A DNA stretch of 64,000 nucleotides from Desulfobacterales bacterium (lineage in GTDB: Bacteria > Desulfobacterota > Desulfobacteria > Desulfobacterales > UBA11574), in NCBI GenBank assembly GCA_030145345.1, contig JAQYVT010000003.1, positions 2,318 to 66,317 of the forward strand. Reading direction: 5' to 3'. The notes under the pieces were generated by a model. It searched no databases. It had not been told where the DNA came from and worked only from the letters and a program-made list of their open reading frames with translations. The translations under genes were made by a program, and so were the position numbers. Below are positions 1 to 64,000 of the stretch, one piece after another; the stretch's first letter is position 1, and each line of letters opens with the position of its first letter.

Positions 1-1
1 C

Positions 2-958
2 CCGGCACAGGCCATGCGGTTCAAGATCGCCACCCTGTCGCCGGAAGGATCCATCTGGATGGAGAAAATGCGAGACGGTGCAGAAGAATTGGCCCGTAAA
101 ACCGATAACCGGGTTCGGATAAAATACTATCCCGGGGGGGTTATGGGCGACGACAAGGCGGTGATGCGCAAGATCCGTATCGGCCAGCTCCAAGGCGGTG
201 CCTTTGTCGGGGGAAGTTTATCCGATTATTATCGCGACAATCAGATTTACAGCCTGCCGCTGTTTTTCAGATCTTTCAAAGAGATCGATTATGCTCGTGA
301 ACACCTGGACAAACGAATTGTGGACGGGTTTGAGACCGGCGGATTTGTGACCTTTGGAATTGCCGAGGGCGGCTTTGCCTATGTCATGTCCACCGTACCC
401 ATACGAACCGTCGAGGAGATGCGCCAGCAGAAGGTCTGGATCCCGGACAACGATTCCATGATTCTGGAAACGGTCAAGGCCTTTGAAATCACGCCCATCC
501 CGTTGTCCATCGCCGATGTCCGGACCGGCCTGCAGACCGGCCTGATTAACACCGTAACCACCCCGCCCATAGGGGCTTTGGCGCTGCAATGGCACACCCA
601 GATTAAATACCTGTTGGACGAACCATTTCTGTATATTTTTGGCGTGCTGGCCGTGGATCGCAAGGCATTTTTAAAAATATCACCCGGCGATCAAAAGATC
701 TTCCGGGAAATCATGGGCCGTATATTTAAAGCGCTTGACCAACGTAACCGAGAAGACAATATCAAGGCGCTTGAAACCTTGCGCAAACAGGGGATAGAGT
801 TTGTCAAACCCTCCGCTGAAGCCCTGAAAAAATGGTGTCAAGACGCTTCGGAAGTGCCGAAGCGGCTGGTGGAAACCGACAGGTTGTCCCAGGAGATGGT
901 GGATACCCTGGAAGGTCTTCTCAAAGATTTTCGTACAAAGGAGTTAAACCCTAATTGA
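2..958 (+). CDS. dctP: TRAP transporter substrate-binding protein DctP (5' end outside window)
   Basis: KIATLSPEGS-W and GGVMGDDKAVMRKIRIGQL motifs; the frame is open to the window edge (PAQA before the Met at 14, i.e. the end of a signal peptide); followed by dctQ and dctM. Confidence 0.9.
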   Translation, partial: PAQAMRFKIATLSPEGSIWMEKMRDGAEELARKTDNRVRIKYYPGGVMGDDKAVMRKIRIGQLQGGAFVGGSLSDYYRDNQIYSLPLFFRSFKEIDYAREHLDKRIVDGFETGGFVTFGIAEGGFAYVMSTVPIRTVEEMRQQKVWIPDNDSMILETVKAFEITPIPLSIADVRTGLQTGLINTVTTPPIGALALQWHTQIKYLLDEPFLYIFGVLAVDRKAFLKISPGDQKIFREIMGRIFKALDQRNREDNIKALETLRKQGIEFVKPSAEALKKWCQDASEVPKRLVETDRLSQEMVDTLEGLLKDFRTKELNPN

Positions 959-1464
959 TCGAAAAACCCCGTAAATCTTTTGTCGAGCGCGCGCAGATGA
1001 TTCTTTGCCGGGTGGAAGATTCCATCCTGGTGGGGTTGTTGCTGTTGATGATCACCCTGGCGGTTCTTCAGATCTTTCTTCGCAATCTGTTCGATACCGG
1101 CCTTGTTTGGAGTGATGTTCTGGTGCGTATCCTTGTACTGTGGGTCGGACTTGTGGGCGCAATGGTGGCCAGCCGGCAGGGAAACCACATCAACATTGAC
1201 ATCATGGAACGTTTTCTGCCGGAACGCGCCAAAATTGTCGTCAATTTTGTCGTGCAACTGTTCACCGCTTTCATTTGTACGATCGTAGCCTATTACAGCC
1301 TTCAATTTGTGCAAATGGAGTTTGCCGACGGGGGCATGGCTTTTGCCAAGGTGCCGGTGTGGTTATGCGAGGCCATTATTCCCGTTGCCTTTGTGGTTAT
1401 CGCCATACGCTATGTTCTATTGTCAATTATAAACCTCAAAAGAATCGTTAAATTTCGATCGTGA
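955..1464 (+). CDS. dctQ: TRAP transporter small permease
   Basis: 169 aa with 4 hydrophobic segments and a GNHINID motif; lies between dctP and dctM. Confidence 0.9.
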   Translation: MIEKPRKSFVERAQMILCRVEDSILVGLLLLMITLAVLQIFLRNLFDTGLVWSDVLVRILVLWVGLVGAMVASRQGNHINIDIMERFLPERAKIVVNFVVQLFTAFICTIVAYYSLQFVQMEFADGGMAFAKVPVWLCEAIIPVAFVVIAIRYVLLSIINLKRIVKFRS

Positions 1465-2747
1465 TCCCATATATTTCCGCCCTGATATTGATTCTTTTAG
1501 CCATCTTGGGGACGCCGCTTTTTGTCGTCATTCTGGCGGTTGCCATGCTCGGGTTTCATTACCAGGGCGTTCATCTGTCCGTCATCGCCATTGAAATTTA
1601 TCGCATTGCCGACACCCCGGTTCTGCTGGCACTGCCCTTGTTTACATTTGCCGGCTACCTATTGGGGGAGAGCCGGACCTCCCAACGCCTGGTCAGGCTT
1701 ACCCGGGCCTTTCTTGGATGGATGCCCGGCGGTCTGGCCATCGTCGCCTTTGTTGCCTGCGCGTTTTTTACCGCCTTTACCGGTGCATCCGGTGTGACCA
1801 TTGTGGCGCTGGGCGCGTTGCTGTATCCGGCGTTGACAGAGGCCGGGTACAGAGACAAATTCAGCATCGGCCTGGTGACATCGTCGGGCAGTTTGGGGCT
1901 GCTGTTGCCGCCTTCACTCCCGCTGATTCTTTACGGGATTATCGCACAGCAGATGGACATCGGCGCGAATGTGGCCATCAGCGATCTGTTTCTCGCCGGG
2001 ATTCTCCCGGCCTTGCTGATGGTGCTGATGCTCTCGCTTTGGAGCCTGTGGGAAAACCGTCGCAACCCCACGCCTTTTAATTCCTTTTCAGCAAAAGAAG
2101 CCGCTGCTGCCCTGCGCGAGGCGATTTGGGAAATACCGCTGCCGGTGTTTGTTCTGGGGGGTATTTACGGCGGATTTTTTGCCATTTCCGAAGCTGCCGC
2201 AGTGACCGCAATGTATGTGATCGTTGTGGAGGTTTTTATATACAAAGAAATCAAGCTGTCACAGCTTCCGTCAATTATGCGGGAATCCATGGTGATGGTG
2301 GGGGGAATCCTTCTTATTCTGGGTGTGGCGCTGGCATCGACCAATTTTTTAATCGATGCCGAAGTGCCCATGCACCTGTTCAATCTGATTCAGGCCCATG
2401 TCACCAACAAAATTGTCTTTCTGATTTTGCTGAATATTTTATTGTTGATACTCGGCGCGATTCTGGACATCTTTTCTGCTCTGGTCATTATGATCCCCAT
2501 CATCCTGCCCGTGGCGGTCAATTACGGGATCGATCCGGTTCATCTGGGCATCATTTTTCTGGCCAACATGCAAATCGGCTACTTCACGCCGCCAGTGGGG
2601 ATGAACCTATTTATTGCCAGCTACCGCTTCAATAAATCCATCACAGAACTCTACCAGGCGGCCATACCGTTTATGATCGTGCTGCTGATAGCGGTACTGA
2701 TCATTACCTACTGGCCGGCGTTGAGCCTGGTTTTCCTTCAAAGATAA
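1461..2747 (+). CDS. dctM: TRAP transporter large permease
   Basis: 428 aa polytopic membrane protein with LALPLFTFAG, SGSLGLLLPPS and TPPVGMNLF motifs. Confidence 0.93.
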   Translation: MIPYISALILILLAILGTPLFVVILAVAMLGFHYQGVHLSVIAIEIYRIADTPVLLALPLFTFAGYLLGESRTSQRLVRLTRAFLGWMPGGLAIVAFVACAFFTAFTGASGVTIVALGALLYPALTEAGYRDKFSIGLVTSSGSLGLLLPPSLPLILYGIIAQQMDIGANVAISDLFLAGILPALLMVLMLSLWSLWENRRNPTPFNSFSAKEAAAALREAIWEIPLPVFVLGGIYGGFFAISEAAAVTAMYVIVVEVFIYKEIKLSQLPSIMRESMVMVGGILLILGVALASTNFLIDAEVPMHLFNLIQAHVTNKIVFLILLNILLLILGAILDIFSALVIMIPIILPVAVNYGIDPVHLGIIFLANMQIGYFTPPVGMNLFIASYRFNKSITELYQAAIPFMIVLLIAVLIITYWPALSLVFLQR

Positions 2748-3394
2748 ATTCTCTCGGATTTGGCTCGATCAGGGGTATGGTATCTGACCCCAAATAGAGG
2801 TCGATGACCGTCTATCTTGCTGAAGAAAGTCTTAACATGCTGTTTTATATCCGAATTTTATTCCAAAAATTAAGTCTTGTAATTAATAAAGATTTACTAT
2901 ATTTTTTATATTTACTATTTGAATATATTTTTCTTCAACATCTAACCCCAATGCGGAGGTTTTTCTATTGTAAAACCTCTCAAAGTGTGCGCGTTTTGCT
3001 CCAAACAGAACAAATAATATGCTGTTTGGAACAAGATCATCCCGAACAGTTTGAAATTGATCGGGAAAGTTTAAATTTGGTATCGACTAATAACATAGTT
3101 TGTTGTCGTCAAATTAGTTCAAAGCTTGAGATCCCCACTCTGTTCTTGTTATCGTGAGGCTTACCCCCAAAGACTGCTGGTTCTGTAACTGCCTCAAAAA
3201 TAAGCTCTGAAACACTCAACTCTATCAAACAATTCATCAAATTATTGTAATTCTTCGGGGACGCTTCGTGCGTTATTGGAAGTAAGTATATTCCAATAAA
3301 CAGCTACTGGAAAAACTTATATACTTTTTCGGTTTCGGGTTTTTCGAGTCGTGAGGGTACCTGACACCTCTATGCTAATCAAGAGGCCAGTTTG

Positions 3395-5662
3395 ATGTCG
3401 CGCTTGTCTAAAGCAATAATAGTTAGCTTGCTTATCGGTACTTTGGGAGTGATGGCAAGCCTCGTCCCTATGGGAATCGCTTTAGAAGAAAATATTGGCC
3501 TGGATGTATTGTTCAGACTGAGGGGCCCAAGAAAACCGCCTTCAGATGTCACTATCGTGTCTTTGGATAAAGCTTCTGCCGATAATTTCAAACTGCCTGT
3601 CGATCCCGATAAATGGCCCCGTTCTCTTCATGCCCGGCTTACTGAATCCCTGGTCGAACAAGGCGCCGCTGTAATTGTTTTTGACTTGATTTTCAAAGAT
3701 CCAGGCCCTGTAGAACACGACAATTTGTTCACCAAAGCAATGAACGATGCCGGTAATGTTGTTCTATGCGTGTGCCTTGAAAAAGACACGGTTCCTTTGA
3801 AAAATAAAGATGGGACGCATACGGGTGAATTAATTATCGAGAGACTGATACCACCGATTCCGCCTTTTGCAGAATCTGCTCTTGCCTTGGCACCGTTTCC
3901 CTTGCCCAAAGTGCCCGTCAAAGTCAGCCAGTATTGGACTTTCAAGACCGAGGCCGGGGACGCTCCGACGTTACCACTCACGGTATTCCAGATCTTTGCA
4001 CTTAAAGAATATGATGAATTTTTGCGTTTACTGGAAAAGGTTTCTCCGTCTAAAGCAGAGAAACTACTTTATGATCCGGATGCCATTGTTAAGAACAGAT
4101 GGGTTGAAGAGAGCATCCTGATTCTAAGAGATCTCTTTAAAGAAAATCCATGGATTGGAAAGAAAATGATCGAAGAGATTCAGAGCTCAAAGGTTCTGGA
4201 TGTGAAGAAGAAAAAGATCCTTAAATCACTTGTGAAAATATATCAAGGTCCCAAAAGTCGCTACCTTAATTTTTATGGTCCTTCCGGGACCATAGAAACG
4301 GTTTCCTACCATCAATTGCTGCAACACCATGAAAAATCAATTGTCAAGCAAGAGCCGCCGGATTTGAGAGGTAAAGCGGTGTTTGTTGGCCTTTCGGAGA
4401 ACTTTCGCTTCGAACAAAAAGACGGCTTTTATACCGTTTTTTCTCAATCAAGCGGAGTAGATATCAGCGGTGTTGAAATTGCGGCAAGTGCTTTTGCGAA
4501 CCTGGTAGAGGATAAGCCGGTTCAGCCGATGGTTTTTCCTGTACATCACGCCACAATTTTTTTCTGGGGAGTTTTGCTGGGCATCCTGTGTTTTCTTATC
4601 CCGCCCTTCATCGCCGCTTTCGGTGTCGTCAGCCTGAGCCTACTCTATGTGGGGGGTGCTCTCTTACAATTCAACCATTCCGGTATTTGGTGCCCGATTG
4701 TTATACCGCTATTTTTTCAGGTGCCTGTGGCCTACTTCGGCATTATTCTGTGGAAGTTTTTCGAAACGAGTAAGGAGCGTCAGAACATCAGAAGGGCTTT
4801 TGAATACTACCTGCCTGAAAAAGTAGTGGGCCGGTTAGCCAAGAACCTTGGCGATGTCAAAACAAATATTCAAACAGTCTATGGGACGTGTCTGTTTACG
4901 GATGCAGAACAATATACGTCCCTATCAGAAAATATGGATCCAAAAAAACTTACCATCTTTATGAATAAATACTATGAAGCTGTTTTCCAACCGGTCAGTA
5001 AATATGAAGGTTTCGTGTCGGACATCAAAGGCGATTCCATGTTGTCGATTTGGGCGACGGCAAACCCTGATGCTGATTTCAGAAAAAAAGCATGCCTCGC
5101 AGCCCTGGATATTTCCAGTGCAGTGAAAAAGTTCAAACAGGATTTTGATACGCTTCATCTTCATACTCGCATCGGTTTGCATTCCGGATACATATCCCTT
5201 GGCAGCGTAGGAGCTATCAATCATTATGAGTATCGCCCTGTGGGAGATATCGTCAATACTGCTTCAAGAATTGAGAAATTGAACAAGTATCTTGACACAC
5301 GGATCTTAGTATCTGAGGAAGTGCTTCATCAGATTGAAGGGTTTCTGACAAGAAAGCTTGGAGAATTTATTTTTGTCGGGAAATCCAAACCGGTTACGGT
5401 CCATGAATTAATATCTCGAGCCGAAGAATCCGTCGAGCAACAGAAAAATCTCTGTAGAATTTTTTCCGAAGGATTGAATGCCTATTATACACAATCCTGG
5501 GAAGAAGCAATCCAGGCGTTTTATGCGGCAACGAAAATAAATCGCCAAGATGGACCTTCGACTTTTTATTTGCATTTGTGTGAGAAGTACAAAGTGAATC
5601 CGCCTGGGGAGGTTTGGGATGGATGGGTTCGCCTCAAAAACAAGCTTGAGCTCGCTTTTTAA
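3395..5662 (+). CDS. CHASE2-domain class III nucleotide cyclase
   Basis: N-terminal TM; CHASE2 (WPRSLHARL, VFDLIF, SGVEIAASAFAN); 3 TMs; catalytic domain (FTDAEQYT, GDSML, RIGLHSG, GDIVNTASRIE); C-terminal TPR-like tail. Confidence 0.88.
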   Translation: MSRLSKAIIVSLLIGTLGVMASLVPMGIALEENIGLDVLFRLRGPRKPPSDVTIVSLDKASADNFKLPVDPDKWPRSLHARLTESLVEQGAAVIVFDLIFKDPGPVEHDNLFTKAMNDAGNVVLCVCLEKDTVPLKNKDGTHTGELIIERLIPPIPPFAESALALAPFPLPKVPVKVSQYWTFKTEAGDAPTLPLTVFQIFALKEYDEFLRLLEKVSPSKAEKLLYDPDAIVKNRWVEESILILRDLFKENPWIGKKMIEEIQSSKVLDVKKKKILKSLVKIYQGPKSRYLNFYGPSGTIETVSYHQLLQHHEKSIVKQEPPDLRGKAVFVGLSENFRFEQKDGFYTVFSQSSGVDISGVEIAASAFANLVEDKPVQPMVFPVHHATIFFWGVLLGILCFLIPPFIAAFGVVSLSLLYVGGALLQFNHSGIWCPIVIPLFFQVPVAYFGIILWKFFETSKERQNIRRAFEYYLPEKVVGRLAKNLGDVKTNIQTVYGTCLFTDAEQYTSLSENMDPKKLTIFMNKYYEAVFQPVSKYEGFVSDIKGDSMLSIWATANPDADFRKKACLAALDISSAVKKFKQDFDTLHLHTRIGLHSGYISLGSVGAINHYEYRPVGDIVNTASRIEKLNKYLDTRILVSEEVLHQIEGFLTRKLGEFIFVGKSKPVTVHELISRAEESVEQQKNLCRIFSEGLNAYYTQSWEEAIQAFYAATKINRQDGPSTFYLHLCEKYKVNPPGEVWDGWVRLKNKLELAF

Positions 5663-5702
5663 TCATTACAGCTAATTACATTTGCAGAAAAAGGGGGGCG
5701 CC

Positions 5703-8700
5703 ATGATACCCATTAGAACCCGCATCTTAATTTCGGCATTATTTGTTGCTATATTAACAGCGTGTCTATCTTCCAGTACCTGGGCAGCAGAGCCATGTGA
5801 GGAATGGTTGGGCAAGATCGTATCGGTGCAGGGCAGCGTTCAGACTCGAAGAATCGGAGAAACCCTCTGGAAGCCTGTTCATCTGAACGATACCTATTGT
5901 GCCGGAGACATGATTCGGGTTCAGGAAAATAGTCGGGCGGCCGTTGTTCTCTACAATGGCGCCACCCTCCGCCTCGATCAGAAAAGCGCGATCACCTTCA
6001 CGGGTGTGGAGAAAAAGCAGACCCTTTTACTCAGGCTGATCGAGGGCGCTGCCCATTTCTTCAGCCGTATTCCCCGAAGCTTAAAATTGGCTACACCTTA
6101 TGTAAACGGCGGCGTTGAAGGTACGGAATTTTATGTCAGGGTCGAGGGAAAACAAACTTTCCTGTCGGTATTTGAAGGAAAGGTGTTGGCAACGAATGAG
6201 TTCGGAAGCCTTGCGATTGCCAGTGGTCAATCGGCGGTGGCCGAGGAAGGGAAAGCACCGAAATCGAGTGTTGTGGTACATCCCAGAGATGCGGTCCGAT
6301 GGGCATTGTACTATCCGCCCGTAATATATGCGCCATCTGAAATGGTTCCGGTTAAAAAAGATACCCGGGATCCGCGCTTTTTGGTATATCGCGCTTCATC
6401 GCTGCTTTCTTTAGGTCGTGTTGACGAGGCAAAAACAGATATCGATCAGGCGTTGAAACTGGATCCGAAGTACAGCGATGCCATTGCGCTTCAGTCCATT
6501 ATTGCTGTTGTGCAGAACCAGAAAGAGAAAGCGCTCGATCTTGCTCGGAAGGCCGTTAAGCTTGACCCAAAATCTGCTTCAGCACGGATCGCGCTTTCAT
6601 ACGCACAGCAGGCAAGTTTCGACCTTCAAGGCGCACGAACAAACCTTGAAGCGGCAGTGAAACTGGAACCTGAGAATGCTCTGGCGTGGGCGCGTCTGGC
6701 AGAGCTGTGGTCATCGTTCGGCGATCTGGACAAATCCCTTGAAGCGGCACAGAAAGCGGTAGACTTGAATCCAGATCTGTCAAGGATTCAGACGGTTTTG
6801 GGATTTGCCTATCTGGCGCAGATTGAAACCAAAGAATCTAAAAAAGCTTTTGAAAAAGCCATCGAACTGGATCAGGCGGATTCCCTTCCGAGACTGGGTC
6901 TGGGTCTGGCAAAAATTCGGGAGGGCGACTTGAAAGACGGCGGAAGGGAGATCGAGATTGCCGCGAGTCTGGACCCCAACAACTCGCTCATCCGTAGCTA
7001 TCTGGGCAAGGTTTACTATGAAGAGAAACGTGCAAAGCTTGACGGACGAGAATATGCGGTTGCCAAGGAACTCGATCCGCAGGATCCCACACCCTGGTTC
7101 TACGATGCAATCCGAAAACAGACGATTAACCGGCCGGTCGAGGCCTTGCAGGACCTTCAGAAGGCCATTGAGCTCAACGACAACCGTGCTGTTTACCGTT
7201 CCAGGCTGTTGCTCGATTCGGACCTGGCTGCTCGAAGCTCAAGCCTTGCCAGGATCTATAATAACCTGGGTTTCCAGCAACTGGGTCTGGTGGAAGGCTG
7301 GAAATCGGTCAATACCGATCCGGGCAATTTTTCCGCTCACCGCTTCTTGGCCGACTCTTATGCCGCTCTGCCCAGGCATGAGATCGCCAGGGTGAGTGAA
7401 CTTCTCCAGAGCCAGCTCCTCCAACCGATTAACATTACGCCAATCCAGCCGCAACTGGCCGAAAGCAATCTTAAAATATTGGAAGGTGCCGGGCCGTCGG
7501 CTCTGTCCTTTAACGAGTTTAACCCGATTTTTCAACGAAACCAAGTTGCCCTGCAAGGGAGTGTTGTTGTCGGTGGAAATAGTACTCAGGGCAATGACCT
7601 CGTTTTTTCGGGAGTGTATGGCAGGACATCTTTCAGCATCGGCCAGTTTCATGGTGAAACCGACGGATTTCGGGAAAACAACGATCAGAAACAAAACATT
7701 TACAACGTGTTCGGCCAGGCAAGCCTGTCACAAAAGACAAGCATCCAGGTGGAATATCGAAATACAGACAAAGAGACAGGTGACCTCACGCTTCTTTTTG
7801 ACCCGGATGATTTTTGGAACACTCTGAGAAAAGATCGGGACACCGAGTCCTTTCGATTTGGCTTCCGTCACGCCGTTTCTCCAAATTCCGATTTCATTGC
7901 ATCTTTCATATACCAGGATGCCGATTCTAACGATCAAAGAATGGTTCCTGTTGCGCCACCTGTCGAAATCTCTGCGCACTATGAAACAAAAATAGACGGC
8001 TATACCACTGAAGCCCAATATCAGCTCCGCCAAGATCGATTCAACATTATCACGGGCGCCGGATATTTCGACGCGGACCGAGAAGATATATGGACAGATT
8101 ATTTGATTATTCCAGGCACTTCGCCTATGCTAATACCACCCGATCCTCCTGAACTAACCGATATTCAGCACGCCAATTTTTATTTGTATTCCCAGATAAA
8201 ATTTCCAGAAAAATTCATCTGGACCCTCGGAGGAAGTGCGGATTTATTCGATGGAGGGCTTTATGATTTGGACACTGACCAGTTCAACCCAAAATTCGGG
8301 CTGACCTGGAATCCTTTTCAAAATACCACATTACGAGCTGCGGCCTTCAGAGTTTTTAAAAGGACGCTGATATCAAACCAGACCATCGAGCCCACCCAGG
8401 TGGCCGGCTTCAATCAGTTCTTTGATGACTCGAATGGGACGAATTCCTGGCGATACGGAATCGCTGTTGATCAAAAGTTCACCACAACCCTGTATGGGGG
8501 TGTGGAAATATCTCAACGCGATCTTGAGGTTCCCTGGCGCTACAAATTAGGCACAATCTCGGAGACCCGGGAGGCCGATTGGGAGCAAAAGCTGGGCCGA
8601 GCCTATTTTTACTGGACCCCACACCGGTGGCTGTCTCTAAGTGCAGAGTATCAATACGAACGATTTGAGAGGGATATCGAGGCAATAGGTATAGAGCAAT

Positions 8701-9023
8701 TTACCAATCTCAAAACCCACAAACTTCCTTTGGGGATCAACTTTTACCATCCGTCCGGATTATCTGCAGGGGTTAAGGCGGCTTATGTGTATCAATCGGG
8801 TGTATTTGTAGATCCAAGTACGAAAAATTCCACAGAAGATAGTGATCAATTCTGGTTGGTAGATGCATCCCTAAGTTATCGCCTGCCTGCCCGCTTTGGT
8901 ATTCTAAGCTTTGAATGCAAAAACCTATTTGACGAGGGATTCAAATTTCAGGATACGGATCCAGCGAATCCGTCAGTCTATCCGGAGCGCTTGGTTTCGG
9001 TCCGGTTGACGTTGTCATTCTAA
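5703..9023 (+). CDS. Outer-membrane receptor: FecR-like domain + TPR repeats + TonB-dependent-receptor-like beta-barrel
   Basis: Signal peptide; FecR-like segment (GDMIRV...GVEGTEFYV); about 8 TPR-like repeats; barrel ending in C-terminal Phe (VRLTLSF). Confidence 0.85.
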   Translation: MIPIRTRILISALFVAILTACLSSSTWAAEPCEEWLGKIVSVQGSVQTRRIGETLWKPVHLNDTYCAGDMIRVQENSRAAVVLYNGATLRLDQKSAITFTGVEKKQTLLLRLIEGAAHFFSRIPRSLKLATPYVNGGVEGTEFYVRVEGKQTFLSVFEGKVLATNEFGSLAIASGQSAVAEEGKAPKSSVVVHPRDAVRWALYYPPVIYAPSEMVPVKKDTRDPRFLVYRASSLLSLGRVDEAKTDIDQALKLDPKYSDAIALQSIIAVVQNQKEKALDLARKAVKLDPKSASARIALSYAQQASFDLQGARTNLEAAVKLEPENALAWARLAELWSSFGDLDKSLEAAQKAVDLNPDLSRIQTVLGFAYLAQIETKESKKAFEKAIELDQADSLPRLGLGLAKIREGDLKDGGREIEIAASLDPNNSLIRSYLGKVYYEEKRAKLDGREYAVAKELDPQDPTPWFYDAIRKQTINRPVEALQDLQKAIELNDNRAVYRSRLLLDSDLAARSSSLARIYNNLGFQQLGLVEGWKSVNTDPGNFSAHRFLADSYAALPRHEIARVSELLQSQLLQPINITPIQPQLAESNLKILEGAGPSALSFNEFNPIFQRNQVALQGSVVVGGNSTQGNDLVFSGVYGRTSFSIGQFHGETDGFRENNDQKQNIYNVFGQASLSQKTSIQVEYRNTDKETGDLTLLFDPDDFWNTLRKDRDTESFRFGFRHAVSPNSDFIASFIYQDADSNDQRMVPVAPPVEISAHYETKIDGYTTEAQYQLRQDRFNIITGAGYFDADREDIWTDYLIIPGTSPMLIPPDPPELTDIQHANFYLYSQIKFPEKFIWTLGGSADLFDGGLYDLDTDQFNPKFGLTWNPFQNTTLRAAAFRVFKRTLISNQTIEPTQVAGFNQFFDDSNGTNSWRYGIAVDQKFTTTLYGGVEISQRDLEVPWRYKLGTISETREADWEQKLGRAYFYWTPHRWLSLSAEYQYERFERDIEAIGIEQFTNLKTHKLPLGINFYHPSGLSAGVKAAYVYQSGVFVDPSTKNSTEDSDQFWLVDASLSYRLPARFGILSFECKNLFDEGFKFQDTDPANPSVYPERLVSVRLTLSF

Positions 9024-9182
9024 TTTGTGTTTTACGACTAATCATAACCTTTAAAAAAAGAGAGAGGGGTGATAGAAGAATAGGGATTAAAAGGCGGCTA
9101 TATCCATTCAGTCATTACTTGAAAGGTTCGCCGAGAGAAGCAAAAATCAGATGTAAACCCATCAGAAAAAAGGAGACTAACG

Positions 9183-9512
9183 ATGAAAAAAGTAGCTTTA
9201 ATAATCGCTTTAGCATTAGTTTTCCTGGTTGGTATAACAACCGTCTTGAAGCATAAAATTTCGGCACAACCACCAGCAAAATCAACCGATATAGCATTAT
9301 GGATACCTATTGATGCAAAAGGCAATGTTGTTTTTGATAGAGTAAACAACAATTGTAATGCGTCGGGTAGCGGTCCTGTGACTGAATATCCGGATCTAAA
9401 AAATTATAAGAAAATCCACTTTAGTACTACCATCACCGTGACAAAGGCAGAGAAAAATCCTTATTGCTACTGGGTTTACCAAGGAGGGAGTCTGGTAGAA
9501 AGGTGTTTTTAG
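9183..9512 (+). CDS. Small secreted hypothetical protein
   Basis: AGGAG RBS, signal-peptide-like N-terminus, 109 aa, C-terminal Cys pair. Confidence 0.65.
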   Translation: MKKVALIIALALVFLVGITTVLKHKISAQPPAKSTDIALWIPIDAKGNVVFDRVNNNCNASGSGPVTEYPDLKNYKKIHFSTTITVTKAEKNPYCYWVYQGGSLVERCF

Positions 9513-9806
9513 TAATGAAAATAGGTTGCCCTCTTCAGTAAATTAAGGTGGAAAAAGGGTGATCGTGAAATATGGACAATGCGTCCTAAAACACAAATGT
9601 TTAGCGATTTCTAACTTCCATATTTTTAAATTTTAAACGCCTGTCAGTAAAGCATCAGGGGTTATGTCTCTTTTGACGATTTCAGGGTTCAAGGGAGAGG
9701 TAGCCCCATTTTTTTAGCCTTAAAATATAGGAAACAAAGCTGGCAAAACATTTTATGTCGTCCCTCTTTGCAAGGGGAACTCACATGCGGATCGTTGGAA
9801 TGAATC

Positions 9807-11366
9807 TTAATTTTTATGAATACCGAGTTTCTTCATCCTTGAATCAAAAGTGGATCGATTTATTTTGGCGTCCTTGGCAGCACGGGTGATGTTCCATCTG
9901 TTTTTATTCAGAAGATAGAGGACATAGTCTTTTTCAAGCGCTTCCCAGGAATAACCGGCGAATTGACTCTCAGCTGATCTTGGAGAAAAGCTATCGGCTG
10001 ATAACATCGGTTCTTCATGAAGCGGAAAGGTGTTGTTATGGTTCCTTTTATAAGGCTCATTTTTAAAATGATCCGGTATCTCATCTACACCCACAATATC
10101 ATTGTCAACCGTGCTGAGAATGTATTTGATAAAATTTTCAAGCTCCCGAATGTTTCCTTCCCATTGGTAGTCTTCCAGATACTGTAGTGCTTTTTTTGAA
10201 ATCTTTTTCTGAGAAAGCCCCAGCGCTAAAGATTCTCTCTTTAAAAAATAATTCGCCAAAAGCGCTATATCTTTTTTTCGCTCCCGGAGTGGCGGAAGGT
10301 GGATGGGTAGAACATTGAGACGATAGAATAAATCTTCTCTAAATTCTTTTTTTAAAATTGCGTTGTCTAAATCTTTATTGGTGGCAGAAATGATTCTTAT
10401 GTTGATCCTGCTGGTCCGGGTTTCACCCAGCGGCTTAATTTCATTGTTTTGGATAACTCTCAATAAGCGTGATTGGAGGCGTAAAGACATGTCTCCAATT
10501 TCATCCAGGAAAACTGTTCCGCCGTTGGCGGCTTTCAGAAGGCCGATTTTGTCCTCTGTTGCACCGGTAAACGCGCCTTTTTTATATCCGAAAAGTTCAC
10601 TTTCCAAGAGTGTATCCGGGATGGCACTGCAATTTTGCACAACAAACAGTTTATCCTTCCGGGAACTGAGATTGTGCAATGCCGTCGCGACGAGATCCTT
10701 ACCGGTTCCACTTTCGCCGGTAATCAATACCGGGAAGTCTGTTGCGGCATAATCGCGAACCCGTTTCATTGCATCGATGAAGAGGCAGCTTTGACCAATG
10801 ATTTGAGCATCGCTTTGTATGCATGCCAGGGTATGCTCAAGTTCAAGATTTTTTTCAACCTGCTGGGAAAAGTACAAGGCGTTGCTCAGCGCTGTGGAGC
10901 CCATATCGATGATATCCTTGAGCAGTTCAAGGTATTTTCTGTCGACATTCAGACGATCCGCGCCTGTGCTAGTGTCAATGAGTTGGACAACCCCATAAAC
11001 TTGGCCGTTTCTCAAAATTAAAGGAAACGCAAAAATCAAGGCACTCTTTAATTTCATCCCTTCTTCAAATTCTTTATAATGGCGGGGATCCTTGCCGGCC
11101 TCTGCTATCGTCATTTCTGCATTTTTCATCACCCAGCCGACGATGCTGGGTCGGTCCGAGCTGATACTGAATCCTTTGATGATATCTGTATCTGTCGGCC
11201 CCCCCAAAGATTCGACACACACATATTGGTTTTCTTGCTGGATCCAGATAGATCCGCGCTCAACATTCTGAATTCTCAAAAGCAGCCTTAAAAATCGCTT
11301 CCTCAGATTTTCAGGATCGAGTTCTTCGAAGAGCGCTTTGTAAAAATCCAATTCAAACTTATTCAT
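9807..11366 (-). CDS. GAF-domain sigma-54-dependent transcriptional activator (Fis-type HTH)
   Basis: GESGTGKD Walker A, ESELFGYKKGAFTGA, FLDEIGD, WEGNIRELEN, C-terminal HTH; start chosen from the GGAG RBS. Confidence 0.92.
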   Translation of the reverse strand: MNKFELDFYKALFEELDPENLRKRFLRLLLRIQNVERGSIWIQQENQYVCVESLGGPTDTDIIKGFSISSDRPSIVGWVMKNAEMTIAEAGKDPRHYKEFEEGMKLKSALIFAFPLILRNGQVYGVVQLIDTSTGADRLNVDRKYLELLKDIIDMGSTALSNALYFSQQVEKNLELEHTLACIQSDAQIIGQSCLFIDAMKRVRDYAATDFPVLITGESGTGKDLVATALHNLSSRKDKLFVVQNCSAIPDTLLESELFGYKKGAFTGATEDKIGLLKAANGGTVFLDEIGDMSLRLQSRLLRVIQNNEIKPLGETRTSRINIRIISATNKDLDNAILKKEFREDLFYRLNVLPIHLPPLRERKKDIALLANYFLKRESLALGLSQKKISKKALQYLEDYQWEGNIRELENFIKYILSTVDNDIVGVDEIPDHFKNEPYKRNHNNTFPLHEEPMLSADSFSPRSAESQFAGYSWEALEKDYVLYLLNKNRWNITRAAKDAKINRSTFDSRMKKLGIHKN

Positions 11367-11765
11367 AATTCTAATCTCCATAAGGGGTTCGCCCCAATTG
11401 CAAAAAGTGCTTGAGCCGGCACCAGGGAGCACGTACCCTGCAGGTTAATCTGCGGGTGTATCATAAGATCGTAACACGATCTTATTTGACTGTTGAAATA
11501 TGGCATTTGTAGTTAAATACCGTAATCCATGTAAAAAAACAAGGGAAAAGCCCATGTTAAGATTTGTTTTCCGATCAACGGGACTCGGGAGCTATACTTT
11601 ATGACACTCCAACAATAACGAAATTTAAATTAAATGTCCATATTTCATTAAATTGATTAAATAGAATAAATTTCGCAAGATTTTATTTCAAAGGTGCCAT
11701 CGAGCCTTGTGGTTTTTATGCAGTAATTTCAGCAAATTGAATCCATATTGTCATATTCTGCAACA

Positions 11766-11782
11766 TTGGCACAATAGTTGCT
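11766..11782 (+). promoter_or_regulatory. sigma-54 (-24/-12) promoter
   Basis: TTGGCACAATAGTTGCT is an exact TGGCAC-N5-TTGC consensus, divergent from the sigma-54 activator gene. Confidence 0.8.
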
Positions 11783-11792
11783 CACTAAAATA

Positions 11793-11898
11793 ACGAAGCT
11801 TAATACAGCTTCCCTTCGGTAGGCTTTGCCTATATTACCTCCTCGTTATGGCGGAGGGGCGGTTTTGCCGGAAACCGCCCTTCCTCATAACGTCTTTT
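11793..11898 (+). ncRNA. Candidate sigma-54-dependent small RNA
   Basis: Directly downstream of the sigma-54 promoter: small hairpin, single-stranded TTACCTCCT, then a ~20-bp GC stem (11844-11892) followed by TCTTTT; no ORF. Confidence 0.5.
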
Positions 11899-11961
11899 AC
11901 ACTCAAAATCACCGATTAATTTTTGATGCTTAGAAAGAGAAAAAGGATTGAATGGAGGAAT

Positions 11962-12162
11962 ATGGCTCGAAGTTGCAAAAAATGTGGTTTCTTCGTTAGC
12001 AGCTCAAACTCACCAACAAAACACATCGGTTACTGTCTGTTTTTCGACTCGAAAGATATTGAAGAAAAGGAATCCCAAAGAAAACTTAAAATAATTGATG
12101 GTGAAGAAAAAACGTTGGCCAGTCGTTGTAAAGGATACATCAATACGGTCGATTATTTTTAA
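11962..12162 (+). CDS. Small Cys-rich hypothetical protein
   Basis: GGAGG RBS; CKKC...C...C pattern; 66 aa. Confidence 0.55.
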   Translation: MARSCKKCGFFVSSSNSPTKHIGYCLFFDSKDIEEKESQRKLKIIDGEEKTLASRCKGYINTVDYF

Positions 12163-12195
12163 ATTGCCTGAATTGCAAAACCTCCGGGAGATAGA

Positions 12196-12486
12196 ATGGT
12201 GTTAACGCGTGTAAATATCGATCAGGAAGAGCGGTTTCGGCGGGAAGATGCAGGCATGATAGAAATAAAGGCCCTTAAGAAACTATTTGAAGATCGACCT
12301 GCGAATTCAACCATCAAATCTGTATGCAAATGTTCAGGCTGCGGAAATGATCTATTGATCGATATAACACATACGTCTGGAGGATTTGGATTGAATGGGG
12401 GTTTTTTATTTGAGTATGCCCCTGACAAATATATTATTAAATGCCGTAATTGCTATAGGTTAAATAAAAAAACATCTGACGCATAG
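12196..12486 (+). CDS. Small zinc-ribbon-like hypothetical protein (start may be 12256)
   Basis: CKCSGC...CRNC motifs. Confidence 0.6.
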   Translation: MVLTRVNIDQEERFRREDAGMIEIKALKKLFEDRPANSTIKSVCKCSGCGNDLLIDITHTSGGFGLNGGFLFEYAPDKYIIKCRNCYRLNKKTSDA

Positions 12487-12490
12487 GGGT

Positions 12491-12769
12491 ATGATTATGG
12501 AAATCTGTCAGGCATGCGAAGAATTTGAAAAGCGTGTGAAAAAATGGAACTATACACATGGCGCTGTGGACCCCCTGCCATACATAGATGATATGATTAA
12601 ACCTCATAAGCACTTAATTTTTGAAGGGCGAAGAATAGATGGTGCAGGAGCGTTTTTGATCTCATTCCAGTGTCTTAAATGCGACCAGTGGTGGAGACTC
12701 TCCGCTTGGTCGGCGGTCGGGTACCTTGATGTTTGGCCGCTTTTTATGCAGCATCCTTCATCCCCATAA
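12491..12769 (+). CDS. Small Cys-rich hypothetical protein
   Basis: CQAC...CLKC motifs; GGGG RBS-like sequence; tightly spaced after the previous ORF. Confidence 0.55.
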   Translation: MIMEICQACEEFEKRVKKWNYTHGAVDPLPYIDDMIKPHKHLIFEGRRIDGAGAFLISFQCLKCDQWWRLSAWSAVGYLDVWPLFMQHPSSP

Positions 12770-12822
12770 TTATATGAGCCCTGTCCCCGTTGGCTCGAAC
12801 GCAAAATGGAGATGGAATAATT

Positions 12823-13545
12823 ATGCCTGAATGCCAAATACTTGAGATATTTTATGATTATGTTTGTCCCTGGTGTTATTTCATAATCGGGTGCATTGAA
12901 CAATTGCATGGGGAATTTCAAATTGATATTCGATGGACTGCTTTTCAACTCCATCCGGAAACACCTGAGGAAGGCCAAAAGCTGGATGCGCTGTTTGCAG
13001 ATAAAAATGTCGATTTTGGTAAGATACTGGTTCTTCAAAAGCGAGTTGCAAGTCGATTGGGGGTGCCGTTCGGGGACTGCAGAACCATTTACAATAGTCG
13101 ATTGGCGCAGGAACTGGCGAAATTGGCAGAGTCAAAAGGTAGGGGGCATGAATTCCACAAGGCCGTGTTTCGAGCATATTTCGTCGAAGAGAAAAACATT
13201 GGAAAAACCCGTGTCCTTGTCGAAGTGGCTGATTCTATCAATCTAAATGGAAATGAAGCCCAAAAGATTATTCAGAACAGAACTTATAAGGAAGCGACGG
13301 AGTTGGATTGTAAACGATCTCGCGCGTTAAACATACCCGTGGTTCCAACCTTTTTACTAAACGATCAAATTTTGGTGGGTGCCCAAAAATATGAAACATT
13401 GGAAAATTTCTTGATTTCGAATCATGTTAAAAGACGAAAACAAAAACGGATTTCTCTCCAGATGGAGCCTAGCAGGAACAGGGCCTTTCCGCCGGTTGAA
13501 AATCCCGCCATGGGGGAACACGTATTACCTTGCTTTGAGGTCTGA
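12823..13545 (+). CDS. DsbA/FrnE-family thiol-disulfide oxidoreductase
   Basis: DYVCPWCY thioredoxin motif, FQLHPETP, VPTF...GAQ. Confidence 0.88.
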   Translation: MPECQILEIFYDYVCPWCYFIIGCIEQLHGEFQIDIRWTAFQLHPETPEEGQKLDALFADKNVDFGKILVLQKRVASRLGVPFGDCRTIYNSRLAQELAKLAESKGRGHEFHKAVFRAYFVEEKNIGKTRVLVEVADSINLNGNEAQKIIQNRTYKEATELDCKRSRALNIPVVPTFLLNDQILVGAQKYETLENFLISNHVKRRKQKRISLQMEPSRNRAFPPVENPAMGEHVLPCFEV

Positions 13546-13591
13546 ATAACGTAATTCCTGAAATGTTTCAGCTGGACTTCGGTGTAAGACA

Positions 13592-13725
13592 TTATAAGCC
13601 ATCTCAATAATTCATCTAACCCCAATGGGTGCGTTTCACTCCTCTTTTACACGTATGCTGAGCTTTTTCGTCGGCCTGCGTCTTACCTTTTACGCCTGAT
13701 CTACTATTATTGAGATAGCTTCTAA
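13592..13725. mobile_element. MITE-like element (~134 bp)
   Basis: Terminal inverted repeats TTATAAGCCATCTCAATAAT / ATTATTGAGATAGCTTCTAA (2 mismatches in 20); no ORF. Confidence 0.6.
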
Positions 13726-13832
13726 ACTCATTTTTTTTGGTTTCACTTGTAAGTTTTTTTAATTCGAACATACTCTAAGTTTCGATATAATTTGCTTATA
13801 TGGTGATAGATGTTTTGAACAATTTAAAGCAT

Positions 13833-14585
13833 CTAATCTTCGGTAATTTCAAAACGCCACGCACAGACCCATTCTTTGGGATGATCGTCCGGCGGACAGC
13901 CGATGCATTCCGTGTGTATCCGGGGATCGATGGACCGGGCAAAATAAGTATACTCCACAAGCCCTCCGGATTTGCATGGATAATCGTCAAGCCCTTTACG
14001 TTTCCTTGTAGATTGGGCGCGGCATTCATTCATTTGAAAGATAAAGCTGTCAGATTTTTCGTCAACGATGGATTGTGCGTTGACACGGGCATACATCCGA
14101 AAATTGAGCGCCTTTCTCAGGCCTTGGAGGCCGGACTTTTGGGGAAGATTTAAAAAATTTTTTATGGCCCAAGCCTCAAAGGGCGAAAACTGGGCCCAGC
14201 AGGAATCGTTGGACCGTTTGGCATCATTCATCCCGCGGGTGAATTCGACCGCCTGAAACCATACACCGTCGTTGGCCAGCCAGTTGACCGCCACTTGGTC
14301 CATAAGTTCAATGAGGGATTCTTTGGGCATGTTCAGCATCGGCTGGGGAATGCCGTTTTTCATTTCAAACCCGAGGGTTTTCGAGAGCCTTCTCATTTGA
14401 ATGGCAAAACTCCTTTCAGATGCACTTTTTAGAATATCCAGCGCCTTTTCCGTTCCCATCTGATGTTTGACTTCGTTGAACCAGAAGGCATAATGGATAA
14501 TGATGCGATGAAACATGTCCAAGACAAGTTTTGCGGTGTGTTCGTGGTCCAGGTCTTCAATGGTGTCGATGCTGCTTAAATCCAA
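13833..14585 (-). CDS. DUF6125-like protein
   Basis: WLANDGVWFQAVE and CRAQSTRKRKGLDDYPCKS...CIGCPPD...CAWRF motifs; TTG start after GGGAGG. Confidence 0.75.
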   Translation of the reverse strand: MDLSSIDTIEDLDHEHTAKLVLDMFHRIIIHYAFWFNEVKHQMGTEKALDILKSASERSFAIQMRRLSKTLGFEMKNGIPQPMLNMPKESLIELMDQVAVNWLANDGVWFQAVEFTRGMNDAKRSNDSCWAQFSPFEAWAIKNFLNLPQKSGLQGLRKALNFRMYARVNAQSIVDEKSDSFIFQMNECRAQSTRKRKGLDDYPCKSGGLVEYTYFARSIDPRIHTECIGCPPDDHPKEWVCAWRFEITED

Positions 14586-14598
14586 AATTCCTCCCTTG

Positions 14599-15237
14599 CT
14601 ATCCTTCATAAAGCACGGCCAATATGGTCGCTTTTCCTTTTTTGGAAGCGACGAGATGCGGTGTCGTGGAAAGATAGTAGGCGCTGTCTCCGGGTTCGAG
14701 ATGGAATGTGTCCTCCCCGATGTTCAGCACGACAATACCGTCCAAAACGTAAATGAATTCCTCGCCGTCGTGCACGGAAACTTCTGTGTCAGGGTTTTCT
14801 TCAAGCTGAACGATCAAAGCTTCCATGTGGCGTCCTTTTACTTCAGGGGCCAGGCTTTTATAAATGTAAACCTGTTTTTTACCTTTCTTTGCAGTGGATC
14901 TCGAAACGATCTTCTGTTCATCTTTGCGAGTTATGGAATAGATTCTGTTGCCGATCCCTGAAATTAACCGGCCGAAAGCACTATCCAGGGCTTTGGAAAG
15001 CCGGATCACTGTTCCGAGCTGAGGTTGAACGATATTATTTTCGATATTGGAAAGTAATTCCACATCGAAGCCCGTCAGGTTCGAGAGCTCGTCAAGGGAA
15101 ATCCCTTTTTCTTCTCTTAAGATTCTGATCCGTTTGCCGATTTCGTCGACGCCGTCACGGGGTGCTTCCGAAATGTCGCCGGTGAGATCTTCAAAAAAGT
15201 CTACGTTGATGTGGGGTGGTTTTTTCTTGGTTTTCAT
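14599..15237 (-). CDS. XRE-family HTH + cupin transcriptional regulator
   Basis: IGKRIRILREEKGISLDELS HTH; HDGEEFIYVLDG...PGDSAYY cupin. Confidence 0.9.
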   Translation of the reverse strand: MKTKKKPPHINVDFFEDLTGDISEAPRDGVDEIGKRIRILREEKGISLDELSNLTGFDVELLSNIENNIVQPQLGTVIRLSKALDSAFGRLISGIGNRIYSITRKDEQKIVSRSTAKKGKKQVYIYKSLAPEVKGRHMEALIVQLEENPDTEVSVHDGEEFIYVLDGIVVLNIGEDTFHLEPGDSAYYLSTTPHLVASKKGKATILAVLYEG

Positions 15238-15271
15238 CTAACGCTCCTAACCCGGAAAAACCGGGGGATTA

Positions 15272-15407
15272 AAATGCCTAAAGTGCCTAAAATGATCTAA
15301 AATGCCTAAATTGAGAATGCCTAAAGTGGAAATGCCTAAAATGCCTAAAATGATCTAAAATGCCTAAAGTGGAAATGTCTAAAGAGGGAATGCCTAAAAT
15401 GCCTAAA
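15272..15407 (+). repeat. Tandem array of 12 AAATGCCTA/AAATGATCTA units (downstream arm, element 1)
   Basis: Read directly; 9- and 10-mer units with occasional 6-bp spacers. Confidence 0.95.
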
Positions 15408-15421
15408 GTTAAGGTTCGATT

Positions 15422-15775
15422 TTATTTGTTTTTTCCGATTGAGGTGAATATTGCAAGCAATTCGCTGCATTCTTCGTATTCAGGTTTGATTTTTTCCCAC
15501 GTTAACCATCCTATCTCTATAATTATCTCTAACCAGTACTGGGTTTCACTGGCCTCACTTTCACAAATTTTGATCTTGTTTTTAAAATCAGCTCGACTTC
15601 TGGATCGGTTTGCCTAACGGTAGTTAGCGCCAATAGAGGTTCCAGATTTTGTAATTTGGTTTCTTACGACCATGCCCTCGGGAGAGTTGGGCAATGTTAT
15701 TGATAAGCGGATTATTCGTACTGCAAATTTTCGCGTACGCTTTTCAAGATCTTTTGCAAACTGTTTGCGTTCCAT
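15422..15775 (-). pseudogene. Four-helix-bundle (IVP/Avd-like) gene copy with in-frame TAG at codon 54
   Basis: 354 bp, about 93% identical to 19826-20179 (24 mismatches by hand count); GAG>TAG at 15614-15616; absent from the ORF track. Confidence 0.88.
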
Positions 15776-15782
15776 AATATAA

Positions 15783-15813
15783 TTTTAGGCAATTTAGATC
15801 ATTTTAGGCATTT
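15783..15813 (-). repeat. Inverted repeat arm, 3 units (upstream arm, element 1)
   Basis: TTTTAGGCAATTTAGATCATTTTAGGCATTT is the reverse complement of the left array units. Confidence 0.9.
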
Positions 15814-15863
15814 AATTCTCTGCTTTCTATGGGTAAATCAAAATCGGGTCCTTTGGATCCGGG

Positions 15864-16883
15864 TTATAACCGCCCAGTCAATCCTTTGGGTATTCTTCCG
15901 GTATGTACACATTCTGAGCGGAGTCTTCGGCCCAAAATCTTTTCGAGCATACGGCCTATCCTGAGGACTCTGTCCACATCGACACCGGTATCGATCCCCA
16001 TTTCATCCATCATGACCACCATATCTTCCGTGGATACAAGGCCCACGATACCCGGATCTGGATAATAGTATTCTCCGGTGCCGGGAACCGGAACACCGTC
16101 TAAAAAATTGGCGGGCTGTCCGCCGGTGCCGCCCAGGGTCGATTCGAAATGCGTGATTCCGGCCTGAAGCGCTGCCAGCACATTGGCAAGCCCCCAACCG
16201 CGGGTGACATGGAAATGGGCCACATGTTTGGAGGGATCCGGAATTGCATCGAGAACCATGGAATAATATTCGTACACTTTGTTGGGCGGGGCAGATCCGT
16301 CATGATCGGCATGCTCGATATCGTCCGCTCCGATGTCAAGCCACCGCTGTGTAAATTCAACGGCTTTTTTCATTTCCGTGGGGCCCTCGATGGGGCAGCC
16401 CCAGATGGTGCTCACGGTCCCGCAAACTTTCATTCCTGCATCGTGGGCTTTTGGAATATAGGTTTCACACATCTTCCAGTATTCTTCGAGAGAAAGCCCG
16501 GAGTTGGTCTTGTGATGGGATTCGCTGGTGGAAACCATGAACAGTATCCGGTCCGGACCATATCCTTCCTTACACGCTTCGATGGTTCTTTCCACAGCTT
16601 TTTCCCGGATGGTTATGGCGGTAATTTCGACATCTTTCAATAAATGGCCGACTTTCTTACTGGCATGCAGGCGCTTTGAAAGGTCATCGGCGTCCTTAAA
16701 CTGGGGCATCACCTTGGGATTACCGAAATTGGTCACCTCTAACCGCTTGAATCCGGCAAGAATAAGCTCTTCGGCCACCCACAGCTTTGCATCGGTCGGG
16801 ATGAATTTTTCTTCATGCTGGAAACCATCTCTTACGGTAATATCCCCCAATACCACCTTTTTCGGGTATTTTAATGAAGCCAT
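15864..16883 (-). CDS. Hydroxymethylglutaryl-CoA lyase (DRE-TIM metallolyase; LiuE-like)
   Basis: DITVRDGFQHE, WGCPIEG, HFHVTRGWGLANVLAA, STEDMVVM; start MASLKYPK after GGAGG (the longer ORF-track start runs through repeats). Confidence 0.8.
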   Translation of the reverse strand: MASLKYPKKVVLGDITVRDGFQHEEKFIPTDAKLWVAEELILAGFKRLEVTNFGNPKVMPQFKDADDLSKRLHASKKVGHLLKDVEITAITIREKAVERTIEACKEGYGPDRILFMVSTSESHHKTNSGLSLEEYWKMCETYIPKAHDAGMKVCGTVSTIWGCPIEGPTEMKKAVEFTQRWLDIGADDIEHADHDGSAPPNKVYEYYSMVLDAIPDPSKHVAHFHVTRGWGLANVLAALQAGITHFESTLGGTGGQPANFLDGVPVPGTGEYYYPDPGIVGLVSTEDMVVMMDEMGIDTGVDVDRVLRIGRMLEKILGRRLRSECVHTGRIPKGLTGRL

Positions 16884-16942
16884 CTGTATCCTCCTAAACC
16901 GGGTAAACCGGCCTATAGCTTGGCTATAACTAAAATTATCTG

Positions 16943-17051
16943 CCACCAAGGCATTAAGACACAAAGGAAGTATTTTATTCGCCTTCGCCTGAATACCCTG
17001 CAGCTTGCTGCGGGGAGCTTCATTATGCTTAGTGTCTTTGTGCCTTAGTGG
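16943..17051. repeat. Cargo-less element with inverted 8-mer repeat arms (CACnAAGr x3)
   Basis: CCACCAAGGCATTAAGACACAAAG versus the reverse complement of CTTAGTGTCTTTGTGCCTTAGTGG. Confidence 0.65.
16992..17023 (+). repeat. Short palindromic repeat ATACCCyG...GCGGGGAGCTTCA, copy 1 (IS200/IS605-end/REP-like)
   Basis: Same motif at 46281, 47721 and 51889. Confidence 0.7.
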
Positions 17052-17100
17052 TGAAAAGAAAAAATTTTGCCAAATATTAAAGAAAATTACTATTAAGACG

Positions 17101-18687
17101 CTAAAACCGAAAATTCCCAAAAGAAGGATCGCCGATGGGCTGAAAAAGACTTACCTCGAACGCCATGGCCAGCCAGTTGCGAATTTCAGAAAATTTTAAG
17201 ACCCGGTCATTCAAAAGACGCCCGCCACAGTAAAACGGATGGGCCTCCCCGTCGTATTTTATGATCATCTCCTGGCTGAAGGCCTCTTTTTCCGCTTCGC
17301 TCATGGGGGCTTTCTGCCGGTCACGTTTTCGCTCTTCGATGGAAAGCAGAACTCCGGCGGCACTCCGGCCGCTCATGACAGACGTTCTGGCCCTCATGGT
17401 GGAAAAGAGAAAGTGAGGCCTGTACGCCCTGCCGCACATGCCGTAATTGGCCGCCCCGTTATCCGGTCCGATAACCAGTTGGATACGCGGTACCTGAGCG
17501 CATGAAACCGCCCTCACCATGTCCGCACCATATTTGCCGATACCCATATGTTCCGACTCGGATCCCACCATGTAGCCGGGGGAACTCTGAATAAAAAGAA
17601 GGGGAATTTTTTCCTGACAACAGCGGACAATCCATTCTGTGGCCTTTCGCGCGGCTTCAAAAAATATTATGCCGACGCCGTTGGATGCAACAACGCCGGT
17701 GGGCAGCCCTTTTATGCGCATTTTACCGGTGACGATATTATCCCCCCGCCCGGGCGCATAATCTTTTTTGTATTCGGAAAAAACGCTGTCATCGGCAATG
17801 GCTTCCAGAAATGCACGAACATCGATCCCCTGGTAAACGGACGCCGGCAGGATTTCATAAACGGACGTTTCCGGAACTTTTGGCGGGGTTTCGGCATAGC
17901 GGTGGAGCTGAAGTTTCTGGGGGGGCTCCAGCATGAGGATCTCTCTAACACGCGCAATCGCTTCCTCCTGATTGGAACAAAAATGATCTGCACCGCCTGA
18001 AATCTGTGTATGTATTTTTGCCCCGCCAAGGTCCTCTGCAGAAATGGTCTCACCGGTTGCCATTTTTACCAGAGGGGGACCGCCCAGAAAGCTGTAAGCC
18101 AGTTTATCGATCATCACCGATTCACAGGCCATAAAAACGATGTAGGCGCCGCCTGCAGTATTACCGCCGGTGCTCAGGGTAATCTGTTTAAGGCCCATTG
18201 CCGACATCCGAGCCATATTGTAAAACATGGATCCGAAATGCTGGTCGTCGGGGAAAACTTCAGCCTGCATGGGAAGGAAAGCGCCGCCTGAATCAGCGAT
18301 ATAAACGCAATTCAATCCACACCGTTCGGCAATGGCCTGGGCTCTCATATGCTTTTTGAGGGTAATTGGAAAATATGTGCCGGCTTTTACACGGCTGTCG
18401 TTGGCGAAAATCATGGACCAGTTGCCGTGAATTTTTCCCAATCCTGTTACAAGGCCGCCGCAGGGAACATCCATAACCCCCGGATAATCCATTCCGAAAC
18501 CGGCGATACGGCTGAGCTCAAAGAACCCGGTCTCCGGGTCGATGAGTTTTTCAATAAGTTCTCTGACCGGACGTTTGCCCTGTTTAACCAGTCTTTCGAC
18601 AGCTTTTTCACCCCCGGGCCACATGGCCTGTTTAACCCGTTCTTCGAGTTTTTTTTCTTCATTTTCCCAGAACGATCGATTGGTCAT
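17101..18687 (-). CDS. Acyl-CoA carboxylase carboxyltransferase subunit (methylcrotonyl-CoA carboxylase beta-like, LiuB-like)
   Basis: ANDSRVKAGT, DSGGAFLPMQ, GGPPLVKMATGE, GAANYGMCGRAY; liu-like neighbours. Confidence 0.85.
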   Translation of the reverse strand: MTNRSFWENEEKKLEERVKQAMWPGGEKAVERLVKQGKRPVRELIEKLIDPETGFFELSRIAGFGMDYPGVMDVPCGGLVTGLGKIHGNWSMIFANDSRVKAGTYFPITLKKHMRAQAIAERCGLNCVYIADSGGAFLPMQAEVFPDDQHFGSMFYNMARMSAMGLKQITLSTGGNTAGGAYIVFMACESVMIDKLAYSFLGGPPLVKMATGETISAEDLGGAKIHTQISGGADHFCSNQEEAIARVREILMLEPPQKLQLHRYAETPPKVPETSVYEILPASVYQGIDVRAFLEAIADDSVFSEYKKDYAPGRGDNIVTGKMRIKGLPTGVVASNGVGIIFFEAARKATEWIVRCCQEKIPLLFIQSSPGYMVGSESEHMGIGKYGADMVRAVSCAQVPRIQLVIGPDNGAANYGMCGRAYRPHFLFSTMRARTSVMSGRSAAGVLLSIEERKRDRQKAPMSEAEKEAFSQEMIIKYDGEAHPFYCGGRLLNDRVLKFSEIRNWLAMAFEVSLFQPIGDPSFGNFRF

Positions 18688-18885
18688 AAGATTTCCTCTC
18701 AATCTTGTCCAAAATAAATTATTTGAAGCAACACAATCACACGGGGAGCCCTGGAGTAATGGCGTGTTGGGATAATGGAAAAATCAGAGTTCCCTCCAAT
18801 AATTTAAGGCTATTTTAACCCGAAGATGTGTTGACTGTTGGTTGTTAAATCAGAAAACAAATTATCTTGGACACTACTGAATTTT

Positions 18886-19668
18886 CTATCTGCCTTTGTA
18901 CACAGGTTTTCGCTTCGCTTGAAAGGCGGCAAGGCCTTCGCGTCGATCCTCTGTTGGAATGGTTACCCAATATGCATTCGATTCAATACCAAGACCCGTG
19001 TGAAGATCGGTTTCGAGCCCGTAGTTGATGGCATACTTGGCCTGTTCAATGGCGATGGGCCCGGTTTCACAGATCATGGCGGCCATTTTTTGACATTCCT
19101 CTAAAAGCGATTCCGGGTCGGATATTTGATTGACAAGCCCGATCTGAAGGGCTTCCCGGGCGTCCACGCGACGACCGGTAAATATGAGTTCCTTGGCTTT
19201 GCCGCGTCCGATCAGCCTTGGAAGTCTTTGTGTGCCGCCGGCTCCCGGAATGATGGCAAGACGGGTTTCCGTAAGACCCATGGAGGCATTCATGGCCGCG
19301 ACCCGAATGTCGCAGGCAAGGACGAGTTCCGTTCCGCCGCCGAGGGCGACGCCGTTGATGGCTGCAATCACAGGTTTATTGAGGTATTCGATGGACGTAA
19401 AAAGATTTCTTATGGTGAAAATGAATTCCTTTACCTGAAGATCGCCAAAGGTGGTTCTTTCTTTCAAATCTGCGCCGGCACAGAAGGCCTTCCGGCCGGC
19501 GCCGGTAATGATGACCACCCGAACGTTGTTGTTAAATTTAAGTGCATCGACCTGCTCTTTAAGAGAATGAAGCAATGCAAAATTAAAAGAATTCATTACC
19601 TTGGGTCGGTTTAGCGTAAGAACTACGATGCCATCTTTTTCTTCTGCCAAGAGGACCTTTTCATTCAT
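18886..19668 (-). CDS. Enoyl-CoA hydratase (methylglutaconyl-CoA hydratase-like)
   Basis: AFCAGADLKER, ALGGGTEL, ETRLAIIPGAGGTQRLPR. Confidence 0.88.
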   Translation of the reverse strand: MNEKVLLAEEKDGIVVLTLNRPKVMNSFNFALLHSLKEQVDALKFNNNVRVVIITGAGRKAFCAGADLKERTTFGDLQVKEFIFTIRNLFTSIEYLNKPVIAAINGVALGGGTELVLACDIRVAAMNASMGLTETRLAIIPGAGGTQRLPRLIGRGKAKELIFTGRRVDAREALQIGLVNQISDPESLLEECQKMAAMICETGPIAIEQAKYAINYGLETDLHTGLGIESNAYWVTIPTEDRREGLAAFQAKRKPVYKGR

Positions 19669-19686
19669 GAAACCTACCTTCCATTT

Positions 19687-19812
19687 AAAATGCCTAAAAT
19701 GCCTAAAATGATCTAAAATGCCTAAATTGAGAATGCCTAAATTGCCTAAAATGATCTAAAATGTCTAAATTGAGAATGCCTAAAATGCCTAAAATGATCT
19801 AAAATGCCTAAA
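19687..19812 (+). repeat. Tandem array of 12 units with ~43-bp higher-order period (downstream arm, element 2)
   Basis: (9+9+10+9+6 bp) module repeated three times. Confidence 0.95.
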
Positions 19813-19825
19813 GTTGAATAAATGA

Positions 19826-20179
19826 TTATCTTTTTTTGCCGATGGTTGTGAATATTGCAAGCAATTCGCTGCATTCTTCGTATTCAGGTTTGATTTTTTC
19901 CCACGTTAACCATCCTATCTCTATAATTACTTCCAACCAGTACTGAGTTTCACTGGCCTCACTCTCACAAATTTTGATCTTGTTTTTAAAATCAGCTCGA
20001 CTTCTGGATCGGTTTGCCTCACGGTAGTTAGCACCAATAGAGGTCCCAGATTTGGTAATTTGATTTCTTACGACCATGGCCTCGGGAGAGTTGGGCAATG
20101 TTATTGATAAGCGAATAATTTGCACTGCAAATTTTCGAGTGCGCTTTTCAAGATCTTTTGCAAACTGTTTACGTTCCAT
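19826..20179 (-). CDS. Four-helix-bundle protein (23S rRNA intervening-sequence protein / Avd-like family)
   Basis: 117 aa; RTRKFAV...LP...NQITKSGTSIGANYREANRSRSRADFKNKIKICESEASETQYWLE signature of the family. Confidence 0.9.
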   Translation of the reverse strand: MERKQFAKDLEKRTRKFAVQIIRLSITLPNSPEAMVVRNQITKSGTSIGANYREANRSRSRADFKNKIKICESEASETQYWLEVIIEIGWLTWEKIKPEYEECSELLAIFTTIGKKR

Positions 20180-20190
20180 GCGTTACCCAA

Positions 20191-20230
20191 TTTAAGGCAC
20201 TTTAGGCATTTTAGATCATTTTAGGCATTT
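20191..20230 (-). repeat. Inverted repeat arm, 4 units (upstream arm, element 2)
   Basis: TTTAAGGCACTTTAGGCATTTTAGATCATTTTAGGCATTT. Confidence 0.9.
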
Positions 20231-20235
20231 GACCC

Positions 20236-21384
20236 TTAACATCCGATATATCGAGAGATGACGATCCGCTGGACCTCGGAAGTCCCTTCTCCAATGTCCA
20301 GCAGTTTCTGATCGCGATAAAACCTTTCCACATGGTATTCCTTCATGAGACCATATCCGCCGTGGATCTGAACAGCATGGTTCGCCACCCGTCCCATCAG
20401 TTCGGAACAGTATAGCTTGGCCATGGCGGCCTCTTTTTCAAAAGATCTTCTGTGATCTTTCAGCCAGCAGGCTTTGTACAGGAGATTCCGTGCACATTCG
20501 ATTTCAAGGGCGCAGTCTGCCAGCTTGAATGCAACCGCCTGGAACTTGCAAATGGGTTGCCCGAACTGGACCCTCTTTTTGGCGTATTGGAGTGCGGCTT
20601 CATAAGCGCCCTGGGAACCGCCGAGTCCCATGGCGGCAATGGAGAGCCTGCCCCCGTCCAGGGTCGAAAGCATCTGGTGAAAACCGTCTCCCTTTAAACC
20701 CAGAATATTATCTTCGGAGATTCTGACGTCATTGAAGAAGAGTTCAGCGGTGTCTGAAGCACGCCACATCATCTTTTTGTGCATGGGAACAGCTTTAAAT
20801 CCCGGAGTCCCGTGTTCCACCAGAAAGCATGTGTATTCGGGCTTGCCGCTGGGCCTTTTTCCGGTAACCGCCTGAACCGTGACGCCCATGCTAAGTTCAC
20901 TGGCGCCATTGGTGATGAATATTTTTGATCCATTAAGAACCCATTCATTTCCATCCTTTACCGCGGTGGTTTTGCTCCCTCCGGCATCGGAGCCGGCGGA
21001 AGGCTCGGTCAATCCGAAACCCCAGAGCCCTTTGCCGGCACAAAGTTCGGGAAGATATTTTTTCTTTTGTTCCTCTGTACCGAAATAATATATGGGGCCG
21101 ATTCCCAGAGAGTTGCCGGCTGCAACGGTGGCGGCTTGAGATCCATCGACCCTTGCAATTTCTTCCACAGCAATGATGTAGGACAGATAATCCAACCCCT
21201 GACCGTCATCGTCTTCTGAAACAAACATGCCGAAAAGACCGATTTCTCCCATTTTTCGGGTGAGTCCAGCGGAAAACGCCTCTTTTTCATCAAGTTCAAG
21301 AGCGACCGGCGCGATTTCGCTTTGTGCAAATTTCCGGACTTCTCTGCGAATCATTTCCTGTTCTTTTGTTAGATCGAAATCCAA
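20236..21384 (-). CDS. Acyl-CoA dehydrogenase (isovaleryl-CoA dehydrogenase candidate)
   Basis: FGLTEPSAGSDA, NGSKIFITNG, QIHGGYG, IGEGTSEVQR; TTG start after AAGGAG; liu-like operon. Confidence 0.9.
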   Translation of the reverse strand: MDFDLTKEQEMIRREVRKFAQSEIAPVALELDEKEAFSAGLTRKMGEIGLFGMFVSEDDDGQGLDYLSYIIAVEEIARVDGSQAATVAAGNSLGIGPIYYFGTEEQKKKYLPELCAGKGLWGFGLTEPSAGSDAGGSKTTAVKDGNEWVLNGSKIFITNGASELSMGVTVQAVTGKRPSGKPEYTCFLVEHGTPGFKAVPMHKKMMWRASDTAELFFNDVRISEDNILGLKGDGFHQMLSTLDGGRLSIAAMGLGGSQGAYEAALQYAKKRVQFGQPICKFQAVAFKLADCALEIECARNLLYKACWLKDHRRSFEKEAAMAKLYCSELMGRVANHAVQIHGGYGLMKEYHVERFYRDQKLLDIGEGTSEVQRIVISRYIGC

Positions 21385-21539
21385 TGCCACTCTCCTTGAA
21401 ATCGAACTCCGGTTAAATAACAAAAACAGATTTAACTGGGCGAACAAAAATTAGAATTTTTGAAATGTTTCTACCTTTATGTCCGGCTTTCGAGACAGCT
21501 TGAAATGATGAATTCGTTAATGGTCTTTTGAAGGAAGCA

Positions 21540-22316
21540 TTAGCGGCACTTCCATTTCGGGTTCCGTTTTTCCAAAAAAGCGTCGATTCCTTCCAGGGCA
21601 TCGTCTGTCGCACACAGGGAAGCAAACAATTCATCCATATAGTCAATGGCTTGATGGTAAGGAATTTCAGACATGGCGTAGACGCCGGCTTTTCCGGTCT
21701 GCACCGCCAGGGGGCTTTTTTGAGCAAGTTTAGCGGCAAGCGCCATGGTTTCGGCTTCAAGTTCGTCGGGCGGCACGATTTTGTTGATAAGTCCGAGCCG
21801 TTCAGCTTCGGGGGCGGAAATAATATCTCCGGTCAGGATCATTTCAAGGGCTTTCTTGCGGCCCACATGACGCGCCAGGGGAACCGCCGGACCCAGACAG
21901 ATCAATCCCACGTTGATGGCGGTGGTTCCGAACCGCGCATTTTCGGCAGCCACTGCCAGGTCACATGCAAAGACAAGACCTGCGCCGTTGGCCACTGCAG
22001 CGCCTTTGACCGAAGCGATCACCGGCTTTTTCATTCGAGGCAGAGTATGGTAGAATTCATCCATTAAATTTAGAAACTCCCGGAGTTCTTTGGGGCTTTT
22101 CCCCTGGAACTCCGGAAGAGAGATGCCGGTTGAAAAATGTTTGCCTGCCGCGCGTATCACCACCACACGCACTTCGTCGTCTTGATCCAAATCCCAAAGG
22201 GCGTCATTCAAAGCTCTGGCAAAGGGGACATTAAAGGTGTTCATGTCTTCGGGCCGGTTCAGGGTAATCAGTCCGATCATATCCTGCTTATCGATTAAAA
22301 CGGGGGTTTTTTCCAT
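21540..22316 (-). CDS. Enoyl-CoA hydratase/isomerase family protein
   Basis: LNRPEDMNTF, KPVIASVKGAAVANG, AERLGLINKIV. Confidence 0.88.
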   Translation of the reverse strand: MEKTPVLIDKQDMIGLITLNRPEDMNTFNVPFARALNDALWDLDQDDEVRVVVIRAAGKHFSTGISLPEFQGKSPKELREFLNLMDEFYHTLPRMKKPVIASVKGAAVANGAGLVFACDLAVAAENARFGTTAINVGLICLGPAVPLARHVGRKKALEMILTGDIISAPEAERLGLINKIVPPDELEAETMALAAKLAQKSPLAVQTGKAGVYAMSEIPYHQAIDYMDELFASLCATDDALEGIDAFLEKRNPKWKCR

Positions 22317-22346
22317 GACACACTCCTTTTTTGATAACGAAATGTT

Positions 22347-22507
22347 GACGGCGTCGTAAAAAGTCCCATCTACTGCGTTGTAGTATTTTTTCAGACACTC
22401 GACATACTATATGTATAGCCTCGTTCCTGAAAAAATACTACGCCTTGTATATGAACCTTTTTACTTAGCCATCTATGGTTGAATTCATGACTTTTTGCGA
22501 GATCATC
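22347..22507. mobile_element. MITE with GAyGGyyTCGTAAAAAGTC-type ends and flanking direct repeat AAATGTT
   Basis: 19-bp imperfect TIRs; AAATGTT on both sides; same TIR family at 41004-41213. Confidence 0.75.
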
Positions 22508-22628
22508 AAATGTTAATATCCGTTAAAAACGGCGGTTGGCAATTGTAAATCTTTGAAAGGCATCATAGCATAAATATCGGCCGGTTCACATTATTGTTCG
22601 GTATGATCGATATTTTTGCCAGTCATTA

Positions 22629-22646
22629 TGAGCGAGCGCTCGGTCA
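22629..22646. promoter_or_regulatory. TetR operator candidate TGAGCGAGCGCTCGGTCA, copy 1
   Basis: Near-perfect palindrome with an identical copy at 22791; lies downstream of the minus-strand TTGACA (22684-22689). Confidence 0.7.
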
Positions 22647-22790
22647 CAAGATAATGCTTATTTGTACCCGCGTCTGTCAGATTTGTCAATATCTTTCTTA
22701 TCCCCCGATTTATAAGGCATTATCATGGGTAAAGGTTTTCCGTTTCGGGGAAAGATATTGACATGAAAAACTGGAACGTGCTATGGATTG

Positions 22791-22808
22791 TGAGCGAGCG
22801 CTCGGTCA
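22791..22808. promoter_or_regulatory. TetR operator candidate, copy 2
   Basis: Identical 18-mer downstream of the plus-strand TTGACA (22758-22763) and upstream of tetR. Confidence 0.7.
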
Positions 22809-22860
22809 GAATGAAGGCCATATTCGATCATAACTTGATAGTATAGAAATTTCATTTTTT

Positions 22861-22976
22861 GGACACAGACCCGCCTGCCACGCAAGGCGCGAGCGGGCAG
22901 GTGAACACAGATTATCAAGATTCTTAAAATAAAAAATGATATTATTATCTGTGAATATCTGCGAAAATCTGTGTCC
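22861..22976. repeat. Cargo-less element with inverted ~10-mer arms (ACACAGAT / ATCTGTG)
   Basis: GGACACAGA...GAACACAGATTATCAAGATT versus ATCTGTGAAT ATCTGCGAAA ATCTGTGTCC; a GC-rich palindrome is nested in the left arm. Confidence 0.6.
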
Positions 22977-23016
22977 TATTTAGCTTGAACAAATTTTTAG
23001 GATTATAGCAGAACAA

Positions 23017-23640
23017 ATGCGTGCCACAAAAGGAATTCCCACTCAGATAAAAAACCCTGTTCTTGTGGAGCAGCGGCATCTCCAGATTGTTGATGCTGCG
23101 GTTCAGCTTTTCATCAATCAGGGGTTTCACAAAACCACGACACGGCAGATCGCGCGTGCCGCGGGCCTTTCCATCGGCTCATTGTATGAATATGTCGCTT
23201 CCAAAGAGGATATCCTGTATTTGGTTTGCGATGCAATCCATGCAGAGGTCGAGCGGGGTGTGTCGGAAGCAATGGAAAGAGCGGCAGGAGGCCGAAAGTC
23301 CCTGGCTGAAGCCATCCGTGAGTATTTTTTGGTCTGTAATCGTATGAGTGATCATATTCTGCTTATCTATCAGGAAACTCAATCCCTTCCACCCCAATGG
23401 CGCAAAAAAGTACTGGAAAACGAAGTCCGCATCACCGGTATTTTTATGGAAGTGCTCGAGGGTTTGGTTTCGTCCGGAGATTTGCCCCATTTAAGTGATC
23501 GATCCATGGAACTGATGGCGCACAATATTTCCGTTCTCGGACACATGTGGACGTTTCGACGATGGTTCCTTGCACGGCACTACAGTATTGAGGATTATAT
23601 TAAGTTCCAGACCGAATTTATTCTTGGAATAGCCAAATAA
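23017..23640 (+). CDS. TetR/AcrR-family transcriptional regulator
   Basis: QIVDAAVQLFINQGFHKTTTRQIARAAGLSIGSLYEY HTH. Confidence 0.92.
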   Translation: MRATKGIPTQIKNPVLVEQRHLQIVDAAVQLFINQGFHKTTTRQIARAAGLSIGSLYEYVASKEDILYLVCDAIHAEVERGVSEAMERAAGGRKSLAEAIREYFLVCNRMSDHILLIYQETQSLPPQWRKKVLENEVRITGIFMEVLEGLVSSGDLPHLSDRSMELMAHNISVLGHMWTFRRWFLARHYSIEDYIKFQTEFILGIAK

Positions 23641-23878
23641 AGTTAAACCCTAATTGATCGTAAACAAACTGGGATAAACATTATAAGAATCTAGGTTTTT
23701 TATATATTTTGTAGATACAAATGTGTTTTCATAACGATCCCTAATCCACCCGGACAGTTTCCAGAACGAAATTTAATTATATCTTAAACTCGCATCAAAT
23801 TGATTTGCTAAAAGTGTTTGAAACAGCCTCTAAACATTTTGGTTAAATTTAACACCTTCAATTTTATGAGGAGGGGGC

Positions 23879-26800
23879 ATGAATGTAGACGTTGAAGTTT
23901 GTAGGCCCAAACACCATATCCGGGTCGTTACCGCAACATCTCTTTTTGACGGTCATGACGCGTCCATAAATATCATGCGCCGAATACTCCAGGATGCCGC
24001 CGTTGAGGTCATTCATCTGGGGCACAACCGCTCTGTCCAGGAAATCGTCGATGCTGCGATACAGGAAGATGTTCAGGGAATTGCGGTGTCCAGCTACCAG
24101 GGAGGGCATGTGGAATTTTTCAAATACATTATTGACCTTTTGAAAGAAAAAAGGGTTCCACATATCAAGGTGTTCGGGGGCGGCGGCGGTGTTATCATCC
24201 CTGATGAGATTAGAGCGATGGAAGCCTATGGTGTAACCAAGATATATTCTCCTGAGGACGGCGCCAAAATGGGGCTGCAGGGGATGATTAACCATATGGT
24301 CGAGGCTATGGATTTTTCTACGAACCAAGGAAAGGATTTTAACGTTGCCGGTCTTTCTACAGACGACACGTACACGGTTGCCAACCTTATTACCACTGTT
24401 GAACTGGCCAAAGCAGAAGGAAACGGACACCTTGCCAGGCTTAGAACCGAAATTTTAAACAAAATCGGCAAACGAAAAACACCGGTTATCGGCATTACCG
24501 GAACCGGTGGCGCCGGCAAATCGTCCCTCACGGACGAGCTGATTCTGAGAATTCTCCACGACCTCAAGGACATTAAACTGGCAATTATCAGCAGTGACCC
24601 TTCGCGGCGCAAAACCGGCGGTGCGCTTCTAGGGGACAGAATCCGGATGAATGCCATCGAGAATCCAAGGGTTTACATGCGAAGCCTGGCAACCCGTCGA
24701 TCACAGACAGAAATTCCCCATGCCTTGGCTGAAGCCATAGACGTTGTGAAGGCAGCAGGCTTTGACCTGGTGATTGCAGAAACGGCCGGTATCGGGCAGG
24801 GAGATTCAAGCATTATCGACTTGGTCGATTTGTCGATCTATGTAATGACCAGCGAATTCGGCGCCGCCACGCAGCTCGAAAAGATAGACATGCTCGATTT
24901 TGCAGATCTTGTGGTCATAAACAAATATGAAAAGCGGGGCGGTGAGGATGCGGTCCGGGACGTCCGCAAGCAGGTGCAGCGCAACCGGAAGGCATGGGAC
25001 AAGTCACCCGAGGAAATGCCGGTCTATGGGACCATTGCCTCAAAATTCAATGATGACGGGGTTACGGCCTTGTACCATGCTATTATGGATACGCTGACAA
25101 AAAAAACAGGGATTGTTTTTGACTCGAATCTACCCAGAACCCAAACGTGCATTTCAACATCCAAAACCATCATTATCCCTCCGGAACGCACCCGTTATCT
25201 TGCTGAAATTGCGGATACCATCAGAAGCTATCATCAGAAGACACAAGCGCAAGCGGATGCTGTTCGGAAAGTATGGCACCTAAAAGAGGCTGCAGCAACC
25301 CTAAGCAATGACAATCTTAACGGCGATGCATCAGAAGTTTTAAATCGGCTTAAAGCGGAAATTGCAACGGCCGAAGACGGGCTCCATCCCGAGACGACCC
25401 GTCTGCTTGACGACTGGGAAGAGATCAAAGAAACGTATACCAAAGACGAACTAGTCTACCGTGTGCGAAATCGTGAAATAAGGGTCCCCCTTTACCATCA
25501 ATCGCTCTCGCATACGCCAATCCCGAAGATCGTTCTCCCCAAATTCGAGGATCCCGGAGAAATTTACACCTGGTTAAGGGAAGAAAATGTCCCCGGCCGG
25601 TTTCCGTTTACCGCCGGTGTCTTTCCGCTAAAACGGGTGGACGAAGATCCGACCCGAATGTTTGCCGGAGAAGGCGATCCTGCCAGGACCAACAGAAGAT
25701 TCAAACTGTTGTCTGAAAATTACGCAGCCAAGCGTCTGTCCACGGCGTTTGATTCCGTAACATTATACGGATACGATCCGGATCGAAGACCCGATATTTA
25801 CGGCAAGGTAGGGACTTCGGGAGTCAGTGTATGCACCCTCGACGATGTCAAAGTTTTATATGATGGTTTTAATCTATGTGCCCCCAGCACATCGGTTTCC
25901 ATGACCATCAACGGCCCCGCACCCATAATGCTTGCCATGTTTTTAAACACGGCTGTAGACCAGCAGATTGACGTGTTCCGAAGTGACAAAGGAAGGGCGC
26001 CGACGGAAAAAGAATACAACGACATTCGTTCCATGACGCTGTCCAATGTTCGCGGTACGGTTCAGGCGGACATTTTAAAAGAGGATCAGGGTCAAAACAC
26101 CTGTATCTTCTCCATAGAATTTGCGCTGAAAATGATGGGAGATATCCAGGAATATTTTATAAAAAATGATGTTCGCAATTTCTATTCGGTTTCCATTTCA
26201 GGATACCACATTGCCGAGGCCGGCGCCAATCCGATTACCCAACTGGCCCTCACCCTGGCCAACGGCTTTACCTATGTGGAATATTATCTGTCCCGGGGCA
26301 TGCCCATCGACAGTTTTGCACCCAATTTGTCCTTCTTCTTTTCCAATGGCATGGAACCGGAATATACGGTGATCGGGAGGGTGGCGAGACGCATATGGTC
26401 TATTGCTATCCAAAATAAATACGGCGGGTCGGTCCGGTCTCAGATGATGAAATATCATGTGCAGACATCCGGCCGCTCCTTGCACAGTCAGGACATCCAG
26501 TTTAACGACATCCGGACAACCCTTCAGGCGCTCTGTGCGATTTATGACAACTGCAACAGTCTTCACACCAACGCCTTCGATGAAGCCATTACAACGCCTA
26601 GCAACGAATCGGTCCGGCGTGCACTGGCCATCCAGCTCATCATCAACCGGGAGTGGGGCCTTGCCAAGAATGAAAATATGAACCAGGGGAGCTTTGTGGT
26701 AGAGGAACTGACGCGGCTCGTGGAAGAAGCGGTTCTTTCAGAATTCGACAGGATTGCCGAACGCGGCGGCGTACTCGGCGCCATGGAAACCGGCTACCAG

Positions 26801-27157
26801 CGGAGCAAGATTCAGGAGGAATCGATCTATTATGAGAATCTAAAGCATACCGGTGAATTGCCGATCGTTGGTGTCAATACCTTCCGGGATCCTGACGCCG
26901 ATCTGGAACAGCTGTCTGAATGTATTGAACTGTCCAGGGCCACCGAAGCTGAAAAGGAATCACAACTCAAGCGTATGGCAGAGTTCAAGAAACGGAATGA
27001 AAAAGAAGCCCCGAAAATGCTCGAACGCCTCCAGAAAACCGTTTTGTCCGGAGATAATATCTTTGTCGAACTTATGGAGACCGTCAAGGGATGCACACTG
27101 GGGCAGATTACCCAGGCATTGTATGATGTGGGGGGGAAGTATCGACGGAACATGTAG
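23879..27157 (+). CDS. icmF: Fused isobutyryl-CoA mutase / MeaI GTPase
   Basis: N-terminal B12-binding DGHDAS, GTPase GTGGAGKSS, mutase barrel ([37 protein letters not shown]); 1092 aa. Confidence 0.93.
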
Positions 27158-27284
27158 CCGAAATGCCTAAAATGATCTAAAATGCCTAAATTGCCTAAAA
27201 TTACATTTAGGGTACGGTCATACGAACTGGACAGTCCAAAAATCTTCTAACTTTTTGAAATTATTAAGACCACAAAATAATCGC

Positions 27285-27365
27285 CGTCATTCCCGCGAAA
27301 GCGGGAATCCAGAACATCATCAGCAACAGATGATTCCTGGATGCCGGATCAAGTCCGGCATGACG
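27285..27365. repeat. REP/dRS3-like palindrome doublet
   Basis: CGTCATTCCCGCGAAAGCGGGAATCCAG ... CTGGATGCCGGATCAAGTCCGGCATGACG. Confidence 0.75.
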
Positions 27366-27387
27366 AGAGAACTTTAGACGCTCAAGA

Positions 27388-27444
27388 TACGAAGAATTCA
27401 GCGAATTGCTTGCAATATTTATCTCAATGGGGAAAAGCAAATAA
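27388..27444 (+). pseudogene. 3' remnant of four-helix-bundle gene
   Basis: Translates YEEFSELLAIFISMGKSK*, matching YEECSELLAIFTSIGKNK* of copy 1. Confidence 0.85.
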
Positions 27445-27578
27445 AATTGGCAATTCCACTTAAATTTAGGCATTTTAGATCATTTTAGGCAATTTAGGCA
27501 ATTTAGGCATTTCAACTCGAGATGCTTTACCGGACTATCTATATTAGACAATACCAACAAGCATATAAAGGGGATAAT

Positions 27579-28754
27579 ATGAAAGAAGCAGTCATTGTGA
27601 GTGCAGTGAGAACGCCGTTGGGGAGTTTCAATGGTTCTTTGGGCAGTATGGGAGCCAACGATCTGGGGGCTGTGGTGATTGAAGCGGCGGTTGAACGTGC
27701 CGGAATAAAAAAAGATCATGTCAATGAAGTGATAATGGGAATGGTTCTTCCGTGCGGCTGCGGCCAAAATCCTGCCAGACAGGCAGCCGTTAAGGCCAAT
27801 ATGCCCTATGACGTTGAATGCATCACGGTAAACAAGGTCTGCGGCTCCGCCTTAAAGGCGGTCATGCTGGCGGCCCAGGCCGTTCAGGTCGGGGATGCGG
27901 ATGTCGTGGTTGCCGGGGGGATGGAAAACATGAGCAGGGCCCCGTATTATCTTGAAAAAGGTCGTTTTGGATATCGCATGGGACCGGGCAAGATCGAAGA
28001 CCATATGGTTCATGACGGGCTCTGGGATATTGTCAACGATTTTCACATGGGGATTTCAAACGAACTGTGTTCGGAGCGGTATAACGTCAGCCGTGAAGAC
28101 CAGGATCGTTATGCTGCCGAATCCTATCGTCGCGCCCTTGAAGCCATCCGAGCAGGACGGTTCAAAAATGAAATTGTTTCCGTTGAAATCCCTCAGCGTA
28201 AAGGTGATTCTGTCATTTTTGATGAGGATGAATGCCCCCGTGAGACGACGTTCGAAAACTTGTCAAAAATGAAGCCTGCATTTAAAAAGGATGGCAGGGG
28301 AACGGCCGGCAACGCGTCCATCATCAGCGACGGTGCTGCAGCGGTGGTGGTCATGTCCAAAGACAAAGCCGAAGAATTGGGCTGTGAGATCATGGCGACC
28401 ATCGGTGCCCAGGCATCATTTGGCATGGACATGAAATACCTGCTGGTGGCGACCATTTGGGCCATTCCCAAGTGTTTGAAAAAAGAGGGAATTTCCATAG
28501 AGGATGTCGATCTTTTCGAGATCAACGAAGCTTTCAGCGGTTCGACGGTGGCGGTGCTGCGAACCCTTGAACTGGATCCTTCCAAGGTTAATGTGAACGG
28601 CGGAAGCGTTTCGTTGGGTCATCCCATCGGTGCAAGCGGATGCCGCGTGCTGGTGACCCTCTTATATGAAATGATACGCCAGGACAAAAACGTCGGGGTC
28701 GCGTCCCTGTGCCTGGGCGGCGGTGAAGGGGTTGCCCTGGTGGTGAAAAGATAA
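27579..28754 (+). CDS. Acetyl-CoA acetyltransferase (thiolase)
   Basis: TVNKVCGS, NASIISDGAA, EINEAF, GHPIGASG, SLCLGGG. Confidence 0.95.
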   Translation: MKEAVIVSAVRTPLGSFNGSLGSMGANDLGAVVIEAAVERAGIKKDHVNEVIMGMVLPCGCGQNPARQAAVKANMPYDVECITVNKVCGSALKAVMLAAQAVQVGDADVVVAGGMENMSRAPYYLEKGRFGYRMGPGKIEDHMVHDGLWDIVNDFHMGISNELCSERYNVSREDQDRYAAESYRRALEAIRAGRFKNEIVSVEIPQRKGDSVIFDEDECPRETTFENLSKMKPAFKKDGRGTAGNASIISDGAAAVVVMSKDKAEELGCEIMATIGAQASFGMDMKYLLVATIWAIPKCLKKEGISIEDVDLFEINEAFSGSTVAVLRTLELDPSKVNVNGGSVSLGHPIGASGCRVLVTLLYEMIRQDKNVGVASLCLGGGEGVALVVKR

Positions 28755-28758
28755 GGAG

Positions 28759-29616
28759 ATGAGTATGGACATCAAAACATTCGGCGTTGTGGGCGCGGGT
28801 CAGATGGGGAACGGCATCGCTCAAGTTGCCGCAATGAGCGGCCTTGATGTGATCATGAGCGACATCGCCGCTGAATTTGTAGAGCGGGGCCTTGAAATCA
28901 TCCAGAAGAACCTGCACCGCGGTGTTGAAAAAGGGAAAGTGACCGTTGAAACGATGAATGGTGTTCTGGGAAGAATCACCGCCAGCGTTGACATCGAGGA
29001 TATGGCATCTGCCGATTTTGTGGTAGAGGCCGCCACCGAGCATGAACCGATCAAGTTTCAAATATTCGAAGATCTGGATCGAATCTGTGCATCGCAGGTG
29101 ATTCTGGCGACCAATACATCGTCTATTCCCATCGGAAGGGTTGCAGCCCATACAAAACGGCCGGATAAAATTATCGGGATGCATTTTATGAATCCTGCCC
29201 CGGTGATGAAGCTGGTCGAGGTGATCCGGGCACTGGCAACCTCGGAGGAAACGTTTAAAACAACCTGGGACCTGGCCGTTCGGTTCGGCAAAACACCGGC
29301 CGAAGCAAACGATTATCCCGGCTTTATCGCCAACCGGATTCTCATGCCCATGATCAACGAGGCGGTTTATTGTCTGTACCAGGACGTTGGGTCCCGGGAA
29401 GATATCGACACCGTCATGAAACTGGGTGCGAATCATCCCATGGGCCCGCTGGCACTGGCGGATCTCATCGGCCTGGATACCTGCCTTGCAATTATGGATA
29501 CCCTTTTCGATGGATTTAAAGATTCAAAATACCGCCCCTGTCCGCTGCTTCGGAAATACGTGGAGGCCGGATGGCTGGGCAGAAAGACGGGTCGGGGATT
29601 CTATGAATACCCATAA
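28759..29616 (+). CDS. hbd: 3-hydroxybutyryl-CoA dehydrogenase
   Basis: GVVGAGQMGNGIA, TNTSS, GMHFMNP, HPMGPLALADLIGLD. Confidence 0.9.
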   Translation: MSMDIKTFGVVGAGQMGNGIAQVAAMSGLDVIMSDIAAEFVERGLEIIQKNLHRGVEKGKVTVETMNGVLGRITASVDIEDMASADFVVEAATEHEPIKFQIFEDLDRICASQVILATNTSSIPIGRVAAHTKRPDKIIGMHFMNPAPVMKLVEVIRALATSEETFKTTWDLAVRFGKTPAEANDYPGFIANRILMPMINEAVYCLYQDVGSREDIDTVMKLGANHPMGPLALADLIGLDTCLAIMDTLFDGFKDSKYRPCPLLRKYVEAGWLGRKTGRGFYEYP

Positions 29617-29625
29617 GGAGGCGTT

Positions 29626-30177
29626 ATGGCTAAGAAGAAGGCCGAGGCTCTGGCTCCGGTCGGGAAGAAGATAAAGAAGGAGCGGTTAAAGAAAAAAATG
29701 ACCCTTGATCGTGTGGCCAATGAAACCGGTTTTTCCATCGATTATCTAAAAGAAATCGAGAGCGGCAAAAAGATTCCGCCGGTGGGAGCGCTTTTGCAGA
29801 TTGCCAAGGCGTTGGAGATCGATTCGGGCTTTTTCCTCAGAGAACAGGAGTCGAGCTTGAGGCGTCGTATCAAGGCATACACAAAACGCACCGAAAATTA
29901 TGCCTATACAACCCTGACGCCCGGGGCGGAGAATAAACATTTGAAGGCGTTCAAAGTCTCGATTGACGCTATGCAGGATCACAAAGGCGTGGGATATCAG
30001 CACGAGGGTGAAGAGTTCGTCTATGTACTGGCCGGAAAAGTGGAAGTGACGGTGGGGGATCATATCAATACCCTCGATGTCGGGGAATCTCTTCATTTCA
30101 ACTCGGGAATACGGCATAAATTGACAAATATCGGAGAAGAAAAAGCAGAGATGCTGGTCATAATTTACGGGCCGTAG
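29626..30177 (+). CDS. XRE-family HTH + cupin regulator
   Basis: HTH N-terminus; HEGEEFVYVLAG cupin. Confidence 0.88.
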   Translation: MAKKKAEALAPVGKKIKKERLKKKMTLDRVANETGFSIDYLKEIESGKKIPPVGALLQIAKALEIDSGFFLREQESSLRRRIKAYTKRTENYAYTTLTPGAENKHLKAFKVSIDAMQDHKGVGYQHEGEEFVYVLAGKVEVTVGDHINTLDVGESLHFNSGIRHKLTNIGEEKAEMLVIIYGP

Positions 30178-30302
30178 CCTTGAGAACTTAGGGTTCAATT
30201 TTCCGCGTTGTGTGCTGCAGAGATTCGAAATTTAGGAGAATTGCCGCGTTTTGTTAAATCGCGTAAACGAATTTATTTTGAAACTGTTAAAAGGAATAAT
30301 CG

Positions 30303-31469
30303 ATGTCTTTTGCGCTGACGGATGAACAGATCATGATTCAGACCATGGCCAGGGAGTTTTCGAGGAAAGTCGTTGCGCCGACCGCTGCGGAACGCGATAA
30401 GACCAAGGAATTTCCGGCTGAAAATCTTAAAAAGATGGGAGAACTGGGGCTTATGGGAATGATGGTTCCGTTTGAATACGAAGGGTCCGGTGCCGACACG
30501 GTGAGTTATGTCCTGGCCCTTTCCGAAATTGCCTATTCCTGTGCTTCAACGGCAGTGGTGATGTCGGTTCACAATTCCATTGTCTGTGAAAGCATCTACC
30601 GGTTGGGAACCGAGATGCAGAAGGAAAAATTTTTAAAACCGCTTTGTACGGGAGATATCATCGGCGCCTTTGCCATGACCGAACCCCATGCCGGGTCAGA
30701 TCCTGTCCGGCAGTCGACCACCGCTGTCCGAAAAGGTGATGCGTACATTATCAATGGTACAAAACGGTTTATCACATCCGGAAAGAATGCCGGATTGGTT
30801 ATTGTTACGGCCATCACCGATGAAGCACAGCGTCACCACGGTATCAGTGCATTTATCGTTGAGAAAGACACCCCCGGATTAATGGTGGGAAATGAGGAAG
30901 ATAAAATGGGTCTCCGTGCTTCCGATACCACAGACCTAATCTTTAACGATTGCATCGTCCCTGCTGAAAACAGATTGGGAAATGAGGGAGACGGTTTTAA
31001 AATCGCCATGAAAGCGTTGGACGGCGGGCGCATCGGTATCGCGGCCCAGTCGGTGGGGGTGGCCCAGGCGGCATTCGATGCTGCCGTGAAGTATGCTAAA
31101 AAAAGAGAGCAGTTCGGGCAGCCGATTTCGAAATTTCAGGGTCTGCGCTGGATGATTGCGGACATGGCCACAGAAATAGAAGCCGCACGGCAGTTAATGC
31201 TTTCAGCCGCCGCCATGAAAGACAGGGGCGAAAAATTTATCGCACAGGCGTCCATGGCCAAGCTTTTTGCCTCTGAAATGGTCAACCGGGTGACTGCAAA
31301 AGCGCTGCAGATGCATGGCGGGTATGGATTTATTAAAGACTATCCGGTTGAACGTTTTTACAGGGATGCCCGGGTTTTTACAATTTATGAGGGAACTTCG
31401 GAGATTCAGAGAGTGGTCATCTCCAACCACATATTAAAGGACAAGCGCCGTCCTTCACACGGATCCTGA
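30303..31469 (+). CDS. Short-chain (butyryl-CoA-type) acyl-CoA dehydrogenase
   Basis: FAMTEPHAGSD, KMGLRAS, QMHGGYG, IYEGTSEIQR. Confidence 0.92.
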   Translation: MSFALTDEQIMIQTMAREFSRKVVAPTAAERDKTKEFPAENLKKMGELGLMGMMVPFEYEGSGADTVSYVLALSEIAYSCASTAVVMSVHNSIVCESIYRLGTEMQKEKFLKPLCTGDIIGAFAMTEPHAGSDPVRQSTTAVRKGDAYIINGTKRFITSGKNAGLVIVTAITDEAQRHHGISAFIVEKDTPGLMVGNEEDKMGLRASDTTDLIFNDCIVPAENRLGNEGDGFKIAMKALDGGRIGIAAQSVGVAQAAFDAAVKYAKKREQFGQPISKFQGLRWMIADMATEIEAARQLMLSAAAMKDRGEKFIAQASMAKLFASEMVNRVTAKALQMHGGYGFIKDYPVERFYRDARVFTIYEGTSEIQRVVISNHILKDKRRPSHGS

Positions 31470-31551
31470 GTCACGTTTAACCCTTTTTAAAAAAATGTCG
31501 TATTCAGATAATCCGGTTTTTAAACGGTCAAGCTTCACCCATTCACGGGTG

Positions 31552-32034
31552 TTATTCTTTGAAAATTTTGGCCGCCAGATCAATATCTTCCGGACAAAAC
31601 ACAAAAAGGCATTTTTCATCGGATGACGAAACCGTTCCGTAAACGTAGTTGATGTTGATGCCTTCTTTTCCAAACTTATTTGCCACGTCTGCAAGCGAAC
31701 CCGGTTTGTTTTCAAGCTCAAGGGTCATCACCGGCATAATATCGAAAAGGTAATCATTTTTTGACAACAGATCGATGGCCTTGTCCGTCTGATCGACAAT
31801 CATCCGGATCAGAGCGAAGTGGGCCGAGTCCTTCCGTATGGAATTATAGCTGGCAACCGAAGCGATCCGCTTTATGGATTTCCCCCGGGCTTCAAAAAGA
31901 TTCTGCACATAACTCGATGCGTCTTGTATGGTGAGCGCATCGATGTTGATGCGCTCGTCTGAAAACAGTGACGCCAGTTTCCCAAGTTCTCCGGGAACGT
32001 TTTTCAAAAATAGTGATATTTCGGTCCTGACCAT
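31552..32034 (-). CDS. ACT-domain protein
   Basis: ISLFLKNVPGEL and LENKPGSLADV...ININYVY tandem ACT pattern. Confidence 0.8.
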   Translation of the reverse strand: MVRTEISLFLKNVPGELGKLASLFSDERINIDALTIQDASSYVQNLFEARGKSIKRIASVASYNSIRKDSAHFALIRMIVDQTDKAIDLLSKNDYLFDIMPVMTLELENKPGSLADVANKFGKEGININYVYGTVSSSDEKCLFVFCPEDIDLAAKIFKE

Positions 32035-32133
32035 CGTATGCTCCTACTTTTTAGCGTTTAAAAGAACCGTATGGCTGTTATTAAGAATGTCATAAGCAAA
32101 ATAAAATTTTAAGTCAACCACCATAAATTATTT

Positions 32134-32367
32134 GTAGGCGTTCACGGGTTCAAAGGTTCAGGGGTTCAAGGTTCTATTCTTGTCCCCGGACTGCATTTGG
32201 GATGCGTATTTACGAGAAAAGCGTCAGTTTCGTCAGTTCTAATCCAAAATTTGAAGCTAAATTGGCAATTACTTGGGAAAATGAACATTTGTAACGAGGA
32301 CTTCAGATCTTCATGCCTTCTTTGTCCTTAACCCTGAACGTTGAACCCTGAACCTGTGCACGGTTAC
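32134..32367 (+). mobile_element. ~233-bp repeated element with GGTTCA(A/G) repeat arms, copy 1
   Basis: Near-identical to 41227-41459 and, inverted, to 38180-38412. Confidence 0.85.
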
Positions 32368-32374
32368 AATTATT

Positions 32375-33028
32375 TTATTCAAGAAATCCTACGGAGAAGG
32401 CCAAAGTGAATTGGCCGATGTAATAAAGGGGCAGGCCGACGAGCCGATTGAAAAATTCTTTTTTCAAAAAGCGATCCCGGGCCACAAACACGTCGGAAAT
32501 GTAGAAGAGGAAAGCACCGCTAAAAACCATTCGGCGTCCCGATACCGTCAGGCATGAATTGTCTAAAACCGACCATGCTCCGGAAAGCATCACGGTGATG
32601 ACGATGCAGTAAAGCAGAACCGGTGTTTTCATTGCCCCCAAATGGGGTTTGAGCCAGAAATAGATCCTGCTGCTGATACACAGAACGATGATAGATCCTC
32701 CCCATGTCCACGCACCGGGATGGGCCACATGGAAAAAACCGAATATATAAGAAACATGCCCCAGCAAAAAAGAGATCAGACCCCAAAGAAACATTTTTTC
32801 CTGCTGAAAGGCCAGGCAGACATCTCCAACCAGGCATAACAGCAGCCCCGCAAGGAGAAATCGATAATAATGGGTAATCGGGTGAGGCTGAACCAGAACT
32901 GCAAGGATAAAAAGCGATGATAGGAGTGTTTTGGCCGGCAGCAGACCTTTTTTATTTTGACTGTTTTCGTAGTGAAGCAGTACCGTCAGAAGGATTATCG
33001 CTGTAAGGACGATCAGAAGATTGAATAT
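32375..33028 (-). CDS. YhhN/lysoplasmalogenase-family membrane protein (no canonical start codon)
   Basis: GDVCLA...FLLGHVSY...LFYISDVFVARDRF...YYIGQ motifs; the frame stays open upstream of 32794 to an ATA at 33028 (217 aa). Confidence 0.75.
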   Translation of the reverse strand: MFNLLIVLTAIILLTVLLHYENSQNKKGLLPAKTLLSSLFILAVLVQPHPITHYYRFLLAGLLLCLVGDVCLAFQQEKMFLWGLISFLLGHVSYIFGFFHVAHPGAWTWGGSIIVLCISSRIYFWLKPHLGAMKTPVLLYCIVITVMLSGAWSVLDNSCLTVSGRRMVFSGAFLFYISDVFVARDRFLKKEFFNRLVGLPLYYIGQFTLAFSVGFLE

Positions 33029-33042
33029 TTTTTTCGATAAAA

Positions 33043-33828
33043 TTAAGATTTACGGGATTTCTTACGATCGAGACAATTGATTAAAAATTTCTGCCACACT
33101 GCGAAATATTCGTTTCCGCCCACCAGATAGGTATCATTGTGGTCTGCGCCCGGGATTTCATAAAAATCCTTGGGAGACGAGGCTTTTTCAAACAGACGAC
33201 GGGCCATTAAAACCGGAATGGTCTGATCAAATTGTCCATGGACGAACAGAACGGGTGATTTAACATTTTCGATCAAGGATAGACTGTCATATTTGACGGT
33301 CGATGTCGGCTGCGGTGCAAAAAAAGGGAAATAGCGTTTCATCATATCGTCCGTTGACGTGAATGCGGCTTCCAGAATGACCCCCAGACAGTCTTCTCGG
33401 CTGGCGATATCGACGGCCAGGGCGGTTCCCAGGGACCGACCGAACAGCAATACAGATGAGGCTTTAAACCCCCTGTCTCGGATCAGGTATTGAAATGCCC
33501 CGTGGGCGTCTGAGAAAGTCCCGGCCTTGGATATTTCCCCTTGGCTCAGGCCGTATTCGCGGTAATCAAAAATGAAGATCGGAATCTGAAGGGCATCGTG
33601 AAGCTTTTTAAGATTGTGCAGCCGGTGACTGATATTTCCCGCATTGCCATGAAACCACAGAAGTACCGCACGCGTATCCGGACCGTGCACCAACCAGCCG
33701 TGCAGACGGGTGCCGTCCTGTGCCGAAAAGAACACATCTTCATAGTCGTCCAATCGGTAATCTTTGGGAGTGGCTTCGATGACGTTATCCGGGAAAAATA
33801 CAATACCTTTTTCAGACATAATATCCAT
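33043..33828 (-). CDS. Alpha/beta hydrolase (ABHD/BEM46-like)
   Basis: FHGNAGNIS, DYREYG, GRSLG nucleophile, HGQFD, GADHND. Confidence 0.88.
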   Translation of the reverse strand: MDIMSEKGIVFFPDNVIEATPKDYRLDDYEDVFFSAQDGTRLHGWLVHGPDTRAVLLWFHGNAGNISHRLHNLKKLHDALQIPIFIFDYREYGLSQGEISKAGTFSDAHGAFQYLIRDRGFKASSVLLFGRSLGTALAVDIASREDCLGVILEAAFTSTDDMMKRYFPFFAPQPTSTVKYDSLSLIENVKSPVLFVHGQFDQTIPVLMARRLFEKASSPKDFYEIPGADHNDTYLVGGNEYFAVWQKFLINCLDRKKSRKS

Positions 33829-34012
33829 CCTTGACGAATTTTACGAAAAAATAGCCTTATCTTCCTGATCTGTCAAGGAATATGCGCTTAAGGCTTAACC
33901 GTGAAAGCCCATGGACCTCAAAAAACAAGAATCTTTACAAGTTGCCAATATTGTGCGATAACGTCGAAAATGGTCTTTCTCCCCACATTAAGACAATTGG
34001 ATTATCGCTTCT

Positions 34013-35716
34013 ATGCTCCGAGAACTCTCCATTAGAAACTTTGCCATCATCGACGACCTCCAGATATTCTTTTCAGAGGGGCTGGCCATCTTGAGTGGTG
34101 AGACCGGCGCCGGGAAATCCATCATCATCAATGCCGTCAATCTTCTCCTCGGCAGCCGAGCGACGGCAAAACTCATTCGTACCGGTTACGAAACAGCAGA
34201 ACTCGAAGCATTGTTTCAAATCAAAAAACAAAGCCCCATTGTAAAAATCATGAAAGACAACGGGTACAATCCTGAAGAAGGGCTGTTGATCAGAAGGATT
34301 ATTTCCCGAAAGGACCGACACCGGATTTATATCAATGGACGTCTTACCACCATTGGGATACTGAATCTTATCACCGAAAATCTGGCCAGTATATCCGGGC
34401 AGCATGCTCATCAGGGGTTGTTAAAGGAAGACCAGCAGCTGGCAATCATCGATCAATTTGGCGGGTTGACGGCTGTGCGTGAGAAAGTATCCAGGTGTTT
34501 TCATGAAATCGTTCCGCTGATTCGGAAATTGAATAACCTGAAGCATAAAAGAGACCGGCAGGCGGAACACATACAGCTGATCGAATTCCAGCAAAAAGAG
34601 ATCCGGCAAGCAACGGTAACACTCGGAGAAGATACCGCCCTGGAACAAGAACGGACACGCCTGAAAAACAGCGAAGCACTTTTCCAGGCCGTCCAGGGTG
34701 GCATCGAAATGCTTTATGATTCACAGGGCGCTGCTGTTGAAGGCCTTTTGGCCGTGAAGAAAGATCTTGACAAGGCTTCGACCCTAGATCCCCTGCTTGC
34801 GCCAAAGGCGGAGCGTATCGCTGAAGCAGCTTTTCATCTTGAAGATATTGCGGATGAACTTAGAAGGTATTTGAAAAACATACAGATGGACGAAAGCCGT
34901 CTGGATACGGTCGAAGAACGACTTGACACCCTCGTTAAGCTGAAGCGCAAATACGGAGGATCGCTGGAGGCCGTTCTTTTACGGTTTGAATCCATCGATC
35001 ATGAGCTTTCGGAGATGGAAAATTTATCCGGGGATATCGCCGATACCGAAAAAAAGCTTTTTGAACTGCATGGCAAATTGACCGAACTGACCCATAAACT
35101 CTCCAGGGATAGGAAAAAAACAGCAAAAACACTGGCCCAAAAAGTAGAAAAAGAACTGACCTCCCTTAAGATGCCTCACACAAAGTTTGAAATATCGTTT
35201 CGAACCCTGCCGGCGGATGAAGATGCCGATCCGTATCTTACCATCGAAGAACAAACCGTCTTCGAAACCGGGATCGACCAAGCAACCTTCCGGATTGCTC
35301 CGAATGTGGGGGAACCGCTGAAACCGCTTTCCAGCATTGTTTCAGGCGGCGAACTGTCGAGAGTGGTGCTCGCTTTAAAGGCCATATTGGCCGAAACAGA
35401 AGCAGTGGAGGCCATTGTGTTTGATGAAGTTGATGCTGGAATCGGGGGGAGTGTGGCCGAGGTTGTCGGCAAAAAACTGTCCTCTCTTGCCCGTCATCAC
35501 CAGGTCATCTGCATCACCCATTTGCCTCAGATTGCCAAATTTGGCGATCATCATTTTAGGATTTCAAAGCGGATTTCAAATGGAAGAACCCGCACCACCA
35601 TCAAACGACTCAGTGAAACAGAACGCGTTAAGGAGATCGCCCGGATGCTGGGGGGTGAAAAAATAACCCGAGCCACGCTGGATCATGCCCATGAGATGCT
35701 GGGCAAAAGAAACTAA
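34013..35716 (+). CDS. recN: DNA repair protein RecN
   Basis: GETGAGKS, SGGELSRVVLALK, FDEVDAGIGG, ITHLPQIA. Confidence 0.96.
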   Translation: MLRELSIRNFAIIDDLQIFFSEGLAILSGETGAGKSIIINAVNLLLGSRATAKLIRTGYETAELEALFQIKKQSPIVKIMKDNGYNPEEGLLIRRIISRKDRHRIYINGRLTTIGILNLITENLASISGQHAHQGLLKEDQQLAIIDQFGGLTAVREKVSRCFHEIVPLIRKLNNLKHKRDRQAEHIQLIEFQQKEIRQATVTLGEDTALEQERTRLKNSEALFQAVQGGIEMLYDSQGAAVEGLLAVKKDLDKASTLDPLLAPKAERIAEAAFHLEDIADELRRYLKNIQMDESRLDTVEERLDTLVKLKRKYGGSLEAVLLRFESIDHELSEMENLSGDIADTEKKLFELHGKLTELTHKLSRDRKKTAKTLAQKVEKELTSLKMPHTKFEISFRTLPADEDADPYLTIEEQTVFETGIDQATFRIAPNVGEPLKPLSSIVSGGELSRVVLALKAILAETEAVEAIVFDEVDAGIGGSVAEVVGKKLSSLARHHQVICITHLPQIAKFGDHHFRISKRISNGRTRTTIKRLSETERVKEIARMLGGEKITRATLDHAHEMLGKRN

Positions 35717-35749
35717 GTCCTAAACTGAGCCTTTCAAGATTATAATACG

Positions 35750-37936
35750 ATGACCTTCTACAGCATTCCACCATTGTTGACGCTGATTTGCTTTCTCGCA
35801 CTGGCGGCTTTGGCGATTTTTCGCGGCCCAAGGACCCGGACCAACTTTCTTTTTTTGACCATTTGCGTGCTCGGATCTTTTCTTTACTTTGACATCCTAT
35901 TTGCCTTCAATGTCGAATCAGTGGAAGCGGCGCTTTTTATCAGTCGCACGGATCATTTTTTCATTGTCTACCTCTTCCCTGTATATGTCCATTTTTTCCA
36001 TGCCTATCTCAATATTTCCGGGCGAAAATGGCTGATCAAGGCGGCATATGTCTATTCATTTATTCTGATGTGCTTTACGCCGACACCTTTTTATATTGCG
36101 TCCATGCAGAAACATTATTTTGGTTACTTCGCAAGGGGCGGCCCCCTCTATCCTTTCTTCGGCCTGGCCGGCCTTTTCGTTACCCTATATGTTTTGATGC
36201 TGATTCATCAGGCCATACAGCAGGAAAAAAGCAGTTCCCACAAGAACAGACTGAAGTATCTATTTGCCGGATTTGGGATCATGGGTCTCATGAACGGGAT
36301 GAATGTTTTTACGATCCAGGGCTATTCGGTGTATCCTCCCGGCAATTTAAGTTTTATTCCCCTGATTGTTTTTGCGGTAGGGCTTTTCAAGCACGACTTG
36401 CTGGACATGGGGATATTGATCAGAAAAAGCCTTATCTATTCGATTCTGACGGCGTTTTTGACATGTTTGTATGCCCTGCTCATTATTGTGGCCGACACCG
36501 TTTTCAAGGGGTTTCACCTTTCAAATTCGATGTATTTCCCCATATTCTTTTTTATTCTCATTGCGTTTGTCTTCGGACCGTTAAAATCAAACGTACAAAA
36601 CTTTGTCGATGGCATTTTCTACAAAGGCAAATATGACTATCAGAAGACCATCAAACATGTGAGCCAAATGGTCGTGTCGGTGCTCGATTTTGACGCAATT
36701 GCAAAACTTCTGGTGGATACGGTGGCCGATACGATGCTGGTGGACCATTGCGCCCTATTTTTGTCGGGCATCTCCGGAAAAAAATTTGTGAATTTTGCAG
36801 TCCGCGGCAAACAAATGAATTCTGATCAACCGCTTACATGGCGTGAGAACTCCGCCCTGGTGAGATGGATGCAGACGCATCGCCAACCTGTTGTGAAAAA
36901 CAATTTAAAAAAGAAGACCCTAAAGGCCATGTCCCCGGATGTACTCTCAGATATGGAGGCGTTGGATGCCGAGATAGCCCTGCCACTGTTATTCGAGGAG
37001 ACGTTGAATGGATTCATTGTGCTGGGTGAAAAGCGTTCCGGCGATCTTTTTATACAGGAAGACGTTGATCTTCTTGAAACACTGTCCAGCCAGAGTGCCC
37101 TTGCCATTGAAAACGCCCGTTCCTATAAAGTCATCGATGACCTGAATAAGGATCTTGAAAAAAAGGTTGAAGAAAGGACCCGCGCCCTAAAAGAGGCCCT
37201 TTTTGAAAAGGAACGAACCCAAGAGCAGTTGATCCGTTCGGAAAGCCTGGCCGCCATCGGCCAATTGGTTGCGGGTGTTGCCCATGAACTCAACAATCCC
37301 CTGACAAGTGCCACCAGTCTGGTCCAGTCCGCCATCGAAGACATGGATCAATGGGATAGAAAAAATCCCCCGGACGAGGACTTGATCGATGATCTTAAGT
37401 TTGTCGATCGAGAACTTGTCCGGGCAAGGTCGATTGTTTCAAGTCTTCTAGGACTCTCCAGACAAACCCAGACCTATTTAGAATCGGTGAGCATCAATTC
37501 CGTTGTCAAGGATGCTTTACGGGTCATGCACAACCAATATAAACATTGTGATCTTAAAATCGTTGAAAATTATGCCCCGGAGTTGCCGGATATCCAGGGG
37601 AATTTTGCAAATTTGGGTCAGGTGGCGCTGAATATCATCCACAACGCCATCCAGGCGGTTATGGACATGAAGGGGACGGTGTTTCTTTCTACGCAGTTTG
37701 ACACACATGCAAACCAGGTTGTTTTTTCGTGCAAAGATACCGGGCCCGGTATTCCCGTGTCGATCCGGAAGGACATTTTCAAACCTTTTTTCACCACTAA
37801 AGCGGTGGGGGACGGCACCGGCCTCGGTCTGTATATCTGCCACGAAATTGTTCGAAAACATGGCGGCACTTTAAAACTTGAAGACCCTGACGGTCCCGGG
37901 GCATTGTTTGAGGTTCGGTTGCCTGCGGCGGGTTAG
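35750..37936 (+). CDS. Multi-TM sensor histidine kinase with GAF domain
   Basis: 7TM-like N-terminus, GAF, AHELNNPL H-box, DTGPGI, FFTTK, GTGLGL. Confidence 0.9.
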   Translation: MTFYSIPPLLTLICFLALAALAIFRGPRTRTNFLFLTICVLGSFLYFDILFAFNVESVEAALFISRTDHFFIVYLFPVYVHFFHAYLNISGRKWLIKAAYVYSFILMCFTPTPFYIASMQKHYFGYFARGGPLYPFFGLAGLFVTLYVLMLIHQAIQQEKSSSHKNRLKYLFAGFGIMGLMNGMNVFTIQGYSVYPPGNLSFIPLIVFAVGLFKHDLLDMGILIRKSLIYSILTAFLTCLYALLIIVADTVFKGFHLSNSMYFPIFFFILIAFVFGPLKSNVQNFVDGIFYKGKYDYQKTIKHVSQMVVSVLDFDAIAKLLVDTVADTMLVDHCALFLSGISGKKFVNFAVRGKQMNSDQPLTWRENSALVRWMQTHRQPVVKNNLKKKTLKAMSPDVLSDMEALDAEIALPLLFEETLNGFIVLGEKRSGDLFIQEDVDLLETLSSQSALAIENARSYKVIDDLNKDLEKKVEERTRALKEALFEKERTQEQLIRSESLAAIGQLVAGVAHELNNPLTSATSLVQSAIEDMDQWDRKNPPDEDLIDDLKFVDRELVRARSIVSSLLGLSRQTQTYLESVSINSVVKDALRVMHNQYKHCDLKIVENYAPELPDIQGNFANLGQVALNIIHNAIQAVMDMKGTVFLSTQFDTHANQVVFSCKDTGPGIPVSIRKDIFKPFFTTKAVGDGTGLGLYICHEIVRKHGGTLKLEDPDGPGALFEVRLPAAG

Positions 37937-38077
37937 TGTCCATCCACAAACGGCATCTTTCGGCCCTGGGCGGTGTTTTCGCTCTTTTGAAATCCTCAAA
38001 ATAGCACGCTATTCCTCCGGTTTCAAAATCGCTCAGACCTTGCCCCGAACCAAAATCTACCATTTGTGGATGGACAC
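37936..38077. mobile_element. MITE (142 bp) abutting the kinase stop codon
   Basis: Perfect 15-bp TIR GTGTCCATCCACAAA / TTTGTGGATGGACAC. Confidence 0.75.
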
Positions 38078-38179
38078 GAGTTAAAACCGGTTTGAAGTTC
38101 CTTAGCATTGGTTGTTGAACCTTGACAATTTATTGAATATGATGGAAAAGATCATTGTCGATCCATATTTAAAAAAATA

Positions 38180-38412
38180 GTAACCGTTCACAGGTTCAGG
38201 GTTCAACGTTCAGGGTTAAGGACAAAGAAAGCATGAAGATTCGAAGTCCTCGTTACAAATGTTCATTTTCCCAAGTAATTGGCAATTTAGCTTCAAATTT
38301 TGGATTAGGACTGACGAAACTGACGTTTTTCTCGTAAATACGCATCCCAAATGCAGTCGGAAGACAAGAATGGAACCTTGAACCCCTGAACCTTTGAAAC
38401 CGTGAAGTTTAC
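38180..38412 (-). mobile_element. ~233-bp repeated element, copy 2 (inverted)
   Basis: Reverse complement of 41227-41459. Confidence 0.85.
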
Positions 38413-38461
38413 AATAAATATAATACAGATTCTATACTCAAGGATCTAAAGGAGTGTTAAT

Positions 38462-38707
38462 ATGCCGATATATGAATTCAAGTGCTTAAAATGTGAGGAA
38501 TTTATCGAGCTGCTCGTCATGAATAAGGATGAAGAAATTGAACTCAAATGCCCAAAATGCGCCGGCGAGAATCTCGAACGGGTTTTGAGCTCCACCAGCT
38601 ACAGCATGGGCGTTGGTTCCGGGACCGGCCAGGGGGCTAAATCCCAGACCAGAACCTGTGGGAGCGGTTCGTGCACCACTTACGAAGTGCCCGGTCACAC
38701 ACGATAA
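38462..38707 (+). CDS. FmdB-family zinc-ribbon protein
   Basis: MPIYEFKCLKC...CPKC...LERVLS; AAGGAG RBS. Confidence 0.88.
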   Translation: MPIYEFKCLKCEEFIELLVMNKDEEIELKCPKCAGENLERVLSSTSYSMGVGSGTGQGAKSQTRTCGSGSCTTYEVPGHTR

Positions 38708-38729
38708 ATGTTTTGCCCAAGATAATTTT

Positions 38730-39146
38730 ATGCTTGTACACGATGATATATTTTTCTGGCAGGGTTGGGGCGGAAAGCTAAAACTCGGTAGCGGGAAATG
38801 CAGGCTGCGCATCTATGATCTTAAAAAGGGAGATAAAAAGGGCCTGATGCATTTAAGGCCTATTATTGTCGTGGTGTCCGACGTAGAAGACAGTAAAATG
38901 TCGGTAAGAAGCTGCAGCAGTCACATCGCCACCCTGGTTTCAAAGGAGTTCAATATCGATCCCCATCGTATGCTTTGGGTAGAGTATTATCCGAAACAGC
39001 AGTATGGGGTCGATCCGCCACATGATATCCCTGAAAAATTTGATGCCGTTGAATTCGAATGGCATGGGGACAAGGCGATTCAACCCAAATGGCGTGAATT
39101 AAAATCACCGCTGCTGGATGAAGTCAAAAAATTGATTTTTGTCTAA
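38730..39146 (+). CDS. Hypothetical protein
   Basis: 138 aa with protein-like composition (WQGWGGKLKLGSGKC...WVEYYP); follows the FmdB gene. Confidence 0.6.
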   Translation: MLVHDDIFFWQGWGGKLKLGSGKCRLRIYDLKKGDKKGLMHLRPIIVVVSDVEDSKMSVRSCSSHIATLVSKEFNIDPHRMLWVEYYPKQQYGVDPPHDIPEKFDAVEFEWHGDKAIQPKWRELKSPLLDEVKKLIFV

Positions 39147-39514
39147 AACCGGGAGCTTTGCCCCCGGTGGCAAATGCAACGATCAAAGCACTAACGTGCT
39201 TTTGCCTTTTCGGCCTGTGGCCGAAAATTCAAGTCACCCGTTTTCCGGGTGGTCGTTGACGCGCGATGGATAAAAATACGAGGTGCCGCTGTTGATGTAA
39301 ATTAAGGCAAATCTCCTTCGGCGGCAATCAAAGCCGGGCACTTTGAGCCCAGATCTATATTTTTTAAGCGCTTATTTTTACATACGAAATTCCTTGTTCC
39401 ATATTCGCCATTCATATTGCTCAGCAGCATATTTGCGGCGCGAATGAAATTTAAGCATTTCCCTTTTAATTCAATCTTATCCCAGGGTAAAGGCAAACAA
39501 AAAAAGAGGTAACA

Positions 39515-40999
39515 ATGGCTTTCAGCTTGGCGCTCATCATCATTTTGGGGTTAGTCGCTGATTATCTGTTTAAACGCCTGCAATTGCCCGGTCTGATCGG
39601 CATGCTTATCGTCGGGGTTCTGGTCGGTCCGTATGTATTGAATTTTATGTCTCCTGAAATGATGGGAGTTTCAGGAGATTTCAGGAAAATAGCCCTGATC
39701 GTGATTCTGCTTCGGGCCGGATTTGAACTCCGCCGGGATGCCTTGAGACGGGTCGGACGCGCTGCGGTTATCATGAGCGCCGTGCCGGCTGTTTTTGAAA
39801 TTGGCGGGATTATGCTTGTGGCGCCCAGGCTGCTAAATATAACCTATCTCGAGGCCGCCATTCTGGGTTCCATCTTGGCTGCGGTCTCTCCGGCCGTTGT
39901 CGTTCCCCTGATGATCGACTTTATGGATCGAGGGCGGGGGTCTAAAAAGGGAATCCCCACTCTGATCCTGGGTGCTTCTTCGTTGGATGATGTTTTCGTT
40001 ATCGTTCTGTTTACCGTATTTTTAGGCATGTACGGTGGAGAACAAAGCAATATTTTTATTCAGCTGGCTGAAATTCCGATTTCCATCACACTGGGGATTA
40101 TCGTAGGAATCATTCCCGGATATTTTTTGTACCGTCTTTTTACCAAATATGACTGGCGTCCCCCTAAACGGACGATGATGGTCATGGGAGTGGCCATCGT
40201 TCTTACCTGGATGGAATCGGTTTGCGAAGCGCATGTGCCTGTGGCAAGCCTTCTGGGCGTTATGGCCATCGGGTTTGTCATCTTGGAAAAATCAGAACCC
40301 ATCGCACATATCATTTCTCAGAAACTAAAAAAACTATGGATAGTTGCAGAGCTTTTGCTGTTTGTTCTGGTGGGGGCTCAGGTGAACATTCATGTGGCCT
40401 GGAAAGCAGGATTGGCCGGAGCCCTGGTTATTTTCATCGGTCTTATCTTTAGAAGTGTCGGCACGTATGTGTCACTCATCGGGACGCCCTTTGATTGGAA
40501 AGAAAGACTCTTTTGCGTGGTGGCGTACATCCCCAAAGCCACTGTCCAGGCTGCCATTGGGGCGGTTCCCCTTGCGGCCGGCGTCGCTTCGGGAGAGGTA
40601 ATTCTGGCTGTCGCGGTTTTGTCCATTCTCCTAACCGCGCCCATTGGGGCCATCGGCATTATGATTTTTGGTGAAAAAGTTCTAGATTACGGCGAACTTT
40701 CCATGTACCGGTTTAAAGAGTTGCGGGAGAAGCTGGCGCTTCCCCATGTGGGTGAAAGGGTCAGAAGCAAAGTCTCCGGATCTGTATGGAAGGTGATCGA
40801 GCAAAAAGAAGTGTGGCTGAAGGACCCGGCGAGATCAGGCAGTTCCGAAGGTGCTATGGGTTTACTTCCGGCCATTTATTTGCGGTACTGGAGAGAAAAC
40901 AAAAATACGGGAGCGGGCAAAGGTAAAACGCTGTCGTATCATTACACCCAGAAAGAGGGGGCATTTCAGGATCATTGGGAAATTCTCTATGACTGGTAG
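39515..40999 (+). CDS. Cation:proton antiporter (CPA superfamily) with soluble C-terminal extension
   Basis: ILLRAG, AVSPAVVVP, SSLDDV, PKATVQAAIG motifs; about 12 TMs. Confidence 0.85.
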   Translation: MAFSLALIIILGLVADYLFKRLQLPGLIGMLIVGVLVGPYVLNFMSPEMMGVSGDFRKIALIVILLRAGFELRRDALRRVGRAAVIMSAVPAVFEIGGIMLVAPRLLNITYLEAAILGSILAAVSPAVVVPLMIDFMDRGRGSKKGIPTLILGASSLDDVFVIVLFTVFLGMYGGEQSNIFIQLAEIPISITLGIIVGIIPGYFLYRLFTKYDWRPPKRTMMVMGVAIVLTWMESVCEAHVPVASLLGVMAIGFVILEKSEPIAHIISQKLKKLWIVAELLLFVLVGAQVNIHVAWKAGLAGALVIFIGLIFRSVGTYVSLIGTPFDWKERLFCVVAYIPKATVQAAIGAVPLAAGVASGEVILAVAVLSILLTAPIGAIGIMIFGEKVLDYGELSMYRFKELREKLALPHVGERVRSKVSGSVWKVIEQKEVWLKDPARSGSSEGAMGLLPAIYLRYWRENKNTGAGKGKTLSYHYTQKEGAFQDHWEILYDW

Positions 41000-41003
41000 T
41001 ATT

Positions 41004-41213
41004 GATGGTCTCGTAAAAAGTCCGTTTTGTTCGCTCGGTGAACATTTGGGGGCGTTTCAAGCGGTGCTGCTAAATCACACCGGAGGCGGATAAATTTCAA
41101 GAACTCGTCGCAAGCGCCTTAAACAGCTTAAAATTTTTAACGCATCACCGCTTGAAACACTGGATTCCCAAATGATCAGATATCGCTCACAAAAGACTTT
41201 TTACGAGTTTGTC
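41004..41213. mobile_element. MITE of the ...TCGTAAAAAGTC TIR family with flanking direct repeat AGTATT
   Basis: GATGGTCTCGTAAAAAGTC ... GACTTTTTACGAGTTTGTC; AGTATT on both sides. Confidence 0.75.
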
Positions 41214-41226
41214 AGTATTGATATAC

Positions 41227-41459
41227 GTAAGCGTTCACGGGTTCAAAGGTTCAGGGGTTCAAGGTTCCATTCTTGTCCCCGGACTGCATTTAGGATGCGT
41301 ATTTACGAGAAAAGCTTCAGTTTCGTCAGTCCTAATCCAAAATTTGAAGCTAAATTGGCAATTACTTGGGAAAATGAACTTTGTAACGAGGACTTCGAAT
41401 CTTCATGCTTTCTTTGTCCTTAACCCTGAACGTTGAACCCTGAACCTGTGAACGGTTAC
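41227..41459 (+). mobile_element. ~233-bp repeated element, copy 3
   Basis: Termini GTAAGCGTTCAC / GTGAACGGTTAC with internal GGTTCA repeat arms. Confidence 0.85.
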
Positions 41460-41505
41460 TGATATTCCAATCTAAAAAATAAACTGGACGAGTTGGGAGG
41501 ATATT

Positions 41506-41907
41506 ATGGCGTGCAAAGTGATTCAAACAGATCGAGCGCCGGCGGCCATCGGGCCGTATTCCCAGGGGATCGCTGTGGCGCCCTGGCTTTTTATAAGCGG
41601 GCAGCTTGGCATACAACCTGAGACCGGAGAACTGATCGGTCCTGATTTTGTTCCCCAGGCCAGGCAAGCACTGGAAAACCTCCGCCAGGTGGTACTGGCC
41701 GCAGGATACGATCTGGACCATGTGGTTGCGGTGGATGTTTTTGTTATTGATTTGAACAATTTTGCCGATTTCAACGAAATATACACCGAATATTTTTCAG
41801 CGCATCGCCCGGCCAGGGCCGTCGTGGAGGTTAGTGCGCTGCCCAAAGGCGCCTGCATCGAAATCAAGTGCATTGCATGCTACAAGCCGGGAACGTCGAG
41901 CACTTGA
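41506..41907 (+). CDS. ridA: RidA/YjgF family reactive-intermediate deaminase
   Basis: APAAIGPYSQG, SGQLG, RPARAVVEVSALPKG. Confidence 0.88.
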   Translation: MACKVIQTDRAPAAIGPYSQGIAVAPWLFISGQLGIQPETGELIGPDFVPQARQALENLRQVVLAAGYDLDHVVAVDVFVIDLNNFADFNEIYTEYFSAHRPARAVVEVSALPKGACIEIKCIACYKPGTSST

Positions 41908-42368
41908 GTTTCATGTCCGGTCTTACCCAGAAATCGTTCGATATTATCCCGTGAAATAACCAGGGTGCTTGTGTTGACAAGGGGATGGAACTGAAAAGCG
42001 TCTGACTCCCATAAAGCGGTGTCTATGATTATCTCTACCGCTTTATCCATATCGTTTACAGCCGCAAAAATGGAGACGGATCCGGGGTCCACACCCAGAT
42101 ATTTTTTCAAGCGTTCCGGAGAGCCAAACCGCAATTTGCTGCTGTTAAGAATTGCTCGCAGCGCTTTTAAATTGACCCGTTTTTCACCTCTGACAATAAT
42201 CAGAAAGTGTCTTAATCCTTTCGTGTCGCGTAAAAAAAGACTTTTTGTCTTTGCCGCCGGTAGTGGCGGAACCAGTCGATGGACGTCCTCAACCGTAAAA
42301 ACCGGGGGATGATTATGGCGTTCGCATTCTATCTGGTGGTCGGCAAGAAATTTATAAATGTCGGTCAT
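41880..42368 (-). CDS. YbaK/ProX-family aminoacyl-tRNA editing (trans-editing) protein
   Basis: HPPVFTVED, KTKSLFLRD, LGVDPGSVS, FHPLVNT. Confidence 0.88.
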   Translation of the reverse strand: MTDIYKFLADHQIECERHNHPPVFTVEDVHRLVPPLPAAKTKSLFLRDTKGLRHFLIIVRGEKRVNLKALRAILNSSKLRFGSPERLKKYLGVDPGSVSIFAAVNDMDKAVEIIIDTALWESDAFQFHPLVNTSTLVISRDNIERFLGKTGHETQVLDVPGL

Positions 42369-42565
42369 ATCACTTTGACTCCTGTTGATTTAATCCCTTG
42401 GTTCCAAAATATTGGCTTTATATTCTTATAGAATTTTAAACATTTATCATGGCATGATGCGCGTACTTCCCATAAATATGTTTCGATAATACGAAACATT
42501 ATTTGAAAAAGCGCTATAGCACAAAACGCCGGCCAATTCATCCAAAAAATGGGAGATGAACCTCT

Positions 42566-43003
42566 ATGGACGTACAACACCCAGAGACCCTTATAAAGGA
42601 AACCATTGCCTATCTCATCCGCCGGCTGGATGAAAATACCGATGCGGAAAATTTTTTGCGGTATTCGTTTAATCTCAAAACAGATTCCAACGCGTGGGAA
42701 TTTCTAAAAAAACAGTTTATTGATTCGTATCATTACAAAGATCGAGCCGGCAAGACGCCGAACCGCATCCAGAATCGGGGACATGAATCATTCCCCGAAA
42801 CAATGGGGACGCTCCACCAAAACGAATTCAACAACGAACCGGATACAGACTGGTCTCCGGCTGCAAATCGCAGATGGGCCAAAGCCGTCCGGGGAAGGTG
42901 GAAAAAATCTTCGTCGGATCCGTTGGAAAAAATTCCCCTGGTGGTGGCCGTAGAAGTTTTTTCACCTGTGCGAGAGGAATATTTGCCGGAAAACCTGGTT
43001 TAA
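42566..43003 (+). pseudogene. Internal fragment of PutA (proline dehydrogenase/P5C dehydrogenase)
   Basis: IAYLIRRLDENT..ENFLR (PRODH C-terminal motif) and FNNEPDTDW linker, without the rest of either domain. Confidence 0.65.
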
Positions 43004-43101
43004 AACGAAATTTTTCTAGAATCTTGCCCGATACGGAAGAAACAGACCCAGCGGTTGCAGTGTTAAAGGCCGCAGGGGATTGAAGGGTCCTGTTACGCCA
43101 T

Positions 43102-43506
43102 ATGAAAAATATTGAAATTATAAAACTTCAAGATTACAGCGATATAAGAGGCGCATTGTTTAGCGTTTCTGAAGCGGACATCATTTTTTTAGATAAAATA
43201 CAAAACATCCATTTTGGGAAAATTCATCCAAATTCAATTCGCGGAAATCATTTTCATGGTCAAAGGAAAGAAATTTTAATCATCGCGTATTCAGATACAT
43301 GGACATTGGCCTGGGCCAAAAAGGATTCCTCCGAAACCACAGAAAAGAATTTCAAGGGATCCGGGGCCGTATTGATCAAAATAAATTCAGAAATCGCACA
43401 TGCCGTTAAAAATGACGGCAAAAAGGATTTGGAAATCATTTCATTGTCAAACAGGATATTTTCCAAAGAGAACCCAGATACATTTTCAAAGATTCTCATG
43501 GAATAG
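43102..43506 (+). CDS. WxcM/CapF-like cupin (sugar epimerase-like) protein
   Basis: DIRG...RGNHFH...E...AHAVKN...NPDT. Confidence 0.7.
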   Translation: MKNIEIIKLQDYSDIRGALFSVSEADIIFLDKIQNIHFGKIHPNSIRGNHFHGQRKEILIIAYSDTWTLAWAKKDSSETTEKNFKGSGAVLIKINSEIAHAVKNDGKKDLEIISLSNRIFSKENPDTFSKILME

Positions 43507-43693
43507 TTCATCTATTATAAAACAAAAAAAAATGAATATGGGCTCATTCGGTTGAATTAAAATTTCAAGACCAAAGGCATCCGCAACTCCCAGCCCTTCC
43601 ATCCCTAACCCACCTTTTTTATTTAATATCTGTCAGTTATTCATTCGAAGAATTCTTTTTAATTTTCCTTGACATTTTTCAATGCCGTTGATA

Positions 43694-43713
43694 ATGAATG
43701 AGTATTCATTCAT
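43694..43713. promoter_or_regulatory. FadR(YsiA)-type operator ATGAATGAGTATTCATTCAT
   Basis: Palindrome just downstream of TTGACA (43669-43674) and upstream of a TetR gene; a second copy is at 49665. Confidence 0.75.
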
Positions 43714-43762
43714 AAATAATTTTTATTTTCCCAATGAAACATTTGGGTTGAGGAGGTCCGTT

Positions 43763-44353
43763 ATTCGTACCAAAGAAAAAATAAATGACAAATATGATCG
43801 CATCCTTGAAGCAGCGGTCAAAGTATTTGCGGAGCAAGGCTTTTACCAGTCAACAGTTTCGCAGATCGCCAGGGAAGCAGGGGTTGCTGACGGTACTATC
43901 TATCTTTATTTCAAAAACAAAGATGATATCCTGGTTCAGTTTTTCAGCTATAAAACCAGACAGGTTTTTGCTCGCTTCAGAGCGGAAGTTGACGGCGCCG
44001 ACAATGCCGTTGATAAACTTCGCAATCTTATTCGTCGACATCTCGAGGAATTTCAGAATGACAGGAATATGGCAATGGTCTATCGGGCTGAAACCCATCA
44101 GAACAGCCGCCTGGTCGAAGCGCAGATAAAAGAGATGTCCAAGATGTATCTTGATATAGTTTCAGAAATTGTCGAACAGGGCCAGGAAGAAGGGGTAGTC
44201 CGGAGAGATTTATACCTGAGCCTTGTTAAGCGTTTTATTCTGGGTGCCGTTGATGAGGTCATTAATACCTGGATCCATTCGGATGGAAAATACGACCTTG
44301 TGACCATGGCAGATCCACTTGTAGACCTTTTTATAAGGGGAATCGGCGTATAA
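43763..44353 (+). CDS. TetR-family regulator, FadR(YsiA)-like (start uncertain: ATT 43763 or TTG 43748)
   Basis: KYDRILEAAVKVFAEQGF...IAREAGVADGTIYLYFKNKDDIL; fatty-acid catabolic neighbours. Confidence 0.88.
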   Translation: MRTKEKINDKYDRILEAAVKVFAEQGFYQSTVSQIAREAGVADGTIYLYFKNKDDILVQFFSYKTRQVFARFRAEVDGADNAVDKLRNLIRRHLEEFQNDRNMAMVYRAETHQNSRLVEAQIKEMSKMYLDIVSEIVEQGQEEGVVRRDLYLSLVKRFILGAVDEVINTWIHSDGKYDLVTMADPLVDLFIRGIGV

Positions 44354-44433
44354 AGATGCCGGCGGTGTTTTACAGCGTTATTTCCCTCGAGCAGATCGAG
44401 TTGACATAAAAAACAAAAAGGAGGGACTGGAAA

Positions 44434-46248
44434 ATGGCACAATATATTGCAGATAGAAGGGACGTAGATTTTGTCCTTCACGAGCAGTTGCAGGTTGAAA
44501 ATCTGAGTCAACATGAAACGTTTGCTGAGTTTAATAAAAAAACGGTGGATATGATTGTATCCGAAGCCCGCAACCTTGCGATTAAAGAGATTCTTCCCAC
44601 CCAAATATTGGGTGACCGGGAAGGATGTAAGTTTAACAACGGAGCGGTGACGGTCCCGGAGTCTTTTCACCGAGCTTATGAACTCTTAAAGGAAGGTGAA
44701 TGGGTGGCAATGACTGAAGACCCCGAGTGGGGGGGGCAGGGAATGCCGACGACCGTTGCGTTGGCGGTCAGTGATTATCTCGTGGGTGCGAACTACGGGT
44801 TTATGATATATTCGGGGCTGACCCACGGTGCAGGAAAACTTGTTGAAGCCTTTGGGACCGACAAACAGAAACAGCTTTTTCTTGAAAAAATGTACACCGG
44901 TGAATGGACCGGTACGATGCTGCTTACGGAACCTGAAGCAGGATCGGATGTGGGGGCCCTCACAACTTCTGCGGTCAAGAATGATGACGGGACATATTCC
45001 ATTACCGGGAACAAGATCTTCATCTCCGGAGGGGAACACGATCTGTCCGAAAATATCGTTCATCCTGTTTTGGCCCGTATCGAAGGCGCTCCTGAAGGGA
45101 GCAAGGGTATTTCACTCTTCCTTGTCCCCAAATTTTGGGTGAACGATGACGGGAGTCTGGGCGAGTTCAATGACGTGGTCTGTACCGGCATCGAAGAGAA
45201 AATGGGGATCCATGGCAATTCAACCTGCTCCCTGACGCTTGGCGGCAAGGGCAAATGCAGGGGAACGCTGCTGGGCGAGGAGAACAAAGGCATGCGGGCC
45301 ATGTTTCTGATGATGAATGAAGCGCGTCTCCTGGTAGGCCTTCAAGGTTTCGGTTGTGCCTCGTCAGCGTACATGTATGCCGTTGATTACGCCCGGCAGA
45401 GGATACAGGGGAAAAATCTCCTGCAGATACTCGATAAGAATGCGCCATCGGTTCCGATCATACAGCATCCGGATATACGGCGCCAGTTGATGACCATGAA
45501 GGTGTATGTTGAAGGGATACGAAGTCTTCTCTATTATATCGGAATGTGTGAAGATCGGATAAAAATTACGGAAGACATGGAAGAAAAAACCAAATATCAA
45601 GGCATCGTCGATGTCCTCATACCGATTGCCAAAGGGTATGTCACCGACCGGTGCTTCGAGGTTTGCAGCCATGGTATCCAGATTTACGGCGGCTACGGGT
45701 ATATTCAGGATTATCCCATGGAACAACTCCTCCGAGATTGTCGGATAACGATGATCTATGAAGGTACAAACGGGATTCAGGCCATGGATCTTCTGGGAAG
45801 AAAGCTGGGATTGAATAAAGGAAAACCGATCCTGGATCTTTTGGGTGAGATTCAAAAAACCATTGCAAAGGCCAAAGAGACCGCCGGACTGGAAGACTTT
45901 GCAGCCAGGTTGGAAGGCGCGATCAATAAGTTGGGTGAGGTTGCACTGCATATGGGAACAACGGCCATGTCGCCCAAAGTGATGAATGCTTTCGCCTTTG
46001 CATATCCTTTCATGGAAGTATGCGGTGATGTGATTATGTCGTGGATGCTGCTGTGGCGCGCAACGATTGCTGCCGTAAAACTGGATAACGGCGCCAAGAG
46101 AAAGGATATCCCCTTCTACGAGGGCCAGATTAAAAGTGCCGAATTTTTCCTCTGCACGATCCTTCCGATTACTTTTGGCAAGATGAAAGCCATTCTGGCC
46201 ACCAACGGCGCTGCTGTGGAGATGGATGAAAAATCATTTGGCGGATAA
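44434..46248 (+). CDS. Acyl-CoA dehydrogenase (~600-aa long-type)
   Basis: TMLLTEPEAGSDVG, KIFISGGEHD, EKMGIHG, IYEGTNGIQAMDL. Confidence 0.93.
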   Translation: MAQYIADRRDVDFVLHEQLQVENLSQHETFAEFNKKTVDMIVSEARNLAIKEILPTQILGDREGCKFNNGAVTVPESFHRAYELLKEGEWVAMTEDPEWGGQGMPTTVALAVSDYLVGANYGFMIYSGLTHGAGKLVEAFGTDKQKQLFLEKMYTGEWTGTMLLTEPEAGSDVGALTTSAVKNDDGTYSITGNKIFISGGEHDLSENIVHPVLARIEGAPEGSKGISLFLVPKFWVNDDGSLGEFNDVVCTGIEEKMGIHGNSTCSLTLGGKGKCRGTLLGEENKGMRAMFLMMNEARLLVGLQGFGCASSAYMYAVDYARQRIQGKNLLQILDKNAPSVPIIQHPDIRRQLMTMKVYVEGIRSLLYYIGMCEDRIKITEDMEEKTKYQGIVDVLIPIAKGYVTDRCFEVCSHGIQIYGGYGYIQDYPMEQLLRDCRITMIYEGTNGIQAMDLLGRKLGLNKGKPILDLLGEIQKTIAKAKETAGLEDFAARLEGAINKLGEVALHMGTTAMSPKVMNAFAFAYPFMEVCGDVIMSWMLLWRATIAAVKLDNGAKRKDIPFYEGQIKSAEFFLCTILPITFGKMKAILATNGAAVEMDEKSFGG

Positions 46249-46280
46249 ATTTGTCTGCATATAAAAAATTGTACCCTTGG

Positions 46281-46311
46281 ATACCCCGCCGCTTTCTGCG
46301 GGGAGCTTCAT
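46281..46311 (+). repeat. Short palindromic repeat, copy 2
   Basis: ATACCCCGCCGCTTTCTGCGGGGAGCTTCAT. Confidence 0.7.
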
Positions 46312-46327
46312 TTCAAATGGATAGCGT

Positions 46328-47632
46328 TCATGGGGCCTTTGGTTTAAACGTCTCTTTGGTAAGCATCGTACACACAAGGGATACAATGGAAGCGCCGAGG
46401 AGAATAAGAATGAGCATCGAGTAGGCTTCAAGGGTATATTCCCCGGTGTTTGACTTGGGATACGCATCTAAAACCCGGCCCAAAAGTGGCATAAAGACGG
46501 CACCCCCCAGGAAAGGGAAGAGATTGACCAAGCCGGTTGAGGTCCCGGCAATCTCCGTGGGGAAAAGCTCTTTAATAAGGGTAAATCCCAATACCACAAC
46601 CGATGAAGCACATATGGAAAAAACAAAAAATAGAATATACAGAGCGATTCGTGGAAGGCCGATGGGGTAAATGCTCAGAAATGCGAGCTCGATGACCAGC
46701 ACGATGTTGCATAAAATAAAAGGTTTTTTTCGACTTTTCATTAACTTGTCCGATAAAAATCCAAGGGGGGGACTTCCGATGATCATGCCCCATGCAATCA
46801 TACTGAGAACCGTGCCGGCTTCCGCCCGGGTCATGCCGTAAACATGCATCAGGTAAGGTCCGCCCCACAGCGCGCCAAAACCGAAAAATATCCCGCAATC
46901 GAAAAAGAACCAAATCGCCACCGGCCAGAAGTATTTTTCAGAAACGACTCGCCGAGCCCCTTCCAGCAGGGGTATCTGCTTAAACGTCCGGGAGGTTTTC
47001 CCGCTTTCTTCACCGAATAATTCATCGATGGAGGGCCAGCCTTTATCTTCAGGCCGATCCCTTACAATCAACCATACCAGCACGACGATGATGAACGTGC
47101 AGCCGCCAATCACCTCAAAAGAGACGCGCCATCCGAAAATCAGCGTCATCAAAGCAAGCAGCCATGTGGCTGCAAAAACCCCCATTCCGCCGATTGCATT
47201 TAAAATGCCTGTCATGAAAGCAAATTCTTGAGGACGAAACCATTGGGATAAAATTTTCATGGTGGGGATAAAGACCATGGAAACACCGAGGCCCACCATC
47301 ACCCTTCCCGCAAAGGCAATTTTTATGGTCGGCGCAAACCCGAAAATAATACTGCCTACGGAAGCGATAATTAAAAAAAACGTCACAGATTTTCTGGGGC
47401 CCAATGAATCTGAAAGGAGTCCTGCAGGAAATTGCATGAAGGCATAGCAGTAAAAGTATGTCGATCCCAGCAGTCCCATTACACTGGCGGTTGTCTGGTA
47501 GTCTTTTATCAGATCGTCCGCCACGACGGACAGCGAGAGGCGGTGGAAATAAACAAAAAAATAGGCCAGGGCAAGTACTAAAAAAACCAGCCACCTAAAG
47601 CGCATTATCTTTCCGGTGATGTCTTCGGTCAT
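46328..47632 (-). CDS. MFS transporter
   Basis: GLLSDSLGPRK motif A; about 12 TMs. Confidence 0.9.
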   Translation of the reverse strand: MTEDITGKIMRFRWLVFLVLALAYFFVYFHRLSLSVVADDLIKDYQTTASVMGLLGSTYFYCYAFMQFPAGLLSDSLGPRKSVTFFLIIASVGSIIFGFAPTIKIAFAGRVMVGLGVSMVFIPTMKILSQWFRPQEFAFMTGILNAIGGMGVFAATWLLALMTLIFGWRVSFEVIGGCTFIIVVLVWLIVRDRPEDKGWPSIDELFGEESGKTSRTFKQIPLLEGARRVVSEKYFWPVAIWFFFDCGIFFGFGALWGGPYLMHVYGMTRAEAGTVLSMIAWGMIIGSPPLGFLSDKLMKSRKKPFILCNIVLVIELAFLSIYPIGLPRIALYILFFVFSICASSVVVLGFTLIKELFPTEIAGTSTGLVNLFPFLGGAVFMPLLGRVLDAYPKSNTGEYTLEAYSMLILILLGASIVSLVCTMLTKETFKPKAP

Positions 47633-47720
47633 CCTTTCTCCACAGGTATTGCTTTAACCCTTTAAAAACCGGATTTTCTGAATGCGGCAACTTTTATAGG
47701 GGCTGGGATAAAAATTCGGA

Positions 47721-47753
47721 AATACCCCGTCCGCTTTCGGCGGGGAGTTTCAT
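47721..47753 (+). repeat. Short palindromic repeat, copy 3
   Basis: AATACCCCGTCCGCTTTCGGCGGGGAGTTTCAT; overlaps the CoA-ligase stop codon. Confidence 0.7.
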
Positions 47754-49441
47754 TTTCGTTTCGCCATATCCTCTGTCCTCAGGTCCTTTTTTAAAATTTT
47801 GCCGACATTTGTCTTTGGAAGTTCGGTCCTGAATTCAATCTCGGTGGGAAGCTTGTATCTGGCCAGCTTTTCCGAGCAATATTCAATAAGCGATTCCTGA
47901 GTGGCAGTTTTTCCTTTTTTGAGGACAACAAACACTTTGATGGATTCACCCCGGGTCGGGTGTGGAATTCCGATAACGGCGGCTTCTTTAACCTTGGGGT
48001 TTTCATATAGCACTTCTTCGATATCGCGGGGATAGACGTTGTAGCCGCCGGAAATAACCATATCCTTCTTGCGGTCAACAATATAAAAGTACCCCTCTTC
48101 ATCCATTTTGGCGATATCTCCGGTATAGAGCCAGCCGTCCTTGAGGGTGTCGGCGGTCTCATCTGTCTTGTTCCAGTAGCCTTTCATGACCTGGGGGCCT
48201 TTAACAAGGAGTTCACCGGATTCCCCGACGGGAACCTCTGTCTCGCCGTCATTGAGGTCTACGATGCGGCAATCCGTATCAGAAATGGGGATCCCGATAC
48301 TTCCAACTTTCCGCTTTCCGCCGGCATACGGGTTTATATGTGTGACCGGTGATGATTCCGTCAAACCGAATCCTTCAACGATTACTGCGCCTGTTTTGCT
48401 TTCAAAATCTCTGATAACTTCCACAGGCAGCGGCGCACTTCCTGAGAAGCATCCGTTTATGGACGTCAGATCGATTTTGTCAATGTTTGGATGATCGAGT
48501 ATCCCAATGTACATGGTGGGGACCAATGGGGCAAATGTCGGTTTGAATTTCCGAATGGCCTCGAGCAAAGGCTCCGGCTGGGGCTTCGGGACGAGGATAT
48601 CACCCCATCCCAAATAAATGGAGAGATTCATTGCGGTGGTGAGACCAAATACATGGAAAAAGGGCAGCGCTCCCAGCATGATTTCGTTGCTGTTGAACGT
48701 GGGGAACCAAGCGCCGATCTGCTGAATCTGTTTGCTCAGGTTGCCGTGGGTAAGCATAACACCTTTGGAAACACCGGTGGTACCCCCGGTGTACTGATAC
48801 ATGGCAACATCATCAAACGACAGTTCAACATCTGGGGGATTGGGAGAACTTTTTCCCAGAACCGTCTTCCATTTAAAGACATTTCCGGCGGATTTCACAT
48901 CGGCGGCAAGATTTTTCTTTTTGGCCACCAGGGGAAACAAAAGGTTCTTCGGAAAAGGAAGGTAATCGCCAATGGACGTATAAATGATCTGTTTTATGTT
49001 TGTCTTGGACCTTAGATCGATCATCCGATTACCTAAAAGATCTATGGTAACGAGGACTTTTGCGCCTGAATCGTTGAATTGATGTTCAAGCTCTCGATCT
49101 GAATACAAAGGATTGTTCATCACCGCTATTCCGCCGATTCTTAATATTGCATAATAGGCCGCAACACAGGGTATAAGGTTCGGCAGGAGGATGGCGACGC
49201 TGTCTCCTTTGTTGATGCCAAAACCGTGAAGACAGGATGCAAAACGGTTCACCATTTCATTGAGTTCACGATAGGTAATTTTATATCCTTGAAACAGCAG
49301 TGCCATTTTATCCGGGAATTTTCCGGCGGTTCTTTCAAGAATTTCCGGAAGGCATATTTCTTCGTATTCGATTTTTTCAGGTACGCCCTTTTCATAACTG
49401 GTCAACCAGGGCTTATCTTCATATTTTATTTCTGCTGCCAT
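47750..49441 (-). CDS. fadD: Long-chain fatty-acid--CoA ligase
   Basis: YTGGTTGVSKG AMP-binding motif, EGFGLTE, WLYTGDI, DRKKD, PKTNVGK. Confidence 0.9.
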   Translation of the reverse strand: MAAEIKYEDKPWLTSYEKGVPEKIEYEEICLPEILERTAGKFPDKMALLFQGYKITYRELNEMVNRFASCLHGFGINKGDSVAILLPNLIPCVAAYYAILRIGGIAVMNNPLYSDRELEHQFNDSGAKVLVTIDLLGNRMIDLRSKTNIKQIIYTSIGDYLPFPKNLLFPLVAKKKNLAADVKSAGNVFKWKTVLGKSSPNPPDVELSFDDVAMYQYTGGTTGVSKGVMLTHGNLSKQIQQIGAWFPTFNSNEIMLGALPFFHVFGLTTAMNLSIYLGWGDILVPKPQPEPLLEAIRKFKPTFAPLVPTMYIGILDHPNIDKIDLTSINGCFSGSAPLPVEVIRDFESKTGAVIVEGFGLTESSPVTHINPYAGGKRKVGSIGIPISDTDCRIVDLNDGETEVPVGESGELLVKGPQVMKGYWNKTDETADTLKDGWLYTGDIAKMDEEGYFYIVDRKKDMVISGGYNVYPRDIEEVLYENPKVKEAAVIGIPHPTRGESIKVFVVLKKGKTATQESLIEYCSEKLARYKLPTEIEFRTELPKTNVGKILKKDLRTEDMAKRK

Positions 49442-49664
49442 GTCCCACCCCCCCTTTTGGTCGGTTACGGTGATTTTGCGGAAACTTTTATATAAACCTG
49501 AGATCCATAGCGTTTTTTTGTTTATATCTGTTAGGATGAAAATGGAGATTTGTCAAGAAAGCTTGTGATTTATGCTGGTTCAGGATACTTAAATCCATCT
49601 TGGCATGTATTAAAAACGACAAACTGAACGTTTTTCTTGACATTCGAGAAATCCGTCTGCTAAA

Positions 49665-49686
49665 AATGAATGAGCGCTCATTCATT
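49665..49686. promoter_or_regulatory. FadR-type operator, perfect 22-bp palindrome AATGAATGAGCGCTCATTCATT
   Basis: Between divergent fadD and EMO-etfBA; downstream of TTGACA at 49637. Confidence 0.8.
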
Positions 49687-49776
49687 GTTGCGCGATGATC
49701 TTGGCCCTTTTTGACCCAAAATTTTCAAAATCATCTCGAAATAAATTTATCCGGATTAGGGAGTGAAAAATAAAAA

Positions 49777-51849
49777 ATGGACGCAGCGTTGATTTCTCCG
49801 GCCAAGGCCACCGTTCTTGGGATTCCCACCGTAATCTTTTCGTTGCTCATACCGCTGGTGGGTATCGGGATATTTACGTACATCATTGCACTTCGGCTGA
49901 AACCACTGGTTAAAGCTTCTCCAGACCCAAGGTTGGATCGCTTGCCAGGTCGATTTTTGAAGATGTTAAAGTATGCCGTCGGGCAGTACCGTCATCCCAG
50001 ATATAAGGATGCCGGAATTATCCATATTCTTTTGTTCGCCGGTTTCATGATTCTGTCCCTGCGCTCGACAACTCTCGTTTTATTGGGAATTTCAGATGGC
50101 TATCTATTGCCGGGCATGGACGGCATCCTCGGGCATATTTACGCGATTCTCAAAGATTTTGCCGGAACCTTTGTTCTGGGCGCTTGTCTGGCCGCAATGT
50201 ATCGACGGATAATCATCAAGCCCGAACGATACGCGGTGCCGGCCAAATACGGCAAGGAACATACCTGGGAAGCTTTGCTGGTGCTGATGCTGATTATGGG
50301 ACTGGTGACCTGTGATATGGTTTTTGAAGGGAGTTTGGCTGCAGCTCAGATCCAGAGTGGATTGAAGCCGGAGATTATGGGCCCGATGACCGGAACATGG
50401 CTTGCCGCCCATACGCTAAGATTCGTACCGGTGGATCTCCTGCAGAATTTACATCTGGGCGCGTATTTTTCACATGAGCTGATCTTCTTCTTTTTCCTCT
50501 GTTTTTTGCCGTTGGGGAAACATTTTCATGTGATTACGTCCTTGCCGAATGTGTTTTTAATGAAACTCGACAAAGGTACGATTAAACCGGTTCAATGGGG
50601 TGTTGATGATGACCAGCTTGACGAACTCGAGTCGTTTGGGGTCAAAAAGTTCGAGGATTTTACCTGGAAACACATGCTCGATTTTTACTCTTGTGCAGAT
50701 TGCGGGCGATGCTCCGATAACTGTCCGGCCAATGCTGTGGGCCGACCCCTTTCACCAAGGTTTATATCCATAAAATGCCGTGACTATTCGTTCATGTCAA
50801 ATCCCCTCAAGGGTAAACCGGTCGACGGCCGACCGTTTATCGGCAATGTGCTCGAAGAAGATGAGGTCTGGTCGTGCACAACCTGCGGCGCCTGCGAAGA
50901 AGAGTGTCCGCTGTTTATCGAGTATATCGACAAAATTGTCGATGTAAGAAGGGGATTGGTGGATGATGGCGTGGTGCCGCAATCCCTTCAAAAGCCGCTG
51001 AATGCCCTGGAAAAGCGCGGCAACCCTTACGGCAAGATGGAGAAAAAGCGTGCAGACTGGACAAAAGATCTGCCTGAAGACGTTACCGTCAAGATACTCA
51101 AGAAAAAAGAGACCGCAGACACCCTCTATTTTGTTGACAGCATTACCTCCTACGATGACCGGATACAGGAAATCGGCAGGGCCGCCGCGCGCGTCCTCAC
51201 GGCAGCGGGGATCGATTTCGGAATTCTGGGACCGGCGGAAAGGGACAGCGGCCACGAGGTGAGACGATTCGGGGAGGAGATGCTTTTTCAAGAATTAAGA
51301 GACCGAAACACGGATGCCATCGTCAAGACAGGGGTCGACCATATTGTCACAGCGGATCCCCATACCTTCAATGCGTTGAAACATGACTACAAAGATGTTC
51401 CGCCGGTGGCGCATATCAGCCAGACCCTGATCCAGTGCATCCAGTCGGGAAAACTCCGTTTAAAACCCGTTGAGGACCCGAACAAAATTTATACGTATCA
51501 CGATCCGTGTTACCTCGGCCGGCATAATAACCTCTACGACGATCCCCGGGCGGTTATCGATGCGATTCCAGGGATCCATCGGGTCGAGATGGCCGCAAAT
51601 TGCCGGGACCGATCCTTTTGCTGCGGGGGTGGCGGACTGATGCTGTTTTATGAACCCATAGAGGAAAAAAGGATGGGGCAGGTAAGGGTTGAGATGGCCA
51701 AGGCCGCCGGTGCAGACGTGATGGTCACGGCCTGCCCCTTCTGTATGGTCAATATTGAAGATGCCATCAAGACCAGCGGTCTGGAAGGCGAGATGTCGGC
51801 CATGGACCTGGTGGAGCTGATTGATCGGTACATGATAACTGAACCATGA
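49777..51849 (+). CDS. Membrane Fe-S oxidoreductase (EMO/FadF-like ETF:quinone oxidoreductase)
   Basis: N-terminal TMs with His residues, 2x CxxCxxCxxxCP, CCG domains (YHDPCYLGRHN, CCGGGG, ACPFC); directly upstream of etfBA. Confidence 0.88.
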   Translation: MDAALISPAKATVLGIPTVIFSLLIPLVGIGIFTYIIALRLKPLVKASPDPRLDRLPGRFLKMLKYAVGQYRHPRYKDAGIIHILLFAGFMILSLRSTTLVLLGISDGYLLPGMDGILGHIYAILKDFAGTFVLGACLAAMYRRIIIKPERYAVPAKYGKEHTWEALLVLMLIMGLVTCDMVFEGSLAAAQIQSGLKPEIMGPMTGTWLAAHTLRFVPVDLLQNLHLGAYFSHELIFFFFLCFLPLGKHFHVITSLPNVFLMKLDKGTIKPVQWGVDDDQLDELESFGVKKFEDFTWKHMLDFYSCADCGRCSDNCPANAVGRPLSPRFISIKCRDYSFMSNPLKGKPVDGRPFIGNVLEEDEVWSCTTCGACEEECPLFIEYIDKIVDVRRGLVDDGVVPQSLQKPLNALEKRGNPYGKMEKKRADWTKDLPEDVTVKILKKKETADTLYFVDSITSYDDRIQEIGRAAARVLTAAGIDFGILGPAERDSGHEVRRFGEEMLFQELRDRNTDAIVKTGVDHIVTADPHTFNALKHDYKDVPPVAHISQTLIQCIQSGKLRLKPVEDPNKIYTYHDPCYLGRHNNLYDDPRAVIDAIPGIHRVEMAANCRDRSFCCGGGGLMLFYEPIEEKRMGQVRVEMAKAAGADVMVTACPFCMVNIEDAIKTSGLEGEMSAMDLVELIDRYMITEP

Positions 51850-51888
51850 TGGATGACGCTGGAAGTACTTGTCTTTATTATGATTTTC

Positions 51889-51920
51889 AATACCCCGTCC
51901 TCTTGTTGCGGGGAGCTTCA
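51889..51920 (+). repeat. Short palindromic repeat, copy 4
   Basis: AATACCCCGTCCTCTTGTTGCGGGGAGCTTCA. Confidence 0.65.
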
Positions 51921-51964
51921 CTGGTTGTCCAATAACGAATAACTAAAATTTTTGGAGGTAAGAC

Positions 51965-52756
51965 ATGGAAATTTTGGTCTGTATTAAGAGGGCCCCGGAC
52001 ACCTCGGAAAACGAGATCGAGGTCAACAGAGACGGAACGGACATCGAGCGGGATGACCTGGTATACTCCGTAAATGAATGGGACAATTATGCGGTTGAAG
52101 AAGCCATTCAGATTCGAGACAAGATGGGTGGCTCGGTTACCGTTGTTACCGTCGGGGATGAGGACGATGAAGAAGTCATTCGGAGAGAAATGGCCATGGG
52201 GGCTGATCACGGCATACTCCTTTCGGATGAAACGTTTAAAGGATCCGATGGCAGAGGAATTTCAGCGATTTTAAAAGCCGAGGTTGAGAAGAAAAATTAT
52301 GACCTGATTCTCACCGGCGCCCAGGCCGATGACGGGGCTGGTCAGGTTGGCGGGATTCTGGCGGCGATGCTCGACTGGCCCTATGCGTCTCTGGTGAATT
52401 TTATAGACGTTATTGATGACAAAAAAATAAAAGTCGGCCGTGAAATTGCGGGCGGAAACCAGGAGATGCATGAAATCGATCTCCCCTGTGTTCTTTCCAT
52501 TCAGACCGGCATCAATGAACCCCGATATGTCGGCATTCGTGGAATCCGGAAGGTGGCATCACTTGAAATTCCGGTTCACACCGCCGGCGATCTCGGGATT
52601 GCTCCGGAGTCTGTCGGAGAATCCGGCGCCAGGACAAAACGTCTCGATTATTTTGTCCCGGAGCTGGGTGAAGGCGCAGAAATTCTGGAGGGGAGTACCG
52701 AAGAGATCATTGATAAACTGCTTGAATTCTTAAAAGCAAAAGGAGGGATCAAATAA
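51965..52756 (+). CDS. etfB: Electron transfer flavoprotein beta subunit
   Basis: ILVCIKRAPD, NEWDNYAVEEA, AMGAD, INEPRY. Confidence 0.93.
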   Translation: MEILVCIKRAPDTSENEIEVNRDGTDIERDDLVYSVNEWDNYAVEEAIQIRDKMGGSVTVVTVGDEDDEEVIRREMAMGADHGILLSDETFKGSDGRGISAILKAEVEKKNYDLILTGAQADDGAGQVGGILAAMLDWPYASLVNFIDVIDDKKIKVGREIAGGNQEMHEIDLPCVLSIQTGINEPRYVGIRGIRKVASLEIPVHTAGDLGIAPESVGESGARTKRLDYFVPELGEGAEILEGSTEEIIDKLLEFLKAKGGIK

Positions 52757-53742
52757 TGGCGCAACAGGTTTTCGCATATATTATACACAAAGAAGGTGTT
52801 GCAGACGATACCGCCCTTGAAATGATTGCAGCAGCCCGGAAACTCGATCCTGATGCTTCAGTTGCGGCTGTTATTGCCGGTGCCGGTGCCGAGCTCGATG
52901 CGGTGTGCAGGGAGCTTGTGTCCTCTTTTAGTGAGGTTTGGAAGATCGATAACGAGGCGCTGGCGTATGTAAATGCAGAGGTGCTGAGGCGTATGCTGGT
53001 TCGTATTCTGCCAAAAGACGGCATCGTTCTGGTCCCCCATGAACATTTTGGGATGGATCTGGCACCGGGCCTCTCCATAATGCTTGACGCAGCGTACCTT
53101 CCGGATGCCGTCGATTTTGAAGGTGTTGAAGACGGAAAACTCAAAGCTGTGCGTGAGGAATACACCGGACAGGTCAGCACGCACGTGCATTGCGATATTT
53201 CCCAGGGTGCGGTGATTACCGTCCGTCCGGGGTCTTTTAAAGCCGATGAAAGTAAAAGCGCATCGGGCAAGATTGTGGACAAAACCGCCGAAGCCATGGA
53301 AGGTGGCCTTCCGGGGGGTGCACGCCGTTTCCTGGAAGTTGTGGAAGCCGAGGTCGGCGACGTCGATATCACCAAGTCGGATGTCCTGGTATCGGTGGGC
53401 AGGGGCATCGAAGATGAGGATAATCTGGAGATGATATTCGATCTGGCGGAAGCCATGGGCGCAGATATTTCATGCTCCAGACCGATTGTGGATGCAAAAT
53501 GGCTGGAAAAATCGCGCCAGGTCGGGACCTCAGGCCAGACGGTCAAGCCGAAGGTCTACATGGCCCTGGGTATCAGCGGAGCATTTCAGCACGTGGGGGG
53601 CATCAAGGGCGCCCCGTTTATTATTGCGATAAACAAGAATCCCAAGGCGCCGATTTTCCAGGCTGCCGATGTCGGTATCGTGGACGACATCCTCGATTTT
53701 ATTCCCGAGCTTACCGACAGGATCAATGAAATGAAAGGATAA
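52756..53742 (+). CDS. etfA: Electron transfer flavoprotein alpha subunit
   Basis: SRPIVD, QVGTSGQTVKP, GISGAFQHVGG, AINKNPKAPIF. Confidence 0.93.
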   Translation: MAQQVFAYIIHKEGVADDTALEMIAAARKLDPDASVAAVIAGAGAELDAVCRELVSSFSEVWKIDNEALAYVNAEVLRRMLVRILPKDGIVLVPHEHFGMDLAPGLSIMLDAAYLPDAVDFEGVEDGKLKAVREEYTGQVSTHVHCDISQGAVITVRPGSFKADESKSASGKIVDKTAEAMEGGLPGGARRFLEVVEAEVGDVDITKSDVLVSVGRGIEDEDNLEMIFDLAEAMGADISCSRPIVDAKWLEKSRQVGTSGQTVKPKVYMALGISGAFQHVGGIKGAPFIIAINKNPKAPIFQAADVGIVDDILDFIPELTDRINEMKG

Positions 53743-53767
53743 AGCCGGCCGATCAATAAAATCCGCC

Positions 53768-53815
53768 ATAGCCGTCTGCCGTTCGTTTCTGAGGCAGACG
53801 GCTATTTTATTTTTG
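53768..53815 (+). terminator. Intrinsic terminator after etfA
   Basis: ATAGCCGTCTGCC / GGCAGACGGCTAT stem followed by a T-rich tract. Confidence 0.75.
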
Positions 53816-54046
53816 TTCGGAAACCGTTCATCGCAATGCCTGCAAAACAGTCTTATAGTCCAAATATTGGTAAGAAATCTGAAAGGGCATTACATTGCGA
53901 CCCATTGACAATATTCCCCCAAAAAGCGACTTAAACTAACCATTTAATATCAATATTAAATTTATACAATTATTCGATTTAATTACCCATTTTATACCCT
54001 ATAAATATGCGTTGATACCGTTGGTTTTGAATATATAAAGTCTAAA

Positions 54047-54259
54047 TATAACCTAGGTTGAGCGGTTCAGGGTTCAACGTTCTGGGTTGGAAAAACCTCA
54101 AACAGTTCGCATCAATGTGATACTGGCCTCATCGTGGTTTCAAAACCGTTCCACCCAATAGGTTATGGCAGATATTCCGGGTTTTAATCAATATGTTGAG
54201 CAGTTTCAATCGGTTGTAACCTTTGAACCCTGAACCTGGAACCGATCAGTTTAGGTATA
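54047..54259. repeat. Element with GGTTCA / TGAACC inverted repeat arms and a different core
   Basis: GGTTCAGGGTTCAACGTTC ... AACCTTTGAACCCTGAACCTGGAACC; imperfect outer IR. Confidence 0.6.
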
Positions 54260-54502
54260 AATACTTTTGCATCTTCCAGGGTGGGCTCCTCCTCGCACAA
54301 GCCCTTGGAACTTAATCTGTCAATTCCAAGGGCTTTTTTATGGCTGAAGATGAAAACGTTCATGGTTCTTGTATTCAAATCGATTCTACAGTAAAGGTGT
54401 CTGGCGATGTAATAATTTATCCACAAATAATCTTGTTATGAAGCGATTGATCCATACCCGGAGATATTAATGCAAAACTCAGGACGTAATTCAGGAGCAA
54501 TT

Positions 54503-55516
54503 ATGAAACAATATACAACCGAACAGATTAATCAAGCGGTAAACGGTACACTTAACGGCAGCCCGACGATCATGATCACAGGTGTAGAACAAATATCCGA
54601 GGCAACGACAAACCAGCTAACGTTTATTGGGGAGAAGAAATACATAAAGTTATGGGACCAATCACTTGCTTCTGCCGCATTCGTCAACGACAGATTGCAT
54701 GTCGAACCGGGTCAGGGCCGGGCGCTTATACGTGTGGCCGATGTCGATCTTGCTTTGGCAGACGTCCTTCGACTGTTTGAGCCGGCACCTCCAAAATGCG
54801 GGTCTGGTATTCATTCAACCGCGGTGGTCGACTCCACAGCCGTAATCGGCGAAGGTGCTGCCATCGGAGCCGGCTGTTATATTGGGCCCGGTGTTGTTAT
54901 CGGTGCCAATGCCAAGCTTTATCCCAACGTCACCGTGCTGGATTGCACCAGCATCGGTGGTGAGACGATTATCTGGTCCGGCACGGTCATCCGTGAACGC
55001 TGCCGGATAGGGAATCACTGTATTATCCATCCGAATGTGACAATTGGTGCCGACGGCTTTGGTTATCGACCGTCACCGGATGGACAAGGCATCGTCAAGA
55101 TCCCACAAATCGGTACGGTCAAGATTGGAGACGGCGTTGAGATCGGGGCAGGAAGTTGTGTCGACCGGGGTAAGTTCAGTGCCACAACGATCGGCGACGG
55201 TACGAAAATAGACAACCTTGTTCAAATCGCCCATAATTGCAAACTGGGCCGATGCTGTGTGATGGCCGGCCAGTCCGGACTTGCCGGATCCGTAACGTTG
55301 GGTGATGGCGTCATGATGGGAGGGGGTGCGAGAGTTAAGGATCATGTTACCATTGGCGAGGGGGCGAAACTGGGCGGAAACGCCGGTGTCATCAGCGATG
55401 TGGCGCCAGGAAAAACGCTTCTCGGAGTTCCTGCGGACGATCATCGGCAGACGTTACGACTATGGGCAGCACAAAAACAACTTCCTGATCTTATTAAGCA
55501 GATGAAAAAAAAATAG
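54503..55516 (+). CDS. lpxD: UDP-3-O-acyl-glucosamine N-acyltransferase
   Basis: Hexapeptide repeats, [29 protein letters not shown]; AGGAG RBS. Confidence 0.92.
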
Positions 55517-55935
55517 TTGCCGGTTCCCAGATTTAATTAGAAGCAGTTTCTGCAAGGACTGGTTTGAGGCAGGAAAACGCTATATCTTGTGTTTTATCCT
55601 TTGTGTCGAAAATGCAAGATGTCCGCCTTTATTCTTGAAAAAATATAGCCTTAAAATTTTTCGATTTGCTTTTAAATCTGACACCTTGGATACCTGCTGA
55701 TATGTTTGAAAGTGTCAATATCAGAGCTTCAAAATTTTTGTGATATCGTTTTTTCAATAGGGCAAATCCTTTATCGGGGGTTTGCCTTTTTGACTTTGGT
55801 GTGGACTTATGGGATAAATGTAGTTGATGCAAATTGTCGTTCGCTTGAGGTGATGGCAAGCAGTACGAGATAAAATCTAAAAAAACCTTTAAAATTAGTA
55901 AGTTATTGGCAATCTCCTATATCAAATTCTTTTTT

Positions 55936-56070
55936 TTATAGTCCGTGCCGATGCAACACCCTTTCTGTTGCTTTGTGATAATCCCGTTGAACTTTAAGGT
56001 TGGATACTTGATAATAGCGCTGAGTGGTTTTGATCCGCGTGTGTCCTAACAGATCGGGAACAAGATAGGC
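55936..56070 (-). pseudogene. C-terminal remnant of a tyrosine recombinase/integrase
   Basis: DLLGHTRIKTTQRY box II motif with no upstream domain; abuts the regulator stop codon. Confidence 0.65.
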
Positions 56071-56075
56071 GGTCG

Positions 56076-57191
56076 TCATTCGGCATGCAGCACCACGGAG
56101 AAACAGTTGAATAGCGCCCAAACCCTATCACCTTCCTTTAGTCTGAGGTAACGGCTGCTTTTTGTACTTACAATCGAACATAGCTCAGTCCCATCCGAAA
56201 TGCGTACCATATACTCCGAGTTGACTTTGCCCTTATTAATCCAGGCAACAACGCCGTTAAATCTGTTTTCGGCGCTACATTCAGGTTCTTCAACCGTTTT
56301 CTGTAAAATGACCCAAGGGGCTTTCACTTCAGCTGTTATAAGCTTTCCCTCTTTCAAACCGAGTTGGTCCAGGCTTTCGTTGGTAATAACCGTAGTTACT
56401 TTATAACCGCCGATCGTAGCTAATTCCACCCAAGTCTGGATGTCTCCTCGCTGGATCGCTTGGATTTTACCGAAAAAGGAGTTGCGAGCGCTGGTTTTAC
56501 GTGAGGATTCCCTTTCCATAAACAATTTCGTTACCCGCCGAATTTCGTCTTCGGAAAAAGAAACCAAGGACGTGGTCAGATTCGGCGTTGAATGTCCTAA
56601 AAGCATTTGAACAGCAGGTAAAGGCATGTTGCTTTGCATCAGCTCCACGGCCCGCGCCCTGCGGATCATCTCCGGGCCTCCCAACCCCTTGAAAAATCCG
56701 CACGCCTTAGCACGTTCGTAGAATTTTCGCCGTACAAAGCCAGGATCGATACCGAACAAGTTCTGCAAGGAGTCTCTGAAAATCGGATCAGCGAGCGTCG
56801 ATTGGATTTCACGGGATAGGGCTTCCGAAATTTGAACTTGCCTGGGGTTTACCTCAATGCCGGAGTCTGTATTGCGAAAAAGAATCGATTGTCGATCATG
56901 ATTGATATCGTTAAACGGATCAAGGGCCAACACTTCATTCAACTTAGCTCCGGTATAGCGAATTAGCAAAAAAATGAGTAAAATTCGCTTATGAGACAAG
57001 CGAATGTCCCGGCGGGGTGATCTCTTAACCCATTCGCGAAATGATTGCTCCAATTGATTGAGCTGAACGGTATCCAAGCATTGGCCCTCATCCGGCGCGG
57101 ACACAATGCGTCCGTGACTAATACCTTTTGGCATCGACGACAGCTGATTAGACCTTCCTTGAGATTTCGAATCTTTTTTTATGGAAACCAT
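56076..57191 (-). CDS. TunR/TaoR-type regulator: XerC-like domain + tandem TOBE domains
   Basis: LLIRYTGAKLNEVL and VQMLLGHS recombinase-like fold lacking the catalytic R/H/Y; KTSARNSFFG and SAENRF TOBE/Mop repeats; divergent TSUP gene. Confidence 0.82.
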   Translation of the reverse strand: MVSIKKDSKSQGRSNQLSSMPKGISHGRIVSAPDEGQCLDTVQLNQLEQSFREWVKRSPRRDIRLSHKRILLIFLLIRYTGAKLNEVLALDPFNDINHDRQSILFRNTDSGIEVNPRQVQISEALSREIQSTLADPIFRDSLQNLFGIDPGFVRRKFYERAKACGFFKGLGGPEMIRRARAVELMQSNMPLPAVQMLLGHSTPNLTTSLVSFSEDEIRRVTKLFMERESSRKTSARNSFFGKIQAIQRGDIQTWVELATIGGYKVTTVITNESLDQLGLKEGKLITAEVKAPWVILQKTVEEPECSAENRFNGVVAWINKGKVNSEYMVRISDGTELCSIVSTKSSRYLRLKEGDRVWALFNCFSVVLHAE

Positions 57192-57315
57192 ATGACCTTT
57201 CTATGTGACATTTGTCTGATCCCTTCTGAAAAGCTTCTTCTCGGATGTGTATAACACATTCGTTCTATTAAGCAATATGGTAAAAATCTCATTGACATCA
57301 GATTGAACGCTCTGG

Positions 57316-57349
57316 TATAGACACGAATATTTTAATTTTCGTGTCTATA
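57316..57349. promoter_or_regulatory. Operator candidate TATAGACACGAA-N10-TTCGTGTCTATA
   Basis: Perfect 12-bp inverted repeat between the regulator and the TSUP gene, downstream of TTGACA (57292). Confidence 0.75.
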
Positions 57350-57381
57350 TTGTCAAGCCATAATTTCCCAAAAAGGTCAGG

Positions 57382-58344
57382 ATGCTGTTTCAAACTGCTG
57401 GAATCGAAGTCGTACCTTGGATTCCGCCACTGGTGGCTTTCGCGATTTCGTTTTTAACGTCTATGGGCGGCGTATCGGGAGCTTTCCTTCTATTGCCTTT
57501 CCAGATGTCGTTTCTCGGGTACACGAACCCATCGGTCAGCGCCACCAATCAGCTGTTCAACATTGTGGCCATCCCCAGCGGTGTGTACCGCTATTGTAAA
57601 GAAGGCCGAATGGTTTGGCCCCTGACGTGGGTTGTTGTGGCAGGCACGCTGCCGGGCGTGCTCATAGGCGCTATCGTGCGTGTGGAATATCTCCCCGATC
57701 CTAAGACTTTTAAACTTTTTGCCGCCGGGGTACTGCTGTACATAGGTGTCAAGATGATCCGCGACCTGTTGAGAAAAAACGCGGGCGTCACAGACAAAAA
57801 TAACATTGAAAACCGCTTTCAAGAAATGGTGCGTAATTATCGCACAAAGGCAGACAACCCGAAAAGGTCTGAAAACGATCCCCTGCCGGTCGTCAAGGTC
57901 ACCCATTTCAACCTGAAACGGCTTGGGTACACGTTTTACGGAGAACAGTTCGATGTCCCCTTTTGGGGAATTTTCGCACTCAGTTTAATCGTCGGCATCG
58001 TGGGCGGCATCTACGGCATCGGCGGAGGGTCGATCATCGCTCCTTTTTTCGTCACTTTCTTCGGGTTGCCGGTTTATACCGTGGCCGGGGCCGCTCTGAT
58101 GGGAACCTTTGTCACCTCGGTGGCCGGCGTCGCATTCTACCAGGCCATCGCGCCGTTTTATCCGAACATGTCGGTGGCTCCGGACTGGCTTCTGGGTGTT
58201 TTGTTCGGACTGGGAGGAATGGCGGGTATGTACCTCGGAGCGCGTTGTCAGAAATTTGTCCCGGCCAAGGCCATTAAGTGGATGCTGGCCAGCATCATCA
58301 TCTTTACCAGCATAAAGTATGTTACCGCCTTTTTCGGGTATTAG
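57382..58344 (+). CDS. TSUP (TauE/SafE) family permease
   Basis: GGVSGAFLLLP and GIYGIGGGSIIAP repeats; about 8 TMs. Confidence 0.88.
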   Translation: MLFQTAGIEVVPWIPPLVAFAISFLTSMGGVSGAFLLLPFQMSFLGYTNPSVSATNQLFNIVAIPSGVYRYCKEGRMVWPLTWVVVAGTLPGVLIGAIVRVEYLPDPKTFKLFAAGVLLYIGVKMIRDLLRKNAGVTDKNNIENRFQEMVRNYRTKADNPKRSENDPLPVVKVTHFNLKRLGYTFYGEQFDVPFWGIFALSLIVGIVGGIYGIGGGSIIAPFFVTFFGLPVYTVAGAALMGTFVTSVAGVAFYQAIAPFYPNMSVAPDWLLGVLFGLGGMAGMYLGARCQKFVPAKAIKWMLASIIIFTSIKYVTAFFGY

Positions 58345-58878
58345 CGAAATACGATAGTCAGACTGTTGAATACTTACAGGGGGACAAGGCATGTGTTTCA
58401 AGAAGAATATCGACGACGTACTATAACAGATTCAAAACAACGACCACAGCACCAAGGAAATGCGTCGGCTCTTAAACGAGGTGAACGTCTGCGAAACATA
58501 CCCTTTAACGGGTGATTCCTTTCTATAAAATTCGTCGATGGTATTATTGAAAAACGGATCACCGTCTAATGCCATTCCCAACATTTGACAATAACTCATT
58601 ATGCAAACGTGAAGGACAATATTATCCCAGCCGGAGATAACTTGCGCAAAAACGCATATTTTCAAGTTTGGACTGCGCTGTACCGATGGCAATGAATGAT
58701 GAATGACAAATAACCCTCCGGCCACAATGTAGCATATATAATTGATTTTCCTGATATTTTTGTTTCAGCGATTGCTTTGCTCAATTGGGTTGATTTTAGT
58801 AACTATAAATAAAAATTCTATATTATAAATAGGCTGGATCTCATCGAAGTCGAACCAATAAGCAAAAAGGCAGCCGCT

Positions 58879-59109
58879 ATGAGCAATTTAATCTGTTACT
58901 GCTTTGAGTATTTCGTTGAGGATATAACGCAAGATTATATTAAAAATGGTCGCTCCCTTATTGTGGAGAGAATATCAGCGGAAAAGAAATTCGGAAATTG
59001 TCAGTGTGCCACCAAAAACCCGAAGGGCAAATGATGCTTGGCAGAAGTCCGTCAGGTGGCGGATGAAGTTAAACGTTACTTGAACATCGAAAAAAACGAT
59101 AAGAAATAG
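58879..59109 (+). CDS. Probable selenoprotein: small BFD-like/CopZ-N-terminal-like (2Fe-2S)-binding protein, Sec at codon 52
   Basis: MSNLICYCF...CQCATKNPKGK-TGA-CLAEVRQV...; the TGA (59032-59034) is at the first Cys of an NPxGxCCL motif; SECIS-like hairpin follows; missing from the ORF track. Confidence 0.7.
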
Positions 59110-59195
59110 GCTGGAACTTTCTAAGGCAGATCCACTTTCGTGTCCAATAATGTGACAGATGTGCCATGAAACAAGGGAATTCATAGTCTGAAAAT

Positions 59196-59227
59196 AAAAC
59201 AGGGAGTTCATCAGAACTCCCTGTTTT
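59196..59227. terminator. Bidirectional intrinsic terminator
   Basis: AAAACAGGGAGTTC / GAACTCCCTGTTTT, just 3' of the tRNA. Confidence 0.8.
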
Positions 59228-59240
59228 TATTCCAGAACTA

Positions 59241-59317
<77 letters not shown>

Positions 59318-59606
59318 ACGGTAGGCAAATAAGTAACACTTCAGATCGGCCATGTCAAGGTATGATGCCGAAATCTTGCAAAGCAAATTTTAAGACGAGG
59401 GCAATGGTTAAGTATCCATTGGATAAGAACAATTTTGTGTTCCAGAAATGCTATATGGGTGTTAAAAACTTAAATATAGTAATTATTTTCAAAATTCTAT
59501 TGACGATGCCACAAAAAATTCGTTTTATTTAAATCAAATCGACTCAAAATTCGATTCAGCGTTTCCGTCGATCAAACGTGCTCATTTAATACCATAATAA
59601 ATAACC

Positions 59607-60527
59607 ATGCGAACCCAGGAGAAAAAATCTGTTAAGCCGCCCCGTCTGAAGCCGGGGGATACCATCGGCATTGTGGCCCCTGCCGGTCCCTTTGATCCGG
59701 AAAAATTCATGAAGGGAAGGGCTGTTCTGGAATCGATGGGGTTTCGGACGGTTTTTGATGAGACTATTTTCCAGAAACACGGATTCCTGGCCGGAACCGA
59801 CGTCCAGCGGGCGGACCGGATGAATCGTCTTTTTGCCGATTCATCCATCCAGGCGGTTGCTTGCGCCCGGGGCGGGTATGGGAGCATGCGCATCCTTGGG
59901 TTTCTCGATTTTGAGACCATTCAAAATAATCCGAAAATTTTTGTGGGATTCAGCGATGTCTCGGTGCTCCTGTCTGTACTCCATGACCGGTGCGACCTGG
60001 TCACCTTTCACGGACCCGTGGTCACCACATTGGCCGATGCCGCTGAAGCGACCATCGCGGCGATGCGATGGGCGCTGACATCCGACACAGCCCTTGAACT
60101 GGCGCCTGAAAACACCATTGTCGTCCGTCCGGGTCTGTCTTCAGGACCGGTGGCCGGCGGAAATCTGACCACCTTGTGTCATCTGGTGGGCACCCCTTAT
60201 GCCCCAAGTTTCAAGGGGAAGATTCTGCTCCTTGAGGATCTGGGAGAGGCACCATACCGGATCGACCGAATGCTGACTCAAATGAAGCTGGCCGGATGTT
60301 TTAACGGGATTGCCGGACTGGTTCTCGGTTCTTTTGAAGAATGCGGTCCTCTGAATGAAATTTATGCGCTTGTTGGCGATATCTTCGAGGATATGGATAT
60401 TCCGGTTATGGCCGGTTTTGAAATCGGCCATGGGAGACGCAATATCATGATTCCTCTTGGACTGGGTGCAACCCTCGACACCGAGAAGGAACGGCTGTTG
60501 TTCCATGAACCGGCCGTTACGGCATGA
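59607..60527 (+). CDS. ldcA: LD-carboxypeptidase (S66 family)
   Basis: RGGYG, GFSD nucleophile, HGP, GGNL, LED, GHG. Confidence 0.9.
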   Translation: MRTQEKKSVKPPRLKPGDTIGIVAPAGPFDPEKFMKGRAVLESMGFRTVFDETIFQKHGFLAGTDVQRADRMNRLFADSSIQAVACARGGYGSMRILGFLDFETIQNNPKIFVGFSDVSVLLSVLHDRCDLVTFHGPVVTTLADAAEATIAAMRWALTSDTALELAPENTIVVRPGLSSGPVAGGNLTTLCHLVGTPYAPSFKGKILLLEDLGEAPYRIDRMLTQMKLAGCFNGIAGLVLGSFEECGPLNEIYALVGDIFEDMDIPVMAGFEIGHGRRNIMIPLGLGATLDTEKERLLFHEPAVTA

Positions 60528-60593
60528 GGGGCGCTAAATAGGGTGGGGTTTTTGAGTTTTTCAAGCCGGATTGAACGATAAAGAGATTGGACC

Positions 60594-61700
60594 ATGACGT
60601 ACGTAGACCGTTTGATGAAAGACGCGGTATTAAACGATGTGTTCCCCGGCGGCGTCCTTTTGGTCTCGTTGGACGGGGCCACTGTTTTTTTCGAGGCGTA
60701 CGGTTCTGCAAATCTATTTGCCGGCCGTCTAATGACCCAAGAAACGGTTTTCGACCTGGCCTCTTTGACCAAACCGCTGGCAACCACGCTCGCGATCATG
60801 CATCTGTTAGAACAATCCAAGCTGTCTTTGGAACAGCGTCTGGGATCGATTTTACCGGCGTTTAAAAATATGGACAAAAAGGAGATCCGGATAGAACATC
60901 TGCTCTATCATAATTCCGGGCTTCCGGATTATCGTCCCTATTATAAATTGTTGTGTAAAATTGAACCCCATCGAAGAAAAGATGCATTAAGGAAGCTTCT
61001 GGCAAAAGAGCCTCTGATACATGCCCCCGGTGATAAGATCCTATACAGTGACATCGGGTTTATGATTCTGTGCTGGGTGATCGAAGAGATATCAGGTCGC
61101 CGGCTGGATCGTTTTGTTACGGAAAATATCTACCGTCCGCTGGGTCTAAACAATCTATTTTTTGTGGATATTGATGGAAAGTCCCGCCAAACAAAATTTG
61201 CCGCAACCGAACGCTGTCCTTGGCGGGGTATCCTTTTGGAGGGTATGGTTCATGATGATAATGCCTATGCAGTGGGCGGCATTGAAGGGCATGCCGGGCT
61301 TTTCGGGACCGCCGGGGATATACTTTTCCTATTGTCAGAGCTTATGACCGCATACCATGGCGCCCCTTCAACGGGTGTATTTGATATCGATTTGGTGCGA
61401 ATGTTTTTTAAAAGGCCCGAGCGTGAAGGCCGGGCCCTTGGATTTGACACCCCGTCTTCGGTCGATCCGAGTTGCGGCCGTTATTTTTCAGAAAGAACCG
61501 TTGGACATCTCGGGTTCACCGGTACATCCTTTTGGATGGATCTCGATGGCAGTATTATTGTTATCCTGTTGACAAACCGCATCCATCCATCCCGGGATAA
61601 CGACCGAATCAAAGCCTTCAGGCCGAAATTACATGACGCGGTCATGAAAAATGTGTCGGATTGGAGATACATTCAAAAAGGTAGCGATTGGGCGATCTAA
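60594..61700 (+). CDS. Serine hydrolase, beta-lactamase class C-like family
   Basis: FDLASLTK (SxxK), YSD, VHDDNA, GHAGLF, GHLGFTG. Confidence 0.88.
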   Translation: MTYVDRLMKDAVLNDVFPGGVLLVSLDGATVFFEAYGSANLFAGRLMTQETVFDLASLTKPLATTLAIMHLLEQSKLSLEQRLGSILPAFKNMDKKEIRIEHLLYHNSGLPDYRPYYKLLCKIEPHRRKDALRKLLAKEPLIHAPGDKILYSDIGFMILCWVIEEISGRRLDRFVTENIYRPLGLNNLFFVDIDGKSRQTKFAATERCPWRGILLEGMVHDDNAYAVGGIEGHAGLFGTAGDILFLLSELMTAYHGAPSTGVFDIDLVRMFFKRPEREGRALGFDTPSSVDPSCGRYFSERTVGHLGFTGTSFWMDLDGSIIVILLTNRIHPSRDNDRIKAFRPKLHDAVMKNVSDWRYIQKGSDWAI

Positions 61701-61955
61701 AAATCGGACTGTTTCAACGAAAGATCGTACCCTAATTGATCGTATACTCGAATCCAAGATACACCCCTAAAAAATATCGGGTGCCCACTTCCGGGAATCA
61801 TGCACCTTAAATAATAAGGAATATCTCGATATTTCTCTTGTCATTATAGAATAATTTTGATATTTTTGCATACTTAATGAATTCAGGCTGTTTTTTACAT
61901 CTTTTTCAGAGTGTATCGCGAAAAAGATGTACATATTTTTAGTGTATAAAGATGA

Positions 61956-63005
<1,050 letters not shown>

Positions 63006-63009
63006 TTTC

Positions 63010-63846
63010 ATGTTTCCCAAAAAGATGGTGATGATTGTTGGTGTGATCGTTCTGATTGCAGTCAATATCATACTACTCTCCGTTTTCAATCGCCGCTATA
63101 TCTCCTATTATGGATCGGGAAAGATCGCCATCTCCATTGTTGCGCCTTTCCAGAAAGCTACCAGCACTTCGATCCGCTTTGTAAGAGATATTTGGCGTCA
63201 CTATTTTTTCCTGGTTAGTGTGGCAAAAGAGAATGAGAGATTAAGAAAAGACTTAAACCGTGCCTTTGAAAAAAACATTCAGTTTAAGGATTTTGAACTT
63301 TCCAATGCGCGTCTTCGCAACCTGCTGAACTTTCAGAAAACCATCACCGATCGCGTCCTGGCAGCTGAGGTTATTGGCAAGGACCCGTCTCCCTGGTTTA
63401 AGACGGTTCTTATCGATAAGGGAAAGCGTGACGGTGTCGAAAAAGGAATGGCCGTCGTTATCCCGGAAGGAATTGCAGGACAGACTACGGAGGTATCCGC
63501 CCATTATTCTAAGGTTCTCCTGATTATTGATCATAACAGCGCAGTCGATGCGCTGGTTCAACGGGACAGGGCTCGGGGAATCATCAAGGGCGGTTCAGCC
63601 GGTCAATGCCTTTTTAAATATGTTTTGCGCAAGCATGATGTTGTGGTGGATGATATTGTCGTTTCGTCGGGGCTTGACGGTGTCTTCCCAAAAGGGCTGG
63701 CAGTCGGGTATGTTTCAGGCGTGATCAAGCCCAAGTCGGGGATCTTTCAGGAGGTCACCGTTACCCCCTATGTCGATTTTGAAAAACTCGAAGAGGTTCT
63801 GGTTGTATTGACCCCTAAAAAACATGAGTTTGAGCGTGAGAAATGA
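63010..63846 (+). CDS. mreC: Rod shape-determining protein MreC
   Basis: TM + coiled coil, IDKGKRDGV, SGLDGVFPKG; follows mreB. Confidence 0.95.
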   Translation: MFPKKMVMIVGVIVLIAVNIILLSVFNRRYISYYGSGKIAISIVAPFQKATSTSIRFVRDIWRHYFFLVSVAKENERLRKDLNRAFEKNIQFKDFELSNARLRNLLNFQKTITDRVLAAEVIGKDPSPWFKTVLIDKGKRDGVEKGMAVVIPEGIAGQTTEVSAHYSKVLLIIDHNSAVDALVQRDRARGIIKGGSAGQCLFKYVLRKHDVVVDDIVVSSGLDGVFPKGLAVGYVSGVIKPKSGIFQEVTVTPYVDFEKLEEVLVVLTPKKHEFEREK

Positions 63847-64000
63847 CCTATTGTTATCATGTCTGTATATGTCTTTTTCTGATCATCGTTCAGACCACAG
63901 TTATGCCCTATATCCCCTTATTCCAAGGGTTTTATGATCTCCTTGCCCCATTCGTCATTTACTTGTGCATCTTCCGTCCCCTCCGTGAAAGCATACCGGT
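63843..64000 (+). CDS. mreD: Rod shape-determining protein MreD (partial)
   Basis: Hydrophobic ORF MTYCYHV...DLLAPFVIYL overlapping the mreC stop; runs off the window. Confidence 0.75.
   Translation, partial: MTYCYHVCICLFLIIVQTTVMPYIPLFQGFYDLLAPFVIYLCIFRPLRESIP

Follow-up and report, generated by a model that had tools for sequence, protein, structure and literature searches.

Three putative intervening-sequence-type cassettes, with inverted short-repeat arrays around a four-helix-bundle gene, in operon spacers of a Desulfobacterales bacterium

The window analyzed here (the whole 64,000-nt stretch of Desulfobacterales DNA) contains three loci that are, on balance, probably resident and mostly dying copies of a widespread cassette of the intervening sequence (IVS) type. 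Such a cassette consists of a PF05635/TIGR02436 four-helix-bundle gene, a preceding array of 7-10-nt units typical of the clade, and the inverted array behind the gene. In the proposed mechanism, it would have no promoter of its own and would be transcribed by read-through. The arms of the transcript would pair into a long RNA stem, as in the IVS of 23S rRNA; RNase III cuts such stems in IVS, and the pairing would let the host tolerate the insertion. The protein, putatively a pentamer, may recognize the iterated units of its own cassette, for which Avd provides a precedent by analogy. Gene-less arrays and hairpins, which far outnumber the gene-bearing copies, would have arisen by deletion and would persist or spread through functions supplied in trans.

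The function of the S23p/IVP protein and the origin of the rRNA IVS have been open since the early 1990s, and the same is true of the short arrays of cyanobacteria and xanthomonads. The evidence described below ties IVS, S23p/IVP genes, and short tandem arrays into one cassette architecture, which is frequent between the genes of operons in many phyla, shows a strong bias toward the direction of host transcription, and carries repeat units that appear to follow the clade of the protein. Such arrays are liable to be misread as CRISPR-like or regulatory repeats, and the small genes can stand inside cas or catabolic operons without belonging there.

The three loci were delineated by a scan for the 19-mer AAATGCCTAAAATGATCTA, which has nine matches in the window at up to 2 mismatches versus none in 100 shuffles. 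The matches are confined to the three loci and are on the plus strand on one side of the gene and on the minus strand on the other. Tandem arrays were identified by TRF at positions 15270-15407, 15782-15813, 19686-19817, 20190-20230, 27161-27201, and 27463-27512; the long arms also have a higher-order periodicity (58 and 43 nt). The resulting features are as follows.

15272..15407, minus strand: copy 1, 3' arm, ~13 inverted units with the 58-nt higher-order period; units on the gene strand, TAGGCATTT/TAGATCATTT
15422..15775, minus strand: copy 1, pseudogene of the PF05635 family, interrupted in frame by TAG at codon 54
15782..15813, minus strand: copy 1, 5' arm, 3 units, outer terminus AAATGCC
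19687..19817, minus strand: copy 2, 3' arm, ~13 units with the 43-nt higher-order period; its distal end is the partner of the 5' arm in the predicted RNA fold
19826..20179, minus strand: copy 2, gene for the intact 117-aa four-helix-bundle protein P0001 ('SIGANYREA' type)
20190..20230, minus strand: copy 2, 5' arm, 4 units, 10 nt upstream of the ATG
27161..27201, plus strand: copy 3, 5' arm, 4 units, starting 3 nt past the stop of the IcmF-type mutase gene
27202..27386, plus strand: copy 3, filler, unrelated sequence in place of most of the gene
27387..27444, plus strand: copy 3, gene remnant, ~58 nt from the 3' end with the stop codon
27463..27512, plus strand: copy 3, 3' arm, 5 inverted units

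The cassette termini read AAATGCC...GGCATTT and, together with the inverted unit arrays, constitute terminal inverted repeats. All three cassettes are co-oriented with the flanking host genes, which encode proteins (HMGL-like, HTH-cupin, ECH, acyl-CoA dehydrogenase, IcmF-type mutase, and thiolase); this host cluster is a catabolic cluster of the leucine/isovalerate type, and the copies sit in its mRNA spacers. The end of the copy 2 5' arm is 5 nt past the acyl-CoA dehydrogenase stop, and the filler of copy 3 contains two G+C-rich hairpins belonging to a separate small repeat. No rRNA was found in the window by the Rfam search, whose only match at the gathering threshold is a tRNA, with none in the cassettes. 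A scan for consensus matches detected neither a convincing gene-strand promoter ahead of copy 2 nor terminators at the cassettes. Around the copy 2 ORF, an RNA stem of ~45 bp is predicted (-144 kcal/mol, z -3.87), in which the 5' arm pairs with the distal 3' arm.

The protein of copy 2, P0001, matches PF05635 (E 4.7e-21, 75.4 bits; curated cut-off 33.8) and TIGR02436 (E 2.5e-25, 88.8 bits; curated cut-off 24), as well as the PDB entry 2rld_A (E 6.6e-21), the latter being a sequence match to an entry that holds 5 chains. Its profile matches are restricted to these two families and include no HUH-type transposase, and no match was found in PADLOC or in PHROGs. A NIAEG-type paralogue matches the PHROG 'Avd protein of DGR' (E 2.2e-14). 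We know of no catalytic activity for the PF05635/TIGR02436 family. Copy 1 matches PF05635 with one TAG (positions 15614-15616, codon 54) and is 93.2% identical to copy 2 at the nucleotide level, with 17 synonymous and 6 non-synonymous changes (pN/pS 0.09); across the compared copies, pN/pS varies between 0.04 and 0.19. Stop codons interrupt three of the five full-length copies in this genus and G013, namely those at site 1 in this genome (G000), site 2 in G002, and site 3 in G013. As long as a copy is alive, its protein evolves under purifying selection, yet stops and deletions often kill copies.

Most of what the original prediction had described in the window was reproduced. The AAATGCCTAAAATGATCTA scan and TRF recovered the inverted array-gene-array layout at all three positions, and the distances to the acyl-CoA dehydrogenase and IcmF-type mutase stops, the ~93% identity of copies 1 and 2 with mostly synonymous changes, the co-orientation with host genes, and the lack of target-site duplications at the three copies agree with our measurements. 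The suggestion that the arms are able to close an RNA stem around the ORF is consistent with the predicted fold. With respect to the cassette genes, the intact copy 2 and the remnant in copy 3 stand as described, and the in-frame TAG of copy 1 had been overlooked.

The three sites are occupied in congeners, and site 3 also in another genus. Alleles of the relatives at these sites include deletions, stop codons, and empty alleles; in the assembled sequencing contigs of relatives, one allele has 112 other letters replacing the cassette (X1 record 1), other contigs (X4) hold the gene with arrays, and in G004 one site is empty except for a tandem duplication of 15 nt. Since relatives have copies at the same sites, the three copies are not recent transpositions; they are inherited at fixed sites in this genus.

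The genome as a whole contains 50 PF05635 matches in ~41 loci, of which ~34 are broken. All full-length uninterrupted ORFs of the family (7/7) are preceded by an array of their own and followed by its inverse, and three-fourths of the arrays (18/24) lie away from the gene. Within one genus, the copy number of the family ranges from 3 to 50 matches. Of 17 array-rich relatives, 10 have the cognate gene (at least 66% identity, in any state), as has 1 of 14 array-poor relatives; these genomes are not independent of each other. As no cognate gene was detected in seven of the 17 array-rich relatives, including G012 (46 matches, 98% completeness), arrays need no gene to persist. Among the metagenomic array matches, whose loci were screened for the small gene only, 2 of 91 adjoin the gene and 89 do not. 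Gene-less hairpins and gene-bearing cassettes have leader and trailer segments in common, of which the trailer recurs at 5 of the 80 gene loci and 16 of the 80 array loci and, in this genome, at six sites. The arrays break assemblies, accounting for at least 13 contig ends in this genome.

The generality of the architecture was assessed in a survey of 80 relatives of the copy 2 protein (56-97% amino acid identity, ~10 phyla), for which a three-protein alignment of the window's own clade served as the query, so that one clade is covered. Two or more forward unit cores of the CTAAAGTG type occur within 150 nt upstream of the gene in 68 of the 80 relatives, two or more reverse cores within 200 nt downstream in 67, and units on both sides in 59. 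The density of unit cores near the gene is 2.14 and 1.55 per 100 nt versus 0.05-0.08 in the far flanks, the motif and its windows having been chosen after inspection of the data. Between this genome and L066, synonymous sites are near saturation (pS 0.76), and the unit core is nonetheless kept. In these comparisons, conservation of the unit core goes along with that of the protein across phyla, which fits the earlier proposal that the arrays are iterated binding sites; part of this conservation could stem from concerted array evolution and from the horizontal transfer of entire cassettes. The outer termini are conserved in 65 cross-phylum loci. Units of the window clade are of the CTAAA(A/G)TG type with outer ends AA(A/G)TGCC...GGCA(T/C)TT, and other clades carry other unit types. 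In seven of eight named plasmid loci, a clade-specific array precedes the gene and its inverse follows; one of these loci lies within a 23S rRNA gene and is a true IVS. No relative of the window-clade protein was found in 2.9 million viral contigs.

The co-orientation seen in the window generalizes strongly. In the 80-locus survey, the upstream neighbor is on the strand of the gene in 63 cases and on the opposite strand in 5, the downstream neighbor in 60 and 5 cases, and both neighbors in 52 cases and 1 case, respectively, with strands assigned by a crude longest-open-frame rule that left 12-15 of the 80 loci undecided. The upstream neighbor is on the same strand in 11 of 11 non-MITE cassettes of this genome, and all annotated plasmid examples (6/6) are co-oriented. 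In Flavobacteriaceae, the cassette sits exactly between the stop of one gene and the start of the next; in seven empty genomes, the stop and start read TAAATG or TAATG, or are a few nucleotides apart. The same inter-gene site has open reading frames in several flavobacterial loci (L111, L122, L128-L130, L138, and L139). At some sites the gene is intact across several genera, and with such long-intact genes a host-useful role fits as well as a selfish one.

No target-site duplication was found at the three window copies, between filled alleles and the empty alleles of relatives, in Flavobacteriaceae, or at the 65 cross-phylum loci. The insertion chemistry of the AAATGCCTA family is not RT-based here and leaves no target duplication. 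In one filled locus only, AAATGC is present on both sides, which is unconvincing as a target duplication. The origin of the tandem arrays as piled-up target duplications was rejected, since the arms are inverted and not direct.

A second family of repeats dominates this genome, an ISL3-derived MITE with ISL3-type ends (~92 BLAST groups). It makes 8-bp AT-rich duplications, which are perfect in 11 of 19 copies and match at 7 or more of 8 positions in 14 of 19 (re-paired control mean, 2.2), 5 of 24 copies having been dropped from this count as the script found no boundary. An ISL3 element with ends matching those of the MITE was found at G000:C186:7139-8519 with the duplication TTAAAACT; this only assembled ISL3 copy has no arrays and a frameshifted gene, and its ends differ from those of the AAATGCCTA/CTAAAGTG cassettes. 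Two MITE families of this genome have similar arrays inside their ends and 8-bp duplications, the window has three occurrences of an array hairpin that lacks the gene and has 8-bp duplications, and broken MITE copies with a common nested insertion were propagated. In Nostoc PCC 7120, the 84-nt inverted ends of an ISL3 element, consisting of a TIR and a (GGCAGAG)n array, enclose both the transposase and a four-helix-bundle gene. Array-bearing MITEs with 8-bp duplications point to transposase-based movement and not to the action of the small protein, and the original label 'transposase-less' fails genome-wide, where the dominant family rides the ISL3-type MITE.

The second family, the Nostoc element, and the gene-less hairpin of the window favor an interpretation of the cassettes as an ordinary TIR transposon or MITE, with arrays serving as subterminal sites for a DDE transposase acting in trans, the gene being only a passenger or accessory, and the window copies being immobilized non-autonomous elements. 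We consider this unlikely, if worth serious thought. The AAATGCCTA/CTAAAGTG family has no target duplication, and no ISL3-type terminal motif was found for it in the window, in relatives, or in the 65 cross-phylum loci; no transposase was seen adjoining CTAAAGTG arrays, the metagenomic loci having been screened for the small gene only, or having ends that match those of the family; and the sole assembled ISL3 copy has neither arrays nor an unbroken gene. Moreover, this interpretation leaves unexplained why the unit type tracks the small-protein clade and why 52 of 53 same-strand neighbor pairs are on the strand of the gene. The cassette might instead be a domesticated operon module, kept because it helps the host, for instance with the stem and protein acting in the processing or insulation of polycistronic mRNA or in uncoupling the translation of neighboring genes. 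The strong purifying selection (pN/pS 0.04-0.19), the flavobacterial site occupied with open frames in several loci, the exact placement between stop and start, the sense-orientation bias, and its location between cas genes in cyanobacteria (see also PMC3936711) speak for such a role, which is rendered rather improbable by the frequent pseudogenes and deletions (stops in 3/5 copies, ~34/41 loci broken), the empty alleles in close relatives, the range from 3 to 50 matches within one genus, and the mutually unrelated host contexts.

It is quite improbable that the arrays are an independent simple-sequence phenomenon, arising by slippage or as structure-forming repeats, and that the gene merely tends to be found among them. 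Most arrays do lack the gene, the 43- and 58-nt block duplications and the 15-nt duplication in G004 show slippage-type growth, and heptamer arrays of Xanthomonas and Nostoc were described with no gene link in the available text (PMC4692102); however, on the two sides of the gene each arm is always the inverse of the other, conservation of the unit core goes with the protein clade across phyla, the outer termini are conserved, and gene-less hairpins share their leader and trailer with gene-bearing cassettes. An RNA-mediated spread, in which the transcript loop is copied back by an RT acting in trans with the Avd-like protein as an accessory, is hardly credible. The relationship of the family to Avd, including the PHROG match of the NIAEG-type paralogue, and the strong sense co-orientation are in its favor. 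An RNA/RT route, toward which the original prediction had hinted, is nevertheless without support, since the whole genome, at 97.8% completeness, yielded no RVT_1 match; P0001 has no PHROG or PADLOC match, 2.9 million viral contigs contain no relatives, and the junctions have neither A-tails nor duplications. Of the observations that the original prediction had set against itself, sites shared with relatives and mostly gene-less arrays were found, and random orientation was not.

Beyond the favored reading of the window loci as resident copies of an IVS-type cassette, we tentatively raise a broader one. It is conceivable, if unlikely, that the IVP/Avd-type pentamer recognizes the ends sequence-specifically in a new kind of repeat/protein mobile system, comparable to REPIN-RAYT. 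With similar reserve, each protein clade might be imagined to bind its own 7-10-nt unit and to gather the two arrays, either as DNA or as the transcript stem. The pentamer might thereby, though we would not expect it, direct the insertion, maintenance, or copying of gene-bearing and gene-less copies. Finally, there is a slim case for regarding the 23S rRNA IVS, the STRR heptamers, and the Xanthomonas heptamer arrays as products of one system.

The cyanobacterial STRR are short tandem heptamer arrays. Both they and the GGGAATC arrays of Xanthomonas resemble the window arrays in being short-unit tandem arrays between aligned ORFs. For Xanthomonas and Nostoc, heptamer arrays between aligned ORFs, often arranged as convergent pairs (70-75 pairs) and mostly transcribed, were described by Rehm et al. 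(2015), whose text, as far as available, makes no link to an S23p/IVP gene and has no occurrence of 'S23' (PMC4692102). The Xanthomonas arrays are read in the same portion of that text as G-quadruplex repeats (PMC4692102), whereas the units here are A/T-rich and G-quadruplexes are impossible.

The IVS of 23S rRNA (Leptospira, Coxiella, and others) have the same protein family as the window cassettes and likewise an ORF set between complementary ends that pair into a long stem. In Coxiella, RNase III excises such stems, and three tandem heptamers GACAGAT are located just before the ATG of S23p (PMC4990558), similarly to the short tandem repeats directly upstream of the ATG here. A plasmid-borne 23S rRNA copy of Azospirillum demonstrates exactly the array/inverse-array layout. 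Unlike IVS, the window copies are in mRNA spacers and not in 23S rRNA, and the IVS literature, in its available portions, treats the element as an rRNA peculiarity, without regarding it as one location of a general cassette. The pentameric Avd, an accessory of diversity-generating retroelements, belongs to the four-helix-bundle superfamily that also includes the window protein, and it binds a specific non-coding RNA segment (PMC6182149). Neither an RT nor the template and variable repeats of these retroelements were found here, and P0001 has no match to the Avd profile. The second cassette family of this genome resembles ISL3 insertion sequences and MITEs, whereas the three window copies have neither the terminal motif nor the duplications.

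REPIN-RAYT systems consist of a low-copy protein gene flanked by its own inverted repeats and many gene-less hairpins. The system described here differs in its protein, which is a 117-aa helical bundle and not an HUH transposase, and in its repeats, which are tandem arrays and not single palindromes. The likeness comprises the gene flanked by its own repeats, the dispersed gene-less intergenic hairpins, the long residence of the gene at fixed loci, and a tendency of gene and repeats to co-occur across genomes.

Matches to the 19-mer AAATGCCTAAAATGATCTA (9 in the window with up to 2 mismatches, vs. 0 in 100 shuffles) are confined to three loci (15272-15813, 19687-20230, and 27161-27512; copies 1, 2, and 3) and change orientation across each gene, in agreement with the layout first claimed for them, i.e., a four-helix-bundle gene with a short-unit array upstream and the inverse array downstream. 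The arrays were also detected by TRF, and the higher-order periods of 58 and 43 nt in the long arms point to array growth by block duplication. The two full-length genes are as follows:

15422-15775, minus strand: copy 1 gene, with an in-frame TAG at codon 54
19826-20179, minus strand: copy 2 gene, an open frame of 117 aa

The copy 2 protein is a member of PF05635 (E 4.7e-21) and TIGR02436 (E 2.5e-25) and matches the solved chain 2rld_A (E 6.6e-21; PDB entry with 5 chains). Copies 1 and 2 are 93.2% identical and differ by 17 synonymous and 6 non-synonymous changes (pN/pS 0.09), which bears out the original observation of about 93% identity with mostly synonymous changes; copy 3 is indeed a remnant, with only ~58 nt from the 3' end of the gene left between its two arms, alongside unrelated filler. 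Two hairpins rich in G+C, GTCATTCCCGCGAAAGCGGGAATCC and GGATGCCGGATCAAGTCCGGCATGAC, lie in this filler (27265-27365); loosely matched, the first of them has 17 occurrences in the source genome, and a similar hairpin lies 3' of the cassette in locus L078. The genes around the three cassettes encode an HTH-cupin regulator, an HMGL-like lyase, a carboxyltransferase, two enoyl-CoA hydratases, an acyl-CoA dehydrogenase, a fused B12/MeaB/mutase protein (IcmF-type), a thiolase, and a 3-hydroxyacyl-CoA dehydrogenase. The sole Rfam match in the window is a tRNA gene (59244-59317, minus strand).

In the source genome (3.57 Mb, 188 contigs), the layout is shared by the gene family as a whole. The 50 PF05635 matches were merged into 41 loci, including 7 uninterrupted full-length ORFs and 2 full-length ones with stops, the rest being fragments, and PF05635 elements are interrupted by at least 13 contig ends. 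The protein is under purifying selection, and its copies die frequently. In each subfamily, a characteristic short unit forms the upstream array and reappears inverted on the downstream side (e.g., GGGTTCAAGG/CCTTGAACCC; GGAGTAxTGGAGT/ACTCCA; GGAAAGAGGAAAT; GGGATCAGGGGCCAG; ACTGAAGGTTGAAGG; CAAATAACAAA/TTTGGGATTT). Residues Q40, S47, N51, E54, and E77 are invariant in both protein types, "SIGANYREA" (window copies and contigs C184 and C147) and "NIAEG". No RVT_1 reverse transcriptase was found in this genome (completeness 97.8%).

The three copies are vertically resident in the genus. The junctions read in a comparison of 30 relatives show that they are not recent transpositions, since relatives carry cassettes at the same sites. 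At site 1, an "empty" allele in two congeners still keeps one unit (ATTAAAATGCCTAAAATTC), one has a 15-nt tandem duplication of this unit, one has a full cassette with an intact gene and a nested foreign array, and one has a scrambled remnant; in other genera, a gene-less array element was found in one and a clean short spacer in a further one. Site 2 is occupied in congeners by a full cassette with a TAG, a deletion derivative, and a remnant (one each), whereas two congeners and one other genus are without an array and have a different spacer, and another genus has an array of a different type. The spacer orthologous to window 19669-20235 in G018, a relative from another genus, contains a TTTGGGATTT-like array with a partly masked stretch, the type found around the C184 and C147 genes. 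At site 3, another genus carries in the corresponding position a cassette whose full-length gene is a pseudogene, and a further one has a spacer of 17 nt; among congeners, one deletion is common to two, and nested foreign arrays are present in two. The spacers at all three sites repeatedly collect array elements. Orthologous copies are 92-95% identical, approximately the same as the two window paralogs (93%), and thus the copies are about as old as the genus itself and are now decaying. The numbers of PF05635 matches across the genus (50, 21, 8, 6, 31, 3, and 5) reveal lineage-specific bursts.

The architecture is spread across phyla and has an orientation bias. A search with the window clade yielded 80 loci (56-97% identity) labeled as Desulfobacterota, Planctomycetota, Bacteroidota (including cultured Flavobacteriaceae), Calditrichota, Chloroflexota, Acidobacteriota, Gemmatimonadota, Poribacteria, and others. 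The unit core [CT]TA[AG]A[AG]T, which was defined after inspection of the loci, occurs in forward orientation 2.14 times per 100 nt within 150 nt upstream and in reverse orientation 1.55 times per 100 nt within 200 nt downstream, vs. 0.05-0.08 in the far flanks. At least two cores were found upstream in 68/80 loci, downstream in 67/80, and on both sides in 59/80, the exceptions being mostly variants still with AAGT. The cassettes usually begin with AAGTGCCTAAAG and end with CTTTAGGCACTT and have a median of three units per side, and no target duplication was seen at their outer ends. The unit is conserved together with the protein, and its core is kept despite nearly saturated synonymous sites between clade genes (pS 0.76-0.79), which speaks for selection on the sequence of the unit as such, beyond complementarity. 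The cassette genes L065 and L066, from MAGs labeled Desulfobacteraceae and Calditrichaceae, are 93% identical at the nucleotide level; either the gene crossed between phyla very recently or a 4.9-kb contig was wrongly binned.

Co-orientation with the host genes, as first noted for the window cassettes, all three of which lie on the strand of their neighbors, extends beyond n = 3. By the longest-open-frame rule, the upstream neighbor is on the same strand in 63 of the 80 loci (5 opposite, 12 undecided) and the downstream neighbor in 60 (5 opposite, 15 undecided); both neighbors are same-strand in 52 loci and opposite in 1. In the source genome, all 11 cassettes outside the MITE family described below have a same-strand upstream neighbor, and the flank calls of the MITE family are 29 same vs. 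9 opposite.

One carrier from the Flavobacteriaceae provides a clean insertion; the locus was matched in 36/81 genomes of its family. Four loci contain a cassette of 443-476 nt (at least one with stops), located exactly between stop and start codons, one contains a remnant, and three have other small inserts; in the seven empty loci (L158, L160, L161, L163, L164, L165, and L167) the flanking genes are joined as TAAATG/TAATG or lie a few nt apart.

A NIAEG-type query matched 43 plasmid records, and in seven of the eight examined an array of the cassette's own unit lies upstream and its inverse downstream:

Anabaena sp. 90 (L143): cassette between cas6 and cas4
Picosynechococcus sp. PCC 7003 (L146): cassette between cmr2 and cmr3
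Geminocystis, Riemerella, Leptolyngbya, and Gemmatirosa: plasmid cassettes
Azospirillum: cassette inside a plasmid-borne 23S rRNA gene, a true intervening sequence (IVS)

All six plasmid loci with annotated neighbors are co-oriented. The location between cas or cmr genes would explain earlier "cas-associated" reports of the family; 18 genes of this family inside cas loci were noted by Zhang and Ye, 2013 (PMC3936711).

Arrays can form part of DDE-transposon ends. In the eighth plasmid example, from Nostoc PCC 7120, an ISL3 element encloses its transposase and the small gene between 84-nt inverted ends composed of a TIR and a (GGCAGAG)n array. A second cassette family in the source genome, the GGGTTCAAGG family, is a classical MITE with ~92 BLAST groups, from full copies of ~590 bp down to end-only derivatives, and with ends GGATCATCTCCCGATTAGTTG and CAACTAAATTGGAGAAGAACC. 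Among the 19/24 two-ended copies with script-located boundaries, 8-bp direct repeats are perfect in 11 and match at 7 or more positions in 14 (re-paired flanks, mean 2.2). The same ends, with the duplication TTAAAACT, bound the only ISL3 element assembled in this genome (C186:7139-8519), which has a frameshifted transposase gene and is without arrays. A small palindromic insertion (CCTGTTAAATAA...TTATTTAACAGG) near codon 46 of the four-helix-bundle ORF is common to seven MITE copies (contigs C47, C86, C95, C122, C125, C139, and C154), and thus already non-functional copies were amplified. Gene-less hairpin elements of ~230 bp, with GGTTCA(A/G)GG arrays inside ends reading GTAxxCGTTCAC, lie between direct repeats of 8 bp (AATTATTT; TGATATAC/TGATATTC) in the window:

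32137-32365, plus strand: gene-less hairpin element
38186-38420, minus strand: gene-less hairpin element
41229-41460, plus strand: gene-less hairpin element

One such hairpin is nested in the site 3 array of the relative G002 and absent there in the source genome, which indicates that the element moved within the genus.

Gene-less arrays outnumber gene-bearing copies. Cognate genes (at least 66% identity, any state) were found in 10/17 array-rich relatives (at least 9 two-unit matches, with backward-pattern controls giving at most 3 across 31 relatives) vs. 1/14 array-poor ones, these relatives not being independent samples. However, 7/17 array-rich relatives show no such gene, and 18/24 arrays of three or more units in the source genome lie away from the three window cassettes. 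At least 10 of these 18 belong to a dispersed hairpin element of ~290 bp (contigs C17, C45, C56, C81, C95, C105, C115, C170, C182, and C147, outside the window), in which two terminator-like hairpins directly after a TAA precede an array of four AAGTGCCTA-type units; next comes a core of ~70 nt that contains a GCGC hairpin, followed by an incomplete inverted array. The element is also present in sediment metagenome loci (L192, L256). In a metagenome scan with three consecutive CTAAAGTG units (first 80 loci, 91 matches), 2 of these first 91 matches had the gene within 400 nt, and ~30 had an inverted array within 200 nt. A trailer segment is common to 5/80 gene loci, 16/80 array loci, and 6 sites in the source genome, and hence at least some of the hairpins are deletion derivatives. 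Solo AAATGCCTA-type arrays also flank a 566-aa GTPase-like ORF (C188:10093-12998, convergent) and a 297-aa nucleotidyltransferase-like ORF (C165:4206-5194, outward).

A literature search outside subscription journals and supplements revealed no paper in which this gene, enclosed by inverted tandem arrays, is treated as a general cassette beyond rRNA, although an earlier description is possible. The nearest literature comprises a study of the Coxiella IVS (PMC4990558), the description of heptamer arrays by Rehm et al., 2015 (PMC4692102), which does not mention S23p, the cas-locus observation of Zhang and Ye, and a survey of CPR bacteria for insertions in rRNA (2024). Earlier works cited there include those of Ralph and McClelland (1993) and of Lin et al. 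(2006).

No Rfam family matched the cassette, and no convincing candidate for its own promoter was found; transcription would proceed by read-through. Public RNA-labeled runs gave only contigs of relatives, which do not prove transcription of the cassette. In its predicted fold (-144 kcal/mol, z -3.87), the copy 2 sense transcript has the 5' arm paired with the distal 3' arm. An IVS-like stem may form in the transcript and would be cut by RNase III, by analogy with the Coxiella IVS, for which such cutting has been shown (PMC4990558). The small protein may recognize the array units, a precedent being Avd, the RNA-binding accessory of diversity-generating retroelements, which binds a specific non-coding RNA segment (PMC6182149).
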